Shown one piece after another: positions 1-64,000 of a stretch of 64,000 nucleotides of DNA. Both the position numbers and the translations under genes were made by a program. Every line of letters starts with the position of its first letter. The first letter of the stretch is position 1. The notes under the pieces are model-generated. The model was given only the letters and a program-made list of their open reading frames with translations, made no database searches and had not been told where the DNA came from. Source of the DNA: Escherichia coli (GTDB lineage: Bacteria; Pseudomonadota; Gammaproteobacteria; Enterobacterales; Enterobacteriaceae); assembly GCF_024223415.1 (NCBI RefSeq), contig NZ_CP100500.1. One strand, written 5' to 3'.

Positions 1-842
1 TGGACAGCCGCGCCGTGCATGATTTCTTTGCCAGCGAACGTATTGACCAGGTCTATCTGGCGGCGGCGAAAGTGGGCGGCATTGTTGCCAACAACACCTA
101 TCCGGCGGATTTCATCTATCAGAACATGATAATTGAGAGCAACATCATTCACGCCGCGCATCAGAACGACGTGAACAAACTGCTGTTTCTCGGATCGTCC
201 TGCATCTACCCGAAACTGGCAAAACAGCCGATGGCAGAAAGCGAGTTATTGCAGGGCACGCTGGAGCCGACCAACGAGCCTTACGCCATTGCCAAAATCG
301 CCGGGATCAAACTGTGCGAATCATACAACCGCCAGTACGGACGCGATTACCGCTCAGTCATGCCGACCAACCTGTATGGCCCGCATGACAACTTCCACCC
401 GAGTAATTCGCATGTGATCCCTGCATTGCTGCGTCGCTTCCACGAGGCGACGGCACAGAATGCACCGGACGTGGTGGTATGGGGCAGCGGTACACCGATG
501 CGTGAATTCCTGCACGTCGATGATATGGCGGCGGCGAGCATTCATGTCATGGAGCTGGCGCATGAAGTCTGGCTGGAGAACACCCAGCCGATGCTGTCGC
601 ACATTAACGTCGGCACGGGCGTTGACTGCACTATCCGCGAGCTGGCGCAAACCATCGCCAAAGTGGTGGGTTACAAAGGTCGGGTGGTTTTTGATGCCAG
701 CAAGCCGGATGGTACGCCGCGCAAACTGCTGGATGTGACGCGCCTGCATCAGCTTGGCTGGTATCACGAAATCTCACTGGAAGCGGGGCTTGCCAGCACT
801 TACCAGTGGTTCCTTGAGAATCAAGACCGCTTTCGGGGGTAA
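1..842 (+). CDS. fcl: GDP-L-fucose synthase, C-terminal part (5' end lies outside the window)
   Basis: ORF 15..842 is open to the window edge; translation recognised as the short-chain dehydrogenase/epimerase Fcl (WcaG); stop overlaps next start (TAATG). Confidence 0.9.
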
Positions 843-1324
843 TGATGTTTTTACGTCAGGAAGACTTTGCCACGGTAGTGCGCTCCACTCCGCTTGTCTC
901 TCTCGACTTTATAGTCGAGAACAGTCGCGGCGAGTTTCTGCTTGGCAAAAGAACCAACCGCCCGGCGCAGGGTTACTGGTTTGTGCCGGGAGGGCGCGTG
1001 CAGAAAGACGAAACGCTGGAAGCCGCATTTGAGCGGCTGACGATGGCGGAACTGGGGCTGCGTCTGCCGATAACAGCAGGCCAGTTTTACGGTGTCTGGC
1101 AGCACTTTTATGACGATAACTTCTCTGGCACGGATTTCACCACTCACTATGTGGTGCTCGGTTTTCGCTTCAGAGTAGCGGAAGAAGAACTGTTACTGCC
1201 GGATGAGCAGCATGACGATTACCGCTGGCTGACGCCGGACGCACTGCTCGCCAGTGACAATGTTCACGCTAACAGCCGCGCCTATTTTCTCGCTGAGAAG
1301 CGTGCCGGAGTACCCGGATTATGA
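842..1324 (+). CDS. gmm: GDP-mannose mannosyl hydrolase (Nudix)
   Basis: 160-aa ORF recognised as Gmm/WcaH; annotated start may be the second ATG (845). Confidence 0.9.
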
Positions 1325-2544
1325 AAATACTGGTCTACGGCATTAACTACTCGCCGGAGTTAACCGGCATCGGCAAATACACCGGCGAGATGGTGGAATG
1401 GCTGGCGGCACAAGGTCATGAGGTGCGGGTCATTACCGCACCGCCTTACTACCCGCAGTGGCAGGTGGGCGAGAACTATTCCGCCTGGCGCTACAAACGA
1501 GAAGAGGGGGCCGCCACGGTGTGGCGCTGCCCGCTGTATGTGCCAAAACAGCCGAGCACCCTGAAACGCCTGTTACATCTCGGCAGTTTTGCCGTCAGCA
1601 GTTTTTTCCCGTTGATGGCGCAACGTCGCTGGAAGCCGGATCGCATTATCGGCGTGGTGCCAACGCTGTTTTGCACGCCGGGAATGCGCCTGCTAGCGAA
1701 ACTCTCTGGCGCGTGTACCGTGCTGCATATTCAGGATTACGAAGTAGATGCCATGCTGGGGCTGGGCCTTGCCGGAAAAGGCAAAGGCGGCAAAGTGGCA
1801 CAGCTGGCAACGGCGTTCGAACGTAGCGGACTGCATAACGTCGATAACGTCTCCACGATTTCGCGTTCGATGATGAATAAAGCCATCGAAAAAGGCGTGG
1901 CGGCGGAAAGCGTCATCTTCTTCCCCAACTGGTCGGAAATCGCCCGTTTTCAGCATGTTGCAGACGCCGATGTTGATGCCCTTCGTAACCAGCTTGGCCT
2001 GCCGGATAACAAAAAAATCATTCTTTACTCCGGCAATATTGGTGAAAAGCAGGGACTGGAAAACGTTATTGAAGCTGCCGATCGCCTGCGCGATGAACCG
2101 CTGATTTTTGCCATTGTCGGGCAGGGCGGCGGCAAAGCGCGGCTGGAAAAAATGGCGCAGCAGCGTGGACTGCGCAACATGCAATTTTTCCCGCTGCAAT
2201 CGTATGACGCTTTACCCGCACTGCTGAAGATGGGCGATTGCCATCTGGTGGTGCAAAAACGCGGCGCGGCAGATGCCGTATTGCCGTCGAAACTGACCAA
2301 TATTCTGGCGGTAGGCGGTAACGCGGTGATTACCGCAGAAGCCCACACAGAACTGGGGCAGCTTTGCGAAACCTTTCCGGGCATTGCGGTTTGCGTAGAG
2401 CCGGAATCGGTCGAGGCGCTGGTGGCGGGGATTCGTCAGGCGCTCCTGCTGCCCAAACACAACACGGTGGCACGTGAATATGCCGAACGCACGCTCGATA
2501 AAGAGAACGTGTTACGTCAATTTATAAATGATATTCGGGGATAA
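1321..2544 (+). CDS. wcaI: colanic acid biosynthesis glycosyltransferase WcaI
   Basis: 407-aa ORF, GT-B-like glycosyltransferase at the conserved wca position; 4-nt overlap with gmm. Confidence 0.85.
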
Positions 2545-2546
2545 TT

Positions 2547-3983
2547 ATGGCGCAGTCGAAACTCTATCCAGTTGTGATGGCAGGTGGCTCCGGTAGCCGC
2601 TTATGGCCGCTTTCCCGCGTACTTTACCCCAAGCAGTTTTTATGCCTGAAAGGCGATCTCACCATGCTGCAAACCACCATCTGCCGCCTGAACGGCGTGG
2701 AGTGCGAAAGCCCGGTGGTGATTTGCAATGAGCAGCACCGCTTTATTGTCGCGGAACAGCTGCGTCAACTGAACAAACTCACCGAGAACATTATTCTCGA
2801 ACCTGCAGGGCGTAACACTGCACCGGCCATTGCGCTGGCGGCGCTGGCGGCAAAACGTCATAGCCCGGAGAACGACCCGTTAATGCTGGTGCTGGCGGCG
2901 GATCATGTAATTGCCGATGAAGACGCGTTCCGTGCCGCCGTGCGTAATGCCATGCCATATGCCGAAGCGGGCAAGCTGGTGACCTTTGGCATTGTGCCGG
3001 ATCTACCAGAAACCGGTTATGGCTATATTCGTCGCGGTGAAGTGTCTGCGGGTGAGCAGGATACGGTGGCCTTTGAAGTGGCGCAGTTTGTCGAAAAACC
3101 GAATCTGGAAACCGCGCAGGCCTATGTGGCAAGCGGCGAATATTACTGGAACAGCGGCATGTTCCTGTTCCGCGCCGGACGCTATCTCGAAGAACTGAAA
3201 AAATATCGCCCGGATATCCTCGATGCCTGCGAAAAAGCGATGAGCGCCGTCGATCCGGATCTCGATTTTATTCGCGTGGATGAAGAAGCGTTTCTCGCCT
3301 GCCCGGAAGAGTCGGTGGATTACGCGGTCATGGAACGTACGGCAGATGCCGTTGTGGTGCCGATGGATGCGGGCTGGAGCGATGTCGGTTCCTGGTCCTC
3401 TTTATGGGAGATCAGTGCCCACACCGCCGAGGGCAACGTTTGCCATGGCGATGTGATTAATCACAAAACTGAAAACAGCTATGTGTATGCCGAATCTGGC
3501 CTCGTAACCACCGTCGGGGTGAAAGATCTGGTAGTGGTGCAGACCAAAGATGCGGTGCTGATTGCCGACCGTAACGCGGTGCAGGATGTGAAAAAAGTGG
3601 TCGAGCAGATCAAAGCCGATGGTCGCCATGAGCATCGGGTACATCGCGAAGTCTATCGCCCGTGGGGCAAATATGACTCTATCGACGCGGGCGACCGCTA
3701 CCAGGTGAAACGCATCACCGTGAAACCGGGCGAAGGCTTGTCGGTACAGATGCACCATCACCGCGCGGAACACTGGGTGGTTGTCGCGGGAACGGCAAAA
3801 GTCACTATTGACGGTGATATCAAACTGCTTGGTGAAAACGAGTCGATTTATATTCCGCTGGGGGCGACGCACTGCCTGGAAAACCCGGGGAAAATTCCGC
3901 TCGATTTAATTGAAGTGCGCTCCGGCTCTTATCTCGAAGAGGATGATGTGGTGCGCTTCGCGGATCGCTACGGACGGGTGTAG
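2547..3983 (+). CDS. manC: mannose-1-phosphate guanylyltransferase
   Basis: 478-aa ORF with N-terminal nucleotidyltransferase signature ([13 protein letters not shown]) and C-terminal cupin region; cpsB position. Confidence 0.9.
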
Positions 3984-4084
3984 CAGTTGAATAATCAACC
4001 GGATTAATTCTCCGGTAAATAACGACAAAAACAAAATTGGCCATTTCGGTCAGGGCCAACTATTGCCTGAAAAAGGGTAACGAT

Positions 4085-5455
4085 ATGAAAAAATTAACCT
4101 GCTTTAAAGCCTATGATATTCGCGGAAAATTAGGCGAAGAACTGAATGAAGATATCGCCTGGCGCATTGGTCGCGCCTATGGCGAATTTCTCAAACCGAA
4201 AACCATTGTGTTAGGCGGTGATGTCCGCCTCACCAGCGAAACCTTAAAACTGGCGCTGGCGAAAGGTTTACAGGATGCGGGCGTCGATGTGCTGGATATC
4301 GGCATGTCCGGCACCGAAGAGATCTATTTCGCCACGTTCCATCTCGGCGTGGATGGCGGCATCGAAGTTACCGCCAGCCATAATCCGATGGATTATAACG
4401 GCATGAAACTGGTGCGCGAAGGGGCTCACCCGATCAGCGGTGATACCGGACTGCGCGACGTCCAGCGTCTGGCTGAAGCCAACGACTTTCCTCCCGTCGA
4501 TGAAACCAAACGCGGTCGCTATCAGCAAATCAACCTGCGTGATGCATACGTTGATCACCTTTTCGGTTATATCAATGTCAAAAACCTTACTCCGCTGAAG
4601 CTTGTGATCAACTCCGGAAACGGCGCAGCGGGTCCGGTAGTGGACGCCATTGAAGCTCGCTTTAAAGCCCTCGGCGCACCCGTGGAATTGATCAAAGTGC
4701 ACAACACGCCCGACGGGAATTTCCCCAACGGTATTCCTAACCCGCTGCTGCCAGAATGTCGCGACGACACCCGCAATGCGGTCATCAAACACGGCGCGGA
4801 TATGGGCATTGCCTTTGATGGCGATTTTGACCGCTGTTTCCTGTTTGACGAAAAAGGGCAGTTTATCGAGGGCTACTACATTGTCGGCCTGCTGGCAGAA
4901 GCGTTCCTCGAAAAAAATCCCGGCGCGAAGATCATCCACGATCCACGTCTCTCCTGGAACACCGTTGATGTGGTGACTGCCGCAGGCGGCACCCCGGTAA
5001 TGTCGAAAACCGGACACGCCTTTATTAAAGAACGTATGCGCAAGGAAGACGCCATCTACGGTGGCGAAATGAGCGCCCACCATTACTTCCGTGATTTCGC
5101 TTACTGCGACAGCGGCATGATCCCGTGGCTGCTGGTCGCTGAACTGGTGTGCCTGAAAGGGAAAACGCTGGGCGAACTGGTGCGCGACCGGATGGCAGCG
5201 TTTCCGGCAAGCGGTGAGATCAACAGCAAACTGGCGCACCCCGTTGAGGCGATTAACCGCGTCGAACAGCATTTTAGCCGTGAGGCGCTGGCGGTGGATC
5301 GCACCGATGGCATCAGCATGACCTTTGCCGACTGGCGCTTTAACCTGCGCTCCTCCAACACCGAACCGGTGGTGCGGTTGAATGTGGAATCGCGCGGCGA
5401 TGTACCGCTGATGGAAGCGCGAACGCGAACTCTGCTGACGTTGCTGAACGAGTAA
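4085..5455 (+). CDS. manB: phosphomannomutase
   Basis: ORF 4037..5455; likely start at [14 protein letters not shown] (4085); phosphohexomutase motif TASHNP present. Confidence 0.9.
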
Positions 5456-5509
5456 TGTCGGATCTTCCCTTACCCCACTGCGGGTAAGGGGCTAATAACA
5501 GGAACAACG

Positions 5510-6904
5510 ATGACAAATCTAAAAAAGCGCGAGCGAGCGAAAACCAATGCATCGTTAATCTCTATGGTGCAACGCTTTTCAGATATCACCATCATGTTTG
5601 CCGGACTATGGCTGGTTTGCGAAGTGAGCGGACTGTCATTCCTCTACATGCACCTGTTGGTGGCGCTGATTACGCTGGTGGTGTTCCAGATGCTGGGTGG
5701 CATCACCGATTTTTATCGCTCATGGCGCGGTGTTCGGACAGCGACAGAATTTGCCCTGTTGCTACAAAACTGGACGTTAAGCGTGATTTTCAGCGCCGGA
5801 CTGGTGGCGTTCAACAATGATTTCGACACGCAACTGAAAATCTGGCTGGCGTGGTATGGGCTGACCAGCATCGGACTGGTGGTTTGCCGTTCATGTATTC
5901 GCATTGGGGCGGGCTGGCTGCGTAATCATGGCTATAACAAGCGGATGGTCGCGGTGGCGGGGGATTTAGCCGCCGGACAAATGCTGATGGAGAGCTTCCG
6001 TAATCAGCCGTGGTTAGGGTTTGAAGTGGTGGGCGTATACCACGACCCAAAACCGGGCGGCGTTTCTAACGACTGGGCGGGCAATCTGCAACAGCTGGTA
6101 GAGGATGCAAAAGCGGGCAAGATTCATAACGTCTATATCGCGATGCAGATGTGCGACGGCGCGCGAGTGAAAAAACTGGTCCATCAACTGGCGGACACCA
6201 CCTGTTCGGTGCTGCTGATCCCCGATGTCTTTACCTTCAACATTCTCCATTCCCGTATCGAAGAGATGAACGGCGTACCGGTGGTGCCGCTTTACGACAC
6301 GCCGCTTTCCGGGGTTAACCGCCTGCTCAAACGTGCGGAAGATATTGTGCTGGCAACGCTGATCCTGCTGCTGATCTCCCCGGTGCTGTGCTGTATTGCG
6401 CTGGCGGTAAAACTCAGTTCACCAGGGCCGGTTATTTTTCGCCAGACTCGCTACGGCATGGATGGCAAGCCGATCAAAGTGTGGAAGTTCCGTTCGATGA
6501 AAGTGATGGAGAACGACAAAGTGGTGACCCAGGCGACGCAGAACGATCCGCGCGTCACCAAAGTGGGGAACTTTCTGCGCCGCACCTCGCTGGACGAATT
6601 GCCGCAGTTTATCAATGTGCTGACCGGGGGGATGTCGATTGTCGGTCCACGTCCGCACGCGGTGGCGCATAACGAACAGTATCGACAGCTCATTGAAGGC
6701 TACATGCTGCGCCATAAGGTGAAACCGGGCATTACCGGCTGGGCGCAGATTAACGGCTGGCGCGGCGAAACCGACACACTGGAGAAAATGGAAAAACGCG
6801 TCGAGTTCGACCTTGAGTACATCCGCGAATGGAGCGTCTGGTTCGATATCAAAATCGTTTTCCTGACGGTATTCAAGGGCTTCGTTAACAAAGCGGCATA
6901 TTGA
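5510..6904 (+). CDS. wcaJ: undecaprenyl-phosphate glucose phosphotransferase
   Basis: 464-aa ORF with N-terminal TM segments and C-terminal sugar-transferase domain (PRPHAV... region). Confidence 0.9.
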   Translation: MTNLKKRERAKTNASLISMVQRFSDITIMFAGLWLVCEVSGLSFLYMHLLVALITLVVFQMLGGITDFYRSWRGVRTATEFALLLQNWTLSVIFSAGLVAFNNDFDTQLKIWLAWYGLTSIGLVVCRSCIRIGAGWLRNHGYNKRMVAVAGDLAAGQMLMESFRNQPWLGFEVVGVYHDPKPGGVSNDWAGNLQQLVEDAKAGKIHNVYIAMQMCDGARVKKLVHQLADTTCSVLLIPDVFTFNILHSRIEEMNGVPVVPLYDTPLSGVNRLLKRAEDIVLATLILLLISPVLCCIALAVKLSSPGPVIFRQTRYGMDGKPIKVWKFRSMKVMENDKVVTQATQNDPRVTKVGNFLRRTSLDELPQFINVLTGGMSIVGPRPHAVAHNEQYRQLIEGYMLRHKVKPGITGWAQINGWRGETDTLEKMEKRVEFDLEYIREWSVWFDIKIVFLTVFKGFVNKAAY

Positions 6905-6905
6905 T

Positions 6906-8384
6906 ATGAGCTTACGTGAAAAAACCATCAGCGGCGCGAAGTGGTCGGCGATTGCCACGGTGATCATCATCGGCCTCGGGTTGGTGCAGATGACCGTGCT
7001 GGCGCGGATTATCGACAACCACCAGTTCGGTTTGCTTACCGTGTCGCTGGTGATCATCGCGCTGGCAGATACGCTTTCTGACTTCGGTATCGCTAACTCG
7101 ATTATTCAGCGAAAAGAAATCAGCCACCTTGAACTCACCACGTTGTACTGGCTGAACGTCGGGCTGGGGATCGTGGTGTGCGTGGCGGTGTTTTTGTTGA
7201 GTGATGCCATTGGCGACGTGCTGAATAACCCGGACCTGGCACCGTTGATTAAAACATTGTCGCTGGCGTTTGTGGTGATCCCCCACGGGCAACAGTTCCG
7301 CGCGTTGATGCAGAAGGAGCTGGAGTTCAACAAAATCGGCATGATCGAAACCAGCGCGGTGCTGGCGGGCTTCACTTTTACTGTGGTTAGCGCCCATTTC
7401 TGGCCGCTGGCGATGACTGCGATCCTCGGTTATCTGGTCAATAGTGCGGTGAGAACGCTGCTGTTTGGCTACTTTGGTAGCAAAATTTATCGTCCCGGTC
7501 TGCATTTCTCGCTGGCGTCGGTGGCACCAAACTTACGCTTTGGTGCCTGGCTGACGGCGGACAGCATTATCAACTATCTCAATACCAACCTTTCAACGCT
7601 GGTGCTGGCGCGTATTCTCGGCGCGGGCGTGGCAGGGGGATACAACCTGGCGTACAACGTGGCCGTTGTGCCGCCGATGAAACTGAACCCCATCATCACC
7701 CGCGTGTTGTTTCCGGCGTTTGCCAAAATTCAGGACGACACCGAAAAGCTGCGCGTCAACTTCTACAAGCTGCTGTCGGTGGTGGGGATTATCAACTTTC
7801 CGGCGCTGCTGGGGCTGATGGTGGTGTCGAATAACTTTGTACCGCTGGTCTTTGGTGAGAATTGGAACAGCATTATTCCGGTGCTGCAAATGCTGTGTGT
7901 GGTGGGGCTGCTGCGCTCAGTGGGGAACCCGATTGGTTCGCTGCTGATGGCGAAAGCGCGGGTCGATATCAGCTTTAAATTCAACGTATTCAAAACCTTT
8001 CTGTTTATTCCGGCGATTGTTATTGGTGGGCAGATGGCGGGCGCAATCGGCGTCACGCTCGGCTTCCTGCTGGTGCAGATTATCAACACCATTCTGAGCT
8101 ATTTCGTGATGATTAAACCGGTGCTCGGTTCCAGTTATCGCCAGTACATCCTGAGTTTATGGCTGCCGTTTTATCTCTCGCTGCCGACGCTGGTGGTTAG
8201 TTATGCGTTGGGCATTGTACTGAAAGGGCAACTGGCGCTGGGGATGCTGCTGGCGGTGCAAATAGCCGCAGGCGCGCTGGCGTTTGTGGTGATGATTGTG
8301 CTATCGCGCCATCCGCTGGTGGTGGAAGTGAAGCGTCAGTTTTGTCGCAGCGAAAAAATGAAAATGCTTTTACGGGCGGGGTGA
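6906..8384 (+). CDS. wzxC: colanic acid repeat-unit flippase
   Basis: 492-aa polytopic membrane protein at the conserved wzxC position. Confidence 0.85.
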   Translation: MSLREKTISGAKWSAIATVIIIGLGLVQMTVLARIIDNHQFGLLTVSLVIIALADTLSDFGIANSIIQRKEISHLELTTLYWLNVGLGIVVCVAVFLLSDAIGDVLNNPDLAPLIKTLSLAFVVIPHGQQFRALMQKELEFNKIGMIETSAVLAGFTFTVVSAHFWPLAMTAILGYLVNSAVRTLLFGYFGSKIYRPGLHFSLASVAPNLRFGAWLTADSIINYLNTNLSTLVLARILGAGVAGGYNLAYNVAVVPPMKLNPIITRVLFPAFAKIQDDTEKLRVNFYKLLSVVGIINFPALLGLMVVSNNFVPLVFGENWNSIIPVLQMLCVVGLLRSVGNPIGSLLMAKARVDISFKFNVFKTFLFIPAIVIGGQMAGAIGVTLGFLLVQIINTILSYFVMIKPVLGSSYRQYILSLWLPFYLSLPTLVVSYALGIVLKGQLALGMLLAVQIAAGALAFVVMIVLSRHPLVVEVKRQFCRSEKMKMLLRAG

Positions 8385-8455
8385 GTTGTTGTTTTCGGTT
8401 CCGGCAACAAAAACAACAACATAACCTCACCTGGCATCAAATTTATGAGGAAAAA

Positions 8456-9736
8456 ATGAAATTACTTATTCTGGGCAACCACACTTGCGGCAATCGTGGC
8501 GACAGCGCCATCTTGCGCGGCTTACTTGATGCCATCAACATCCTCAATCCACATGCCGAAGTGGACGTGATGAGCCGCTATCCGGTCAGTTCTTCCTGGC
8601 TGCTCAACCGCCCGGTAATGGGCGATCCGCTGTTCCTGCAAATGAAACAACACAACAGCGCGGCGGGCGTTGTCGGGCGCGTTAAAAAAGCCCTCCGTCG
8701 CCGCTATCAGCACCAGGTATTGCTCTCGCGCGTCACCGACACTGGCAAGCTGCGTAATATCGCCATCGCCCAGGGATTCACCGACTTCGTGCGCTTGCTG
8801 TCAGGCTACGACGCCATTATTCAGGTCGGCGGATCGTTTTTTGTCGATCTCTATGGCGTGCCACAGTTTGAACATGCGCTTTGCACATTTATGGCGAAAA
8901 AGCCGCTGTTTATGATTGGTCACAGCGTCGGCCCCTTCCAGGATGAGCAATTTAACCAACTGGCGAACTACGTATTCGGTCACTGCGACGCGCTGCTCCT
9001 GCGCGAATCGGTCAGCCTTGATTTGATGAAACGCAGCAATATCACTACCGCAAAAGTGGAACATGGCGTCGATACCGCGTGGCTGGTCGATCACCACACC
9101 GAAGATTTCACCGCCAGCTATGCCGTTCAACACTGGCTGGACGTTGCCGCACAACAGAAAACGGTAGCAATTACCCTGCGCGAACTGGCACCGTTCGACA
9201 AACGTCTCGGCACCACTCAACAAGCGTATGAAAAAGCCTTTGCCGGGGTGATCAATCGCATTCTCGACGAAGGCTATCAGGTGATTGCGCTTTCCACCTG
9301 TACGGGCATCGACAGTTATAACAAAGACGATCGCATGGTGGCGCTCAATCTGCGCCAGCACATCAGCGATCCTGCCCGTTACCACGTAGTGATGGATGAA
9401 CTCAACGATCTGGAAATGGGCAAAATTCTCGGAGCCTGTGAACTCACCGTCGGTACGCGCCTGCACTCCGCCATTATCTCGATGAATTTTGCCACTCCGG
9501 CAATTGCCATCAACTACGAACATAAATCCGCCGGGATTATGCAACAACTGGGGCTGCCAGAGATGGCGATTGATATCCGTCATTTACTGGACGGCAGCTT
9601 GCAAGCGATGGTTGCGGATACCTTAGGCCAACTTCCGGCGCTGAACGCGCGACTTAACGAAGCCGTCAGTCGCGAACGTCAGACGGGAATGCAGATGGTG
9701 CAATCTGTGCTTGAGCGCATCGGGGAGGCGAAATGA
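8456..9736 (+). CDS. wcaK: colanic acid pyruvyl transferase WcaK
   Basis: ORF 8342..9736; probable start at MKLLILGNHTCGNRGD (8456), giving 426 aa; polysaccharide pyruvyl transferase family. Confidence 0.85.
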   Translation: MKLLILGNHTCGNRGDSAILRGLLDAINILNPHAEVDVMSRYPVSSSWLLNRPVMGDPLFLQMKQHNSAAGVVGRVKKALRRRYQHQVLLSRVTDTGKLRNIAIAQGFTDFVRLLSGYDAIIQVGGSFFVDLYGVPQFEHALCTFMAKKPLFMIGHSVGPFQDEQFNQLANYVFGHCDALLLRESVSLDLMKRSNITTAKVEHGVDTAWLVDHHTEDFTASYAVQHWLDVAAQQKTVAITLRELAPFDKRLGTTQQAYEKAFAGVINRILDEGYQVIALSTCTGIDSYNKDDRMVALNLRQHISDPARYHVVMDELNDLEMGKILGACELTVGTRLHSAIISMNFATPAIAINYEHKSAGIMQQLGLPEMAIDIRHLLDGSLQAMVADTLGQLPALNARLNEAVSRERQTGMQMVQSVLERIGEAK

Positions 9737-10953
9737 AGGTCGGCTTCTTTTTACTGAAATTTCCGCTGTCGTCGGAAACTTTCGTCCTCAACCAAATTAC
9801 CGCGTTTATTGATATGGGATTTGAGGTGGAGATTGTCGCGCTGCAAAAAGGCGATACAGAGAACACCCACGCGGCATGGACGAAATACAACCTTGCCGCC
9901 AGAACCCGCTGGTTACAGGACGAACCAACGGGCAAAGTGGCGAAGCTGCGCCACCGCGCCAGCCAGACCTTACGCGGCATTCATCGTAAAAATACCTGGC
10001 AGGCGCTCAACCTCAAACGCTATGGTGCCGAGTCGCGGAACCTGATTTTGTCTGCCATTTGCGGTCAGGTCGTAACACCGTTACATGCCGATGTCTTTAT
10101 CGCGCACTTTGGTCCGGCAGGGGTAACCGCAGCAAAACTCCGCGAACTGGGTGTCATTCGCGGCAAAATTGCCACCATTTTCCACGGCATTGATATTTCC
10201 AGTCGGGAAGTGCTCAACCACTACACTCCCGAATATCAACAACTGTTTCGCCGTGGCGACCTGATGCTACCGATAAGCGATCTGTGGGCCGGAAGGCTGC
10301 AAAAAATGGGCTGCCCGAGGGAAAAAATCGCCGTATCGCGCATGGGCGTGGACATGACGCGCTTTAGCCCGCGTCCGGTGAAAGCGCCTGCAACGCCGCT
10401 GGAAATCATTTCCGTCGCACGCTTAACCGAGAAAAAAGGCCTGCATGTGGCGATCGAAGCCTGCCGTCAGTTGAAAGAGCAGGGCGTGGCATTTCGCTAT
10501 CGCATCCTCGGCATTGGCCCGTGGGAACGACGCCTGCGCACCCTCATCGAACAATATCAACTGGAAGATGTGGTAGAGATGCCGGGCTTTAAACCGAGCC
10601 ACGAAGTGAAAGCGATCCTCGACGACGCGGATGTCTTCCTCCTGCCATCGGTAACGGGCGCGGATGGCGATATGGAAGGTATTCCGGTGGCGCTGATGGA
10701 GGCGATGGCGGTCGGCATTCCGGTGGTTTCTACTCTGCACAGCGGAATACCGGAACTGGTAGAGGCCGATAAATCCGGCTGGCTGGTGCCTGAGAACGAT
10801 TCTCGCGCACTGGCGCAACGACTGGCGGCGTTTAGCCAACTGGACACCGACGAACTGGCTCCGGTCGTCAAACGTGCGCGCGAAAAAGTTGAACACGATT
10901 TTAACCAGCAGGTGATCAATCGAGAACTCGTCAGCTTGCTGCAAGCTTTATAG
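9733..10953 (+). CDS. wcaL: colanic acid glycosyltransferase WcaL
   Basis: 406-aa GT family 1/4-like ORF; 4-nt overlap with wcaK. Confidence 0.85.
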
Positions 10954-10963
10954 AGGAGAACGC

Positions 10964-12358
10964 ATGCCATTTAAAAAACTCTCCCGACGCACCTTCCTGA
11001 CGGCAAGCTCCGCGCTTGCCTTCCTTCATACGCCTTTCGCCCGAGCACTTCCTGCCCGGCAAAGCGTTAACATTAACGACTACAACCCACACGACTGGAT
11101 TGCTTCATTTAAACAAGCCTTCAGCGAAGGGCAAACGGTCGTCGTGCCTGCCGGATTCGTTTGTGACAATATCAACACCGGCATCTTCATTCCTGCAGGT
11201 AAAACGTTACACATCCTTGGAAGCCTGCGCGGTAACGGCAGAGGGCGATTTGTCTTACAGGACGGCAGCCAGGTGACAGGGGAGGAGGGCGGCAGTATGC
11301 ATAACATCACCCTGGATGTGCGCGGCTCTGACTGCACCATCAAAGGGCTGGCGATGAGCGGCTTTGGTCCGGTAACGCAGATTTATATCGGCGGCAAAAA
11401 CAAACGGGTCATGCGCAACCTGACCATCGATAACCTCACTGTCAGCCACGCTAATTACGCCATCTTACGCCAGGGATTTCATAACCAGATTATCGCTGCC
11501 AACATCACCAACTGTAAGTTCAGCGACTTACAGGGCGACGCCATTGAATGGAATGTGGCGATTAACGACCGCGATATTTTGATATCCGACCACATCATCG
11601 AGCGCATCAACTGTACCAACGGCAAAATCAACTGGGGCATCGGCATAGGCCTTGCGGGAAGCACTTACGATAATAATTACCCGGAAGATCAGGCAGTGAA
11701 AAACTTTGTCGTGGCGAATATCACGGGATCGGATTGTCGACAGTTGATCCATGTTGAAAATGGTAAACATTTTGTTATTCGTAATATCAAAGCCCGCAAT
11801 ATCACGCCGGATTTCAGTAAGAAAGCAGGCATTGATAACGCCACGGTCGCTATTTACGGTTGTGACAATTTCGTGATTGATAATATTGAAATGATTAATA
11901 GCGCCGGGATGTTAATCGGCTATGGGGTAATTAAAGGCAAATATCTCTCGATACCGCAAAATTTCCGAGTGAGTAATATTCAACTGGATAATACCCACCT
12001 TGCTTACAAATTGCGCGGCATCCAAATCTCCGCCGGGAATGCCGTCTCCTTTGTGGCACTGACTAACATTGAGATGAAGCGTGCGTCGCTGGCGCTTCAC
12101 AATAAACCGCAACATCTTTTTATGCGAAATATCAATGTGATGCAGGAATCCACTGTTGGACCCGCACTGAGCATGAACTTCGACATGCGCAAAGACGTAC
12201 GAGGTGTCTTTATGGCGAAAAAAGAAACACTCCTGTCTCTTGCAAATGTTCATGCGGTGAATGAAAAAGGGCAAAGCTCCGTCGATATCGACAGGGTTAA
12301 TCACCATATTGTTAATGTGGAAAAGATTAACTTTAGATTGCCGGAACGGAGGGAGTAG
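10964..12358 (+). CDS. wcaM: colanic acid biosynthesis protein WcaM
   Basis: 464-aa ORF with signal-like N-terminus (Tat-like [13 protein letters not shown]); last gene of the wca cluster. Confidence 0.8.
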
Positions 12359-12532
12359 ATTTGCGACCATTCCTGGAAAAATGGATCCATACTTAGGAAC
12401 AATGCTACTGCAATCCACAACGAAGCGGCGTAACATCACAAGTAATTCAGTAATCAATTCAGGGTAATTGATGCTGGCGAAAAAAATCGAACAAGCTATA
12501 ATTCAGCAACCATTTTACAGGTGGATGAAATA

Positions 12533-13426
12533 ATGACGAATTTAAAAGCAGTTATTCCTGTAGCGGGTCTTGGGATGCATATGTTGCCTGCCACTAAGGC
12601 GATTCCCAAAGAGATGCTACCGATCGTCGACAAGCCTATGATTCAGTACATTGTTGACGAGATTGTGGCTGCAGGGATCAAAGAAATCCTCCTGGTAACT
12701 CATGCGTCCAAGAACGCGGTCGAAAACCACTTCGACACCTCTTATGAATTAGAATCTCTCCTTGAACAGCGCGTAAAGCGTCAATTGCTTGCGGAAGTGC
12801 AGTCCATCTGTCCACCGGGCGTGACCATTATGAACGTGCGTCAGGGCGAACCTTTAGGTTTGGGTCACTCCATTTTATGTGCACGACCCGCCATTGGTGA
12901 CAATCCATTTGTCGTGGTGCTGCCGGACGTTGTGATCGACGACGCCAGCGCCGACCCGCTGCGCTACAACCTTGCTGCCATGATTGCACGATTCAACGAA
13001 ACGGGTCGTAGCCAGGTGCTGGCAAAACGTATGCCGGGTGACCTCTCTGAATACTCGGTCATCCAGACCAAAGAACCACTGGACCGTGAAGGTAAAGTCA
13101 GCCGCATTGTTGAATTTATCGAAAAACCGGATCAGCCGCAGATGTTGGACTCAGACATCATGGCCGTTGGTCGTTATGTGCTTTCTGCCGATATTTGGCC
13201 GGAACTTGAACGCACGCAGCCAGGTGCATGGGGGCGTATTCAGCTGACTGATGCCATCGCTGAACTGGCGAAAACACAGTCCGTTGATGCCATGCTGATG
13301 ACAGGTGACAGCTACGACTGCGGTAAAAAAATGGGTTATATGCAGGCATTTGTGAAGTATGGACTACGCAACCTCAAAGAAGGGGCGAAGTTCCGTAAAG
13401 GGATTGAGAAGCTGTTAAGCGAATAA
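12533..13426 (+). CDS. galF: UTP-glucose-1-phosphate uridylyltransferase paralogue GalF
   Basis: ORF 12521..13426; start at [12 protein letters not shown] gives 297 aa; flanks the O-antigen locus as expected. Confidence 0.9.
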
Positions 13427-13699
13427 TGAAAATCTGACTGGATGTAACGGTTGATAAGAAAATTATAACGGTGGTGAAAATTCGCAGGAAAAGTAACTTG
13501 TTGCGAATATTCCTGCCGTTATTTGATATAAATAACCAGCATAACAACGAGTTAATATTAGGATTTTAGTCAAAGTTTCCTAGGATTTTTCTTGTTTCCA
13601 GAGCGGATTCGTAAGACAATTAGCGCCTTAGTTTTACGGGTTAGCGTGAGTGAGCCATGCTCGTTACATCGCAGGTGTGTATTCAGTGTTCTGGTAGCT

Positions 13700-13722
13700 G
13701 TAAAGCCAGGGGCGGTAGCGTA
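13700..13722 (+). promoter_or_regulatory. JUMPstart/ops element (GGCGGTAGCGT) for RfaH-dependent antitermination
   Basis: Exact ops core GGCGGTAGCGT in the about 1 kb AT-rich galF to O-antigen intergenic region; coordinates approximate. Confidence 0.6.
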
Positions 13723-14450
13723 CATATGAGGAAACATTTCAGCTGAAATAATTGAATATTCCAAAGCATGAGAGTTACTTAATTTGTAAAAGTGCTACAG
13801 TACAATAGAGAGGATCTCTGTCTTCATATTGTTTGCGATCATCTCAGATGAAGTTATTGATTTCATCTTTTAATAGAAGAACTGAATAGAATATGTATGG
13901 CATTATCATTTTGAACAATAATAATAGAATAAAAGGAAGACATCGAAATGGTGGTCAAACATTACATCAGTTCTATTGATTTGACAGCAGAGAAGTCTGC
14001 CACAGCGAACCAAAATTACTGACTCGTAGAGAAGAAGTTGCACTGGCTGCTGAATGGTAATGGATGAAGACGACAGAGAAATAAGAAAAGAAAACTCAGC
14101 AGAATTACCTTCAGGGATATAGCGCATCACTATTTATGTATTGACTAAAGATAAAGCATTTAAGAAAGGTTAAGGTGTAAGGTGTGAAAAGCAGCCATGG
14201 GTAAGGTTCGTTTCGCACAGGCGTTACTTACAGTAGATGGTCGGCACATCGTAAGACTTGGTCTGATTGCCAGATCATATGTGAGACATCAGAAAAAATT
14301 TAAGCAAATATATAAACAGTAGGTGATGTTGTTAAAGTATAAAACAGATATGGTAGTCAAATAAAGCAAAGTATCGTTGGAAAAATATCTGTAAAATCCC
14401 TGGTGCGTTCACGTGAGTTAGAGTAAAAGTAATGAGGAGGTTCTATTTTT

Positions 14451-15551
14451 ATGAGTTTTGAAAATTGGTATATAAAAGATATTGAACCATATAAACTGGC
14501 TAGTCATAAAGTATGGGACGATGTTTGCAACCGAGATATATTAAAATTAGATTGGAATGAAGCAACTATTCCTGCTAGTCCGTATGTAAAGAAAAGAATT
14601 TTAGAAACTATTGATAAAATAGAGTTTAGATATTACCCAAACGTAAACAACATGGAGTTGTTAACAGCTATCGCGGGATATACTCAACTCAACATAGAAA
14701 ATATTCAATATTTTCCAAGTTCTGATGCTGCACATGAATATATAGCATCAGTATTCTTAACATCAGAAGATAGAGTGTTAATATTGTCCCCGACATATGA
14801 TAATTTCAGGCTAACCTGTCAAAGTAGAGGGGCGGAAATATCGTATGTTAATTGTTTTGATGGGGCGTTTCAATTCCAGAGTGAATTATTTATAAATGTT
14901 TTGAAAGAAACAAAGCCTAAAATTGCATATATGTGTAACCCTAACAATCCGACGGGTTCAATAATAAGGCGGGAATATATAAAGAAAATATTAACTCTTT
15001 TTCCTGATATCTTGTTTGTTTTAGATGAGGCTTATATTGAATTTTCATCTGGTTCATGTGGTGATTTTGTTAAGGAATATGATAATTTGATAGTATCAAG
15101 AACCTTCTCGAAGGCATTTGCGCTGGCCAATTTTAGGATTGGTTATATATTGGCTTCACCTAAACTTATAGTTTCAATTAATAAAATAAGAAATTCTAAG
15201 AATGTAACGACATTATCACAAGAGGCTGCAGTTGCTGCATTGCATGATTCTCAATATATGCAAGCTTATGTTAATGAGGTGATTGTAGCGCGACAATACT
15301 TTATTGAAGAGATAAATAGAAGGTTTGGAGATAAGCTGATAGCATATGAAAGTCATGGTAATTTTGTTCTTGTAAAATGCTCCTCGGAAATACTAAAAAA
15401 AACATTAATAAAAGGCCTGGAGGAACAAGATATTTTCATAAGAGATTTGTCACACAAGGAGCTCAATGGTTTACATATAAGGATTACTATTGGAACACGG
15501 ACTCAAATGAGGCAGGTGCTTAATGTTATTGAAAATATTATTGGTCAATAA
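14451..15551 (+). CDS. PLP-dependent aminotransferase (HisC-like class I/II)
   Basis: 366-aa ORF with histidinol-phosphate-aminotransferase-like features; first gene of the AT-rich O-antigen cluster. Confidence 0.75.
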   Translation: MSFENWYIKDIEPYKLASHKVWDDVCNRDILKLDWNEATIPASPYVKKRILETIDKIEFRYYPNVNNMELLTAIAGYTQLNIENIQYFPSSDAAHEYIASVFLTSEDRVLILSPTYDNFRLTCQSRGAEISYVNCFDGAFQFQSELFINVLKETKPKIAYMCNPNNPTGSIIRREYIKKILTLFPDILFVLDEAYIEFSSGSCGDFVKEYDNLIVSRTFSKAFALANFRIGYILASPKLIVSINKIRNSKNVTTLSQEAAVAALHDSQYMQAYVNEVIVARQYFIEEINRRFGDKLIAYESHGNFVLVKCSSEILKKTLIKGLEEQDIFIRDLSHKELNGLHIRITIGTRTQMRQVLNVIENIIGQ

Positions 15552-15587
15552 TATGTTTGCAGGCGCTCTTTATTATGTTGGTCAGCG

Positions 15588-16277
15588 ATGAAATATAAAT
15601 ACGCTTTTTTTGATTTTTGTGAAACGTTGGTGGATTTACAAACTGCTGATGATTACATTTCTGATGTGATTATTAAGAAGGAAGGCCGATGGAGTTATAA
15701 GCTTGCGATTATTGGCTTCTTAAGGAATAGATGGGTTAATAAATTATTTAATAAATTGTTTAACAATTATGATAACCCTAAGTCTTTGATTTTGAAGCTG
15801 GTTAAAGGGTTTGACTATGGGGTCTTTTCTGTTGCTGCAGAAGAATATTGTAAAAAACTAATGGAGTATTACTTAATTGATGATGTTATTTCGGAGATGC
15901 TAGAATTAAAAAAAAAGAATTATCAAATAATCATTGTCTCTGGGGGATATGATATATATATAAAGCATTTTTTTTCCTCAGTTGTAGATAAGGTTATAGC
16001 TACCGAGATTGATTTTTCTGATTCTAAGTGTCTGGGGAAAATATCAGGTATTGATTGTTTAGGTGTGAACAAGTTAAACAAAATAAAGAAATATATTGAT
16101 GTCAACACAATAGATTATGAAAATTCCTACGTCTTTTCTGACAGTAAAACAGATTTGCCTCTTTTTTCGTTAGCAAAGAATAAAATTGTCATATCTAAGA
16201 AAAAAAACAAATCGTGGGTTAATGAGCAAAATGAAGAATTTATTGAAAAAGTATGGTGTCCTAAAAAAATATGCTAA
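15588..16277 (+). CDS. HAD-family hydrolase/phosphatase
   Basis: 229-aa ORF with N-terminal HAD motif I (FFDFCETLVD) and size typical of HAD phosphatases. Confidence 0.6.
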   Translation: MKYKYAFFDFCETLVDLQTADDYISDVIIKKEGRWSYKLAIIGFLRNRWVNKLFNKLFNNYDNPKSLILKLVKGFDYGVFSVAAEEYCKKLMEYYLIDDVISEMLELKKKNYQIIIVSGGYDIYIKHFFSSVVDKVIATEIDFSDSKCLGKISGIDCLGVNKLNKIKKYIDVNTIDYENSYVFSDSKTDLPLFSLAKNKIVISKKKNKSWVNEQNEEFIEKVWCPKKIC

Positions 16278-17145
16278 GAAGTATTATTACTATACTTCTT
16301 CTTTTTTAATGTCAGATGAATTATATATAAAAAGGAAGTTTAAGAAAATTTTCGGATATGCTTTGGATATCAATAATCCAAAAACAATGAATGAAAAGAT
16401 GCAATGGATGAAGTTACATATGCATCCTCAGGAATATAATATTTTTGCAGATAAACTTCTTGTTAGAAAATACGTGGAAGAAAAGATTGGTAAAAATATA
16501 CTAATACCTATTTTTGCAGTATACGAAAGTGAAGCCGAATTAAATATAGATTCTTTGCCTGACGAACCATTTATCATTAAGACGAATCATGATAGTTCTG
16601 GTGGAATAATCGTGAGAAACAAATCAGAACTCAATATAAAGGATGCAAAAAGTTTTTGTCGATTTAATTTGAATAACAATCATTATTATATATCAAGAGA
16701 GAAACATTATAAACATTTAGACAGAAAAATTATTATAGAGAAGCTCCTTCTTACAAAATCCGGAAAAATCCCAAATGATTATAAAATAAATTGTATAAAT
16801 GGGCGTGCTGAATTTATATATTGCTCTATTGATAGAGAGGGGAAAAATTACCGAAAGATTTATGACAGGTCTTGGTGTGAAATGGATTTTAAATGGGGAA
16901 ATAAAGATGAGTTTGAGCATAAATTTACTGGGCCCAATATTGAAAAGCCTGATAATTTAGATAAAATGATTGAGTATGCGGAGATATTATCAATGGGGTT
17001 TCCTTATCTAAGAATAGATTTATACAATGTTGATGGGGAAATATATTTAGGAGAAATAACTATTTATCATGGGGGAGGGTTTGATGTTATTGAGCCAAAA
17101 GAATATGACTTATTTTTTGGTAATAAGATTCATTTAGAAAAATGA
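16222..17145 (+). CDS. TupA-like ATP-grasp protein (putative amidoligase)
   Basis: ORF 16186..17145 overlaps the previous gene; start probably at an internal Met (16222 or 16231); resembles the TupA-like ATP-grasp family found in polysaccharide clusters. Confidence 0.6.
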   Translation: MSKMKNLLKKYGVLKKYAKKYYYYTSSFLMSDELYIKRKFKKIFGYALDINNPKTMNEKMQWMKLHMHPQEYNIFADKLLVRKYVEEKIGKNILIPIFAVYESEAELNIDSLPDEPFIIKTNHDSSGGIIVRNKSELNIKDAKSFCRFNLNNNHYYISREKHYKHLDRKIIIEKLLLTKSGKIPNDYKINCINGRAEFIYCSIDREGKNYRKIYDRSWCEMDFKWGNKDEFEHKFTGPNIEKPDNLDKMIEYAEILSMGFPYLRIDLYNVDGEIYLGEITIYHGGGFDVIEPKEYDLFFGNKIHLEK

Positions 17146-18362
17146 AAAATATTATAAAGAATGGGCTGTCTCTTTCTTTTATAAAGGCAGTGACTTTGCT
17201 ATTTCCTATCGCCATTGTACCTATCCTGATATCAAAGATAGGAATGGATAAATATGGGGAAGTTGTATTTATCACTGCAATATATTCATATTTTATTAAT
17301 GTGGTTAGCTTTGGATTTGAAGAATCAGCCACTCAAGTCTTGGCAAAGAATCACTTCTCAGGTTTGTCGAAAAATGAATATATTTTGTCTGTTATCGTGC
17401 TCAAGGGCATAATTGCTGTTTCTATAATTTTTGTCATTTGTGGTTTGTATTTTTTGGGGATGGGAGGAGATTTTTTCTCATTGCTATTTTGTATTACCAT
17501 CGTCGCTGAGGTTTTTAATCCCTTATGGTTTTATCAGGGGGTCGAAAGAATTCATATTATCTCAGTGAGCTCTATAGTATCAAAATCATTATATACAATA
17601 TTAATATGTCTGTTTGTGAGATGTAATAATGATTATTACCTTGTTCCTGTATTTTTAGGCGGTGCGAATATTCTTTCTTATGTCTATCCGTTTGTTGCTA
17701 TGTGTAATGAGTGTAAATTTCGGCGCAATGACTTGAACTATAATAATTTGAAAAAAGTATTATTAGACTCAGTTAGTATATTCCTTACTAATTTTATCCC
17801 AACATTGAAAGATAAGATAGGTGCTATATTGATAGGTTTATCTTTCTCCATGAATATCGTAGCGATTTATGATATAATTATAAAAATACTTAATTTATTG
17901 TTTATTCCAGTAAATGTAATAAATGCATCGTTCTATCCAACACTTTCCAGGAAGAGAGAAAAGAAAATATTAATGCAATTAATGTATATAAATTTGGGTT
18001 ATGCTATTTTTGCATTTGTTATCGTATGTAATTTTTTTGATTATTTTTCCAATATCTACTTCCAATCCTATTCAGCGTATTCCGATGCTGTAAAAATAAT
18101 ATCTGTGTCTGTTGTTTTTTACTCAGTGAGTTTAATGATTGGAAAAAATATCCTATTGGTCACTGGTTTTTATCATCATGTGCTGCTCAGTATTATATTA
18201 TCGACAGGATTTTATTTGATGTTTGTCTGCTTTATGTATTCTCTTAGTTCATTGAGTATATATTCATTATGCTTTTTAACAACAGCATCATTCTTATTTG
18301 AAATGCTGGTTAGGTTAATTATGTTAAAGAAGACTAAGGCCTTGTTTTTTTTTAAATATTAA
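17142..18362 (+). CDS. wzx: O-antigen flippase
   Basis: 406-aa, very hydrophobic, about 12 predicted TM segments, AT-rich; 4-nt overlap with the upstream gene. Confidence 0.7.
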   Translation: MKNIIKNGLSLSFIKAVTLLFPIAIVPILISKIGMDKYGEVVFITAIYSYFINVVSFGFEESATQVLAKNHFSGLSKNEYILSVIVLKGIIAVSIIFVICGLYFLGMGGDFFSLLFCITIVAEVFNPLWFYQGVERIHIISVSSIVSKSLYTILICLFVRCNNDYYLVPVFLGGANILSYVYPFVAMCNECKFRRNDLNYNNLKKVLLDSVSIFLTNFIPTLKDKIGAILIGLSFSMNIVAIYDIIIKILNLLFIPVNVINASFYPTLSRKREKKILMQLMYINLGYAIFAFVIVCNFFDYFSNIYFQSYSAYSDAVKIISVSVVFYSVSLMIGKNILLVTGFYHHVLLSIILSTGFYLMFVCFMYSLSSLSIYSLCFLTTASFLFEMLVRLIMLKKTKALFFFKY

Positions 18363-18376
18363 TTAGGTATGGAAGT

Positions 18377-19246
18377 ATGAAAACAGTGTCAGTAATCATT
18401 CCAACATATAGGGATTGGGAAAGATTATCTAAATGTTTAAATGCAATAAAAAAACAAAGATATCCCGCAGAGTTTATTCAGGTAATAGTCATTAATAATG
18501 ATCCATTTGATGATAATCCATTTATAAATAGTGATGAATATAAAAATGTAAAGTTTTTAGTAGAGGGAAAGGTGGGTTCTTATGCAGCAAGAAATAAAGG
18601 CCTAAATTATGCAAAAGGGGAGATTATAGCATTCACTGATTCAGATTGTGTCCCAGATGAGTTTTGGATTTCAAATGCTGTTCGACATTTTGAAGAAAAT
18701 AGTAAATGCACAAGAATTGGTGGGAAAATTGAATTATTTTTCAAAGGTAATGTAAGTAAAACCCTAGCTGAATTTTATGAACAAAGTTATGCTTTCCGGC
18801 AGAAAGAGTTTGTTCAACGACAGGGAATGGCTGCAACAGCTAATATGTTCTCATATAAGAAGGTTTTTGATGATATATCATATTTCAATGATTCATTGAT
18901 GTCGGGAGGAGATGCCGAATGGGGAGTTAGGGCAAATAATAAAGGATATAGAATAGACTATTGTGATTCTGTCACTGTTTATCATCCGGCAAGAGAATCG
19001 ATGAAACAAATTTTTATAAAAAATCGAAGGGAAGCCAGTGGTAAAATAAAAAATAAACGAAAAGTGTTAATCAATTTTGTAATGTCATTGCTCCCACCAT
19101 TAAAATCGTTGATGTATATTAGGTATCATGGGAATAGTATATATAAAGTATTAATTGCATTTTTTATTAGATATTTAATGAGGATTGATACGGCTATAGA
19201 ACAAATCCGGGTTGTGTTTTTTAATAAGAAAGCCGAGCGATTATGA
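18377..19246 (+). CDS. glycosyltransferase family 2
   Basis: N-terminal GT2 signature (VSVIIPTYRDWERLSKCLNAI) and DxD (TDSDC). Confidence 0.75.
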   Translation: MKTVSVIIPTYRDWERLSKCLNAIKKQRYPAEFIQVIVINNDPFDDNPFINSDEYKNVKFLVEGKVGSYAARNKGLNYAKGEIIAFTDSDCVPDEFWISNAVRHFEENSKCTRIGGKIELFFKGNVSKTLAEFYEQSYAFRQKEFVQRQGMAATANMFSYKKVFDDISYFNDSLMSGGDAEWGVRANNKGYRIDYCDSVTVYHPARESMKQIFIKNRREASGKIKNKRKVLINFVMSLLPPLKSLMYIRYHGNSIYKVLIAFFIRYLMRIDTAIEQIRVVFFNKKAERL

Positions 19247-20487
19247 AAATGTTTTTTTTTGTTCTTTGCGTGTTCTTTTTAATAAATGGCTTTTATATAT
19301 ATCCGCCATTTAATAGTGCAATTTTAGCACCGATGTTAGCTTTATTGGGAGCACTAACATTAAGGAAGAAAATAACGATAAAGCCCTTTTCTGACTTGTT
19401 AGATCCTTCATTTTTATTTTGGTTTCTTTTTGTAAGTTGTTATTGTCTATCAATTGCAGTTTTCTCAAAAACATATGACTTATCATATGTAAAGAACTTT
19501 ATATCACAACTTGTTCAATTTGCTATTATTTTATTTAGTTTTTTTATGTTATCATCAATAGATGGAGCATTTTCTCTTAAGATAGAAAAAATTATCGTAT
19601 ATAGCTTCGTTTTACAATCTGTTATTCAGATAGCAGCATTTCTATATCCTGGAATAGCCGATATTATTCATTTATTTTATGATAAAGATAAAGTAGAGCG
19701 ATTATACATCAATTACGCAGGAGTAAGAGGACTGGCGTTGACTGGTTCCCCAGGGTGGGGAATATCTGTTGGATATGCTATATCATTTTTACTTTTTGTT
19801 AAAGCATTTGTTATTAATCAGAAATTGAAGTTTTCTAGTATTATAGTTGCAATACTACTTTTAATCGGTGCAATGTTTACTGGTCGCAGTGCTTTTATTG
19901 GTGTTATTTTCGGTGGGGGGTATTATCTTGTATCAGGAGAGGATATTACAAAAAAAATCAAAACTATAATTCTATTTTTAATTCTTCCTGCATTAATATG
20001 CATGTTAACATATATAATGTTGCCATCCCTATCCTCACTATTCGGAGATAAGGTTTTCCCATTTGTCTTTGAGTTCTATTATAAATACAAAGACACAGGT
20101 GAGTTATCTACTAAATCTACAGATATTTTGTTGAATATGTGGGATCTTAACGTTGATGTTACTGACATTGTGTTCGGTACAGGTAATTTCACAAATGACA
20201 AAACTGGAGAGTATTATTTCGGTAGTGATGTGGGATATCTCCGGAATTTATTGTATGGTGGTTTTTTTTGGATGTTCACTCTTTTTATTTATCAGGTTTC
20301 ATTATTTGGACAACTGCGTTGGTGGAAAAAAAGAAAGGATATTAAATTATTTGTATTCATTTTTATAGCCATGTTAATGTTGCTTGAGATGAAAGCAATG
20401 GCCATAGGATATAATAAATATGTGTTTACAGTTTCTATTTTATTAGGATTGTCATTTAAAGAGAGATACAGAAATGCTTACCAATAA
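19243..20487 (+). CDS. wzy: O-antigen polymerase
   Basis: 414-aa polytopic membrane protein with a large loop, extremely AT-rich; typical Wzy profile. Confidence 0.6.
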   Translation: MKMFFFVLCVFFLINGFYIYPPFNSAILAPMLALLGALTLRKKITIKPFSDLLDPSFLFWFLFVSCYCLSIAVFSKTYDLSYVKNFISQLVQFAIILFSFFMLSSIDGAFSLKIEKIIVYSFVLQSVIQIAAFLYPGIADIIHLFYDKDKVERLYINYAGVRGLALTGSPGWGISVGYAISFLLFVKAFVINQKLKFSSIIVAILLLIGAMFTGRSAFIGVIFGGGYYLVSGEDITKKIKTIILFLILPALICMLTYIMLPSLSSLFGDKVFPFVFEFYYKYKDTGELSTKSTDILLNMWDLNVDVTDIVFGTGNFTNDKTGEYYFGSDVGYLRNLLYGGFFWMFTLFIYQVSLFGQLRWWKKRKDIKLFVFIFIAMLMLLEMKAMAIGYNKYVFTVSILLGLSFKERYRNAYQ

Positions 20488-21385
20488 AGTCTCTGTTGTT
20501 ATTCCGACACATAGTCGGCCTAATCTTTTGCGAAAAGCTATAGAAAGTGTTTTGAATCAGACATATAAGCCATGTGAAATTATTGTTGTTGATGATACAG
20601 AATCTGAAGAAACCGCTCGATGTTTATCTGTCATAAATAGCGATATACCTATTAGGCTAAAGTATAACACTTCTTCTGGTGCCGGCTCGTCTAGGAATTT
20701 AGGTGCAAAGATTGCTAATGGTGATTTTGTGGCTTTCTTGGATGACGATGATCTCTGGCTTCCAACTAAATTAGAAACGCAGATGTATGAATTGCGGCAT
20801 ACACAATATGATGCAATTTTTTGTCAGATGATAATAAATTATGAAGGGGTAAACATACAATATTCTACTCGAGCCAAAAATGTAGCTGAACCATTAAAAG
20901 AAATATGTATTGAAAACTTTATTGGTGCCACAATATCCTGTGTTATACGCCGTTCAATTTTTATGAAATTAGGAGGGTTTGATGAAAGATTCAAGGCTAG
21001 AGAGGAATATGATTTATGGATTCGAGTTATTCAATCTAATGCTAAAATTAAAATAATAGAAAAACCATTAACTATTTCAAATCGTTCTTTTGTACGGAAT
21101 CGTATTTCTTCTAACATAAATAATTATGAGCACGGAATATCACTTATTAACGAAAAATATGCTCGATTGATTACTGAAATATTAACTCCCAATGAGAGAA
21201 GAATAAGATTATCGAAACAATATGAATTTCTAGCTGCTCAGGCAATATCTTTAGGCCTTAAAATGACAAGCTCAAAGTATTATTTTAAGTCTTTTTTAAC
21301 AATTCCTTCTCTTAAATCGTTATTTCTTTCATTGTTGAGTATTATTTCTCCGCTAATGATAATAAAAATTAGAAGCAAACTTTAA
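20474..21385 (+). CDS. glycosyltransferase family 2
   Basis: N-terminal GT2 signature (VSVVIPTHSRPNLLRKAIESV) and DDDD motif. Confidence 0.75.
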   Translation: MLTNKVSVVIPTHSRPNLLRKAIESVLNQTYKPCEIIVVDDTESEETARCLSVINSDIPIRLKYNTSSGAGSSRNLGAKIANGDFVAFLDDDDLWLPTKLETQMYELRHTQYDAIFCQMIINYEGVNIQYSTRAKNVAEPLKEICIENFIGATISCVIRRSIFMKLGGFDERFKAREEYDLWIRVIQSNAKIKIIEKPLTISNRSFVRNRISSNINNYEHGISLINEKYARLITEILTPNERRIRLSKQYEFLAAQAISLGLKMTSSKYYFKSFLTIPSLKSLFLSLLSIISPLMIIKIRSKL

Positions 21386-21427
21386 TTATATCATCATTAT
21401 TAGACAGTCAATAACTGTGGAGTTAAC

Positions 21428-22690
21428 ATGAGTTCTGGGTTTAATTCTATTGAAAAGAACTTTTCAAGATTTTTATCTTACTTTCCAGGGATAAAAAAAA
21501 TAATTAAAAAAGCTTACATAAGGATAAATTTTTATATCTACAAAAAAGAACATAAAGTAAAAAGTGATTACAGCATCCATACGATTGATATCGATAGTTG
21601 CGAAACTTTTTTTGGATACTATGATAAATGTCCCGATAATGGTAAAGGAGATGTTATCGTTTGTGCATCGACTATATCTACCCACAACATACCTGATCCA
21701 AACAATCCGATTAAATTATATGTGTACAATCTTTGTACTAAAGATAAGGTGTTCATTGCTAATATTTCTGCATATAATTGGCAACAAGGATGTCGTGCTC
21801 ATTGGCTAAACGATGATTTACTTATTTATAACTTTTACTCTCATGAAAAGCGTAATTATTCGTCGAAAATATACTCAATCATAGAGAAAAAACATATAGC
21901 AGAGTTCTCTTTTGCGGTACAAGACAGTTTTCTTGGTAATTATTTTTTATCTATAAACTATTCTCGCTTAATGGCGTTACGCCCAGATTATGGATATAGA
22001 AATAAAAGTTTTTCTTGGGAATTGTTTGATCTGGCTAATGATGGTATATGGAAAGTCGATATTAGCTCTCGTAAGGGAGAATTAATCGTTACATTTTGTG
22101 ATATTATTAATTTTGAGTTTGAAAATAATGATGAGTATAAACATAAAGTTAACCATGTAATGATTTCTCCCGATGGTGAAAAATTTATATTTATACATCG
22201 TTATTATTATAAAGGTAAACGGAATGATAGATTAATGTTGTCAACCAAAGACGGACATTTAATTTCAGTATTAGCTAATAATAAAATGGTTAGTCATTGT
22301 TGTTGGCTTTCCAATGATAAAATTATCGGTTATTTAAGATCTGATAGTGGTGATGATAGTTATTGGGTTATTGATATAAATAATCTGGAGTCATACCAAC
22401 TCTTAGATGGTGAATTACTAAAATATGGCGATGGTCATCCATCGAATTGTAAAAATCTATTAGTGACGGATACATATCCTAATAAGTCAAGATATCAGAA
22501 ATTATTATTAGTCGATATGGATAATGATAATTACCAGGAACTTGGTGAGTTTTTACATGATCTTAGTTTTTCTGATGAGACTAGATGTGACTTACATCCT
22601 CGCTTTTCTCATGATGGCAGCATGATTTTTTTTGATTCAGTTTTTTCTGGAAAACGCAAGTTATGCTATTTACAGTTAATTAATAAATAA
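21428..22690 (+). CDS. hypothetical protein, beta-propeller-like C-terminus, inside the O-antigen cluster
   Basis: 420-aa ORF with no recognisable GT motif; C-terminal repeats (HPRFSHDGSMIFFDS) resemble TolB/oligogalacturonate-lyase-type propeller blades. Confidence 0.5.
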   Translation: MSSGFNSIEKNFSRFLSYFPGIKKIIKKAYIRINFYIYKKEHKVKSDYSIHTIDIDSCETFFGYYDKCPDNGKGDVIVCASTISTHNIPDPNNPIKLYVYNLCTKDKVFIANISAYNWQQGCRAHWLNDDLLIYNFYSHEKRNYSSKIYSIIEKKHIAEFSFAVQDSFLGNYFLSINYSRLMALRPDYGYRNKSFSWELFDLANDGIWKVDISSRKGELIVTFCDIINFEFENNDEYKHKVNHVMISPDGEKFIFIHRYYYKGKRNDRLMLSTKDGHLISVLANNKMVSHCCWLSNDKIIGYLRSDSGDDSYWVIDINNLESYQLLDGELLKYGDGHPSNCKNLLVTDTYPNKSRYQKLLLVDMDNDNYQELGEFLHDLSFSDETRCDLHPRFSHDGSMIFFDSVFSGKRKLCYLQLINK

Positions 22691-22695
22691 AGTGA

Positions 22696-23511
22696 TTGTA
22701 TATGAAAGTCGCAGTCGCAATGTCTGTATATAAGAATGATAATCCTATATACTTAGAGAAAGCCATTAAAAGTATATTGAATCAAACATATAAAAATATC
22801 CATTTATATATAGAGGTCGATGGAGTCATATCTCCACAATTATATCAATGTTTATCCTCTTTTATCTCATGCTCAAATATTAGTATAAATTTTAATAGTG
22901 ATTGTAAAGGATTGGCATTTAGATTAAATAATATTATTGATAAGGTTATATTTGATGGAGGATATTCGTATATTGCAAGAATGGATGCTGATGATATATC
23001 TCGACTCGATAGGATTGAAAAACAAGTAATATTTATGCAGACCCATAAGGATATTTCTGTTGTTGGTTCTGATGTTCTAGAAATAGATGAGGATGATAAT
23101 TTTTTATTTTACAAAAAAATGCATTGTGATCATGAGATCATCGTTCGAGATATTATTAAGAAATGTCCAATAAATCATCCCTCAGCATTTTTTAAAATAT
23201 CTTCATTTTATATAGTTAGATATAATTCCACCTTGAAGAACACACAGGATTATTACTTGTGGATTGATTTTATTTATAATAATTTAAAGATCTCAAACAT
23301 CAATGAGCCTTTGTTAAAATTTAGAGTGAATAGAGATTTTTATTCACGGAGAGGGTTTGATAAAGCTATCAATGATGTAAAATCACGAATATATGCCTTG
23401 CGAAAGTTGAATTGCTATTCACTAAGGAATATATTTCATATATTAATGCTTTTTTTTCTTAGAGTATCTCCGACTGTAATAAAAAAAATTGCATACAATA
23501 GACTTAGATAA
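22696..23511 (+). CDS. glycosyltransferase family 2
   Basis: GT2 signature (VAVAMSVYKNDNPIYLEKAIKSILNQTY) and DADD motif; last gene before gnd. Confidence 0.7.
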   Translation: MYMKVAVAMSVYKNDNPIYLEKAIKSILNQTYKNIHLYIEVDGVISPQLYQCLSSFISCSNISINFNSDCKGLAFRLNNIIDKVIFDGGYSYIARMDADDISRLDRIEKQVIFMQTHKDISVVGSDVLEIDEDDNFLFYKKMHCDHEIIVRDIIKKCPINHPSAFFKISSFYIVRYNSTLKNTQDYYLWIDFIYNNLKISNINEPLLKFRVNRDFYSRRGFDKAINDVKSRIYALRKLNCYSLRNIFHILMLFFLRVSPTVIKKIAYNRLR

Positions 23512-23698
23512 ACTTCATCTACCACGCTATAGTCGGTAAGTGGTCTTCGTTTTTCTTAAAAAAGAAGCAACGTGACATATTTTTCTTTGTTACAGAAATA
23601 TTAAGATATCCATTATCATTTTTTCACATTTGATAAAACTTATCTTATATATCCAATTACATATATATATTGCGATAGAGTCTTGACAGGAGTAAACA

Positions 23699-25105
23699 AT
23701 GTTAAAGCAACAGATAGGTGTTGTCGGTATGGCAGTGATGGGGCGCAACCTTGCGCTCAATATAGAAAGCTGTGGTTATACCGTCTCTATTTTCAACCGT
23801 TCCCGTGAAAAGACGGAAGAAGTGATTGCCGAAAATCCAGGCAAGAAACTGGTGCCTTACTACACGGTTAAAGAGTTTGTTGAATCTCTGGAAACGCCTC
23901 GTCGCATCCTGTTAATGGTGAAAGCAGGTGCAGGCACGGATGCTGCTATTGATTCCCTAAAACCATACCTCGATAAGGGCGACATCATCATTGATGGTGG
24001 TAACACCTTCTTCCAGGACACAATTCGTCGTAACCGTGAGCTTTCTGCCGAAGGCTTTAACTTCATTGGTACCGGAGTTTCCGGCGGTGAAGAAGGTGCG
24101 CTGAAAGGTCCTTCTATTATGCCCGGTGGCCAGAAAGAAGCCTATGAACTGGTTGCGCCGATCCTGACCAAGATCGCCGCAGTAGCTGAAGACGGTGAGC
24201 CATGCGTTACCTACATTGGTACCGATGGCGCAGGCCACTATGTGAAGATGGTTCACAACGGTATTGAATACGGCGATATGCAGCTGATTGCTGAAGCCTA
24301 TTCGCTGCTTAAAGGTGGCCTGAACCTCACCAACGAAGAACTGGCGCAGACCTTTACCGAGTGGAATAACGGTGAACTGAGTAGCTACCTGATCGACATC
24401 ACCAAAGATATCTTTACTAAAAAAGATGAAGACGGTAACTACCTGGTTGATGTGATTCTGGATGAAGCGGCTAACAAAGGTACCGGTAAATGGACCAGCC
24501 AGAGCGCGCTGGATCTCGGCGAACCGCTGTCGCTGATTACCGAGTCTGTGTTTGCACGTTATATCTCTTCTCTGAAAGATCAGCGCGTTGCCGCATCTAA
24601 AGTTCTCTCTGGCCCGCAAGCACAGCCAGATGGCGACAAGGCTGAGTTCATCGAAAAAGTTCGTCGTGCTCTATATCTGGGCAAAATCGTTTCTTACGCC
24701 CAAGGCTTCTCTCAGCTGCGTGCTGCGTCTGAAGAGTACAACTGGGATCTGAACTACGGCGAAATCGCGAAGATTTTCCGTGCTGGTTGCATCATTCGTG
24801 CGCAGTTCCTTCAGAAAATCACTGATGCATATGCCGAAAATCCGAAGATCGCTAACTTGCTACTGGCTCCGTACTTTAAACAAATTGCCGATGATTATCA
24901 GCAGGCGCTGCGTGATGTCGTTGCTTATGCAGTGCAGAACGGTATCCCGGTTCCTACCTTTGCTGCTGCGGTTGCCTATTACGACAGCTACCGTGCTGCT
25001 GTTCTGCCTGCGAACTTGATCCAGGCGCAGCGTGACTATTTTGGTGCACATACTTATAAGCGCATTGATAAAGCAGGTGTCTTCCATACCGAATGGCTGG
25101 ATTAA
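23699..25105 (+). CDS. gnd: 6-phosphogluconate dehydrogenase, decarboxylating
   Basis: 468-aa ORF recognised as Gnd ([19 protein letters not shown]-binding motif); core GC content. Confidence 0.95.
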
Positions 25106-25349
25106 TCTGATTTAAATCAATTAATCGATGCAAGGCCCGGAGAAATCCTTCGGGTTTTTTATTATACAAAGTGGCAGGTTATGGCTTTTTTATAATTTAT
25201 GGTTAAAAAGCGATATAATACATAGACGCACAGCAGGATTACTGCCTTGACAGTTCATCCGCATCAGCGTTAAAAATCCCGCAGTAGATGAAGATGTGTT
25301 GGTAGATTAATGACCACTCTAAATGTTTAACCGGAAGAAGTCAGAGCTA

Positions 25350-26516
25350 ATGAAAATAACAATTTCAGGAACAGGTTATGTTGGTCTTTCAAATGGTATT
25401 CTGATTGCGCAAAACCACGAAGTGGTTGCACTGGATATCGTTCAGGCCAAAGTGGACATGCTTAACAAGAAGCAGTCACCGATTGTTGATAAGGAGATTG
25501 AAGAGTATCTGGCGACTAAAGATCTCAATTTCCGCGCTACGACAGATAAGTATGACGCGTATAAAAATGCCGATTACGTTATTATTGCCACGCCTACCGA
25601 TTATGATCCGAAAACGAATTATTTTAATACCTCAAGCGTGGAAACGGTCATTCGCGATGTGACAGAAATTAATCCCAGCGCGGTAATGATTATAAAATCA
25701 ACTATCCCTGTTGGTTTTACAGAGTCTATTAAAGAACGGTTTGGTATTGAAAATGTGATTTTTTCGCCGGAGTTTTTACGCGAAGGGAAAGCACTTTATG
25801 ATAACTTGCATCCATCACGCATAGTGATTGGCGAGCAATCTGACCGCGCAGAACGTTTTGCAGCGTTATTACAGGAAGGCGCTATTAAGCAAGACATACC
25901 AATATTGTTTACTGACTCAACCGAGGCTGAGGCGATTAAACTTTTTGCCAATACTTATCTGGCGATGCGTGTGGCTTATTTTAATGAACTAGATACTTAC
26001 GCTGAAAGTCTGGGTCTTAACTCCCGCCAAATTATTGAGGGAGTTTGCCTTGATCCGCGTATCGGTAATCACTACAATAATCCGTCATTTGGTTATGGTG
26101 GTTATTGTCTGCCGAAAGATACTAAGCAGTTACTGGCAAACTATCAGTCAGTACCGAATAACTTGATCTCAGCAATTGTCGATGCCAATCGCACGCGAAA
26201 AGATTTTATTGCCGATTCTATCCTTGCACGTAAACCGAAAGTTGTTGGCGTCTATCGTCTGATTATGAAGAGTGGTTCGGACAATTTCCGTGCTTCCTCA
26301 ATTCAGGGTATTATGAAGCGAATCAAGGCGAAAGGCGTGCCTGTAATCGTTTATGAGCCAGCTATGAAAGAGGACAATTTTTTCAGGTCGCGCGTGGTAC
26401 GTGATCTGGATGCGTTCAAGCAAGAAGCTGATGTTATTATTTCTAACCGTATGTCTGCCGATCTGGCTGATGTAGCAGATAAGGTTTATACGCGCGACTT
26501 GTTTGGCAATGATTAA
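25350..26516 (+). CDS. ugd: UDP-glucose 6-dehydrogenase
   Basis: ORF 25323..26516; start at [16 protein letters not shown] gives 388 aa. Confidence 0.9.
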
Positions 26517-26535
26517 TTATTTTGTTTCATACTAA

Positions 26536-26566
26536 GAAAAGGCCCTAATAAATTAGGGCCTTTTCT
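26536..26566. terminator. bidirectional hairpin between convergent ugd and gla
   Basis: Perfect inverted repeat AGGCCCTAA-N-TTAGGGCCT flanked by A/T runs. Confidence 0.5.
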
Positions 26567-26581
26567 TATGATTTTGTAAAA

Positions 26582-27586
26582 TCAAACTTTATAGAAGTTA
26601 CGATACCATTCTACAAAGTTCTTTACCCCCTCTTTAACTGACGTTTCAGGTTTGAATCCTATTACGTCATACAGTGCTTTGGTATCAGCACTGGTTTCCA
26701 GTACATCACCGGGTTGGAGAGGCATCATATTTTTGTTGGCTTCAATACCCAGAGCCTCTTCTAACGCATTGATATAGTCCATCAACTCTACAGGCGAACT
26801 ATTACCAATGTTATAGACACGATATGGTGCTGAACTTGTTGCAGGCGAGCCTGTTTCTACAGCCCACTGTGGATCTTTTTCTGGAATAACATCCTGTAAG
26901 CGAATAATAGCTTCGGCAATATCATCAATATAAGTAAAGTCACGCTTCATTTTGCCGAAGTTGTAAACATCAATGCTTTTACCTTCCAACATGGCTTTAG
27001 TAAATTTAAATAATGCCATATCCGGACGTCCCCATGGACCATAAACCGTAAAGAAACGCAGTCCTGTGGTCGGTAAGCCATACAAATGAGAATATGTATG
27101 GGCCATGAGTTCATTCGCTTTTTTAGTTGCTGCATAAAGTGAAACAGGATGATCTACAGAGTCATCTGTAGAGAAAGGCATCATGCGGTTCATACCATAA
27201 ACAGAACTGGAGGAAGCGTAAAGTAGATGCTGAACATTATTATGGCGGCATCCTTCCAGTATGTTCAGGAATCCAATCAGGTTTGCATCTGCATATGCAT
27301 TGGGATTTTCAAGGGAGTAACGTACACCGGCTTGCGCAGCGAGGTTTATTACGCGATCGAACCGCTCCTCTGCAAACAGTGCTGCCATTTTCTCACGATC
27401 GGCCAGGTCAATTTTATAAAAACTGAAATTGTCGTGCTTGAGTAAATCAAGTCGTGCTTGTTTGAGGTTGACATCGTAATAATCATTTAAGTTGTCAATG
27501 CCTACAACCTGATGACCAGCTGCAAGAAGCCGTTTACTTACATAGAAACCGATAAAGCCAGCAGCTCCCGTAACCAGAAATTTCAT
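26582..27586 (-). CDS. gla: NAD-dependent epimerase, UDP-glucuronate 4-epimerase-like
   Basis: 334-aa ORF with Rossmann motif ([12 protein letters not shown]) and YxxxK; sits between ugd and wzzB on the opposite strand. Confidence 0.75.
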
Positions 27587-27761
27587 TTATTATCCTCTCT
27601 CAGGCTTGATTATAGCCAATCTTCATCTGGCATAACTGAAAGTTAAATCATACCGTTAGACAAGAAAAAAAGATAATCGGTATCAGTTCTAAACATGGCT
27701 GTTTTTTCTGGTAACGTGCTCATTTTACAATCAAAGATGTTCTAAACTGACTATACAAGCC

Positions 27762-27847
27762 GACGTCATTATTTCCAACCGTATGACAGAAGAGCTTAAG
27801 GATGTGGCAGATAAGGTCTACACCCGCGATCTCTTTGGCAGTGACTA
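27762..27847 (+). pseudogene. remnant of a second ugd 3' end (last about 28 codons plus stop)
   Basis: Translates to [28 protein letters not shown], a variant of the C-terminus of the intact ugd (…[25 protein letters not shown]); coordinates approximate. Confidence 0.6.
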
Positions 27848-27991
27848 ACATCTTGTTATCAGGGCGATTTTCGCCCTGATTGTCTTATGTTTCCTTTGTA
27901 ATAATTCATTGTTTTTATCATTTATCCTATAGCATTCATGGCGATTATTGCTAAACTATGGCGACTTAAAATTATTTCGTCCGTTAGGGTA

Positions 27992-28972
27992 ATGATGAGA
28001 GTAGAAAATAATAATCTTTCTGGGCAAAACCATGATCCGGAACAGATTGATTTGATTGATTTACTGGTTCAACTATGGCGCGGCAAGATGACTATCATCA
28101 TTTCTGTCATTGTGGCTCTTGCCCTGGCTATAGGGTATCTGGCCGTTGCCAAAGAAAAGTGGACTTCAACAGCTATCGTTACTCAACCTGATGTGGGGCA
28201 AATCGCTGGTTATAACAATGCCATAAATGTGATTTATGGTTCGGCAGCGCCGAAAGTGTCTGAGATCCAGTCGATGTTAATTGGTCGTTTCAGCACGACA
28301 TTTTCTGCATTAGCAGAAACGCTGGATAATCAGGAAGAACCTGAAAAACTGACCATTGAGCCTACCGTTAAAAATCAGTCATTACCTTTAGCGGTTTCTT
28401 ATGTCGGTGAAACACCTGAAGGTGCGCAGAAACAGCTGGCGCAGTATATCCAGCAAGTTGACGACCAGGTAAATGAAGATCTGGAAAAAGACCTGAAAGA
28501 CAACATCGCGCTGCGTATGAAAAACTTGCAGGATTCGCTGAAGACCCAGGAAGTGGTTGCGCAGGAGCAGAAAGATCTGCGTATCCGTCAGATTCAGGAA
28601 GCGTTGCAGTATGCGAATCAGGCGCAGGTGACAAAGCCACAGGTTCAGCAGACTGAAGATGTGACGCAAGATACGTTGTTCCTTTTGGGGAGCGAAGCGC
28701 TGGAGTCGATGATTAAGCATGAGGCGACCCGTCCGTTGGTGTTCTCATCAAACTACTATCAGACACGTCAAAACCTGCTGGATATCGAAAGCTTAAAGGT
28801 TGATGATCTTGATATTCATGCTTACCGCTATGTAATGAAACCGACGTTACCTATTCGTCGCGATAGTCCGAAAAAGGCAATCACCTTGATTCTGGCGGTG
28901 CTGCTGGGCGGCATGGTTGGCGCGGGGATTGTGCTGGGGCGTAACGCTCTGCGTAATTACAACACGAAGTAA
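27992..28972 (+). CDS. wzzB: O-antigen chain-length determinant
   Basis: ORF 27938..28972; start at MMRVENNN gives 326 aa; two TM segments flank a periplasmic coiled-coil domain. Confidence 0.9.
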   Translation: MMRVENNNLSGQNHDPEQIDLIDLLVQLWRGKMTIIISVIVALALAIGYLAVAKEKWTSTAIVTQPDVGQIAGYNNAINVIYGSAAPKVSEIQSMLIGRFSTTFSALAETLDNQEEPEKLTIEPTVKNQSLPLAVSYVGETPEGAQKQLAQYIQQVDDQVNEDLEKDLKDNIALRMKNLQDSLKTQEVVAQEQKDLRIRQIQEALQYANQAQVTKPQVQQTEDVTQDTLFLLGSEALESMIKHEATRPLVFSSNYYQTRQNLLDIESLKVDDLDIHAYRYVMKPTLPIRRDSPKKAITLILAVLLGGMVGAGIVLGRNALRNYNTK

Positions 28973-28989
28973 TCTTTTCGGTTTTAAAG

Positions 28990-29027
28990 AAAAAGGGCAG
29001 GGTGGTGACACCTTGCCCGTTTTTTTT
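28990..29027 (+). terminator. putative intrinsic terminator after wzzB
   Basis: GC-rich hairpin (GGGCAGGGTG…CACCTTGCCC) followed by TTTTTTTT; a second palindrome (GGATGCGA…TCGCATCC) lies just downstream, facing the convergent his operon. Confidence 0.45.
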
Positions 29028-29068
29028 GCCGGATGCGACAACAATATCGCATCCGCTTACCCCGTAAC

Positions 29069-29673
29069 TCACTGATGCCGTTTACGCAGGTTCTCAATTA
29101 CCGTCGTTAAATCCAGATCCTGATCCTGTAACAGCACCAGCAGGTGATACATCAAGTCAGATGCCTCGTTGGTCAGTTCAAAGCGGTCATGCACCGTTGC
29201 GGCCAGTGCGGTTTCCACGCCTTCTTCGCCCACTTTCTGCGCAATGCGTTTGGTGCCGCTGGCATACAGTTTGGCGGTGTAGGAGGTTTCCGGGGCGGCA
29301 GATTTACGTTCGGCGAGTAGTTGTTCCAGTTGATACAGGAACAGCCACTGGTGAGCGGTGTCGCCGAAGCAGCTGCTGGTGCCTTTGTGGCAGGTTGGCC
29401 CGATGGGATTCGCCAGCACCAGTAATGTGTCGTTGTCGCAGTCCGGCGCAATATTTACTACGTTGAGGAAATTACCCGACGTTTCGCCTTTGGTCCACAG
29501 TCGCTGTTTAGTGCGCGAGAAGAAGGTGACTTTGCCGCTTTCGATGGTTTTGTCTAAGGCTTCCGGGTTCATATAGCCCAGCATTAGCACTTCGCCAGAT
29601 ACAGCGTGTTGCACAATCACCGGCATCAGACCGTCGGTTTTTTCCCAATCCAGTTCGCGACGTTGTTGTTCTG

Positions 29674-29680
<7 letters not shown>
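29069..29680 (-). CDS. hisI: bifunctional phosphoribosyl-AMP cyclohydrolase / phosphoribosyl-ATP pyrophosphatase
   Basis: 203-aa ORF recognised as HisIE; last gene of the his operon. Confidence 0.95.
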
Positions 29681-31758
<2,078 letters not shown>

Positions 31759-31759
<1 letters not shown>

Positions 31760-32825
31760 TACAGCACTCCTTTCGATGAGGGCAGGGTATCGCCTTCCAC
31801 GCGGATGGCCTGGCGCAGGGTGCGACCAAAGGCTTTGAACAGGCTCTCTACACGGTGGTGATCGTTTTTACCTTTGGTTTTCAGGTGTAGCGTCACACCC
31901 ATAGTGTAAGAGAGCGAACGGAAGAAGTGCTCGATCATTTCAGTGCTGAGATCGCCCACGCGCTGGTAGGTAAATTCGGCTTTATATTCCAGGTGCGGGC
32001 GACCAGAGATATCCAGTGCACAGCGGGCAAGGCATTCGTCCATCGGCAGCACAAAACCAAAGCGGCAAATACCGCGTTTGTCGCCGAGGGCGATTTTTAA
32101 CGCTTCGCCCAGCGCCAGGCCGGTATCTTCGACGGTGTGGTGATCGTCGATATAGAGGTCGCCTTTGACGTTGATTTCCATGCGGAAACCGCCGTGGGTG
32201 GCGATCTGATCCAGCATATGATCAAAGAAGCCAACGCCGGTGTTAATCTTGCTGCCACCTTCGCGATCCAGCCACACCTGGACGTCAATTTGCGTCTCTT
32301 TGGTGTTGCGCACTACATGGGCGTAACGGTCTCGTTTAGTGAGCTGCTCGCCAATCATTGGCCAGTTCAGGGTTTCGCGGTCATAGCGTAAACCATTAAT
32401 GCCCATGTTTTCCGCCAGCTGAATATCGGTCGCGCGATCGCCAATCACATAACTATTGGCACGATCCATCGCTTGCTCAGCGAGATAACGCTCCACCAGT
32501 TTTACTTTCGGCTTACGGCAGTCGCACTCATCGGCGGGCAGGTGCGGACAAATCAGCACTTCATCAAACTGCACGCCTTGCGAGGTGAAGAACTGCATCA
32601 TCAGGTTGTGCGGGCCATCAAAATCCGCCTGCGGGAAACTTTGTGTTCCCAGACCATCCTGATTAGTGATCATCACCAGCTTGTAGCCCGCTTTTTGCAG
32701 CTTCAGCAGCTCCGGGATCACGCCTGGTTCAAAGGCGAGTTTGTCAAAACGGTCCACCTGAAAATCACTCGGCGGTTCGCTAATCAGGGTTCCATCGCGA
32801 TCGATAAAAAGATACTTCTGACTCA

Positions 32826-32826
<1 letters not shown>
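31759..32826 (-). CDS. hisB: bifunctional histidinol-phosphatase / imidazoleglycerol-phosphate dehydratase
   Basis: ORF 31759..32829; start at [12 protein letters not shown] gives 355 aa. Confidence 0.95.
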
Positions 32827-35197
<2,371 letters not shown>

Positions 35198-35202
35198 GGC
35201 GA

Positions 35203-36102
35203 TCACTCCATCATTTTCTCAATCGGCAGCACCAGGATTGAACTGGCACCCAGCGCTTTCAGTTTTTCCATCGTTTCCCAGAACAGGGTTTCGCTACTCA
35301 CCATGTGCATCGCTACGCGCTGTTGATCACCCGCCAGCGGTAGAATAGTTGGGCGTTCGGCACCTGGCAGCAGGGCGATGACTTCATCCAGGCGTTCGGT
35401 CGGTGCGTGCATCATGATGTATTTTGATTCGCGCGCCTGGATCACACCCTGAATACGGGTCAGCAGTTTGTCGATCAGCTGCTGTTTGGATTCTTCCATT
35501 TCGCCATCGCGTTGTATCAGGCAAGCTTTCGAGCGGTAGATAACTTCGACTTCGCGCAGGCCGTTTGCTTCCAGCGTGGCACCGGTGGAAACCAGATCGC
35601 AAATCGCATCCGCCAGTCCGGCGCGCGGGGCGACTTCAACAGAACCGTTCAGTAAGCAGGATTTAAAAGAGATGCCTTTCTGGTCGAGATAACGCTTGAG
35701 CAGGTGAGGATAAGAGGTGGCGATACGTTTACCGTTTAAGGAGAGCGGGCCGTCCCAGGCTTCATCAACCGGCGTTGCCAGCGAAAGACGGCAGCCGCCG
35801 AAATCCAGACGACGCAGGGTAAAGTAGCGTGGATCTTCACCCTGGGCGCGGCGGTTAAGCAGTTCTTCTTCCAGCACGTTTTCGCCGATAATCCCAAGGT
35901 CTACCACGCCGTCCATTACCAGACCGGGAATGTCGTCGTCACGCACGCGCAGAATATCAATCGGCATGTTTTCTGCCATCGCGATCAGGCGCTGGGTGTG
36001 AAGATTGATTTTAATGCCACAGCGCGCCAGTAATTCGCGTGAGTCATCACTTAAACGGCCGGATTTCTGCATAGCTATGCGTAAACGAGTGTTGTCTGTC
36101 AT
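35203..36102 (-). CDS. hisG: ATP phosphoribosyltransferase
   Basis: ORF 35203..36141; start at [15 protein letters not shown] gives 299 aa. Confidence 0.95.
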
Positions 36103-36149
36103 TTTCTTATTCCTCTTTAAACCTGTCTGAACCGTTATCAATCGCGCAA

Positions 36150-36190
36150 TAAAAAAGCCCCCGGAAGGTGATCTTCCGGGGGCTTTCTCA
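36150..36190 (-). terminator. his attenuator terminator hairpin
   Basis: On the minus strand, GCCCCCGGAAG-loop-CTTCCGGGGGC followed by a T-run, between hisL and hisG; coordinates approximate. Confidence 0.7.
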
Positions 36191-36247
36191 TGCGTTCATG
36201 CACCACTGGAAGATCTGAATGTCTTCCAGCACACATCGCCTGAAAGA

Positions 36248-36298
36248 CTAGTCAGGATGATGGTGATGATGGTGGTGTTTAAATTGAACGCGTGTCAT
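36248..36298 (-). CDS. hisL: his operon leader peptide
   Basis: Minus-strand mini-ORF translating to MTRVQFKHHHHHHHPD* (seven consecutive His codons), too short for the ORF track; coordinates approximate. Confidence 0.85.
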   Translation of the reverse strand: MTRVQFKHHHHHHHPD

Positions 36299-36544
36299 AA
36301 AAGTCTCTGTGAATGTTTATTCAACTGATGTCTTTTAACCTAAACCACTTTCACGTTAGAAAGCAAGGGCTTTTTTATATATTTTATGGCAATGGATTTG
36401 TTTAATGAATGAGCGGGGAAAGGAGGGGGCTAAGAGGACTGTCCTCTAACCTGACGGCACCAAAAATAGCGAAGCCTGGATTTTCGTCTCACTGACAATA
36501 TCTTGATCTACAAACTAATTAATAAATAGTTAATTAACGCCCAT

Positions 36545-36575
36545 CATTGTACAATGAGCTGTACATAAGAGGAGA
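36545..36575 (+). promoter_or_regulatory. yefM-yoeB operator/promoter region
   Basis: Two GTACA-core palindromic half-sites (TTGTACAATGAGCTGTACAT) immediately upstream of the yefM RBS and ATG. Confidence 0.45.
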
Positions 36576-36580
36576 TTGAT

Positions 36581-36832
36581 ATGCGTACAATTAGCTACAG
36601 CGAAGCGCGTCAGAATTTGTCGGCAACAATGATGAAAGCCGTTGAAGATCATGCCCCGATCCTTATTACTCGTCAGAATGGAGAGGCTTGTGTTCTGATG
36701 TCACTCGAAGAATACAACTCGCTGGAAGAGACGGCTTATCTACTGCGCTCCCCCGCTAACGCCCGGAGATTGATGGACTCAATCGATAGCCTGAAATCTG
36801 GCAAAGGAACGGAAAAGGACATCATTGAGTGA
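36581..36832 (+). CDS. yefM: antitoxin YefM
   Basis: 83-aa ORF recognised as YefM (Phd-like); 4-nt overlap with yoeB. Confidence 0.9.
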
Positions 36833-37083
36833 AACTAATCTGGTCTGAGGAATCATGGGACGATTATCTGTACTGGCAGGAAACAGATAAGCGAATTGTT
36901 AAAAAGATCAATGAACTTATCAAAGATACCCGCAGAACGCCATTTGAAGGTAAGGGGAAGCCAGAACCCCTGAAACATAATTTGTCAGGTTTCTGGTCCC
37001 GACGCATTACAGAGGAGCACCGTCTGGTATACGCGGTTACCGACGATTCACTGCTCATTGCAGCATGTCGTTATCATTATTGA
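36829..37083 (+). CDS. yoeB: toxin YoeB (ribosome-dependent mRNA interferase)
   Basis: 84-aa ORF recognised as YoeB. Confidence 0.9.
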
Positions 37084-37165
37084 ACAGATTCATTCATAGA
37101 ATGAATTGTCAGTTTTGATACGCTAGCGTAGCCTTATAGATCTAAGGTGTATCAGGAGATAACGG

Positions 37166-37990
37166 ATGAAAAAGGTCGCAATTGTCGGGTTAGGGTGGTT
37201 AGGCATGCCGCTGGCGATGTCACTTTCAGCGCGAGGCTGGCAAGTCACCGGGAGTAAAACCACACAAGATGGTGTCGAAGCGGCCCGAATGAGTGGCATT
37301 GATAGCTATCTGCTTCGCATGGAGCCTGAGTTAGTTTGCGATTCTGACGATCTGGATGCCCTGATGGATGCCGACGCGCTGGTCATTACGCTTCCGGCAC
37401 GTCGTAGCGGCCCCGGCGATGAGTTCTATTTACAAGCGGTACAAGAGTTAGTGGATAGCGCGCTGGCCCATCGTATTCCCCGCATTATTTTTACCAGCTC
37501 AACGTCTGTCTATGGCGACGCGCAAGGCACGGTGAAAGAAACCACCCCGCGTAATCCGGTAACCAACAGTGGACGAGTATTAGAAGAACTCGAAGACTGG
37601 CTGCACAATTTACCCGGTACTTCGGTCGATATTCTGCGTCTTGCGGGGCTGGTCGGACCGGGACGTCATCCCGGACGCTTCTTTGCCGGAAAAACCGCGC
37701 CTGATGGTGAACATGGTGTTAATTTAGTCCATTTAGAAGATGTTATTGGCGCTATCACTCTGTTGTTACAGGCACCTAAAGGCGGACACATCTATAATAT
37801 ATGTGCGCCAGCTCACCCTGCGCGTAATGTTTTCTATCCGCAGATGGCCCGTTTACTGGGGCTGGAACCTCCGCAGTTCAGAAATAGTCTGGACAGCGGC
37901 AAAGGTAAGATTATTGATGGCAGTCGGATTTGTAATGAACTGGGATTTGAATACCAGTATCCCGATCCGCTGGTAATGCCGCTGGAGTAA
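37166..37990 (+). CDS. yeeZ: NAD(P)-binding epimerase/dehydratase-family protein
   Basis: 274-aa ORF with Rossmann motif (VAIVGLGWLG); conserved position next to yefM-yoeB. Confidence 0.8.
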   Translation: MKKVAIVGLGWLGMPLAMSLSARGWQVTGSKTTQDGVEAARMSGIDSYLLRMEPELVCDSDDLDALMDADALVITLPARRSGPGDEFYLQAVQELVDSALAHRIPRIIFTSSTSVYGDAQGTVKETTPRNPVTNSGRVLEELEDWLHNLPGTSVDILRLAGLVGPGRHPGRFFAGKTAPDGEHGVNLVHLEDVIGAITLLLQAPKGGHIYNICAPAHPARNVFYPQMARLLGLEPPQFRNSLDSGKGKIIDGSRICNELGFEYQYPDPLVMPLE

Positions 37991-38035
37991 ACGATCACGC
38001 CAGCAGGACGCCGCATACACTGCAAGGGGGCGTGT

Positions 38036-38965
38036 ATGAAACCACTGCTGGATGTGTTGATGATCCTCGATGCCTTAGAAAAAGAAGGTAGTTTTGCGGC
38101 GGCGTCGGCCAAACTCTATAAGACGCCGTCCGCTCTGAGTTACACCGTTCACAAGCTGGAAAGCGACCTTAATATTCAATTGCTTGATCGTAGCGGTCAC
38201 CGCGCTAAATTCACCCGTACCGGAAAAATGTTATTAGAGAAAGGGCGGGAAGTTCTGCATACCGTGCGGGAACTGGAAAAGCAGGCGATCAAACTGCATG
38301 AAGGCTGGGAAAACGAGCTGGTGATTGGCGTGGACGACACGTTTCCTTTTTCTCTGCTTGCGCCACTGATTGAAGCTTTTTATCAACATCATAGCGTGAC
38401 GCGCCTGAAGTTTATCAATGGCGTACTCGGTGGTTCCTGGGATGCCCTGACTCAGGGGCGAGCGGATATTATTGTTGGCGCGATGCATGAGCCACCATCT
38501 TCCAGTGAGTTTGGTTTTTCACGGTTGGGCGATCTGGAACAAGTCTTTGCGGTCGCGCCTCATCATCCGTTAGCCCTGGAAGAAGAGCCGTTAAATCGTC
38601 GTATTATTAAGCGATATCGGGCGATTGTGGTGGGGGATACTGCGCAGGCAGGCGCTTCTACGGCCTCACAACTTCTCGACGAACAAGAAGCCATTACCGT
38701 TTTCGATTTTAAAACCAAGCTGGAGCTGCAAATTAGCGGCCTCGGCTGCGGCTATTTACCCCGTTATCTGGCGCAACGTTTTCTCGATAGTGGCGCGTTA
38801 ATCGAGAAGAAAGTGGTCGCCCAAACTCTCTTTGAACCCGTCTGGATTGGCTGGAACGAACAGACCGCAGGGCTTGCCAGCGGCTGGTGGCGAGATGAAA
38901 TTTTAGCAAATAGTGCGATCGCCGGTGTTTATGCAAAATCTGATGACGGAAAATCAGCCATTTAA
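38036..38965 (+). CDS. yeeY: LysR-family transcriptional regulator
   Basis: 309-aa ORF with N-terminal HTH and LysR substrate-binding region. Confidence 0.8.
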   Translation: MKPLLDVLMILDALEKEGSFAAASAKLYKTPSALSYTVHKLESDLNIQLLDRSGHRAKFTRTGKMLLEKGREVLHTVRELEKQAIKLHEGWENELVIGVDDTFPFSLLAPLIEAFYQHHSVTRLKFINGVLGGSWDALTQGRADIIVGAMHEPPSSSEFGFSRLGDLEQVFAVAPHHPLALEEEPLNRRIIKRYRAIVVGDTAQAGASTASQLLDEQEAITVFDFKTKLELQISGLGCGYLPRYLAQRFLDSGALIEKKVVAQTLFEPVWIGWNEQTAGLASGWWRDEILANSAIAGVYAKSDDGKSAI

Positions 38966-39231
38966 AGAAAAATTATTATGGCAAGCCTCTCATTCTCTTG
39001 TCATTTCCCCCCCATTTAGGCACAATGCGCCGCTGTCAAAAAATGACTAAAAACCGACGTTTCATCAGCGTCGGTTATTTTTTGCTTCAAACCAATCATT
39101 CATACCAAGAGGCCGGGCTTCGTACCGGATAGATATTTACTAAAAATCGACAGTTGTTGTCGCTGAGGAATCCAAAAAAATGGGGCAATTTTTTGCTTAC
39201 GCGACGGTTATCACCGTAAAGGAGAATGACC

Positions 39232-40590
39232 ATGTCGCATAACGTTACTCCAAACACCTCTCGCGTGGAATTGCGTAAAACGCTTACGTTAGTTCCGGTT
39301 GTAATGATGGGTCTTGCCTATATGCAGCCGATGACGCTGTTTGATACTTTTGGTATCGTTTCAGGCCTCACGGATGGTCATGTGCCGACAGCCTATGCGT
39401 TCGCATTGATTGCGATCCTGTTTACGGCTCTGAGCTACGGGAAGCTGGTTCGCCGCTATCCTTCTGCTGGCTCTGCATACACTTACGCCCAGAAATCCAT
39501 TAGCCCGACTGTCGGCTTTATGGTGGGTTGGTCTTCTCTGCTCGACTATCTGTTCGCGCCGATGATCAACATTCTGCTGGCGAAAATTTATTTTGAAGCT
39601 CTGGTGCCTTCCATCCCATCGTGGATGTTTGTGGTGGCGCTGGTGGCCTTTATGACCGCCTTTAACCTGCGTAGTCTGAAATCTGTAGCGAACTTCAACA
39701 CTGTAATCGTCGTGTTGCAGGTAGTGCTGATCGCGGTGATTCTGGGCATGGTTGTTTATGGCGTATTTGAAGGTGAAGGCGCTGGTACGCTGGCGAGCAC
39801 TCGTCCGTTCTGGTCTGGCGATGCGCATGTTATCCCGATGATTACCGGGGCGACAATCCTGTGCTTCTCCTTTACCGGCTTTGACGGCATCAGCAACCTG
39901 TCGGAAGAAACCAAAGATGCAGAGCGCGTGATCCCGCGTGCGATTTTCCTGACCGCGCTGATCGGCGGCATGATCTTCATCTTTGCAACTTACTTCCTGC
40001 AGCTGTACTTCCCGGATATCTCTCGCTTTAAAGATCCGGATGCGTCACAGCCTGAAATCATGCTGTACGTTGCGGGTAAAGCGTTCCAGGTTGGCGCGCT
40101 GATCTTCTCCACCATTACCGTACTGGCGTCTGGTATGGCGGCGCACGCAGGTGTTGCGCGTCTGATGTACGTAATGGGTCGTGACGGCGTGTTCCCGAAA
40201 AGCTTCTTCGGTTATGTTCACCCGAAATGGCGTACTCCGGCGATGAACATCATCCTGGTTGGCGCGATTGCCCTGCTGGCAATCAACTTCGACCTGGTAA
40301 TGGCAACGGCGCTGATTAACTTTGGTGCGCTGGTGGCGTTCACCTTTGTTAACCTGTCGGTCATCTCGCAGTTCTGGATCCGTGAGAAGCGTAATAAGAC
40401 GCTGAAAGATCACTTCCAGTATCTGTTCCTGCCGATGTGTGGTGCGCTGACCGTTGGTGCGCTGTGGGTTAATCTGGAAGAAAGCTCAATGGTTCTGGGT
40501 CTGATCTGGGCTGCTATCGGTCTGATTTACCTGGCTTGCGTCACCAAGAGCTTCCGTAACCCGGTTCCGCAGTACGAAGACGTAGCATAA
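39232..40590 (+). CDS. plaP: APC-family amino acid/polyamine permease (putrescine importer PlaP-like)
   Basis: ORF 39226..40590; start at [16 protein letters not shown] gives about 452 aa; polytopic membrane protein. Confidence 0.85.
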
Positions 40591-40768
40591 TCATCTTTTC
40601 TAATAATCAACCGGAGTCGAATGAACAGTTGGCTCCGGTTTTTTTATTCTTTTTTATCGACATCCTCATTAATAACCATTTGTTCTAATTTAGAGAATTT
40701 GGTTATTGGTCTGCATTCCACCAGTCATGAATAATTTCCCTATTAACATTCATCTGGTTAATTAATTT

Positions 40769-41729
40769 ATGTTTTCAATGATATTAAGCGGGCTAATTTG
40801 TGGTGCTCTGCTGGGATTTGTCATGCAGCGTGGGGGTTTTTGCGTTAATTCAGGCGGGCCTACTGACTTACGAAGCCGGGGCGTTCCCGTGGCTTGGTAC
40901 TGTTATAGGTGGGTATATCTTCGGGCTGGGAATTGTTCTGGCGGGTGGATGTGCCACCGGGACCTGGTATCGCGCGGGTGAGGGATTGATCGGCAGTTGG
41001 ATCGCGCTTTTCACTTATATGGTGATGAGTGCGGTGATGCGTTCTCCACACGCCAGTGGTTTAAATCAAACCTTGCAGCACTACACTACTGAACATAACT
41101 CTATTGCTGATACTTTTAATTTGTCTGTGTGGCCGTTGGTTGCCGTTTTGCTGGTGATAACGCTCTGGGTGGTGATGAAAGAGTTGAAGAAGCCAAAACT
41201 GAAAGTCGCGACCTTACCGCCGCGCCGAACCGGGATCGCTCATATTCTGTTTGAAAAACGCTGGCATCCCTTTGTCACTGCTGTACTCATCGGTTTGATT
41301 GCGCTTTTAGCCTGGCCCCTGAGTGAAGCAACCGGACGCATGTTTGGGTTAGGAATCACTTCCCCAACGGCCAATATTCTGCAATTTCTGGTCGCGGGTG
41401 ACGTGAAATACATTAACTGGGGCGTTTTCCTGGTGTTAGGGATCTTCGTGGGGTCATTTATTGCAGCCAAAGCGAGCCGTGAGTTCCGCGTTCGCGCAGC
41501 TGATGCACAAACAACAGTACGTAGCGGGTTAGGTGGTGTACTGATGGGCTTCGGTGCCAGTATTGCAGGTGGTTGCTCTATCGGTAATGGACTGGTTATG
41601 ACTGCAATGATGACCTGGCAGGGCTGGGTTGGCCTTGTATTTATGATTCTCGGAGTCTGGACTGCGTCCTGGCTTGTGTATGTTCGACCGCAGCGTAAGG
41701 CGCGACTGGCAACTGCTGCGGCAAATTAA
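40769..41729 (+). pseudogene. yeeE: yeeE-like (YeeE/YedE family thiosulfate transporter) gene split across two reading frames
   Basis: ORF 40769..40981 carries the N-terminal TM segment; ORF 40800..41729 (+1 frame, no ATG) carries the rest including both GGC(A/S)xG motifs; the span is 961 nt, not a multiple of 3. Confidence 0.6.
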
Positions 41730-41742
41730 GTAAGGTGTAAAG

Positions 41743-41970
41743 ATGGCGATTAAAAAGCTGGATGTGGTGACGCAGGTCTGTCCGTTTCCACTCATAGAAG
41801 CAAAAGCAGCACTGGCAGAAATGGCCAGCGGCGATAAGTTGGTAATTGAGTTTGATTGCACCCAGGCAACTGAAGCAATCCCACAGTGGGCGGCAGAAGA
41901 AGGACATGCCATCACCGATTATCAGCAGATTGGCGATGCTGCGTGGAGCATCACCGTTCAAAAAGCCTGA
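41743..41970 (+). CDS. yeeD: TusA-like sulfurtransferase
   Basis: 75-aa ORF with the TusA active-site CPxP motif (VCPFP). Confidence 0.85.
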   Translation: MAIKKLDVVTQVCPFPLIEAKAALAEMASGDKLVIEFDCTQATEAIPQWAAEEGHAITDYQQIGDAAWSITVQKA

Positions 41971-41975
41971 CCCAA

Positions 41976-42006
41976 CATTGTCCTCCGCCGTATCAGCGGC
42001 GGAGGC
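41976..42006. terminator. bidirectional hairpin between convergent yeeD and sbcB
   Basis: Inverted repeat CCTCCGCCG-TATCAG-CGGCGGAGG. Confidence 0.45.
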
Positions 42007-42012
42007 TTCAAA

Positions 42013-43440
42013 CTAGACGATCTCTTCCGCGTACTGCCAAAGCGCTTTTAACAGCGCCACTTTTTCTTTATCGTCGGCATACTGCTGCGCCAGCATCTGA
42101 ATCTCTTCTGCATAGCCTTGTAAAAACTCGGGTGTGAATACCTGGCGGCGGTGCTCCAGCCAACGTTGCTGCTCGGCATAATCCAGCGTCCCCGGGAAGT
42201 TGCGTGCCCGATAATTGAACAACAGCTTTTCAATCCGTTTATCAACAAAAGTGATATCCAGTGCCGGTAAATTACGCGGCTCGGTTTCCAGCACAATTTT
42301 CATTGCTGCACGATCGGCGTCACTGAAAAAGCCGTTATAAAGCTGTGCATCCACGTTATCTGAAGGCGTAAACGGTTCGGCTTCCGCGAATATCGCCACC
42401 ACTTTTTCACGCACTTGCGGATTTTCACGCAGAATTTTTAGGTTATCGAGGCAATGCTGACGATTAATTCCCAGTCGGTCGGCATCTTCCGGGCGTAGCG
42501 TATTCGCCTGGGCCAGTACCGGACATTTATTGATGTGCACCAGCTTAACCGGAACGGCGGCGTTATCGCCAAGATCGGCTTTTGCGGTATATAAACGCTC
42601 GCGCAATGTGTCGCTATCCAGCTCCAGTAATGGCGAAATGTCTCCTGCCAAATCCACCATAATTACGGCATTGCGATTTTCAGGATGCCACGCCAGCGGT
42701 GCCACCCAGCTGGTATTGCCACGCCATGCCCCAAACATTCCGGAAACGTGAACCAGGGGTTTCATCTGCGGAACATCAATCAACGCCATCAGTTTGTGTT
42801 TATTACGATGGGTAAAGAGATAATCAAACAGACGTGGCTGACGCGTTTTTACCAGTTTCGCCATCGCAATAGTGGCGTACACATCAGCCATCGCATCGTG
42901 GGCGTTGCTATGTTCAATACCATTCGCTTTGGTTAAATGCTCAAGGCGAAAGCTCGGTAGACCGTCATCATTTTCAGGCCAGTTTATTCCTTCCGGGCGC
43001 AGGGCATAACAGGCACGCATAACATCCAGTAAATCCCAGCGCGAGTTATCATGCTGCCAGCTCCAGGCGTAAGGATCGTAGAAATTACGATAAAAAACGT
43101 TGCGTGTGACTTCGTCGTCGAAACGCACATTGTTGTAGCCCAGAATACAGGTCTTCGGTACGGTAAAAAGCGAGTGAATACGGGCGGCAAACGTGGCTTC
43201 GTTTTCTCCTTTCGCCCGTGCTTCCTGCGGGGTAATACCGGTAATTAATACTGCTCCAGGCTGGGGTAAATAGTCATCCGCGGGCTTGCAGTAAAAGACT
43301 TCGGGTTCGCCGATGACATTGAATTCGTTATCAGTGCGAATGGCTGCGAACTGTGCAGGGCGATCTAACGCGGGGTGCGTTCCAAAGGTTTCGTAATCGT
43401 GAAACAAAAAGGTAGATTGTTGCTTACCGTCATTCATCAT
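42013..43440 (-). CDS. sbcB: exodeoxyribonuclease I
   Basis: ORF 42013..43512; likely start at MMNDGKQQSTFLFHDYETFG; DEDDh exonuclease. Confidence 0.9.
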   Translation of the reverse strand: MMNDGKQQSTFLFHDYETFGTHPALDRPAQFAAIRTDNEFNVIGEPEVFYCKPADDYLPQPGAVLITGITPQEARAKGENEATFAARIHSLFTVPKTCILGYNNVRFDDEVTRNVFYRNFYDPYAWSWQHDNSRWDLLDVMRACYALRPEGINWPENDDGLPSFRLEHLTKANGIEHSNAHDAMADVYATIAMAKLVKTRQPRLFDYLFTHRNKHKLMALIDVPQMKPLVHVSGMFGAWRGNTSWVAPLAWHPENRNAVIMVDLAGDISPLLELDSDTLRERLYTAKADLGDNAAVPVKLVHINKCPVLAQANTLRPEDADRLGINRQHCLDNLKILRENPQVREKVVAIFAEAEPFTPSDNVDAQLYNGFFSDADRAAMKIVLETEPRNLPALDITFVDKRIEKLLFNYRARNFPGTLDYAEQQRWLEHRRQVFTPEFLQGYAEEIQMLAQQYADDKEKVALLKALWQYAEEIV

Positions 43441-43648
43441 TAGGTTAAATCCGTTATTTCTGCTGTCTGCCAGAGTATCAAATATCACCGTGCTAATCAG
43501 CTTTAGCGCCACAATTTGGCAGCGAGTGGCAACAGATCATGTCAGATAAAAATGAGAGGGTAGTCACATTTTCTTGCACTTTATTCCAGCCAGTTCATAA
43601 GTATTTCCGTAAAAAGAACAGCTATTTGAAACTCCTGAGGGTTTGCTG

Positions 43649-44815
43649 TTGAAACGCCGTCTTATTATTGCTGCTTCTTTGTTCGTTTTTAACTTATCGT
43701 CTGGTTTTGCGGCGGAAAACATTCCTTTTTCACCTCAGCCTCCAGAGATTCATGCCGGGTCCTGGGTATTGATGGATTACACCACCGGTCAGATCCTCAC
43801 CGCGGTTAATGAGCATCAACAGCGCAATCCCGCCAGCCTGACAAAGCTGATGACGGGTTATGTCGTGGATCGCGCTATCGATAGTCATCGCATTACGCCA
43901 GACGATATTGTCACCGTGGGGCGCAATGCGTGGGCGAAAGATAATCCGGTGTTTGTCGGTTCTTCACTGATGTTTTTGAAAGAGGGCGATCGCGTATCGG
44001 TACGTGATTTAAGCCGTGGTTTAATTGTGGATTCCGGAAATGACGCTTGTGTTGCTCTGGCTGACTATATTGCCGGTGGGCAACGGCAGTTTGTTGAAAT
44101 GATGAACAACTATGCCGAGAAGCTGCATCTCAAGGATACGCATTTTGAAACAGTGCATGGTCTGGATGCACCTGGCCAGCATAGCTCGGCTTATGATTTA
44201 GCTGTGCTTTCTCGCGCTATCATCCACGGCGAGCCCGAGTTTTATCATATGTACAGTGAGAAAAGTCTCACCTGGAACGGTATCACCCAGCAAAACCGTA
44301 ACGGGTTGTTGTGGGATAAAACCATGAATGTTGACGGCCTGAAAACGGGTCATACTTCTGGTGCCGGGTTTAATCTCATTGCTTCGGCTGTAGATGGGCA
44401 GCGTCGTCTCATTGCAGTGGTAATGGGGGCTGACAGTGCAAAAGGTCGTGAGGAAGAGGCAAGAAAATTACTGCGTTGGGGGCAACAAAACTTTACTACG
44501 GTGCAAATTTTGCACCGTGGGAAAAAGGTCGGAACGGAACGCATCTGGTATGGCGATAAAGAAAATATCGACCTGGGAACGGAACAAGAGTTCTGGATGG
44601 TGCTACCGAAAGCCGAAATTCCACATATCAAAGCCAAATATACCCTTAATGGTAAAGAGCTCACCGCGCCAATTAGCGCCCATCAGCGGGTAGGGGAAAT
44701 TGAACTTTACGACCGTGATAAACAGGTGGCGCACTGGCCGCTGGTTACCCTGGAATCTGTCGGGGAAGGCAGCATGTTTTCTCGCCTGAGTGATTATTTC
44801 CACCATAAGGCCTGA
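43649..44815 (+). CDS. dacD: D-alanyl-D-alanine carboxypeptidase (PBP6b)
   Basis: ORF 43643..44815 has a non-ATG start (TTG); signal peptide and SxxK motif (ASLTK). Confidence 0.85.
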   Translation: MKRRLIIAASLFVFNLSSGFAAENIPFSPQPPEIHAGSWVLMDYTTGQILTAVNEHQQRNPASLTKLMTGYVVDRAIDSHRITPDDIVTVGRNAWAKDNPVFVGSSLMFLKEGDRVSVRDLSRGLIVDSGNDACVALADYIAGGQRQFVEMMNNYAEKLHLKDTHFETVHGLDAPGQHSSAYDLAVLSRAIIHGEPEFYHMYSEKSLTWNGITQQNRNGLLWDKTMNVDGLKTGHTSGAGFNLIASAVDGQRRLIAVVMGADSAKGREEEARKLLRWGQQNFTTVQILHRGKKVGTERIWYGDKENIDLGTEQEFWMVLPKAEIPHIKAKYTLNGKELTAPISAHQRVGEIELYDRDKQVAHWPLVTLESVGEGSMFSRLSDYFHHKA

Positions 44816-44899
44816 CCTTTCTTTTGCAGCAGACTGGCAGGAGTGCGAGTCTGCTCGCATAATCAACACTCATTCCTTGTGGTTTTAATATTGCAACTA

Positions 44900-44919
44900 T
44901 ACTGTATATAAAAACAGTA
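44900..44919 (+). promoter_or_regulatory. LexA box (SOS operator) upstream of sbmC
   Basis: ACTGTATATAAAAACAGTA matches the CTGT-N8-ACAG consensus about 15 bp upstream of the sbmC start; coordinates approximate. Confidence 0.7.
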
Positions 44920-44933
44920 ATAATGGAGGCGTC

Positions 44934-45407
44934 ATGAACTACGAGATTAAGCAGGAAGATAAACGTACCGTTGCAGGTTTCCATCTCGTTGGCCCGTGGG
45001 AACAGACGGTAAAGAAAGGTTTTGAGCAGTTGATGATGTGGGTAGATAGCAAAAATATTGTGCCGAAGGAGTGGGTTGCTGTCTATTACGACAATCCGGA
45101 TGAAACACCCGCCGAAAAATTACGCTGCGACACCGTCGTGACGGTACCGAATAACTTTACGCTCCCCGAAAACAGTGAGGGCGTCATTCTGACAGAAATT
45201 TCAGGTGGTCAATATGCGGTGGCGGTGGCTCGTGTAGTCGGTGATGATTTTGCTAAACCCTGGTATCAGTTCTTTAATAGCCTCTTGCAGGACAGTGCTT
45301 ATGAAATGTTACCAAAGCCCTGCTTCGAGGTTTACTTGAACAATGGCGCGGAAGATGGGTACTGGGATATCGAAATGTATGTTGCGGTGCAGCCAAAACA
45401 TCACTAA
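44934..45407 (+). CDS. sbmC: DNA gyrase inhibitor SbmC (GyrI)
   Basis: 157-aa ORF recognised as SbmC. Confidence 0.9.
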
Positions 45408-45604
45408 TTCATCTCAGGGCGGTGTGTTGACGCGAAGACCACTCTTTTTTTGAAAACGAAAAGAGTAAGATGCGCCTTTCAATTTTTTCGCTCCTGCCGG
45501 GAAATTACACTGTTCCCGGTTTGTCCGTCGGATAATTCAGAGGCGCGCCTTCTGGCCGACAGATGAGTTATGAGCGCTTTTAATCTTCATTACGGAGTTT
45601 CTGC

Positions 45605-46663
45605 GTGCGTGCCGATAAGTCATTAAGCCCGTTTGAAATCCGGGTATACCGCCATTACCGCATTGTGCATGGTACTCGGGTCGCGCTGGCATTCCTGCTC
45701 ACTTTTCTCATTATCCGCCTGTTTACTATCCCGGAAAGCACCTGGCCGCTGGTCACCATGGTGGTGATTATGGGGCCAATCTCGTTCTGGGGGAACGTTG
45801 TCCCTCGCGCATTCGAACGTATTGGCGGTACGGTGTTGGGGTCGATTTTAGGTCTTATCGCTCTGCAACTGGAGTTAATCTCGTTACCGCTGATGTTAGT
45901 CTGGTGCGCGGCGGCTATGTTTCTTTGCGGTTGGCTGGCGCTGGGCAAGAAACCGTATCAAGGTTTATTGATTGGGGTGACGCTGGCAATTGTTGTTGGT
46001 TCCCCGACAGGTGAAATTAATACGGCGTTATGGCGAAGCGGCGATGTGATCCTCGGCTCTTTACTGGCAATGTTGTTTACCGGTATCTGGCCACAACGGG
46101 CGTTCATCCACTGGCGCATTCAACTGGCGAAAAGTCTGACCGAGTATAATCGGGTCTATCAATCTGCATTCTCACCGAACTTACTCGAACGCCCACGTCT
46201 GGAAAGCCATCTACAAAAACTCCTGACCGATGCCGTGAAAATGCGTGGGCTGATTGCGCCCGCCAGCAAAGAAACCCGTATTCCAAAATCGATATATGAA
46301 GGTATCCAGACCATTAACCGCAATCTGGTTTGTATGCTGGAGTTGCAAATCAATGCGTACTGGGCCACGCGCCCCAGCCATTTCGTGTTATTGAGCGCGC
46401 AAAAACTTCGTGATACCCAGCACATGATGCAGCAAATACTGCTGAGCCTTGTTCATGCGCTGTACGAAGGTAATCCGCAGCCGGTTTTTGCCAATACGGA
46501 AAAATTGAACGATGCTGTGGAAGAGCTGCGTCAGTTGCTCAATAACCACCATGACCTGAAGGTAGTGGAAACACCAATCTATGGTTATGTGTGGCTGAAC
46601 ATGGAAACGGCGCATCAGCTTGAGTTGCTATCGAATCTGATTTGCCGGGCCTTGCGCAAATAA
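45605..46663 (+). CDS. yeeA: inner membrane protein YeeA (FUSC-like)
   Basis: 352-aa ORF, N-terminal membrane domain plus soluble C-terminus; non-ATG start. Confidence 0.8.
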   Translation: MRADKSLSPFEIRVYRHYRIVHGTRVALAFLLTFLIIRLFTIPESTWPLVTMVVIMGPISFWGNVVPRAFERIGGTVLGSILGLIALQLELISLPLMLVWCAAAMFLCGWLALGKKPYQGLLIGVTLAIVVGSPTGEINTALWRSGDVILGSLLAMLFTGIWPQRAFIHWRIQLAKSLTEYNRVYQSAFSPNLLERPRLESHLQKLLTDAVKMRGLIAPASKETRIPKSIYEGIQTINRNLVCMLELQINAYWATRPSHFVLLSAQKLRDTQHMMQQILLSLVHALYEGNPQPVFANTEKLNDAVEELRQLLNNHHDLKVVETPIYGYVWLNMETAHQLELLSNLICRALRK

Positions 46664-46834
46664 TTCCTGAACTTCAGAATCATCTTGCTGCTGCTTCGAT
46701 TCAGCAAGGATAAAGGGTATGATAGTGAAAAGGGATAAAAGCATTGTCATCTGCGGCAGCTATGAGTAATGTTGGCCCTAACGAATAGCGGTTGCTTAAA
46801 CGAATCCGACTCTCACATTATCAGGGGTATAAAA

Positions 46835-47164
46835 ATGGAAACTACCAAGCCTTCATTCCAGGACGTACTGGAATTTGTTCGTCTGTTCCGTCGTAAGAAC
46901 AAACTGCAACGTGAAATTCAGGACGTTGAGAAAAAGATCCGTGACAACCAGAAGCGCGTCCTGCTGCTGGACAACCTGAGCGATTACATCAAGCCTGGGA
47001 TGAGCGTTGAAGCAATCCAGGGCATCATCGCCAGCATGAAAGGTGACTATGAAGATCGCGTTGACGATTACATCATCAAAAATGCCGAGCTCTCCAAAGA
47101 ACGCCGCGATATCTCCAAAAAGCTGAAAGCTATGGGCGAAATGAAAAACGGCGAAGCGAAGTAA
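46835..47164 (+). CDS. yeeX: UPF0265 protein YeeX
   Basis: ORF 46769..47164; start at [14 protein letters not shown] gives 109 aa. Confidence 0.85.
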
Positions 47165-47179
47165 TTCCCGTTTTATTCA

Positions 47180-47208
47180 ATGAGGGTTGCCCGGCAACCC
47201 TCATTGCT
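47180..47208 (+). terminator. hairpin after yeeX
   Basis: Inverted repeat AATGAGGGTTGCC-CG-GCAACCCTCATT immediately after the yeeX stop. Confidence 0.45.
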
Positions 47209-47264
47209 CATTGATTCTTATCTGTGTATCACCGTCATCATTCTCATCTGAGAACCAATCGAAA

Positions 47265-47450
47265 TTAACAACAGCCTTCTTCTGTATGCAGCAAGGCAAA
47301 AAGTTCTGTAACTCCATTGTTATTAACTGCACTGGTTACTAACACGTTGTGCGCTCCAGCTTCCCGTAACCAACTTTTCACCAAAGATATTTGTTCCATG
47401 CTGGCTAAATCTGCTTTGGTTACTACTCCAATGACCGGGTGATTCATGGC
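47265..47450 (-). pseudogene. truncated EutP/PduV-like GTPase C-terminal fragment (yoeF-like)
   Basis: Only the C-terminal about 60 aa (…NHPVIGVVTKADLASMEQISLVKSWLREAGAHNVLVTSAVNNNGVTELFALLHTEEGCC) is EutP-like; the upstream part of ORF 47265..47621 is antisense to the IS66 remnant. Confidence 0.5.
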
Positions 47451-47499
47451 CCGGTAGGGCGTTTTTACCTCTAATTCCTGCTTCAGCACTGAGATTCCT

Positions 47500-47680
47500 G
47501 CTTGTTGCCGGAAAAGCAGGCACCTGCCGTCTGAACGGTATCGATCCGGAAGCGTATCTGCGCCATATTCTGAGCATACTGCCGGAATGGCCCTCCAACC
47601 GTGTTGACGAACTCCTGCCATGGAACGTAGTTCTCACCAATAAATAAGCGTCAATACGGTGCTCCGTTGACGCTTACTTT
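47500..47680 (+). mobile_element. IS66-family right-end remnant (transposase C-terminus plus terminal inverted repeat)
   Basis: Plus-strand translation …GIDPEAYLRHILSILPEWPSNRVDELLPWNVVLTNK* parallels the C-terminus of the intact transposase at 61821..63356; downstream …CGCTTAC matches the IS66 IR core; coordinates approximate. Confidence 0.55.
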
Positions 47681-47879
47681 AATCCGTTTTCTGAGCTTAG
47701 ATTTTTCTGTTCCTACCCAGACCGTGGATTTGGAATTCATTTTTTGTCAGGTCAATGCTAATCGTTAAAACGGCCATAACGCACCTCCACTGGAAGGTTT
47801 ATCAGTAATATCCTACCGTTGCTTCATGGTCGGGGCGTCCATTCCATTATTATCGGTTTTCCTTTCTGTTTATAAATGA

Positions 47880-47907
47880 AAACGCCAGCTGTATTCAGGC
47901 TGGCGTC
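47880..47907 (-). terminator. putative terminator downstream of yeeW
   Basis: Minus-strand hairpin CGCCAGC-loop-GCTGGCG followed by a T-run. Confidence 0.4.
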
Positions 47908-48061
47908 AGGGGAAATGAAGCCTGTTGAGTGAGATTCACCGGTTCTGGTGCAGAAGCTGCAGATGGCGCAGGGTAAGGACATCTTCTCTTGCCTGCTTAA
48001 TACAGGACAACAGTGCTGTTTCTGTGGTTAATGGCACTATACCCTGCATCACTGCATTGTC

Positions 48062-48256
48062 TTACAGCAACTGGTGAGGGCTGGCATAAGTTGCCGGTGT
48101 TTCGGTAGAGTCACGGTCATCCACCACGCGGAGTGAATAACCTTTTTCAGCGGCCTTATTAATCAGTTCAGTGATATTAACACCATCAATGTCAACGGCA
48201 ATGTGCCCCATATCCAGCGCCTGTACGTTAACGCTGTCGGCTTCCAGTGTCATCAT
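48062..48256 (-). CDS. yeeW: prophage protein YeeW
   Basis: 64-aa ORF recognised as YeeW; start overlaps the cbtA stop. Confidence 0.7.
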   Translation of the reverse strand: MMTLEADSVNVQALDMGHIAVDIDGVNITELINKAAEKGYSLRVVDDRDSTETPATYASPHQLL

Positions 48257-48626
48257 TTCGCCTCCGGATACTTACCCAGGGTAATGTTATTTACCGTTCT
48301 GTAATTGTCGCGGGTCATCAGGCCGGTCGCCCTGCGAGCCCGGAGGATATCGATGCTGTTTATTAACTGAGAGCGGGTACAGGCGCTGAATCCCGGCTGG
48401 TCGGTAGCACCAGCGCGTATTTTTCCACGAGAAAGTTCACCGCATCACACAGTGAAATGCCTGCCTCAATATGCTGCTCAATCACACGTTCATCGGCAAA
48501 AGGTGTGTCATTCAGTGTGAGGCCATAGTGCTGGTCCAGCAGTCGGGACAGCAGTATCTGCCAGATTTCAACAGGAGACGGGCGAGAACTGGTCGCCTGC
48601 CCGGGTAATACAGGTAATGTTTTCAT
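48253..48626 (-). pseudogene. cbtA: frameshifted type IV toxin cbtA (yeeV)
   Basis: ORF 48363..48626 matches CbtA through …[10 protein letters not shown] and then diverges; the expected C-terminus ([40 protein letters not shown]) reads in another frame. Confidence 0.7.
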
Positions 48627-48714
48627 ACTGAAGATTTTCCTGATATGCAGATATAAAAATGGAAAAGTGGCGTGGTGAAAACACCAGGCCGTAGCAGAAG
48701 GCTATTCTGGAGAG

Positions 48715-49083
48715 TTAATTTTTCATTTCGGGCGTCGGATAAACAGCCAGATAAACGTAACCACAACTGCTGAGGGTATCGGCTTTGCAGGTCAGCCCTT
48801 TTGCATACAGCGTGACGGTATGCTGATGGCGGGGATTCAGTTCACCGCTGGTGAGCATGAGTTCCAGTTGTTTCATCAGCAGCGGAAAGGCCTGGTCCAG
48901 GTGGTACGCATCTGCATCGCTGAACAGGCCTCTGATACCGGCGCGGTCGGCAAGGTAATGCAACCGGTTACCCTCCTGCACCAGACGTGCCCCGAAACAG
49001 GGCGTCACGGTGCAGGGCAGCCCCCACCAGGGGCGGTCGTGATTGTCGTCGGGAAGTGTTGTCCCGGGGAGTGTGTCTGACAC
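48715..49083 (-). CDS. cbeA: antitoxin CbeA (YeeU)
   Basis: 122-aa ORF recognised as YeeU/CbeA. Confidence 0.85.
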   Translation of the reverse strand: MSDTLPGTTLPDDNHDRPWWGLPCTVTPCFGARLVQEGNRLHYLADRAGIRGLFSDADAYHLDQAFPLLMKQLELMLTSGELNPRHQHTVTLYAKGLTCKADTLSSCGYVYLAVYPTPEMKN

Positions 49084-49156
49084 GATAAAATCCTTACAGA
49101 AAATCGGCTAAGAATGGTCCGGTAGTGGCGATAATTCTGCTCATCAGAATTCCCAC

Positions 49157-49378
49157 TCAGTTCAGGGTGACGCTCATCAGCCGGACATACGGACCAAAAC
49201 TGTCCTTACGGCGTTCAGCAAACACGGCCAGCACACCGGGAATATCCTGCACTTCACGACCGGTATACGCTTCAGCACTGCCGTGCCAGCGGTATTTACC
49301 GGTACAGAACGGAAAAAGACGGGATGTCGGATGTTGTTGGTGAATACGCATGGCTTCACCACGGGTGATAATTTTCAT
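49157..49378 (-). CDS. yeeT: prophage protein YeeT (DUF987)
   Basis: 73-aa ORF recognised as YeeT. Confidence 0.8.
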   Translation of the reverse strand: MKIITRGEAMRIHQQHPTSRLFPFCTGKYRWHGSAEAYTGREVQDIPGVLAVFAERRKDSFGPYVRLMSVTLN

Positions 49379-49440
49379 AATGGGATACCTCTGAAGACAG
49401 AAGATAAAAGTGAAAACAGGTGTGATGTGGTTGTGAAGGG

Positions 49441-49917
49441 TTAAAGCAGACCATGTTCGGCAAAGGAGAAAACCTGGTTGCCACCGACTATCAGATGGTC
49501 CGGCACCCGGATATCCACCAGGCCCAGTGCCTGTACCAGACGTTCCGTGATAAGGCGGTCTGCCTTACTGGGTGTGACTTCACCGGAGGGGTGATTGTGT
49601 GCCAGCACCACGGCAGCGGCATTGTGGTACAGGGCGCGTTTAATCACTTCCCGGGGATGGACTTCCGTGCGGTTGATGGTGCCGGTAAAGAGGGTTTCAC
49701 CGGCAATCAGTTGATTCTGGTTATTCAGATACAGCACCCGGAATTCTTCACGCTCCAGTCCCGCCATGTTCAGAATCAGCCATTCCCGTGCTGCACGGGT
49801 GGAGGTGAAGGCCACGCCGGGTTCATGAAGATGGCGGTCCAGGGTTTTCAGGGCCCGTTGAATGAGGCTGCGCTCGCCGGGCGTCATCTCTCCGGGCAGA
49901 AAGGAAAGTTGTTGCAT
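49441..49917 (-). CDS. yeeS: RadC-like JAB-domain protein
   Basis: 158-aa ORF with JAMM motif (HNHPSGEVTPSKADRLIT). Confidence 0.8.
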   Translation of the reverse strand: MQQLSFLPGEMTPGERSLIQRALKTLDRHLHEPGVAFTSTRAAREWLILNMAGLEREEFRVLYLNNQNQLIAGETLFTGTINRTEVHPREVIKRALYHNAAAVVLAHNHPSGEVTPSKADRLITERLVQALGLVDIRVPDHLIVGGNQVFSFAEHGLL

Positions 49918-49932
49918 TGTGCTTCTCTCAAT

Positions 49933-50412
49933 TCAGTCGATGATGCGCATAATGGCGCTGCATTCCGGATGCTGCAGGGCGTAATCCCGCAACCGGTAAT
50001 AATGGACCGTCATGGCATAATTCTCCGTACGACAGGCATGATGACTGTACGTCATCAGACAGGCGGCAATACCGGCGGCTTCCGGGCTCATTTCTGCGCG
50101 GTTACCGTTCATGGCATTGAACAGTACCCATGTTTCGTCATCATCGTCATCCGGTTCGGGTGCCATAAATGCCCCGCCGTTGTTCAGGGTGTACAGATTC
50201 CAGATACCACCGCAGTAGTCTTCGCACAGACGGTCCATCCAGCCGAAGACACGGGGCTCCAGGGTCACCCACTGTGGAATGAGGCCAAAATGCTGCGGCC
50301 AGAAGCTGATGCGCTGTTCATCAGGGACGAGGCTGGCAACCAACTGAGGCGGATTATTCTCTGGTGTTGTAGCTGAATAAATTGTGGGGGTATTCTGAGA
50401 AACGGTTTTCAT
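49933..50412 (-). CDS. antirestriction protein (ArdB/KlcA/YfjX-like)
   Basis: 159-aa acidic ORF (DDDDDE stretch) of the type found in CP4-type islands. Confidence 0.7.
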   Translation of the reverse strand: MKTVSQNTPTIYSATTPENNPPQLVASLVPDEQRISFWPQHFGLIPQWVTLEPRVFGWMDRLCEDYCGGIWNLYTLNNGGAFMAPEPDDDDDETWVLFNAMNGNRAEMSPEAAGIAACLMTYSHHACRTENYAMTVHYYRLRDYALQHPECSAIMRIID

Positions 50413-50493
50413 GAGATAACTCCTTAAATAACAAATAAATGTGTGTTTTTCAGGAACGAAAGCTGAATGATTCCCTCACTCAGGGAAACGGCA

Positions 50494-51315
50494 TCAGCGC
50501 AGGCTCTCCAGCATCGTTTCTGCCATCACCCACAATGCGCGATTGAGCTTAATGTCGGTATCAATGCTGTGAATGGCCCGGGTATGGATACGTTTTCCTT
50601 TTGCACTGCGACCGGAAATCCCGCCTTTCAGCATATTCTCCTGGATGGTCTGATATGCGCTCCACAGGTCCTTACCGTAATCCTCCCGGCGTCGCGGCGT
50701 CAGAATGTCGGCGGTGGTGACGGGCTGATGTTCGTCACCATAACGGTAAGTCAGTGCCGCCTGTGCCAGCGCCTGGCGTGCCGGTGGCGGCAGGACCAGC
50801 GACTGCATGGCATCACGCTTCTCCTCTATCCGGTCAAACACGCCCACCACCTCGTAAGCCCCTTCAATGACTCTGTCCACCACATTTCCCCGGTGCGGAA
50901 CACGCACTTCCCCCAGAGACTGACCACAGACGCAGCCGTTCTGGCAGACGAACCTGAAGTAACCCGGCAGCATCTGGTAGCTGGAGGTACCGTCATGAGA
51001 GTTGAGCAGAATAATTTCAGGGACATGTTCTCCGTTTATCTCTCCGGCCCGCCGCAGACGCAGCATGTGTTTGGTATATTCCCGGCGGCTCTGGTCGCGC
51101 ACACGGGTCTGGCAGGCGAAGAACGGCTGAAAGCCTTCCCGCTGCAGATTTTCCAGGACGGTAATGGTGGGAATGTACGCATACCGTTCACTGCGGGAGG
51201 TGTGCCGGTCTTCCCCAAAAATACTGGGTACATGGCGTATCAGTTCTTCATGTGTCAGCGGACGGTCACGGCGTATCTGGTTTGCAGCATAACCAAAACG
51301 ACTGGCTAATCGCAT
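50494..51315 (-). CDS. DUF932-family prophage protein (YfjQ/YafZ-like)
   Basis: 273-aa ORF of the family that follows the GTPase gene in CP4-type islands. Confidence 0.75.
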   Translation of the reverse strand: MRLASRFGYAANQIRRDRPLTHEELIRHVPSIFGEDRHTSRSERYAYIPTITVLENLQREGFQPFFACQTRVRDQSRREYTKHMLRLRRAGEINGEHVPEIILLNSHDGTSSYQMLPGYFRFVCQNGCVCGQSLGEVRVPHRGNVVDRVIEGAYEVVGVFDRIEEKRDAMQSLVLPPPARQALAQAALTYRYGDEHQPVTTADILTPRRREDYGKDLWSAYQTIQENMLKGGISGRSAKGKRIHTRAIHSIDTDIKLNRALWVMAETMLESLR

Positions 51316-51363
51316 ACTTTGCTCCTTATCGGTGGTTAAGATTTACTGGTGCAATAAATGAAA

Positions 51364-51392
51364 AAAGCCGCGTCTCCCGGAGAAGACGCGGC
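51364..51392 (-). terminator. putative rho-independent terminator after the secreted-protein genes
   Basis: Minus-strand hairpin GCCGCGTCT-loop-AGACGCGGC followed by TTTTTT. Confidence 0.45.
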
Positions 51393-51535
51393 CTGACGGG
51401 TGAAATGAATAAGGTTTATTGTCTGAGAGGCCTTTCACTGGCGAGCCACGCATTAAGCGGCTTTCCGGTAACAATGGCTGGGGCTGTATTTACCTTTGAT
51501 ATTAATAATGTGCAGAGAAACGCATGGTTTACTCC

Positions 51536-51946
51536 TTAGATTTTAAGTTTGTCCTGGGCTACAACGACAGGTTTTCCGGATGTGTCGATGACTCCTACCG
51601 TCGGTACGCCATTTTTGATTTCGAAGAACGGTTTGTTGCTACCTGAGCACAGTTGATTGTCCCCGTATTCAATCATTTGTGCTTTCCCGGTTTTCAGGTT
51701 AACTACCGAGACAGTGTAGTCGTAGCACCAGGCACCACCACGTTCAAGCACGAAAACATAGCTGTTATCTTTATAGTTGAACTGATTCTTTGTCTGGCAA
51801 TTCATACCGTCAATTTCGGTACAGGAAAACGCTTCTGTAGTATTAACGTATTTGATGTTATTTGGCAGTTTTACTTGTTTCGCAGTAGCGAAGACAGAGA
51901 ACAGAATAGTTACAGCAACGAGTAAAGTTTTGATAAAAGTTTTCAT
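51536..51946 (-). CDS. hypothetical secreted protein
   Basis: 136-aa ORF with a typical Sec signal peptide (MKTFIKTLLVAVTILFSVFATA), four Cys, low GC. Confidence 0.5.
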   Translation of the reverse strand: MKTFIKTLLVAVTILFSVFATAKQVKLPNNIKYVNTTEAFSCTEIDGMNCQTKNQFNYKDNSYVFVLERGGAWCYDYTVSVVNLKTGKAQMIEYGDNQLCSGSNKPFFEIKNGVPTVGVIDTSGKPVVVAQDKLKI

Positions 51947-51961
51947 GATAGACTCCTTAAA

Positions 51962-52450
51962 TTAGTTAAACGCAGCTACGTAGTTTTTCACCAGATACGC
52001 GAATTCATGCACGCCAATTTCACCGAACCAAACCAGGTAGGCCGGGTCATCTAAACCAAAGTAACGGTAGCCAACAACTTCATGGGTTTTTGGGTTATAG
52101 AGTGTTACGATAAAGTCCCAGCCGCAGGTATTGGCTTTGCAACCGTCGCCCTGGAGCCAGACTGTATCGTTAATGTTTACTGGCGTGATACCTCCACCAG
52201 GGCCATCCATATAGCCGCCTTTACCGAACATGCCGCTCAGTCCGACCGGTTTTAATGCTTTGTCGATAGCGGCTTTGTAGGTAGCGTCACCTTCGTACAA
52301 CTCGTACGTTGATGGACACGCTCCAGGTTGTTCAGCCCAGGCTTCCGGGTTACAACTAAGTGCTTGTTTTACGGTAGCCGCTTCTGCGTTAAAGTTAAAG
52401 CCCGTGAACAGAACCGCCAGAAATAACATAAGGGTATGTAAACGTTTCAT
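51962..52450 (-). CDS. hypothetical secreted Cys-rich protein
   Basis: ORF 51962..52753; probable start at MKRLHTLMLFLAVLFTGFNFNAEA (signal peptide) gives about 163 aa; six Cys in the mature part. Confidence 0.5.
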   Translation of the reverse strand: MKRLHTLMLFLAVLFTGFNFNAEAATVKQALSCNPEAWAEQPGACPSTYELYEGDATYKAAIDKALKPVGLSGMFGKGGYMDGPGGGITPVNINDTVWLQGDGCKANTCGWDFIVTLYNPKTHEVVGYRYFGLDDPAYLVWFGEIGVHEFAYLVKNYVAAFN

Positions 52451-52780
52451 TGTAAATATTCTTCCGTTGTAAATGGCGCTGGAAAATTTCTCATCAGTGA
52501 AACCTTCCGGAAGTTTCCCCCCCTTGTATGATGTATATCGCCAGTATTTTATTTCATCCCGGCTGTAATTTTTATATTCCCCGGCACGTGCAATAACGCT
52601 GACCAGAGATATAAGGCTCATTAATAACTTTACAGGTAATTTCATAATTAAATTTCCAGTGAGTGAATTGACAGGTGAGGGGTAAAACTTTCTCTCAGGT
52701 AATATATATCTGAAAATATTTTCAATAACACCAGACAGGAAAAACACCACCACAGGCGGTGGCGTTTCTTTGGGGCGTCT

Positions 52781-53851
52781 TTATTTAATCCGGGCCATCG
52801 CGTTTCTCAGTGCCAAATCTGCCTCTTCCGTTATATCCAGGCTTTTCTGCAATACCGCCTCTGACCGGGTCAGTGCCTGACGTGCTGCCAAGGGGTTCCG
52901 GATATGCTCCATCGTCAGCATCGTGTCTTCATAGCCCTGCTGACGCCAGATGTCGGTATGTGCCGATGTAAAACTGAGCAGACCGCCACTTTTGCCTTCT
53001 TCCCCTGTGTGTTTCAGCCTTTTCCGGGGACGGATTTCAAGGATTGTGGTGTCCGGAAAAGCCCGGCGATCCCATAAAGAACCGTCACTCAGATGCGTCA
53101 CAATCACCATATTGCATCCGGCATCGACCAGAGGCGTTACAGGGGTATTTCCCTGCATATTTCGCCATCCTCCCATCCCACCATCACCGAACATTGTCCC
53201 CTGAACCTCACGGGGATGGAACAACAGGGGCAGTGCGGCTGACGCAAGCAGAGCCTCTTTCTGCTGTCCGCGGGGCAGACTCTGGATATGCTGAAAAACG
53301 GCGTTTTTCGTGGTTCCGGCACCCAGTTCAGCACGAATGCAGTCAATAATATCCTGCATGCCCCCTTCTGTGGGGTACAGCGACACATACAGCGGTAGCC
53401 CGTCTGCCAGAGCATCAGTATCAAGATAATGATCCATCAGCGCTGTCAGAGGCTCATCTGACAACAGCGGCTGAGCCATCGGATTGTCGAAGCCGTTGAT
53501 TATCGATATATGGCGAAGAAGTATCGTAAGCAGTGCTCCTGCACGTCCGGGGATCTGGCAGAGGTTCATTGCCTGGAACAATTTTTTCAGCAATGAAAAG
53601 TAAACCGATCGGTTTACCGACAGCACCTGATTATTCCCCAGATGATCCCAGAGCGCCTCCAGGCGTACGGCAGCTTCTGACAGATCGGGAGAGGCCGCGA
53701 TAATGGCACCATTGAATGCGCCAATGCTGGCCCCTGAAACCATGCTGATCTGTGTACCACACTCTGCCAGTGCCTTAACCACTCCCGCCTGATAAGCGCC
53801 CACCGCCCCGCCACCGGACAGCACCAGCCCCGTTTTCATTTCTGTACTCAT
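52781..53851 (-). CDS. patatin-like phospholipase
   Basis: 356-aa ORF with glycine-rich oxyanion loop (SGGGAVGAYQAG), GxSxG nucleophile motif (GASIG) and catalytic DGG (FGDGGMGG); no signal peptide; start overlaps the upstream gene's stop. Confidence 0.8.
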   Translation of the reverse strand: MSTEMKTGLVLSGGGAVGAYQAGVVKALAECGTQISMVSGASIGAFNGAIIAASPDLSEAAVRLEALWDHLGNNQVLSVNRSVYFSLLKKLFQAMNLCQIPGRAGALLTILLRHISIINGFDNPMAQPLLSDEPLTALMDHYLDTDALADGLPLYVSLYPTEGGMQDIIDCIRAELGAGTTKNAVFQHIQSLPRGQQKEALLASAALPLLFHPREVQGTMFGDGGMGGWRNMQGNTPVTPLVDAGCNMVIVTHLSDGSLWDRRAFPDTTILEIRPRKRLKHTGEEGKSGGLLSFTSAHTDIWRQQGYEDTMLTMEHIRNPLAARQALTRSEAVLQKSLDITEEADLALRNAMARIK

Positions 53852-54753
53852 GCAGCCCCCTTCTGAAATATTTCATCGACCATACTTTCAGAGAGGCGTT
53901 CTGCAGAGCAGAGGCGAGGCATGCGAACCGGTAAGTGTTCTGCAGCCTGCGTGGTTGACCAGATCACCGGATGCTGCTCTTCACTGCACCAGTCTCCCAG
54001 CCAGTTAATCGCGTCATGCCACTCGTTATCTGCCTGCTCCCGGCCCTGACCACCAAGCCAGTCCAGAGTGTTCAGACGCACGGTTGCACTACCGCCACTC
54101 TCCTGTGCCATCTGCGTTAATGCTTTATGTCTGAGAATATCCAGTAGCTGGTTAACCTGGCCTGTTTCGCTCTGACGTATCACATCACCAAACGCGCCCC
54201 AGCGAAGCTCTTCAAGTGCCACATAACAACGTCCGGCAGGGGAAAATGACGCATATCGCCCGGCGCTCCACCATGAGAATATCTGCTCAAGATGTAACTG
54301 CGCCCGCTGAACCTGGTCAACACGGTGGAGTTTTTCTTCAAGATGATTCAGTTTATGGTGAACCTGATCGGCCAGGGTGAGTAACTGCTCCCGCGTATCT
54401 GCGGAATAATGCGCCAGCCTGGCTGTATCACTGACCAGTGAACTGACCCTGTCGTTTACCCGGGTAATCGCGTAGTTTGTGGTGGCAAGTGACGTTGTCA
54501 TCTCCGTCAGCCAGCGCAGGGACGCCTCAACGCCCTGTGCAAGCGACGCATTGATGGCATTCTGCCGTGCAGCGCCTTCGCCGGTCAGCCCCTCTTTTAA
54601 ACGCCGGAAGAACGTGCGCTCTCCGGCCGTGCGGATATGCTCCTGTGCAACATCGATTCCGTTTGCGAAATCAACCACAAATTTTTCAGGAAGACAGGTG
54701 AGTACCTGACATACCCGGTTATCAGCAATTTGTTGAATAAATGGTGAAGTCAC
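53848..54753 (-). CDS. hypothetical protein (partner of the dynamin-like GTPase)
   Basis: 301-aa ORF, predicted alpha-helical, GTG start overlapping the stop of the upstream gene (GTGA) with a GGAGA RBS about 10 nt upstream. Confidence 0.55.
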   Translation of the reverse strand: MTSPFIQQIADNRVCQVLTCLPEKFVVDFANGIDVAQEHIRTAGERTFFRRLKEGLTGEGAARQNAINASLAQGVEASLRWLTEMTTSLATTNYAITRVNDRVSSLVSDTARLAHYSADTREQLLTLADQVHHKLNHLEEKLHRVDQVQRAQLHLEQIFSWWSAGRYASFSPAGRCYVALEELRWGAFGDVIRQSETGQVNQLLDILRHKALTQMAQESGGSATVRLNTLDWLGGQGREQADNEWHDAINWLGDWCSEEQHPVIWSTTQAAEHLPVRMPRLCSAERLSESMVDEIFQKGAA

Positions 54754-57146
54754 AGCATTGTCTCCAGCTCTTCCCTCAGCGCCTTACTGTCAGTAATGAG
54801 CTCAGGAACCCTTTCATTTAATGCCTGAAGTCGCCCGGTAAGTCGTTCCTGCGCCTGCTGATCGCGTTTATGATCTTCAGAGCTCTGAATCAGCGTGTTA
54901 CGCAGTTGTTCAACTTTCTCCCTGAATGCGCAGAAAAAGGCATCGATTTCCTGGCGGACGGGCTGGTTAATATCCTGCTCAATGGATGCCTGCAGCTCCC
55001 CGAAATATGCCCGGGTCAGTGACATAACTTCCTCTCTGACCTTGTTGATATTGATCACGCTGCGACTCACATCCTCGTCATAGTTTTCCCAGCCCAGGTC
55101 ACTGGTGCCAAACCATCGACAAACGGTTCCCCATACGCCACTCTGCCGACGGCGACGGGTGACGGTCTCCGTTCTTTCCTCCATAAGCGCACTCAGATTT
55201 ATTTTTACCGCGAGCCGGGTCTGTAACTGGCTGACTGCCGGAAAACTGATTTTTACGGTAAAGCCCTCATCCTCCAGGCGGGCATTGATGCGACCGGCAA
55301 TGTTTTCTGTGGCGTACAGGGCCGTGCCACGAAAACCTGTTTCAATCCCGCTGACGATTTTCTCCAGCTCAGGCCGGAACTGTGCTTCAGCCTCACGGTG
55401 CAGGCTGGTCACGGTCGATTCGATTTGCGTCATCAGTTCAAGGGCTTCCCTGCGATCACTGAATTTTATTTCGGGGCTGTCCGGGGCAAAATCTCGTTTC
55501 CTGTAATCCTCCCGGCCCTGGTTGTTGATACCGGACCATTGAGAAATTTTCCCCCATAATCCGGACTGAGACCTTCGTTGTTCTGCGTCTTCTTCCTCCA
55601 GCATTTGCTGTTCTTTGCGTTTACCGCTTCTGAAATAGTCATTCAGCTCCTCTTCCAGTGAGGTGCAGACCCCCGTCAGTAATTCCCGGGTTTTAGTATC
55701 GATCTCCTCCATGGCCATTCTGACATCAGTGGTCATCTGCTCCTGACAGTCCGCGATTTCCCGGATATCCGCAAGCAGGCTGGTGATATGCGACTGCAGT
55801 GACTGAATGCTTTGCTGTAGCCCCTGATGGCGTAACAACAGGTATTCACTGATATTTTCTGCATTCTGCATCAGTTTTGCGGCGGCAGAGTCAACCGCCA
55901 GTGCCGCAGCTCTGGAATGTGAGCTCTGTATGACTTCCGTTATCAGTTGATCGATAAGTGAGCCTTCCCACAGGTCTGTCGCCCCTTCAGTTGCCAGTTC
56001 ACTGTCTTTACAGACGTATTCTTTTTTCATGCAACCGAAGGCACCTCTGATAAAATCATCGACCCAGGCTTCATCAACAGGAAGGGTTCCGTTTTTCCGT
56101 AACTCATGAAGCGCACGGTTAGCCAGGTATGCCTGGCGTGAGGATCCGGGATAAACGCGGGAGGCGGGCAGCACATCGCTGTTCAGCATTGCCGGAACTT
56201 TCTGGCGTACGGCATCTGCCCCATCGCCATTGCGGTCTTTCTCATCAAATTTATTGACCAGTACAAACAGGCGGCCGGCTGATACGTCAGCAATGGCATT
56301 AAGCTCTTTACGGACGTCTTCATCCGCTTTTGAGTTCATCTGGGTGTAATCCATCACAGCCAGAACCGCAGAGGCTTTCTGCAGTTGATCCCGCATCATC
56401 ACTTCCATCTGCGGTTGTCCGGCCTCATTAGGGCCGGGGGTATCCAGCAGTGTGAGTGTTCCCTGGCATGCATCCATCCCCACCAGATGGCTGAATTCCA
56501 CGTCGATCACCGGCAGTTTCTGCACTTCTGCGTATTCATCAAAAGGAAATTCAGTCCCCATTGCCGCAGCAAGACGAACCAGATCGTTTAACGATGCCAG
56601 TCCGGTAAAGATTTCCTCCTCCCCGTGGTATTCATTTTTGAGCCAGCCATCATCCGTCAGAATATCCAGCAGTTCGCGGGTATCCCCGGTTTGCTGCAGG
56701 GTCTGTGCGACCTGCTGTCCTGCCGGGGTGGCGAGTTTTTCCTGCAGTGTGATTAATAAATTGCGGACAGGCTGAATATGTTCCAGATGGAGAACCGGCT
56801 CAGTTTTTCCGGGAACGTGGCGGATGAGCGTCGGTACAGAGGTCATGGGGCGGTTACGGTTAGGCAGAATTTCCTGCCCCACAATGGCGTTGATGGTGGT
56901 TGATTTGCCTGCTTTCATCGTGCCGACAACAGCCAGCACCATCTCCCTGCGGGCGGTTTTGATTTGTTCGCCCTCCAGCTCCTCAATTCTTTTCAGTGCT
57001 TTCTGTTTATCAAAAAGCAGTCTGTTTTCGTTCTTACTGTCAGATAACACATCTGGCTCCTCAACCATTTGCCGGAGCAGATTAATGTTCAGTTGCAAAA
57101 GTCGGTCGGCTTCATCACAAAGCAGGGCGATGTTCTTTTCGTGCAT
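54750..57146 (-). CDS. dynamin-like large GTPase
   Basis: 798-aa ORF with G1 P-loop (GTMKAGKST), switch-I Thr, G3 (LLDTPG) and G4 (LVNKFD) in the N-terminal third, then long helical/coiled-coil regions. Confidence 0.8.
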   Translation of the reverse strand: MHEKNIALLCDEADRLLQLNINLLRQMVEEPDVLSDSKNENRLLFDKQKALKRIEELEGEQIKTARREMVLAVVGTMKAGKSTTINAIVGQEILPNRNRPMTSVPTLIRHVPGKTEPVLHLEHIQPVRNLLITLQEKLATPAGQQVAQTLQQTGDTRELLDILTDDGWLKNEYHGEEEIFTGLASLNDLVRLAAAMGTEFPFDEYAEVQKLPVIDVEFSHLVGMDACQGTLTLLDTPGPNEAGQPQMEVMMRDQLQKASAVLAVMDYTQMNSKADEDVRKELNAIADVSAGRLFVLVNKFDEKDRNGDGADAVRQKVPAMLNSDVLPASRVYPGSSRQAYLANRALHELRKNGTLPVDEAWVDDFIRGAFGCMKKEYVCKDSELATEGATDLWEGSLIDQLITEVIQSSHSRAAALAVDSAAAKLMQNAENISEYLLLRHQGLQQSIQSLQSHITSLLADIREIADCQEQMTTDVRMAMEEIDTKTRELLTGVCTSLEEELNDYFRSGKRKEQQMLEEEDAEQRRSQSGLWGKISQWSGINNQGREDYRKRDFAPDSPEIKFSDRREALELMTQIESTVTSLHREAEAQFRPELEKIVSGIETGFRGTALYATENIAGRINARLEDEGFTVKISFPAVSQLQTRLAVKINLSALMEERTETVTRRRRQSGVWGTVCRWFGTSDLGWENYDEDVSRSVININKVREEVMSLTRAYFGELQASIEQDINQPVRQEIDAFFCAFREKVEQLRNTLIQSSEDHKRDQQAQERLTGRLQALNERVPELITDSKALREELETML

Positions 57147-57363
57147 TATTTAACCTTCCTAAGACGCATTTTCATGACAACCACGGAGGAGGTCATTTAC
57201 TACAAACGATCGTTTATAACGATCGATATGATAGTAACGATCGATACATTCTATTAACTTGAGAAACACAACGCAAGGGGACAACCCGGGTATGGCTGCG
57301 TTTGCATAGTGTTTTCATGGAGTTAAAAATCTGTAACAACAGCCTGGTACATCACCACCGGGT

Positions 57364-58280
57364 TCAGAAGAAAATCCAGTTCCATACCGCGCGGGCAACA
57401 GAGACCACCGAGTCACGGACGGCGCGCAGAACCGTGCGTGCAACAGAGGCAATGCAGACGCTCTCCGCCGTGTCAAATATCCGGTCCACCGCACCGGTAA
57501 ACTGTTCACGGGCCTGAGACCGGACAGACTCCGTGCGCAGCTCGTCCTGCAGGCGGGTCATCAGGGGACTGGCGGCATGGTCGGGAAGTGCTGTCATGAG
57601 CGCACTGACCAGCGTATCCAGTTCCCAGCCGGTGCGGGCCGATACGGCAACAACCCGATGTACGGGCCGGAACAGACGGAATACCGCCTCCGTTTTTTCG
57701 CGAATGTTCTGTGCCTGTGCGGGAGAAGGCTGAATACCGGCCATATCCCATTCATGGCAGGGCTCCGTTTTATCGGCCTGCATCACCACAAACAGTACCC
57801 GCTGATGTCCCCGGTGCAGGATGTGTCGCCAGAAATACTCATCCACAGACAGGGCACGGTCATCGGCTTTAATCAGCCACAGTACCAGGTCCAGTTCGAG
57901 CAGAATGTCACGGTACAGGGCTTCATACTCTGCATCCCTGTCCCGGCTCTCGCCCACCCCACCCCGGGCAGGTCAGTGATAACCATGCTGTGACCATGGC
58001 CATTCAGACGGAAGCGCTGCACTTCCCGGGGGCCGGCGTGAACATCACTGACCGGGGTGACCTCCCCCTGAAACAGCGCATTACAGAGTGAGGATTTACC
58101 GGCCCCGCTTTTACCCATAATGCCAGGCACGGGTTCGTGACTGGTGAGTTTGCGCAGATGTTCCAGGATGTGACGGGAAAGTGAGTAAGGCAGGGAGGAG
58201 AGCGGTTTTTCAATTGCCTCAATGGCATCAGACGGATTCATACATGTATTCCCGGTGAAAAAAGACAAAACCCCGCGCAC
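57364..58280 (-). pseudogene. YeeP/YfjP/YkfA-family small GTPase, frameshifted
   Basis: N-terminal part with P-loop (GKSGAGKSS) and DLPGVG in ORF 57873..58280; C-terminal part in overlapping ORF 57364..57957 in another frame; break coincides with a tandem ACCCC-ACCCC repeat. Confidence 0.7.
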
Positions 58281-58324
58281 CGGAAAGGTGGCGGGGGATT
58301 CACGGAAATAATATCTGTCTGAAA

Positions 58325-59488
58325 TTATCTGGAATCGATTTGGCTGTTCTGCCTGGTTGCCACCAAATCATGGTACGCCTGCTCAATCATTTCATTCAGC
58401 AGTTTTTTTGGGAGGACACCACGACTTCGGGCAATACTTTCAAGCTGTTTGTGGATTTTTCCGGACAGTTTCAGAGGGACGGAACCATCAGCACGTTCAT
58501 CACGCCTTTTTTGTTGCTCCCGGGCACTTTTCAGCTCATCAAGAAGAATCGCTTTATGCTGAATCCTGGGGGCCTGGAAGGAGACCTGCGTAAACTTCGC
58601 TCTGTTCCGTCTGGGATTACTTTCCAGTAAAAACTGTACCTGTTGCTCATTCCAGCCCTCCCAGTTATCAAACGTGGCGCAGGCAAACCAGTATTTCTGC
58701 TCCGGGGTAAGGGGATTCAGCGGGGTTCCCACACACCGGACCTGCATGGCGTTCCATAACCAGTCACACTGTTCACTGTCCCTGCTGTCCACCCACGAAA
58801 AGGGGGAGGGGTAATCATTGTTTATGCTGGCCCATTCAGAGAATACTGAGTTGATAATCGTCCTCGTAGCCTCTGGTCCGGATTTCAGCAGGTAACTGGA
58901 GCAGAACCATATAATTTCACGGTAGATTTTATCCGGATGCACGGTGCGCATCGGCTTTTCTCTGGGACCGGCAATCTTCGGTTGCGATGGAAACCCCGTG
59001 GCAAACCGCAGATGTTCCGGGGGCATTCCTGAACGTTTTTCAGGAATGGGTGTGAGTCCTGCGTTTCTGGTCTTTTCCGCTTGTCCGGTATTGCCTCCGG
59101 CCGGAGTGTTGTCGGGAGTATCTTCCGGAGGCGAGGTGTTTTCATTAGTTGGGGGAACAACAGCAGAACTGTCCATCTCCGGAATGGGTTGAGGGGCATA
59201 ATCACTGTGGTAGCCAGGGGAAAGCGTTAAGTCCCGAAGGGTGACATCAGGTTCCGGGCAGTGAGTGCCACCGGGAGTGAACGGGAGTTGTTGCTTTTGG
59301 GAGAAAAATGTATTGTGAATGCGGGTATACAGCTGGAACAGAAAAAAATAAGATGCCCGTGGTTCTTTTTTTAACCACTGTGTATATTCCTCTATGGCAC
59401 CGAGCTGTTGTTTGTGCCGTTTTACAGCATCGATATACGGACAGCTGGTGCAGATATCATCCAGTTCCTTTCCCACAATACACCTCAC
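58325..59488 (-). CDS. hypothetical island protein with Pro-rich linker
   Basis: 387-aa ORF: Cys-containing N-terminal region, a low-complexity Pro/Thr-rich segment, then a conserved-looking C-terminal domain; function and true start unknown. Confidence 0.45.
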   Translation of the reverse strand: MRCIVGKELDDICTSCPYIDAVKRHKQQLGAIEEYTQWLKKEPRASYFFLFQLYTRIHNTFFSQKQQLPFTPGGTHCPEPDVTLRDLTLSPGYHSDYAPQPIPEMDSSAVVPPTNENTSPPEDTPDNTPAGGNTGQAEKTRNAGLTPIPEKRSGMPPEHLRFATGFPSQPKIAGPREKPMRTVHPDKIYREIIWFCSSYLLKSGPEATRTIINSVFSEWASINNDYPSPFSWVDSRDSEQCDWLWNAMQVRCVGTPLNPLTPEQKYWFACATFDNWEGWNEQQVQFLLESNPRRNRAKFTQVSFQAPRIQHKAILLDELKSAREQQKRRDERADGSVPLKLSGKIHKQLESIARSRGVLPKKLLNEMIEQAYHDLVATRQNSQIDSR

Positions 59489-60952
59489 CTGCTTTTCTCA
59501 CATTTGCAGATTTTAAAAAAGCAAACAAAAACCTCCGTACATGATGTACAGAACAATCTACCAGGTAGTGGCGTCAGAAAACCCCCGGGCCGCCTGCACT
59601 TTCCAGAATGCGCCGGTTATGAAAAACCGGAAATTCAGTCTCTGTTGTAAGATGTACCCTCTGATACTACGTTTTCTCTGTGTATTTAACTCACTGTATT
59701 TATTGTCTTTTTAAGCTTGACTGATATTCTCCGGTCATAGTGTGCCGGATATACATCCCGTAAACTTCTCATTTTTATATAAAAATACCTGCACTCTCTT
59801 CAGCGCATCTGTCTCCTTTAAGTAAAAAATGTTTTCACGTATTGCTGTAAATTCATTTTAAATCAGTATATTACCTTGATATTGCTGTCTCCTGGTTTGA
59901 TGCGTAATCGTTCTGCCTTTCTGGATGATTCTGGTGCTTCCGGGTGCATTCTCCTCTGCACATGCAACAGTTCGTCATCGCCACGCTCCCAAAAAGCATA
60001 TAAAAACGAATCGAATTTGATATTTTTTTCAATCGTTTTTCATAGGAATTTCGTAGGGTATTCTCCGCTATAACCTCCATATTTGCTGCCTTTTTCTCCA
60101 TAAATCGTATGCAATATAGCCTGTCTGTCAAGACCTCTTCTCTGCTGTTGAGGAGACGATCTCATTTTTGGTCTTTTCCGGGAGAGAGGCTGTCAGATGA
60201 GCGAGCCGGATATACTGTCAGAGGTACACCCCGTAGCAGACCTGTGCTCCCATTTCCGCGATCCGGAACCAACAACACCCTACGGTTAATACCATTTGAA
60301 GCGTCAGGTACTGCAGGAAGTTCCCCCCTGCGCGGACATCGGTTCCTGCCGACATCTCACAATACGGCCAGACTGTCATGCAGTAACACCCGCATGCGGT
60401 CTGCGGTTTTAAGCGCACTCTCCCGTTTTCAGTGCACCGATAATGCGTCATAGTAAGTCTGGGGGAAGTTACGGAATGCCTGTTAAGTGGTGCCGTGGGT
60501 GGAGACAGCTTACTTTTCTACAGCAACTGCAGTCATTCAGGATGATCAGGAGATATTCTGTCAATGTCACGATCCTGCCATTTTCGTACCCGCTAAGATA
60601 CTTCCGTTACTGATGCTGTCCGCTTTTCACCATTTCATCCTCACTGACAGGCGTTGCGTTTTGGGTCATCACCACAGCTTTACGTTTCTCTTTTAACCGG
60701 TAACGCTCTCCTTTGATATTCAGCGTGGTTGAGTGATGCAGCAGTCAATCCAGGAGCGCTGTTGTCCGGCAACCACCATATCAACTTCTTCCCGGGTGTG
60801 GCGGAGAGGTGGTATCCTGGCTGAGTTTCGAAGCGAACCGTTCTTTTTGACGGGCGCATTTTACGTCCGGGCTGAATGTAGTAACGCGGCATGGAACGTC
60901 GGCCCGTATACCATTGCCTTAATCTCCGCAAAGATAACCTCGTCATTCCGGA

Positions 60953-60960
60953 CATTCTCT
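60953..60960. repeat. 8-bp target-site duplication (CATTCTCT), left copy
   Basis: Same octamer directly abuts both ends of the IS66-family element; coordinates approximate. Confidence 0.6.
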
Positions 60961-61043
60961 GTAAGCGTCGTCTGAGTACCGTCTGGTCCCGAATCCAGGA
61001 TCCTGTAACTTAAGCACCCACTTATTTTGCAGGTGGACACCTC

Positions 61044-61427
61044 ATGCGCGCTAAAGAAAGACTTCCCCGGAAACACTATTCCCCTGAATTCAAAATGGAA
61101 CTGGTCAGGCTGGCTCTTGAAGAAGAAGGCAGTATTGCCGCACTGGCCCGGAAACATGACGTCAATGATAACCTGCTCTTTAAATGGATAAGGCTCTGGC
61201 AGCGTGAAGGGCGGGTCTGTCGGCCCCGAAAAAACTCATCGTCGCTTCCTGCCCTGATACCCGTGCAGCTTCAGGCGGGCTCTTCTCTCCCAACCTTCGA
61301 ACTACCATCCTGCTCTCCTCCCGCTACCTGCCACATAAAATGTCGGGGAGGAGAAATAACACTGACTCATCCCTCTGCTGAACTCATGAGCACTGTCCTG
61401 CGCGAACTGATGCGGGGGCCTGTATGA
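61044..61427 (+). CDS. IS66-family accessory protein (orfA, HTH)
   Basis: 127-aa ORF with N-terminal transposase-type HTH (RKHYSPEFKMELVRLALEEEGSIAALARKHDVNDNLLFKWIR). Confidence 0.8.
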   Translation: MRAKERLPRKHYSPEFKMELVRLALEEEGSIAALARKHDVNDNLLFKWIRLWQREGRVCRPRKNSSSLPALIPVQLQAGSSLPTFELPSCSPPATCHIKCRGGEITLTHPSAELMSTVLRELMRGPV

Positions 61428-61771
61428 TAAATCTTCCCGCAGGCACAAAAATCTGGCTGGTTGCCGGTATCACCGATATGCGCAACGGCTTCAATGGCCT
61501 CGCCGCAAAGGTGCAGACCGCGCTGAAAGATGACCCGATGTCCGGCCACGTCTTCATCTTCCGGGGACGCAGCGGCAGTCAGGTAAAACTGCTCTGGTCC
61601 ACCGGCGATGGTCTGTGCCTGCTGACAAAGCGACTAGAACGTGGTCGCTTCGCCTGGCCCTCAGCCCGCGATGGCAAAGTGTTCCTGACGCTGGCGCAAC
61701 TGGCGATGCTGATGGAAGGTATCGACTGGCGACAGCCAAAGCGGTTACTGACATCCCTGACCATGTTGTAG
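61424..61771 (+). CDS. IS66-family TnpB (orfB)
   Basis: 115-aa ORF with the conserved TnpB signature (LPAGTKIWLVAGITDMRNGFNGL); 4-nt overlap with orfA. Confidence 0.85.
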   Translation: MINLPAGTKIWLVAGITDMRNGFNGLAAKVQTALKDDPMSGHVFIFRGRSGSQVKLLWSTGDGLCLLTKRLERGRFAWPSARDGKVFLTLAQLAMLMEGIDWRQPKRLLTSLTML

Positions 61772-61820
61772 CGCTCTTTATCCTGGTTGTCGCAGAATAA
61801 GCCTGGTAAAATACAGGCTT

Positions 61821-63356
61821 ATGAACGACACCTCTTCTGACGACATCCTTCTGCTGAAACAGCGCCTGGCCGAACAGGAAGCGTTGATCCACGCCCTGCA
61901 GGAAAAGCTGAGCAACCGGGAACGCGAAATAGACCATCTGCAGGCGCAACTGGATAAGCTGCGCCGGATGAACTTCGGCAGTCGTTCCGAAAAGGTATCC
62001 CGCCGTATCGCGCAAATGGAAGCTGACCTGAACCTGCTGCAGCAGGAAAGCGATACGCTGACCGGCCGGGTGGATGACCCGGCAGTGCAGCGCCCGCTGC
62101 GTCAGACCCGCACCCGCAAACCGTTCCCTGAGTCACTCCCACGGGATGAGAAGCGGCTGCTGCCGACTGAGCCGTGTTGCCCGGAGTGCGGTGGTTCGCT
62201 GAGTTACCTGGGTGAGGATGCCGCCGAACAGCTGGAGCTGATGCGCAGCGCCTTCCGGGTTATCCGGACAGTCCGTGAAAAGCATGCCTGCCGTCGGTGC
62301 GATCGCATCGTTCAGGCCCCGGCTCCTTCGCGCCCCATCGAACGGGGGATCGCCGGACCGGGGCTGCTGGCCCGAGTGCTGACCTCAAAGTATGCAGAGC
62401 ACATACCGCTGTATCGCCAGTCGGAGATCTATGCCCGCCAGGGTGTAGTGTTGAGTCGTTCTGTACTGTCGGGCTGGGTGGATGCGTGTTGTCGTCTGCT
62501 GGCACCGCTGGATGAAGCCCTTCAGCACTATGTCCTGACCGACGGCAAACTCCATGCTGACGATATGCCTGTCCCGGTGCTGTTGCCGGGCAATAAGAAG
62601 ACGAAGACCGGGCGCTTATGGACGTACGTTCGAGACGACCGCAACGCCGGATCAGCGCTGGCCCCCGCAGTGTGGTTCGCTTACAGCCCGGACAGAAAAG
62701 GTATCCACCCTCAGACCCATCTTGCAGGCTTCAGTGGCGTACTGCAGGCTGATGCCTACGCCGGGTTCAACGAGCTCTACCGCGACGGCCATATAAAGGA
62801 AGCCGCGTGCTGGGCCCATGCCCGCCGAAAAATCCACGATGTTCACGTCCGTACCCCGTCAGCCCTGACGGAGGAGGCGCTGAAACGGATCGGCGAGCTG
62901 TATGCCATCGAGTCGGAGCTCAGAGGTAAAAGAGCAGAGGAACGGCAGGCAGTCCGGCACCAAAAAGTGCTGCCGCTGCTGGCGTCACTGGAGGGGTGGC
63001 TGCGGGAGAAACAGAAAACCCTCTCAAGGCACTCAGAACTGGCGAAGGCGTTCGGGTATGCGCTGAACCAGTGGCCGGCGCTGACCCGCTATGCAGAAGA
63101 TGGCTGGGTGGAGGTGGATAATAACATTGCCGAAAACGCCCTACGACTGGTCAGTCTGGGGAGAAAAAACTGGCTGTTCTTCGGCTCGGATCATGGTGGT
63201 GAGCGCGGTGCGTCACTGTACAGTCTTATCGGGACGTGCAAATTAAACGGCGTGGATCCGGAACGCTATCTGCATCATGTACTTGATGTCATCGCCGACT
63301 GGCCTGTGAACCGGGTGGGTGCTCTGCTCCCGTGGCGGGTTACTCTGCCTGCCTGA
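61821..63356 (+). CDS. IS66-family transposase (orfC)
   Basis: 511-aa ORF with N-terminal leucine-zipper-like region, zinc-finger Cys pairs (CPECGG…CRRCDRI) and the IS66 DDE-type core. Confidence 0.9.
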   Translation: MNDTSSDDILLLKQRLAEQEALIHALQEKLSNREREIDHLQAQLDKLRRMNFGSRSEKVSRRIAQMEADLNLLQQESDTLTGRVDDPAVQRPLRQTRTRKPFPESLPRDEKRLLPTEPCCPECGGSLSYLGEDAAEQLELMRSAFRVIRTVREKHACRRCDRIVQAPAPSRPIERGIAGPGLLARVLTSKYAEHIPLYRQSEIYARQGVVLSRSVLSGWVDACCRLLAPLDEALQHYVLTDGKLHADDMPVPVLLPGNKKTKTGRLWTYVRDDRNAGSALAPAVWFAYSPDRKGIHPQTHLAGFSGVLQADAYAGFNELYRDGHIKEAACWAHARRKIHDVHVRTPSALTEEALKRIGELYAIESELRGKRAEERQAVRHQKVLPLLASLEGWLREKQKTLSRHSELAKAFGYALNQWPALTRYAEDGWVEVDNNIAENALRLVSLGRKNWLFFGSDHGGERGASLYSLIGTCKLNGVDPERYLHHVLDVIADWPVNRVGALLPWRVTLPA

Positions 63357-63397
63357 CCAGCTTCACTTCGTCAATACGGTTCTCACTGCACGCTTAC

Positions 63398-63405
63398 CAT
63401 TCTCT
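63398..63405. repeat. 8-bp target-site duplication (CATTCTCT), right copy
   Basis: Identical to the octamer at 60953..60960; coordinates approximate. Confidence 0.6.
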
Positions 63406-64000
63406 GCCAGGCATATGTCGATGTAATCCATAAACGATTTCAGCTTACCCCTTTTGTGGCCAGTCTTTCTGGCTGGCGGTTCAGGGGATGTTTTCTGGTT
63501 ATCGTGTACCACAAAGCAGGGATATTGCCCCGATAGTCACATTTCAGATTGATCGCGGTCTGAAGATGTGGCACTGAGGTAACGTGCTGGTGTCACTGGT
63601 ATTGCTGAAGTTATGGTTTTTCGGGGTCAGGTGAGCCTGTTGTGTGTATGCTTTTTGTTCAGGTCAGAGGGGGACTGTGTGGACAGCGGCTTTTGTCTCC
63701 GGGCATTCACGCCTGAACGATGAATGCGATTTTCAGCAATATTTGTCTTTGTGACACTCTCTGGTTGAGAAGCTAATGCGCGCCCCTGTTTCCACAGAGA
63801 ATGAGGCTTGCCATCAGCCGAAACATCAGTATTCCACGCCATACAGACGGCGCCTGACCATGTGCTGATGCAGGTAAAATGTTTCACTACAACTGTTCGG
63901 GTTGCTATGCAACGAAACAGCGATTCTCACGATCTTTAACTGCAACGTTTTTCCGCCTGAAAGTAAGCGTACAGCGAGGGCCGTATTGACGGGGATGTGT

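Follow-up and report, generated by a model that had tools for sequence, protein, structure and literature searches.

Between the gene array of a genomic island and an IS66 insertion, an Escherichia coli chromosome (GCF_024223415.1 NZ_CP100500.1) contains about 1.5 kb in which no convincing gene is apparent, at positions 59489–60960 of the 64,000-nucleotide stretch analysed here (the window). What is this DNA, and could it serve the island? A reading made from the sequence alone (the sequence-only reading) had offered an integrase or attachment region or a regulatory region, and had taken the stretch for the DNA into which IS66 inserted. With rather better than even confidence, we regard it as a composite of two non-coding pieces, both of ordinary kinds: on the right a relic of an IS21-family element, and on the left the upstream region of an orphan gene (region A). 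The anatomy, conservation and homologies of the two pieces are set out below, together with a proposal for what region A may do. Table 1 collects the coordinates.

Table 1. Features of the gene-free stretch and its surroundings, in positions of the window
Feature	Position	Strand	Basis or remark
Orphan gene, 383/387 aa	58325–59476 (GTG at 59488 for 387 aa)	−	ORF; PGAP hypothetical protein WP_000514100
Region A, ~1.06 kb of island backbone upstream of the 387-aa orphan gene	59477–60548	−	unannotated in >2,000 E. coli genomes
Terminator-like hairpin T2 (stem 59553–59533), tail GGUUUUUGUUUGCUUUUUU	59513–59553	−	terminator scan
CCGG hairpin	59749–59730	−	alignment A1
Terminator-like hairpin T1 (stem 59807–59790) and U-run	59777–59816	−	terminator scan
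Small ORF, 69 aa, ATG at 60080	59871–60080	−	intact in 5/8 alleles
Branched hairpin H2	59924–59979	−	−14 to −18 kcal/mol, all alleles
Hairpin T0, 13 bp (60040–60002), then U-runs	59991–60040	−	possible weak terminator
Conserved core, motif CCTACGAAATTCCTATG at 60057–60041	60003–60084	−	nhmmer, Smith-Waterman
σ70 promoter-like site, TTGACA-16 nt-TACGAT	60131–60104	−	10/12 consensus positions
IS21-family relic	60549–60960	−	blastn, IstB/IstA identity, PGAP pseudogenes
Right terminal repeat of the IS21 relic	60549–60563	−	TGTCAATGTCACGAT vs IS21 TGTCAACGCCACGAT, 13/15 positions; starts TGTCAA
IstB C-terminus (last 45 codons)	60607–60744	−	84% aa identity to IS21 IstB residues 221–265
PGAP pseudogene, 'AAA family ATPase'	60607–60744
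PGAP pseudogene, 'IS21 family transposase'	60759–60965
IstA fragment	60761–60960	−	78% aa identity, IstA residues 85–125
IS66-family element (tnpA, tnpB, tnpC)	60961–63397	+	ends GTAAGCG...CGCTTAC; ORFs agree with PGAP names
IS21 IstA relic, continued beyond IS66	63398–63489	−	91% identity to IS21; follows on from the IS21 coordinate reached at 60961

A gene-free stretch in the interior of a CP4-44-type island

The window is 99.9% identical to E. coli chromosomes, and many complete chromosomes of the species carry the 1,472 bp of the gene-free stretch at that same identity. The stretch belongs to a genomic island of the CP4-44 type, which occupies the site between tmaR (yeeX) and cobU. Along the minus strand, the order is alpA, a 200-aa orphan gene, the IS21 relic with IS66, the gene-free stretch, the 387-aa gene and a YeeP/YkfA-type GTPase gene, after which come dynamin-like, RdcB-like and patatin-like genes. 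Both alpA (68 aa, PF05930) and the 200-aa orphan gene lie just past the window end. The stretch is island interior, between an alpA/200-aa module and an orphan-gene/GTPase module. The GTG at 59488 bounds it on the left. On the right the limit is precise, at 60961, where the inverted repeat of IS66 (GTAAGCG) begins.

The claim that no intact gene lies here agrees with the NCBI annotation of more than 2,000 E. coli carriers, which shows just two pseudogene fragments; PGAP places no feature in 59489–60606. The overlapping ORFs are short, as had been noted (the longest are 114, 91, 86 and 80 aa), and none scores above the Pfam cut-off. The database check proposed for a known gene that had been missed found none in PGAP, Pfam or NCBIfam. 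Six-frame read-through translations of 59489–60620 gave nothing credible against Pfam and NCBIfam. The one Pfam exception in 59489–60960 is a 45-aa IstB tail (PF01695, E 5e-4), whose match is the end of the profile (216–238 of 238). A hidden or decayed protein gene was likewise rejected: IstB was all that came back when six frames were compared with Pfam and NCBIfam, and when the ORFs were compared with Pfam and with PHROGs. The AT-rich part is real, with a GC content of ~0.40 over 59550–60150 versus ~0.52 on the flanks.

IS elements often accumulate at island ends, and the closeness of the stretch to IS elements is the one point in favour of its being the integrase or attachment end of the island. 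Several observations contradict this. At E ≤ 1, six-frame read-through translations match no recombinase family of Pfam or NCBIfam; repeats that could mark an att site, whether direct, inverted or tandem, do not exceed chance level; and no tRNA or tmRNA model of Rfam matches. Furthermore, island genes lie on both sides, with alpA, the 200-aa gene and Gp2-like genes beyond IS66. We regard an integrase or attachment end as extremely improbable. A 17-nt repeat (59516/59991) was also considered as the trace of an ancient tandem or long target duplication and rejected, the local alignment being at chance level. The sole match to Rfam 15 at E ≤ 1 is an archaeal snoRNA model (E 0.94), outside the region.

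IS66 inserted into the debris of an IS21-family element

The right-hand 412 bp of the stretch align with a plasmid copy of IS21 at 90% over 60576–60764 (right end and istB 3′ end) and at 86% over 60761–60961 (istA). The relic resembles IS21-family elements (IS21, IS100) in having a TGTCAA end, the IstB C-terminus, an IstA segment and the istA-istB gene order. It differs from them in an internal deletion of ~1.4 kb, which joins IstA near residue 133 to IstB residue 221, in the lack of a left end, which is missing past 63489, and in the interruption by IS66. It is not an intact mobile IS21, as istA and istB are incomplete and one of the two ends is absent.

IS66 is flanked by an 8-bp target duplication, CATTCTCT, at 60953–60960 and 63398–63405. 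Homology to IS21 breaks off at 60961 and picks up again at 63398, and CATTCTCT stands at either edge of the gap, indicating that IS66 inserted into IS21 debris. The sequence-only reading had IS66 inserting into the stretch as island or regulatory DNA; this fails for the island DNA, and what stands is the insertion into the right-hand 412 bp, which are the older IS21 relic.

The relic, with the same right end, is found in alleles L004–L007, L009 and L012 of the adjoining region (divergence down to 79% identity) and is absent from the most divergent allele, L016. Its presence down to the 79% alleles and absence from L016 indicate that it is old, yet younger than the abutting region A. We consider 60549–60960 to be inert debris; at most, the outward-facing TTGACA at the tip of the relic might supply a promoter hexamer. 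The IS21 and IS66 parts are already known element kinds.

Region A is a widespread non-coding segment

Of 5,426 E. coli genomes, 2,092 carry the whole of region A, and they fall into four identity bands (99, 97, 94.5 and 87%). Carriers include O104:H4 2009EL-2050 (NC_018650 1977102–1978219) and E. coli 536 (NC_008253 2099397–2100509). Further alleles, reached via homologues of the orphan protein, are 83% (L009), 79% (L012) and ~60–70% (L016) identical. In all eight alleles, spanning 99–70% identity, region A lies upstream of the orphan gene on the same strand, and it survives in L006, where the orphan gene is mostly deleted. This tidies the annotation of ~40% of complete E. coli genomes (2,092/5,426): their unannotated kilobase can be described as the remains of an IS21 element plus non-coding DNA upstream of an orphan gene of the island.

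The alleles differ by indels of 1, 2, 6, 8, 9, 19 and 43 bp. As these include lengths that are not multiples of 3 and break any frame, region A is non-coding. It has no matches in Pfam, NCBIfam or Rfam, and none in a phage collection. On plasmids it occurs in only 3 records, each of which carries the whole island segment. A phage or plasmid origin was rejected on these two grounds.

Region A is absent from K-12 and also from the reference genomes of other species. A K-12 counterpart with known annotation was sought and discarded, the only match being the yeeP pseudogene; K-12 keeps only the 3′ part of yeeP from this segment, and maps of its transcription starts do not apply to region A. The lack of a K-12 counterpart is probably why region A has never been studied. 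In the literature, no paper was found that contains 16–18-mers from region A, and a term search for the locus in an in-silico sRNA survey covering strains of pathogenic E. coli and of Streptococcus agalactiae (PMC3326304) gave nothing.

Conservation is uneven. Region A is 83, 79 and 70% identical where the four-fold degenerate sites of the adjacent gene are 87, 87 and 78% identical; as divergence is no lower than at four-fold sites, most of region A drifts approximately neutrally, and constraint is limited to blocks. In L016, blastn similarity begins at 60148, and the half of region A above that position is ~60% identical. The strongly conserved half starts just upstream of the −35 hexamer described below. 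Divergence similar to or above that of neighbouring four-fold sites, together with the many indels, is what would be seen if region A were a functionless spacer in hitch-hiking decay and owed its hairpins and promoter match to chance. The features within the conserved half bear on this reading.

A conserved promoter-like site and terminator-type hairpins

The conserved half opens with a σ70 promoter-like site, from which transcription would start near 60097. Its −35 and −10 hexamers are identical in 8 of 8 alleles, including the 70% allele L016. Promoter-like sites as such are not enriched in the region (2 found versus 2.9 expected in shuffles), which again suits a spacer, and no promoter is recognisable at the equivalent place in the distant relatives. 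A proximal TAAAAT at 59515–59510 is weak, has no good −35 and is not conserved in L016. GATC sites are not enriched either (4 in 1,087 bp versus ~4 expected), so region A gives no sign of phase variation of the Dam/OxyR type.

Structures were predicted by RNAalifold and RNAfold from an alignment of the eight alleles (A1). Five hairpins (T0, H2, T1, a CCGG hairpin and T2) fold in every allele. T0 is predicted in 8 of 8 alleles at −7 to −13 kcal/mol; its stem is kept, with one-sided U-G/U-A changes, and its loop varies. It is A-U rich, has a 12-nt loop, was not flagged by the terminator scan and fits the definition of an intrinsic terminator loosely. The minimum-free-energy z-scores of its segment are unremarkable (−0.2 to −0.5), a further point for the spacer. 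H2 carries one compensatory change, from C-G to U-A, in L016. The stem of T1 is kept in 8 of 8 alleles with a variable loop and shows a G-U to A-U change in L016. T2, found in 8 of 8 alleles at −8 to −10 kcal/mol, ends ~40 nt before the GTG start at 59476; two of its pairs change on both sides in L016, and in L009 and L012 changes are one-sided with pairing kept.

T1 and T2 each have the combination of a G+C-containing hairpin and a directly adjoining U-run that defines a predicted intrinsic terminator at the sequence level. The terminator scan returned 4 sites versus 1.4 ± 1.1 expected, and flagged T1 and T2 independently. In pairing statistics that are partly circular, the hairpins having been picked from the fold of the same alignment, 77% of stem columns are invariant versus 43% of unpaired columns (Fisher p 6e-11) and 53% of the hairpins' own loops (p 0.009). 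Within the stems, pairing is kept in 98% of cells. At three pairs both sides have changed in compensation, all three in the single allele L016; 1 of 500 shuffles gave as many. Stems more conserved than loops, compensatory changes in T2 and H2, and invariant hexamers all argue against chance features in a spacer.

A near-consensus promoter followed by conserved hairpin-plus-U-run ends could also mean that region A encodes stand-alone trans-acting sRNAs, running from the promoter at 60131–60104 to T0 (~100 nt) or T1 (~315 nt). The first 100 nt are the best conserved, and the K-12 sister island has IsrC between yeeP and flu, so such islands can host sRNAs. However, no Rfam family matches, a BLAST search of the K-12 island, with isrC included, gives no match, and no paper with the sequence was found. 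In addition, the conserved core of Citrobacter, described below, lies ~100–180 nt upstream of the gene start and has no clear terminator, an arrangement that a leader or operator fits better than an sRNA does. We consider stand-alone sRNAs unlikely, with an appreciable chance of being right.

The small ORF and the orphan gene

The conserved half also contains an ORF of 69 codons. As a functional unit, this ORF or a leader peptide of 33–35 aa would have several points in its favour: an AAGG lies 9 nt upstream, the promoter-like site precedes it, T1 follows its stop, and some GenBank records name it 'hypothetical protein' (289 cluster members, all E. coli). The pattern of variation suggests otherwise. 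A +2 indel or divergence cuts the frame to 33–35 aa in L005, L012 and L016 (3 of 8 alleles). Over the 90 nt of the C-terminal half, 7 alleles show no synonymous differences, a sign of constraint at the nucleotide level or of recombination, not of constraint on a protein. The N-terminal 28 codons, compared in A1 between the window and L016, show ~5 synonymous and 7 non-synonymous changes, without synonymous bias. Furthermore, the Citrobacter homologue has no ATG there, no family matches, and RefSeq PGAP never annotates the ORF. From these comparisons we judge it not to be a conserved gene, and give a functional small protein or leader peptide a slight chance.

The gene downstream of region A is itself an orphan. 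Its start common to the other alleles and PGAP is the GTG at 59476. The protein family is limited to E. coli, with relatives of 30% identity in Citrobacter koseri, Cronobacter sakazakii and three metagenome contigs. When GTDB species representatives were scanned for peptide patterns of the 387-aa protein, no relative turned up. The AF2 model is poor (pLDDT 59), and the protein has no PDB fold match, no family match and no PADLOC match. Divergence is near-equal at all three codon positions, and the whole orphan-gene module may be under weak constraint.

An 80-bp core shared with Citrobacter and Cronobacter islands

In 5 of 5 distant relatives, alpA is divergent from a gene of 364–372 aa across ~500 bp, with the GTPase gene next. 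A profile built from these five alpA/370-aa intergenic regions matches E. coli islands twice, in 90 bp beside alpA and at 60084–60003 of the window. The nhmmer E-value of the latter is 1e-3, and that of L016 is 5e-5. Consistent with this, Smith-Waterman comparison of the core with the Citrobacter locus L013 scores 22, versus 11.7 ± 1.4 for shuffles. The core is the most conserved 60 nt of A1. Matches at two separate places indicate that the divergent control region of an ancestor has come apart in E. coli: one part stays beside alpA, which is co-directional here and lies at least 1.6 kb away. Inversion mediated by IS21 was considered for the re-orientation of alpA and rejected, as L016 has region A and the co-directional arrangement yet lacks the IS21 relic.

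The shared block contains CCTACGAA(A/T)TT(C/T/A)CTA(T/C)G. In the relatives it is the first of two 14-bp direct repeats (WYGAATTTACTAYG) ~22–24 bp apart, an arrangement that suits a DNA-binding protein. A search of other species for the DNA motif returned 67 matches. None of these has alpA, the 370-aa gene or a GTPase gene as a neighbour, and the two inspected matches from enterobacteria lie within coding sequence (lepA and a sensor kinase).

In these relatives the core occupies a syntenic position upstream of the homologue of the orphan gene, and the remaining intergenic DNA there cannot be aligned to region A. That 80 bp are kept at this position, where the protein is only 30% identical, argues further against a functionless spacer. 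Weighed against the neutral-like divergence, this evidence leaves the spacer, in our estimate, unlikely, with a smallish share of the probability.

Two direct repeats in AT-rich DNA, as in the relatives' core, could instead mark a DNA-level origin (oriT or oriV with iterons) of an excised island circle, and the island encodes an inovirus Gp2-like (YagK/YfjJ) protein. However, the repeats number only two, with a degenerate second copy in E. coli, and the motif CCTACGAAATTCCTATG is single-copy in the window. In addition, neither a relaxase nor a known Rep protein is encoded next to it. The orphan protein has no fold or family match. An origin thus seems very improbable to us. The 80-bp core probably acts as an operator to which a protein binds or as an element of a leader RNA, and it offers a concrete candidate operator for the AlpA-type protein of the island.

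A proposed leader upstream of the orphan and GTPase genes

Most likely, 59477–60548 is a cis-regulatory promoter and leader, possibly giving short non-coding transcripts. The proposal of an island regulatory region thus survives in part: it stands as an inference from the conserved promoter-like site, the terminator-type hairpins and the 80-bp core, and it applies to the left 1.06 kb only.

Transcription and termination at region A, and any regulator acting there, we infer from sequence as follows. RNA polymerase would start near 60097 on the minus strand, from the conserved TTGACA-16-TACGAT site, and would transcribe the 80-nt core, whose conservation predates the separation of the E. coli and Citrobacter lineages of the island. 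The polymerase would then meet three hairpin-plus-U-run signals, T0 at ~60000, T1 at ~59790 and T2 at ~59535, and most transcripts would end as short non-coding RNAs of ~100, 315 or 580 nt. The orphan gene and the GTPase gene would be expressed just by read-through or from the weak proximal promoter (TAAAAT). If the promoter and terminators are real, they provide a handle on the control of the conserved GTPase-containing core in widespread CP4-44-type islands.

A bolder version, to which we give a small chance, is that the multi-terminator leader silences the core operon of CP4-44-type islands, and that an island factor binding the 80-nt core licenses read-through. The core operon would comprise the 387-aa orphan gene and the YeeP-type GTPase gene, followed by Ag43 or dynamin/patatin cargo. 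Candidates for the read-through factor are the PF05930 AlpA, the adjacent 200-aa orphan and the 387-aa protein, which possibly has an RHH-like C-terminus. Such silencing, if true, would amount to a switch for island gene expression, by antitermination or attenuation, of a kind not described before.

Comparison with known regulatory systems

One counterpart of region A is the alpA/370-aa control region of Citrobacter koseri, Cronobacter sakazakii and the three metagenome contigs, which has the 80-bp core upstream of the homologous gene on the same strand. In contrast to E. coli, that control region is ~500 bp in total and alpA is divergent there. Specific to E. coli, compared with the relatives, are ~400 nt between the core and the gene, which contain H2, T1 and other hairpins.

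The IsrC/agn43 locus of the K-12 island CP4-44 belongs to the same island family and the same site (cobU-tmaR), is non-coding and lies beside a YeeP-type GTPase gene. It differs in position, region A being on the other side of the GTPase gene, and in sequence, as BLAST of window positions 57000–64000 against K-12 CP4-44 matches yeeP only.

In architecture, region A is reminiscent of leaders whose intrinsic terminators gate an operon, such as the lambda PR′-tR′ unit and the targets of Pseudomonas aeruginosa AlpA, with a strong promoter, in region A a putative one, and 1–3 hairpin-plus-U-run signals upstream of the first ORF. In P. aeruginosa, the terminators of PalpB-tB and PPA0807 are at +26 and +247 (PMC7969949). 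In the E. coli island, T0, T1 and T2 all lie between 60097 and 59476, so that the predicted terminators would stand between the putative promoter and the first ORF. Unlike in antitermination systems of the Q or P. aeruginosa AlpA type, no antiterminator of the 21Q/AlpA fold is encoded nearby, and no ops, nut or Q-binding-type element was recognised in region A; specifically, the leader, read by eye, has no GGCGGTAG of the RfaH ops element.

The shared name AlpA does not extend the likeness. P. aeruginosa AlpA is large, has a 21Q-like fold and carries functional residues at 128–142. The island AlpA has 68 aa, belongs to PF05930, weakly resembles excisionase/TorI-type proteins and is labelled 'excisionase and transcriptional regulator' in PHROG. 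The island protein as a processive antiterminator was rejected, since it is unrelated to the large 21Q-like protein and has only the name in common with it. We draw the P. aeruginosa analogy for architecture only. By its sequence features, region A is most likely an uncharacterised member of a familiar kind, an island promoter and leader with terminator-type hairpins.

Conserved island core and variable cargo

The conserved core of the island consists of alpA, the 200-aa gene, region A (the non-coding DNA upstream of the 387-aa orphan gene), the orphan gene and the GTPase gene, which together form one block. Downstream of the GTPase gene, the cargo varies among island alleles (L009-L011, L016 and L017 compared with the window): some of those alleles have an Ag43-type autotransporter gene and, after it, one of the dynamin family, whereas the window has dynamin, RdcB-like and patatin genes directly after the GTPase gene. 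At locus L004, the orphan gene is flanked by iron-uptake genes.

In the window, 5 bp (CCCAC) are duplicated at 57953-57957 of the GTPase gene relative to NZ_CP030331. Because of this duplication the gene is present as two ORFs (57364-57957 and 57873-58280), and, being thus split, it is probably a pseudogene in the window strain. The tnpC gene of the IS66 element is intact, whereas in NZ_CP030331 and NZ_CP173539, whose copies are otherwise 99.9% identical, it is annotated as frameshifted.

Coordinates of the GTPase and tnpC genes in the window
Feature	Position	Strand	Remark
YeeP/YkfA-type GTPase gene	about 57369-58246	minus	
IS66 tnpC ORF	61821-63356		intact, 511 aa

The orphan protein family and its start codon

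The frame of the 387-aa orphan family is open across alleles (58325-59476 in the window, and loci L009, L012 and L016), with identities almost equal at codon positions 1, 2 and 3 (e.g. 0.865/0.894/0.839), so dN/dS is near 1. The family has no match in Pfam, NCBIfam, PHROG or PADLOC, and no fold match in PDB. The C-terminal 45 residues of the protein look ribbon-helix-helix-like, as judged by eye.

In other alleles, the gene starts at an ATG (390 aa) followed by TGG, whereas in the window this ATG is directly followed by TGA (59498-59503). The start in the window must be GTG at 59488 or GTG at 59476; in the most divergent allele, the codon aligned with the GTG at 59476 is ATG.

Candidate promoter and upstream hairpin

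The IS21 relic has, at its outer end adjoining region A (60542-60570), a TTGACA that points into region A (60554-60549), and a scan flagged GTGACA-17-GATCAT at this place. Since IS21 ends are known to provide the −35 hexamer of hybrid promoters, transcription entering region A could originate in the relic.

In distant relatives of the island from Citrobacter, Cronobacter and metagenomes (L013, L018-L021), the start of the 370-aa gene is preceded, at a distance of about 40-75 nt, by a hairpin with apparent covariation (GTTGGTG...CACCAAC in L013, the Citrobacter island, versus TTGATGGT...ACCATCAA in L020), and is followed by a conserved ATGAAAAT-TAAT-ATT block. The position of this hairpin roughly corresponds to that of T2, the terminator-like hairpin upstream of the orphan gene in E. 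coli.

Follow-up and report, generated by a model that had tools for sequence, protein, structure and literature searches.

The window analysed here (64,000 nt of Escherichia coli DNA) is collinear with E. coli chromosomes: galF, the O-antigen cluster, gnd, ugd, wzz, the his operon, yefM-yoeB, and the yee genes follow one another and lead into a CP4-44-like island with cbtA/cbeA, yeeS, and antirestriction, patatin-like, dynamin-family, and GTPase-family genes. Within this island sits an IS66-family insertion sequence with three genes, bounded by a pair of inverted repeats and by two copies of the same octamer, and lying inside the remains of an IS21-family element (Table 1).

Table 1. Features of the IS66-family element and of the sequence it interrupts, in window coordinates.
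Feature	Position	Strand	Evidence or description
istB (AAA ATPase) C-terminal tail, same relic as istA	60607-60744	-	Pfam IstB_IS21; RefSeq "AAA family ATPase, incomplete"
istA pseudogene fragment, downstream portion	60759-60960	-	RefSeq pseudogene in filled and empty alleles; tblastn
Left target-site duplication (TSD) copy, CATTCTCT	60953-60960	.	Direct reading and scripted recount; single in empty allele L012
IS66-family element, complete	60961-63397	+	2,437 bp; inverted repeats, empty-site comparison, same ends in independent copies
IRL, GTAAGCGTCGTCTGAGTACCGT	60961-60982	+	Inverted-repeat pair, 22 nt, 77% complementary
tnpA, 127-aa helix-turn-helix accessory protein	61044-61427	+	Pfam HTH_Tnp_1; NCBIfam NF047595; RefSeq tnpA
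tnpB, 115-aa IS66 accessory protein	61424-61771	+	Pfam TnpB_IS66 (PF05717); NCBIfam NF033819
tnpC, 511-aa DDE transposase	61821-63356	+	Pfam LZ_Tnp_IS66, zf-IS66, DDE_Tnp_IS66, DDE_Tnp_IS66_C; NCBIfam NF033517
IRR, ...ACGGTTCTCACTGCACGCTTAC	63376-63397	+	Paired with IRL
Right TSD copy, CATTCTCT	63398-63405	.	Direct reading and scripted recount; single in empty allele L012
Same istA fragment, upstream portion	63406-63485	-	Mapped from the L012 pseudogene via the reconstruction query

An earlier reading of the window, made from the sequence alone (here the sequence-only reading), had described three intact ORFs in canonical order. They are indeed the IS66 set, running tnpA, tnpB, tnpC on one strand, with all three products above the curated Pfam and NCBIfam cut-offs; RefSeq already annotates them as IS66 tnpA, tnpB, and tnpC. 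TnpA matches Pfam HTH_Tnp_1 with E = 2.9e-13 (50.3 bits, cut-off 24.1) and passes the IS66-like TnpA model NF047595 marginally (75.7 bits, cut-off 74). For TnpB the match to PF05717 has E = 3.7e-38 (129.9 bits, cut-off 26.6), and that to NF033819 (IS66_TnpB) reaches 117.6 bits (cut-off 50). TnpC covers profile positions 1-283 of 284 in DDE_Tnp_IS66 (PF03050; E = 7e-104, 347.6 bits, cut-off 23.1) and scores 462 bits with NF033517 (transpos_IS66; cut-off 180). Its Pfam domains are a leucine zipper, a zinc finger, the DDE domain, and a C-terminal domain, and it contains the motifs HADD (245), LQADAY (308), CWAHARR (330), and DNNIAEN (433), which we take to hold the putative catalytic DDE residues. 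TnpB here is an accessory protein of the IS66 type and should not be confused with the IS200/IS605 nuclease that bears the same name. In a cluster look-up, the source names of the three proteins were the generic "IS66 family" only.

The tnpA stop codon and the tnpB start codon overlap as ATGA; this overlap, and a short spacer (49 nt) before tnpC, are shared with the IS66-family layout. With the family, whose prototype is IS66 of the Agrobacterium Ti plasmid, the element shares its inverted repeats, target-site duplication, gene order, and TnpC domains. Peptides from IS66 TnpC have been found to bind the beta sliding clamp, with strong clamp-binding motifs in TnpB and/or TnpC (PMC3971601).

The termini likewise fit. 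IS66-family elements are described as having inverted repeats of 20-30 bp that start with GTAAGCG and as being flanked by 8-bp direct repeats (PMC11946415), and members captured with transposition traps show 8-bp repeats as well (PMC3281130). Both 22-nt arms of the present element start with GTAAGCGT. The imperfect GTAAGCG and CGCTTAC termini of the sequence-only reading are thus family-typical ends; the arms are complementary at 17 of 22 positions, imperfect overall but perfect over the outermost 8 nt. Its further claim, of identical octamers on both flanks, held on a scripted recount, which found CATTCTCT on either side. The duplication is exactly 8 bp, since the agreement ends with the octamers: the adjoining bases differ both upstream (ATTCCGGA vs. 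ACGCTTAC) and downstream (GTAAGCGT vs. GCCAGGCA). An exact 8-bp match sited exactly at both ends has a probability of about 1.5e-5 by chance; stronger evidence of a target-site duplication than this figure are the occurrence in other genomes of an empty site with a single CATTCTCT and the other copies of the insertion sequence, which end at the same bases with different perfect 8-bp duplications; both are described below. An insertion sequence can in such a case be delimited to the base from raw sequence.

The interrupted target had been left without a clear coding assignment in the sequence-only reading, and here the comparison leads elsewhere: the target is what remains of an IS21-family istA, a degenerate fragment accompanied by an istB tail. 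In both the filled and the empty alleles, RefSeq places on the minus strand an "IS21 family transposase, frameshifted, incomplete" and an "AAA family ATPase, incomplete"; in one empty allele (L012), the first of these is a pseudogene at 1899-2180 of that sequence and runs across the insertion point. Translated on the minus strand, the target without the insertion sequence gives ...KLKSFMDYIDICLAEN|VRNDEVIFAEIKA... (the bar marks the insertion point); over 74 residues this has 56.6% identity to annotated plasmid istA genes (tblastn). A Pfam search of both istA-derived target fragments gave no match, so that the istA assignment rests on tblastn and the RefSeq pseudogene calls. The istB tail matches the last 30 positions of the Pfam IstB_IS21 profile (209-238 of 238; E = 6.6e-8). 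The target has the IS21-family order, istA and then istB on one strand, with both pieces present as short fragments. The host is not obviously affected, the target having been a pseudogene before the element arrived: the insertion disrupts nothing functional, having entered what was already a fragment of another insertion sequence.

For a view of the locus before the insertion, the insertion sequence and one octamer were removed in silico, giving a 1,195-bp reconstruction with its junction at position 600, and this was compared with the complete E. coli genomes, 5,426 in number. Many of them match it without a break and at 100% identity from position 1 to position 1158, across the junction; at least 403 of the 5,426 cover at least 80% of the reconstruction in one piece, and so have the empty allele. 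In L012 the sequence is ...cattccgga CATTCTCT gccaggcat..., with the octamer present once and the flanks otherwise identical. Excision and search of the reconstructed target, which the sequence-only reading had put forward as its own check, therefore recovered a genuine empty allele.

The filled allele is also widely shared. A 400-bp probe for the left junction has a full-length, identical match in 294 of the 5,426 genomes, and copies of the insertion sequence that are 100% identical to the one in the window are present in many E. coli chromosomes with the filled junction. The insertion had been called simple and probably recent. That it arose by simple transposition stands, because a pre-insertion allele exists; the second adjective needs qualifying. 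An insertion found in 294 genomes is an inherited or island-borne polymorphism and not private to this strain, and its sharing on this scale counts against a very recent event here, so that it is recent solely on an evolutionary scale. The polymorphism itself (filled in 294 genomes, empty in at least 403, of 5,426) could serve as a marker of CP4-44-like island lineages.

The same insertion sequence, 4-5 SNPs apart and with the same termini, is carried by plasmids of E. coli, Salmonella enterica, and Shigella; the plasmid types with near-identical copies are IncHI2, IncF, IncI, and IncY. Near-identical copies occupy five or more other sites, and a perfect 8-bp duplication, different at each, flanks the copies at five plasmid sites (GAAAAAAT, GTTAGGCC, TTCCATGC, AGACGGGC, and AGAGGAAG), in keeping with the family's 8-bp rule. 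These independent copies, with the same ends, fix the boundaries of the element and show that it has moved repeatedly and recently. Its mobility is thus seen in silico in two ways, from an empty allele at the present site and from near-identical copies elsewhere with different duplications. A further copy, on pGE3, adjoins another IS66-type end and has a duplication with one mismatch.

We conclude, with a probability that we put at about 97%, that the sequence between the two octamers is a complete, well-known enterobacterial IS66-family insertion sequence that transposed as a unit into CATTCTCT, within a dead IS21 relic of a CP4-44-like island. Nothing observed contradicts this identification, and the conditions that the sequence-only reading had named for its own refutation were checked and came out in its favor. 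The element is already known and annotated in RefSeq, ordinary, found in hundreds of genomes, and inserted in junk DNA. As to how it arrived, the DDE transposase TnpC would recognize the GTAAGCG-type inverted repeats, helped by TnpB and by the helix-turn-helix protein TnpA; the 3′-OH ends of the element would then be joined to phosphates in the target with an 8-bp stagger, and host repair of the two resulting 8-nt gaps would produce the CATTCTCT duplication. What is known of DDE transposons and of the IS66 family is our ground for inferring these reactions, the requirement for TnpA, TnpB, and TnpC together, and the present activity of this copy; the exact ends, the duplication, the intact gene set, the empty allele, and the independent insertions are seen directly in the sequences.

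A more elaborate possibility concerns the neighborhood of the insertion. Of the other GTAAGCG and CGCTTAC heptamers in the window, only those at 47671 and 63963 mark further IS66 copies, the rest being chance occurrences. The former belongs to a relic of an IS66-family right end (47519-47677); the latter, 565 bp downstream of the insertion sequence, is the end of an ISEc8-family element. The window's right-hand junction at 63963 was not found in any complete E. coli genome searched. There are, then, three IS66-family ends within 16 kb of the island: the present element, the end at 63963, and the relic. It might be proposed that the element is an unnamed mosaic, with an ISEc8-type tnpB-tnpC-IRR portion joined to an unrelated IRL-tnpA portion, and that the IS66 family has a real preference for sites near the ends of other insertion sequences. 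We regard this combination as improbable. The basis cited for such a preference is the three ends within 16 kb, together with the abutment on pGE3; tolerance of insertions in junk DNA is the alternative to it.

Much less probable is an assignment of the element to ISEc8, as a further copy or an isoform of this IS66-family element of E. coli O157:H7, which is the best-known E. coli member of the family. The comparators were the "insertion sequence:ISEC8" of Stx2 phage 1717 and copies annotated by PGAP as "ISEc8 family transposase." The likenesses are considerable: an ISEc8-family copy has nearly the same length (2,436 vs. 2,437 bp), the same gene order, a similar IRR, TnpB and TnpC proteins that are 96.5 and 87.3% identical to those here, and about 83% DNA identity over tnpB-tnpC-IRR; the ISEc8 copy examined has an 8-bp duplication as well (GCGTAATC). 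However, ISEc8-annotated elements align to positions 482-2437 of the insertion sequence only, at 82.5-83% DNA identity. The left 480 bp, comprising IRL, leader, and tnpA, is unrelated (43-48% DNA identity, about 48% for IRL and leader, with TnpA 36.9% identical as protein), IRL and tnpA being essentially unalignable, and overall DNA identity is about 75%. By ISfinder convention, isoforms share about 90% or more of their DNA sequence and 95% or more of their transposase protein sequence, and the present DNA value is far below this; PGAP, moreover, calls this TnpC an "IS66 family transposase," not an "ISEc8 family" one. High identity over the whole element is what an ISEc8 assignment would call for, and the assignment was rejected on the values for DNA, TnpC, and TnpA alike. 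By these alignments, the element is a distinct family member that shares a tnpB-tnpC module with ISEc8 and has a different IRL-tnpA module. All relatives in the phage collection were likewise of the ISEc8 type, at about 83%.

That the octamers are a coincidence, or that recombination with the island around it, rather than transposition at this site, brought the element in, is barely credible: the insertion does always occur with the same island context in the 294 genomes, and individual strains may have acquired it by recombination or island transfer, but the empty allele, with exactly one CATTCTCT and otherwise identical, is the signature of transposition in the island lineage, the independent copies follow the same 8-bp rule, and as the origin of the insertion this account is already refuted.

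With ISEc22, another IS66-family element also found in Enterobacteriaceae, the comparison was by length alone, 2,454 bp (PMC5001619) against 2,437 bp here. With this length the element is among the shorter ones of the IS66 family, from which it does not otherwise differ at family level; listed Paracoccus members are 2.7-2.8 kb long (PMC3281130).

The sequence-only reading had also taken the insertion sequence to be still functional. This is plausible, to judge from the intact ORFs and the near-identical copies at other sites, which support it for this kind of insertion sequence in general. IS679, the IS66-family member of the EPEC plasmid pB171, has reportedly been characterized functionally, all three of its ORFs being required for transposition. 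The TnpB encoded in the window has a rare leucine at position 90, where nearly all other copies have proline: this exact variant was counted on 78 contigs and the commonest variant listed on 343. As a sign of an inactivated copy, Leu90 was considered and rejected, as this column is variable among IS66 TnpB proteins: in an alignment extending down to 64% identity, it holds P, Q, R, or L, in contrast to 57 other columns that do not vary.

The first IS66-family element (the 2,437-bp copy at window positions 60961-63397, with tnpA, tnpB and tnpC on the + strand) is, judging by its sequence, mosaic in structure with respect to its named relative ISEc8. Its tnpB-tnpC portion, together with the right terminal inverted repeat (IRR), has ~83% DNA identity to ISEc8, while positions 61440 and below (60961-61440: left inverted repeat, leader and tnpA) have no relation to it, the TnpA proteins being 36.9% identical. 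This combination suggests module exchange among IS66-family elements.

A second IS66-family element (see the table below) starts 565 bp downstream of the first. The part of it within the window, GTAAGCGTACAGCGAGGGCCGTATTGACGGGGATGTGT, is 100% identical to the tnpC-side end of elements labeled "ISEc8 family" by PGAP, and elements with this end are found in 3,398 of 5,426 complete E. coli genomes. At the same position, genomes with the first site either filled or empty (with or without the 2,437-bp element) instead read ...cctgaaagCTGACTGCC... The junction at 63963 was absent from all complete E. coli genomes in the collection, with a best coverage of 164 of 201 nt, and the insertion therefore looks strain-specific.

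Features located in the window
Feature	Position	Strand or orientation	Basis
algC RNA	4031-4080	+	Rfam
JUMPstart element preceding the O-antigen cluster	13684-13722	+	Rfam
His operon leader	36149-36272	-	Rfam
sRNA STnc240	39011-39085	+	Rfam
IS66-family right-end relic	47519-47677		TnpC homologue C-terminus and IRR-like end
Second IS66-family element	63963-64000, continuing past the window end	inverted relative to the first element	end match

Two other records carrying the 2,437-bp element deserve comment. On pGE3 (NZ_CP012377.1, 45244-48280), the copy directly abuts another IS66-type end (GATTATT|GTAAGCGTAAACT...), and its flanking octamers, GATTATTA and GATTATTG, are identical except for a single base. 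Such IS66-next-to-IS66 nesting is reminiscent of the arrangement of IS66-family ends in the window. NZ_CP079635.1, described as a Klebsiella pneumoniae plasmid, is 1.04 Mb long with only 5 annotated features, and has the E. coli chromosomal junction identically, including both flanks and CATTCTCT. The record appears to be misassembled or contaminated rather than a genuine Klebsiella plasmid.

The window copy has CTG (Leu) at tnpB codon 90 (position 61692), where nearly all others have CCG (Pro); among the matches listed, this T is common to only two chromosomes. The exact TnpB protein was found in no PLSDB plasmid (best match 99.1%). In an alignment, this column is variable across the IS66 family.

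The IS66-family relic lies at the yeeX-side (tmaR) edge of the CP4-44-like island, the chromosomal genomic island holding the first element. It encodes the final 39 amino acids of a protein homologous to TnpC (E = 2e-12, 61.5% identity), and an IRR-like ...CAATACGGTGCTCCGTTGACGCTTAC comes after these; RefSeq labels its equivalent "transposase domain-containing protein, incomplete."

Elsewhere in the window, the O-antigen gene cluster (~13400-23700, galF to gnd) differs from its counterpart in the O142-type strain that serves as collinear reference, and the adjacent ugd region has only 78% identity to that strain; by these sequence differences, the predicted serogroup is not that of the reference. 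The four Rfam matches exceeding their own gathering thresholds are all usual for such a chromosomal region.
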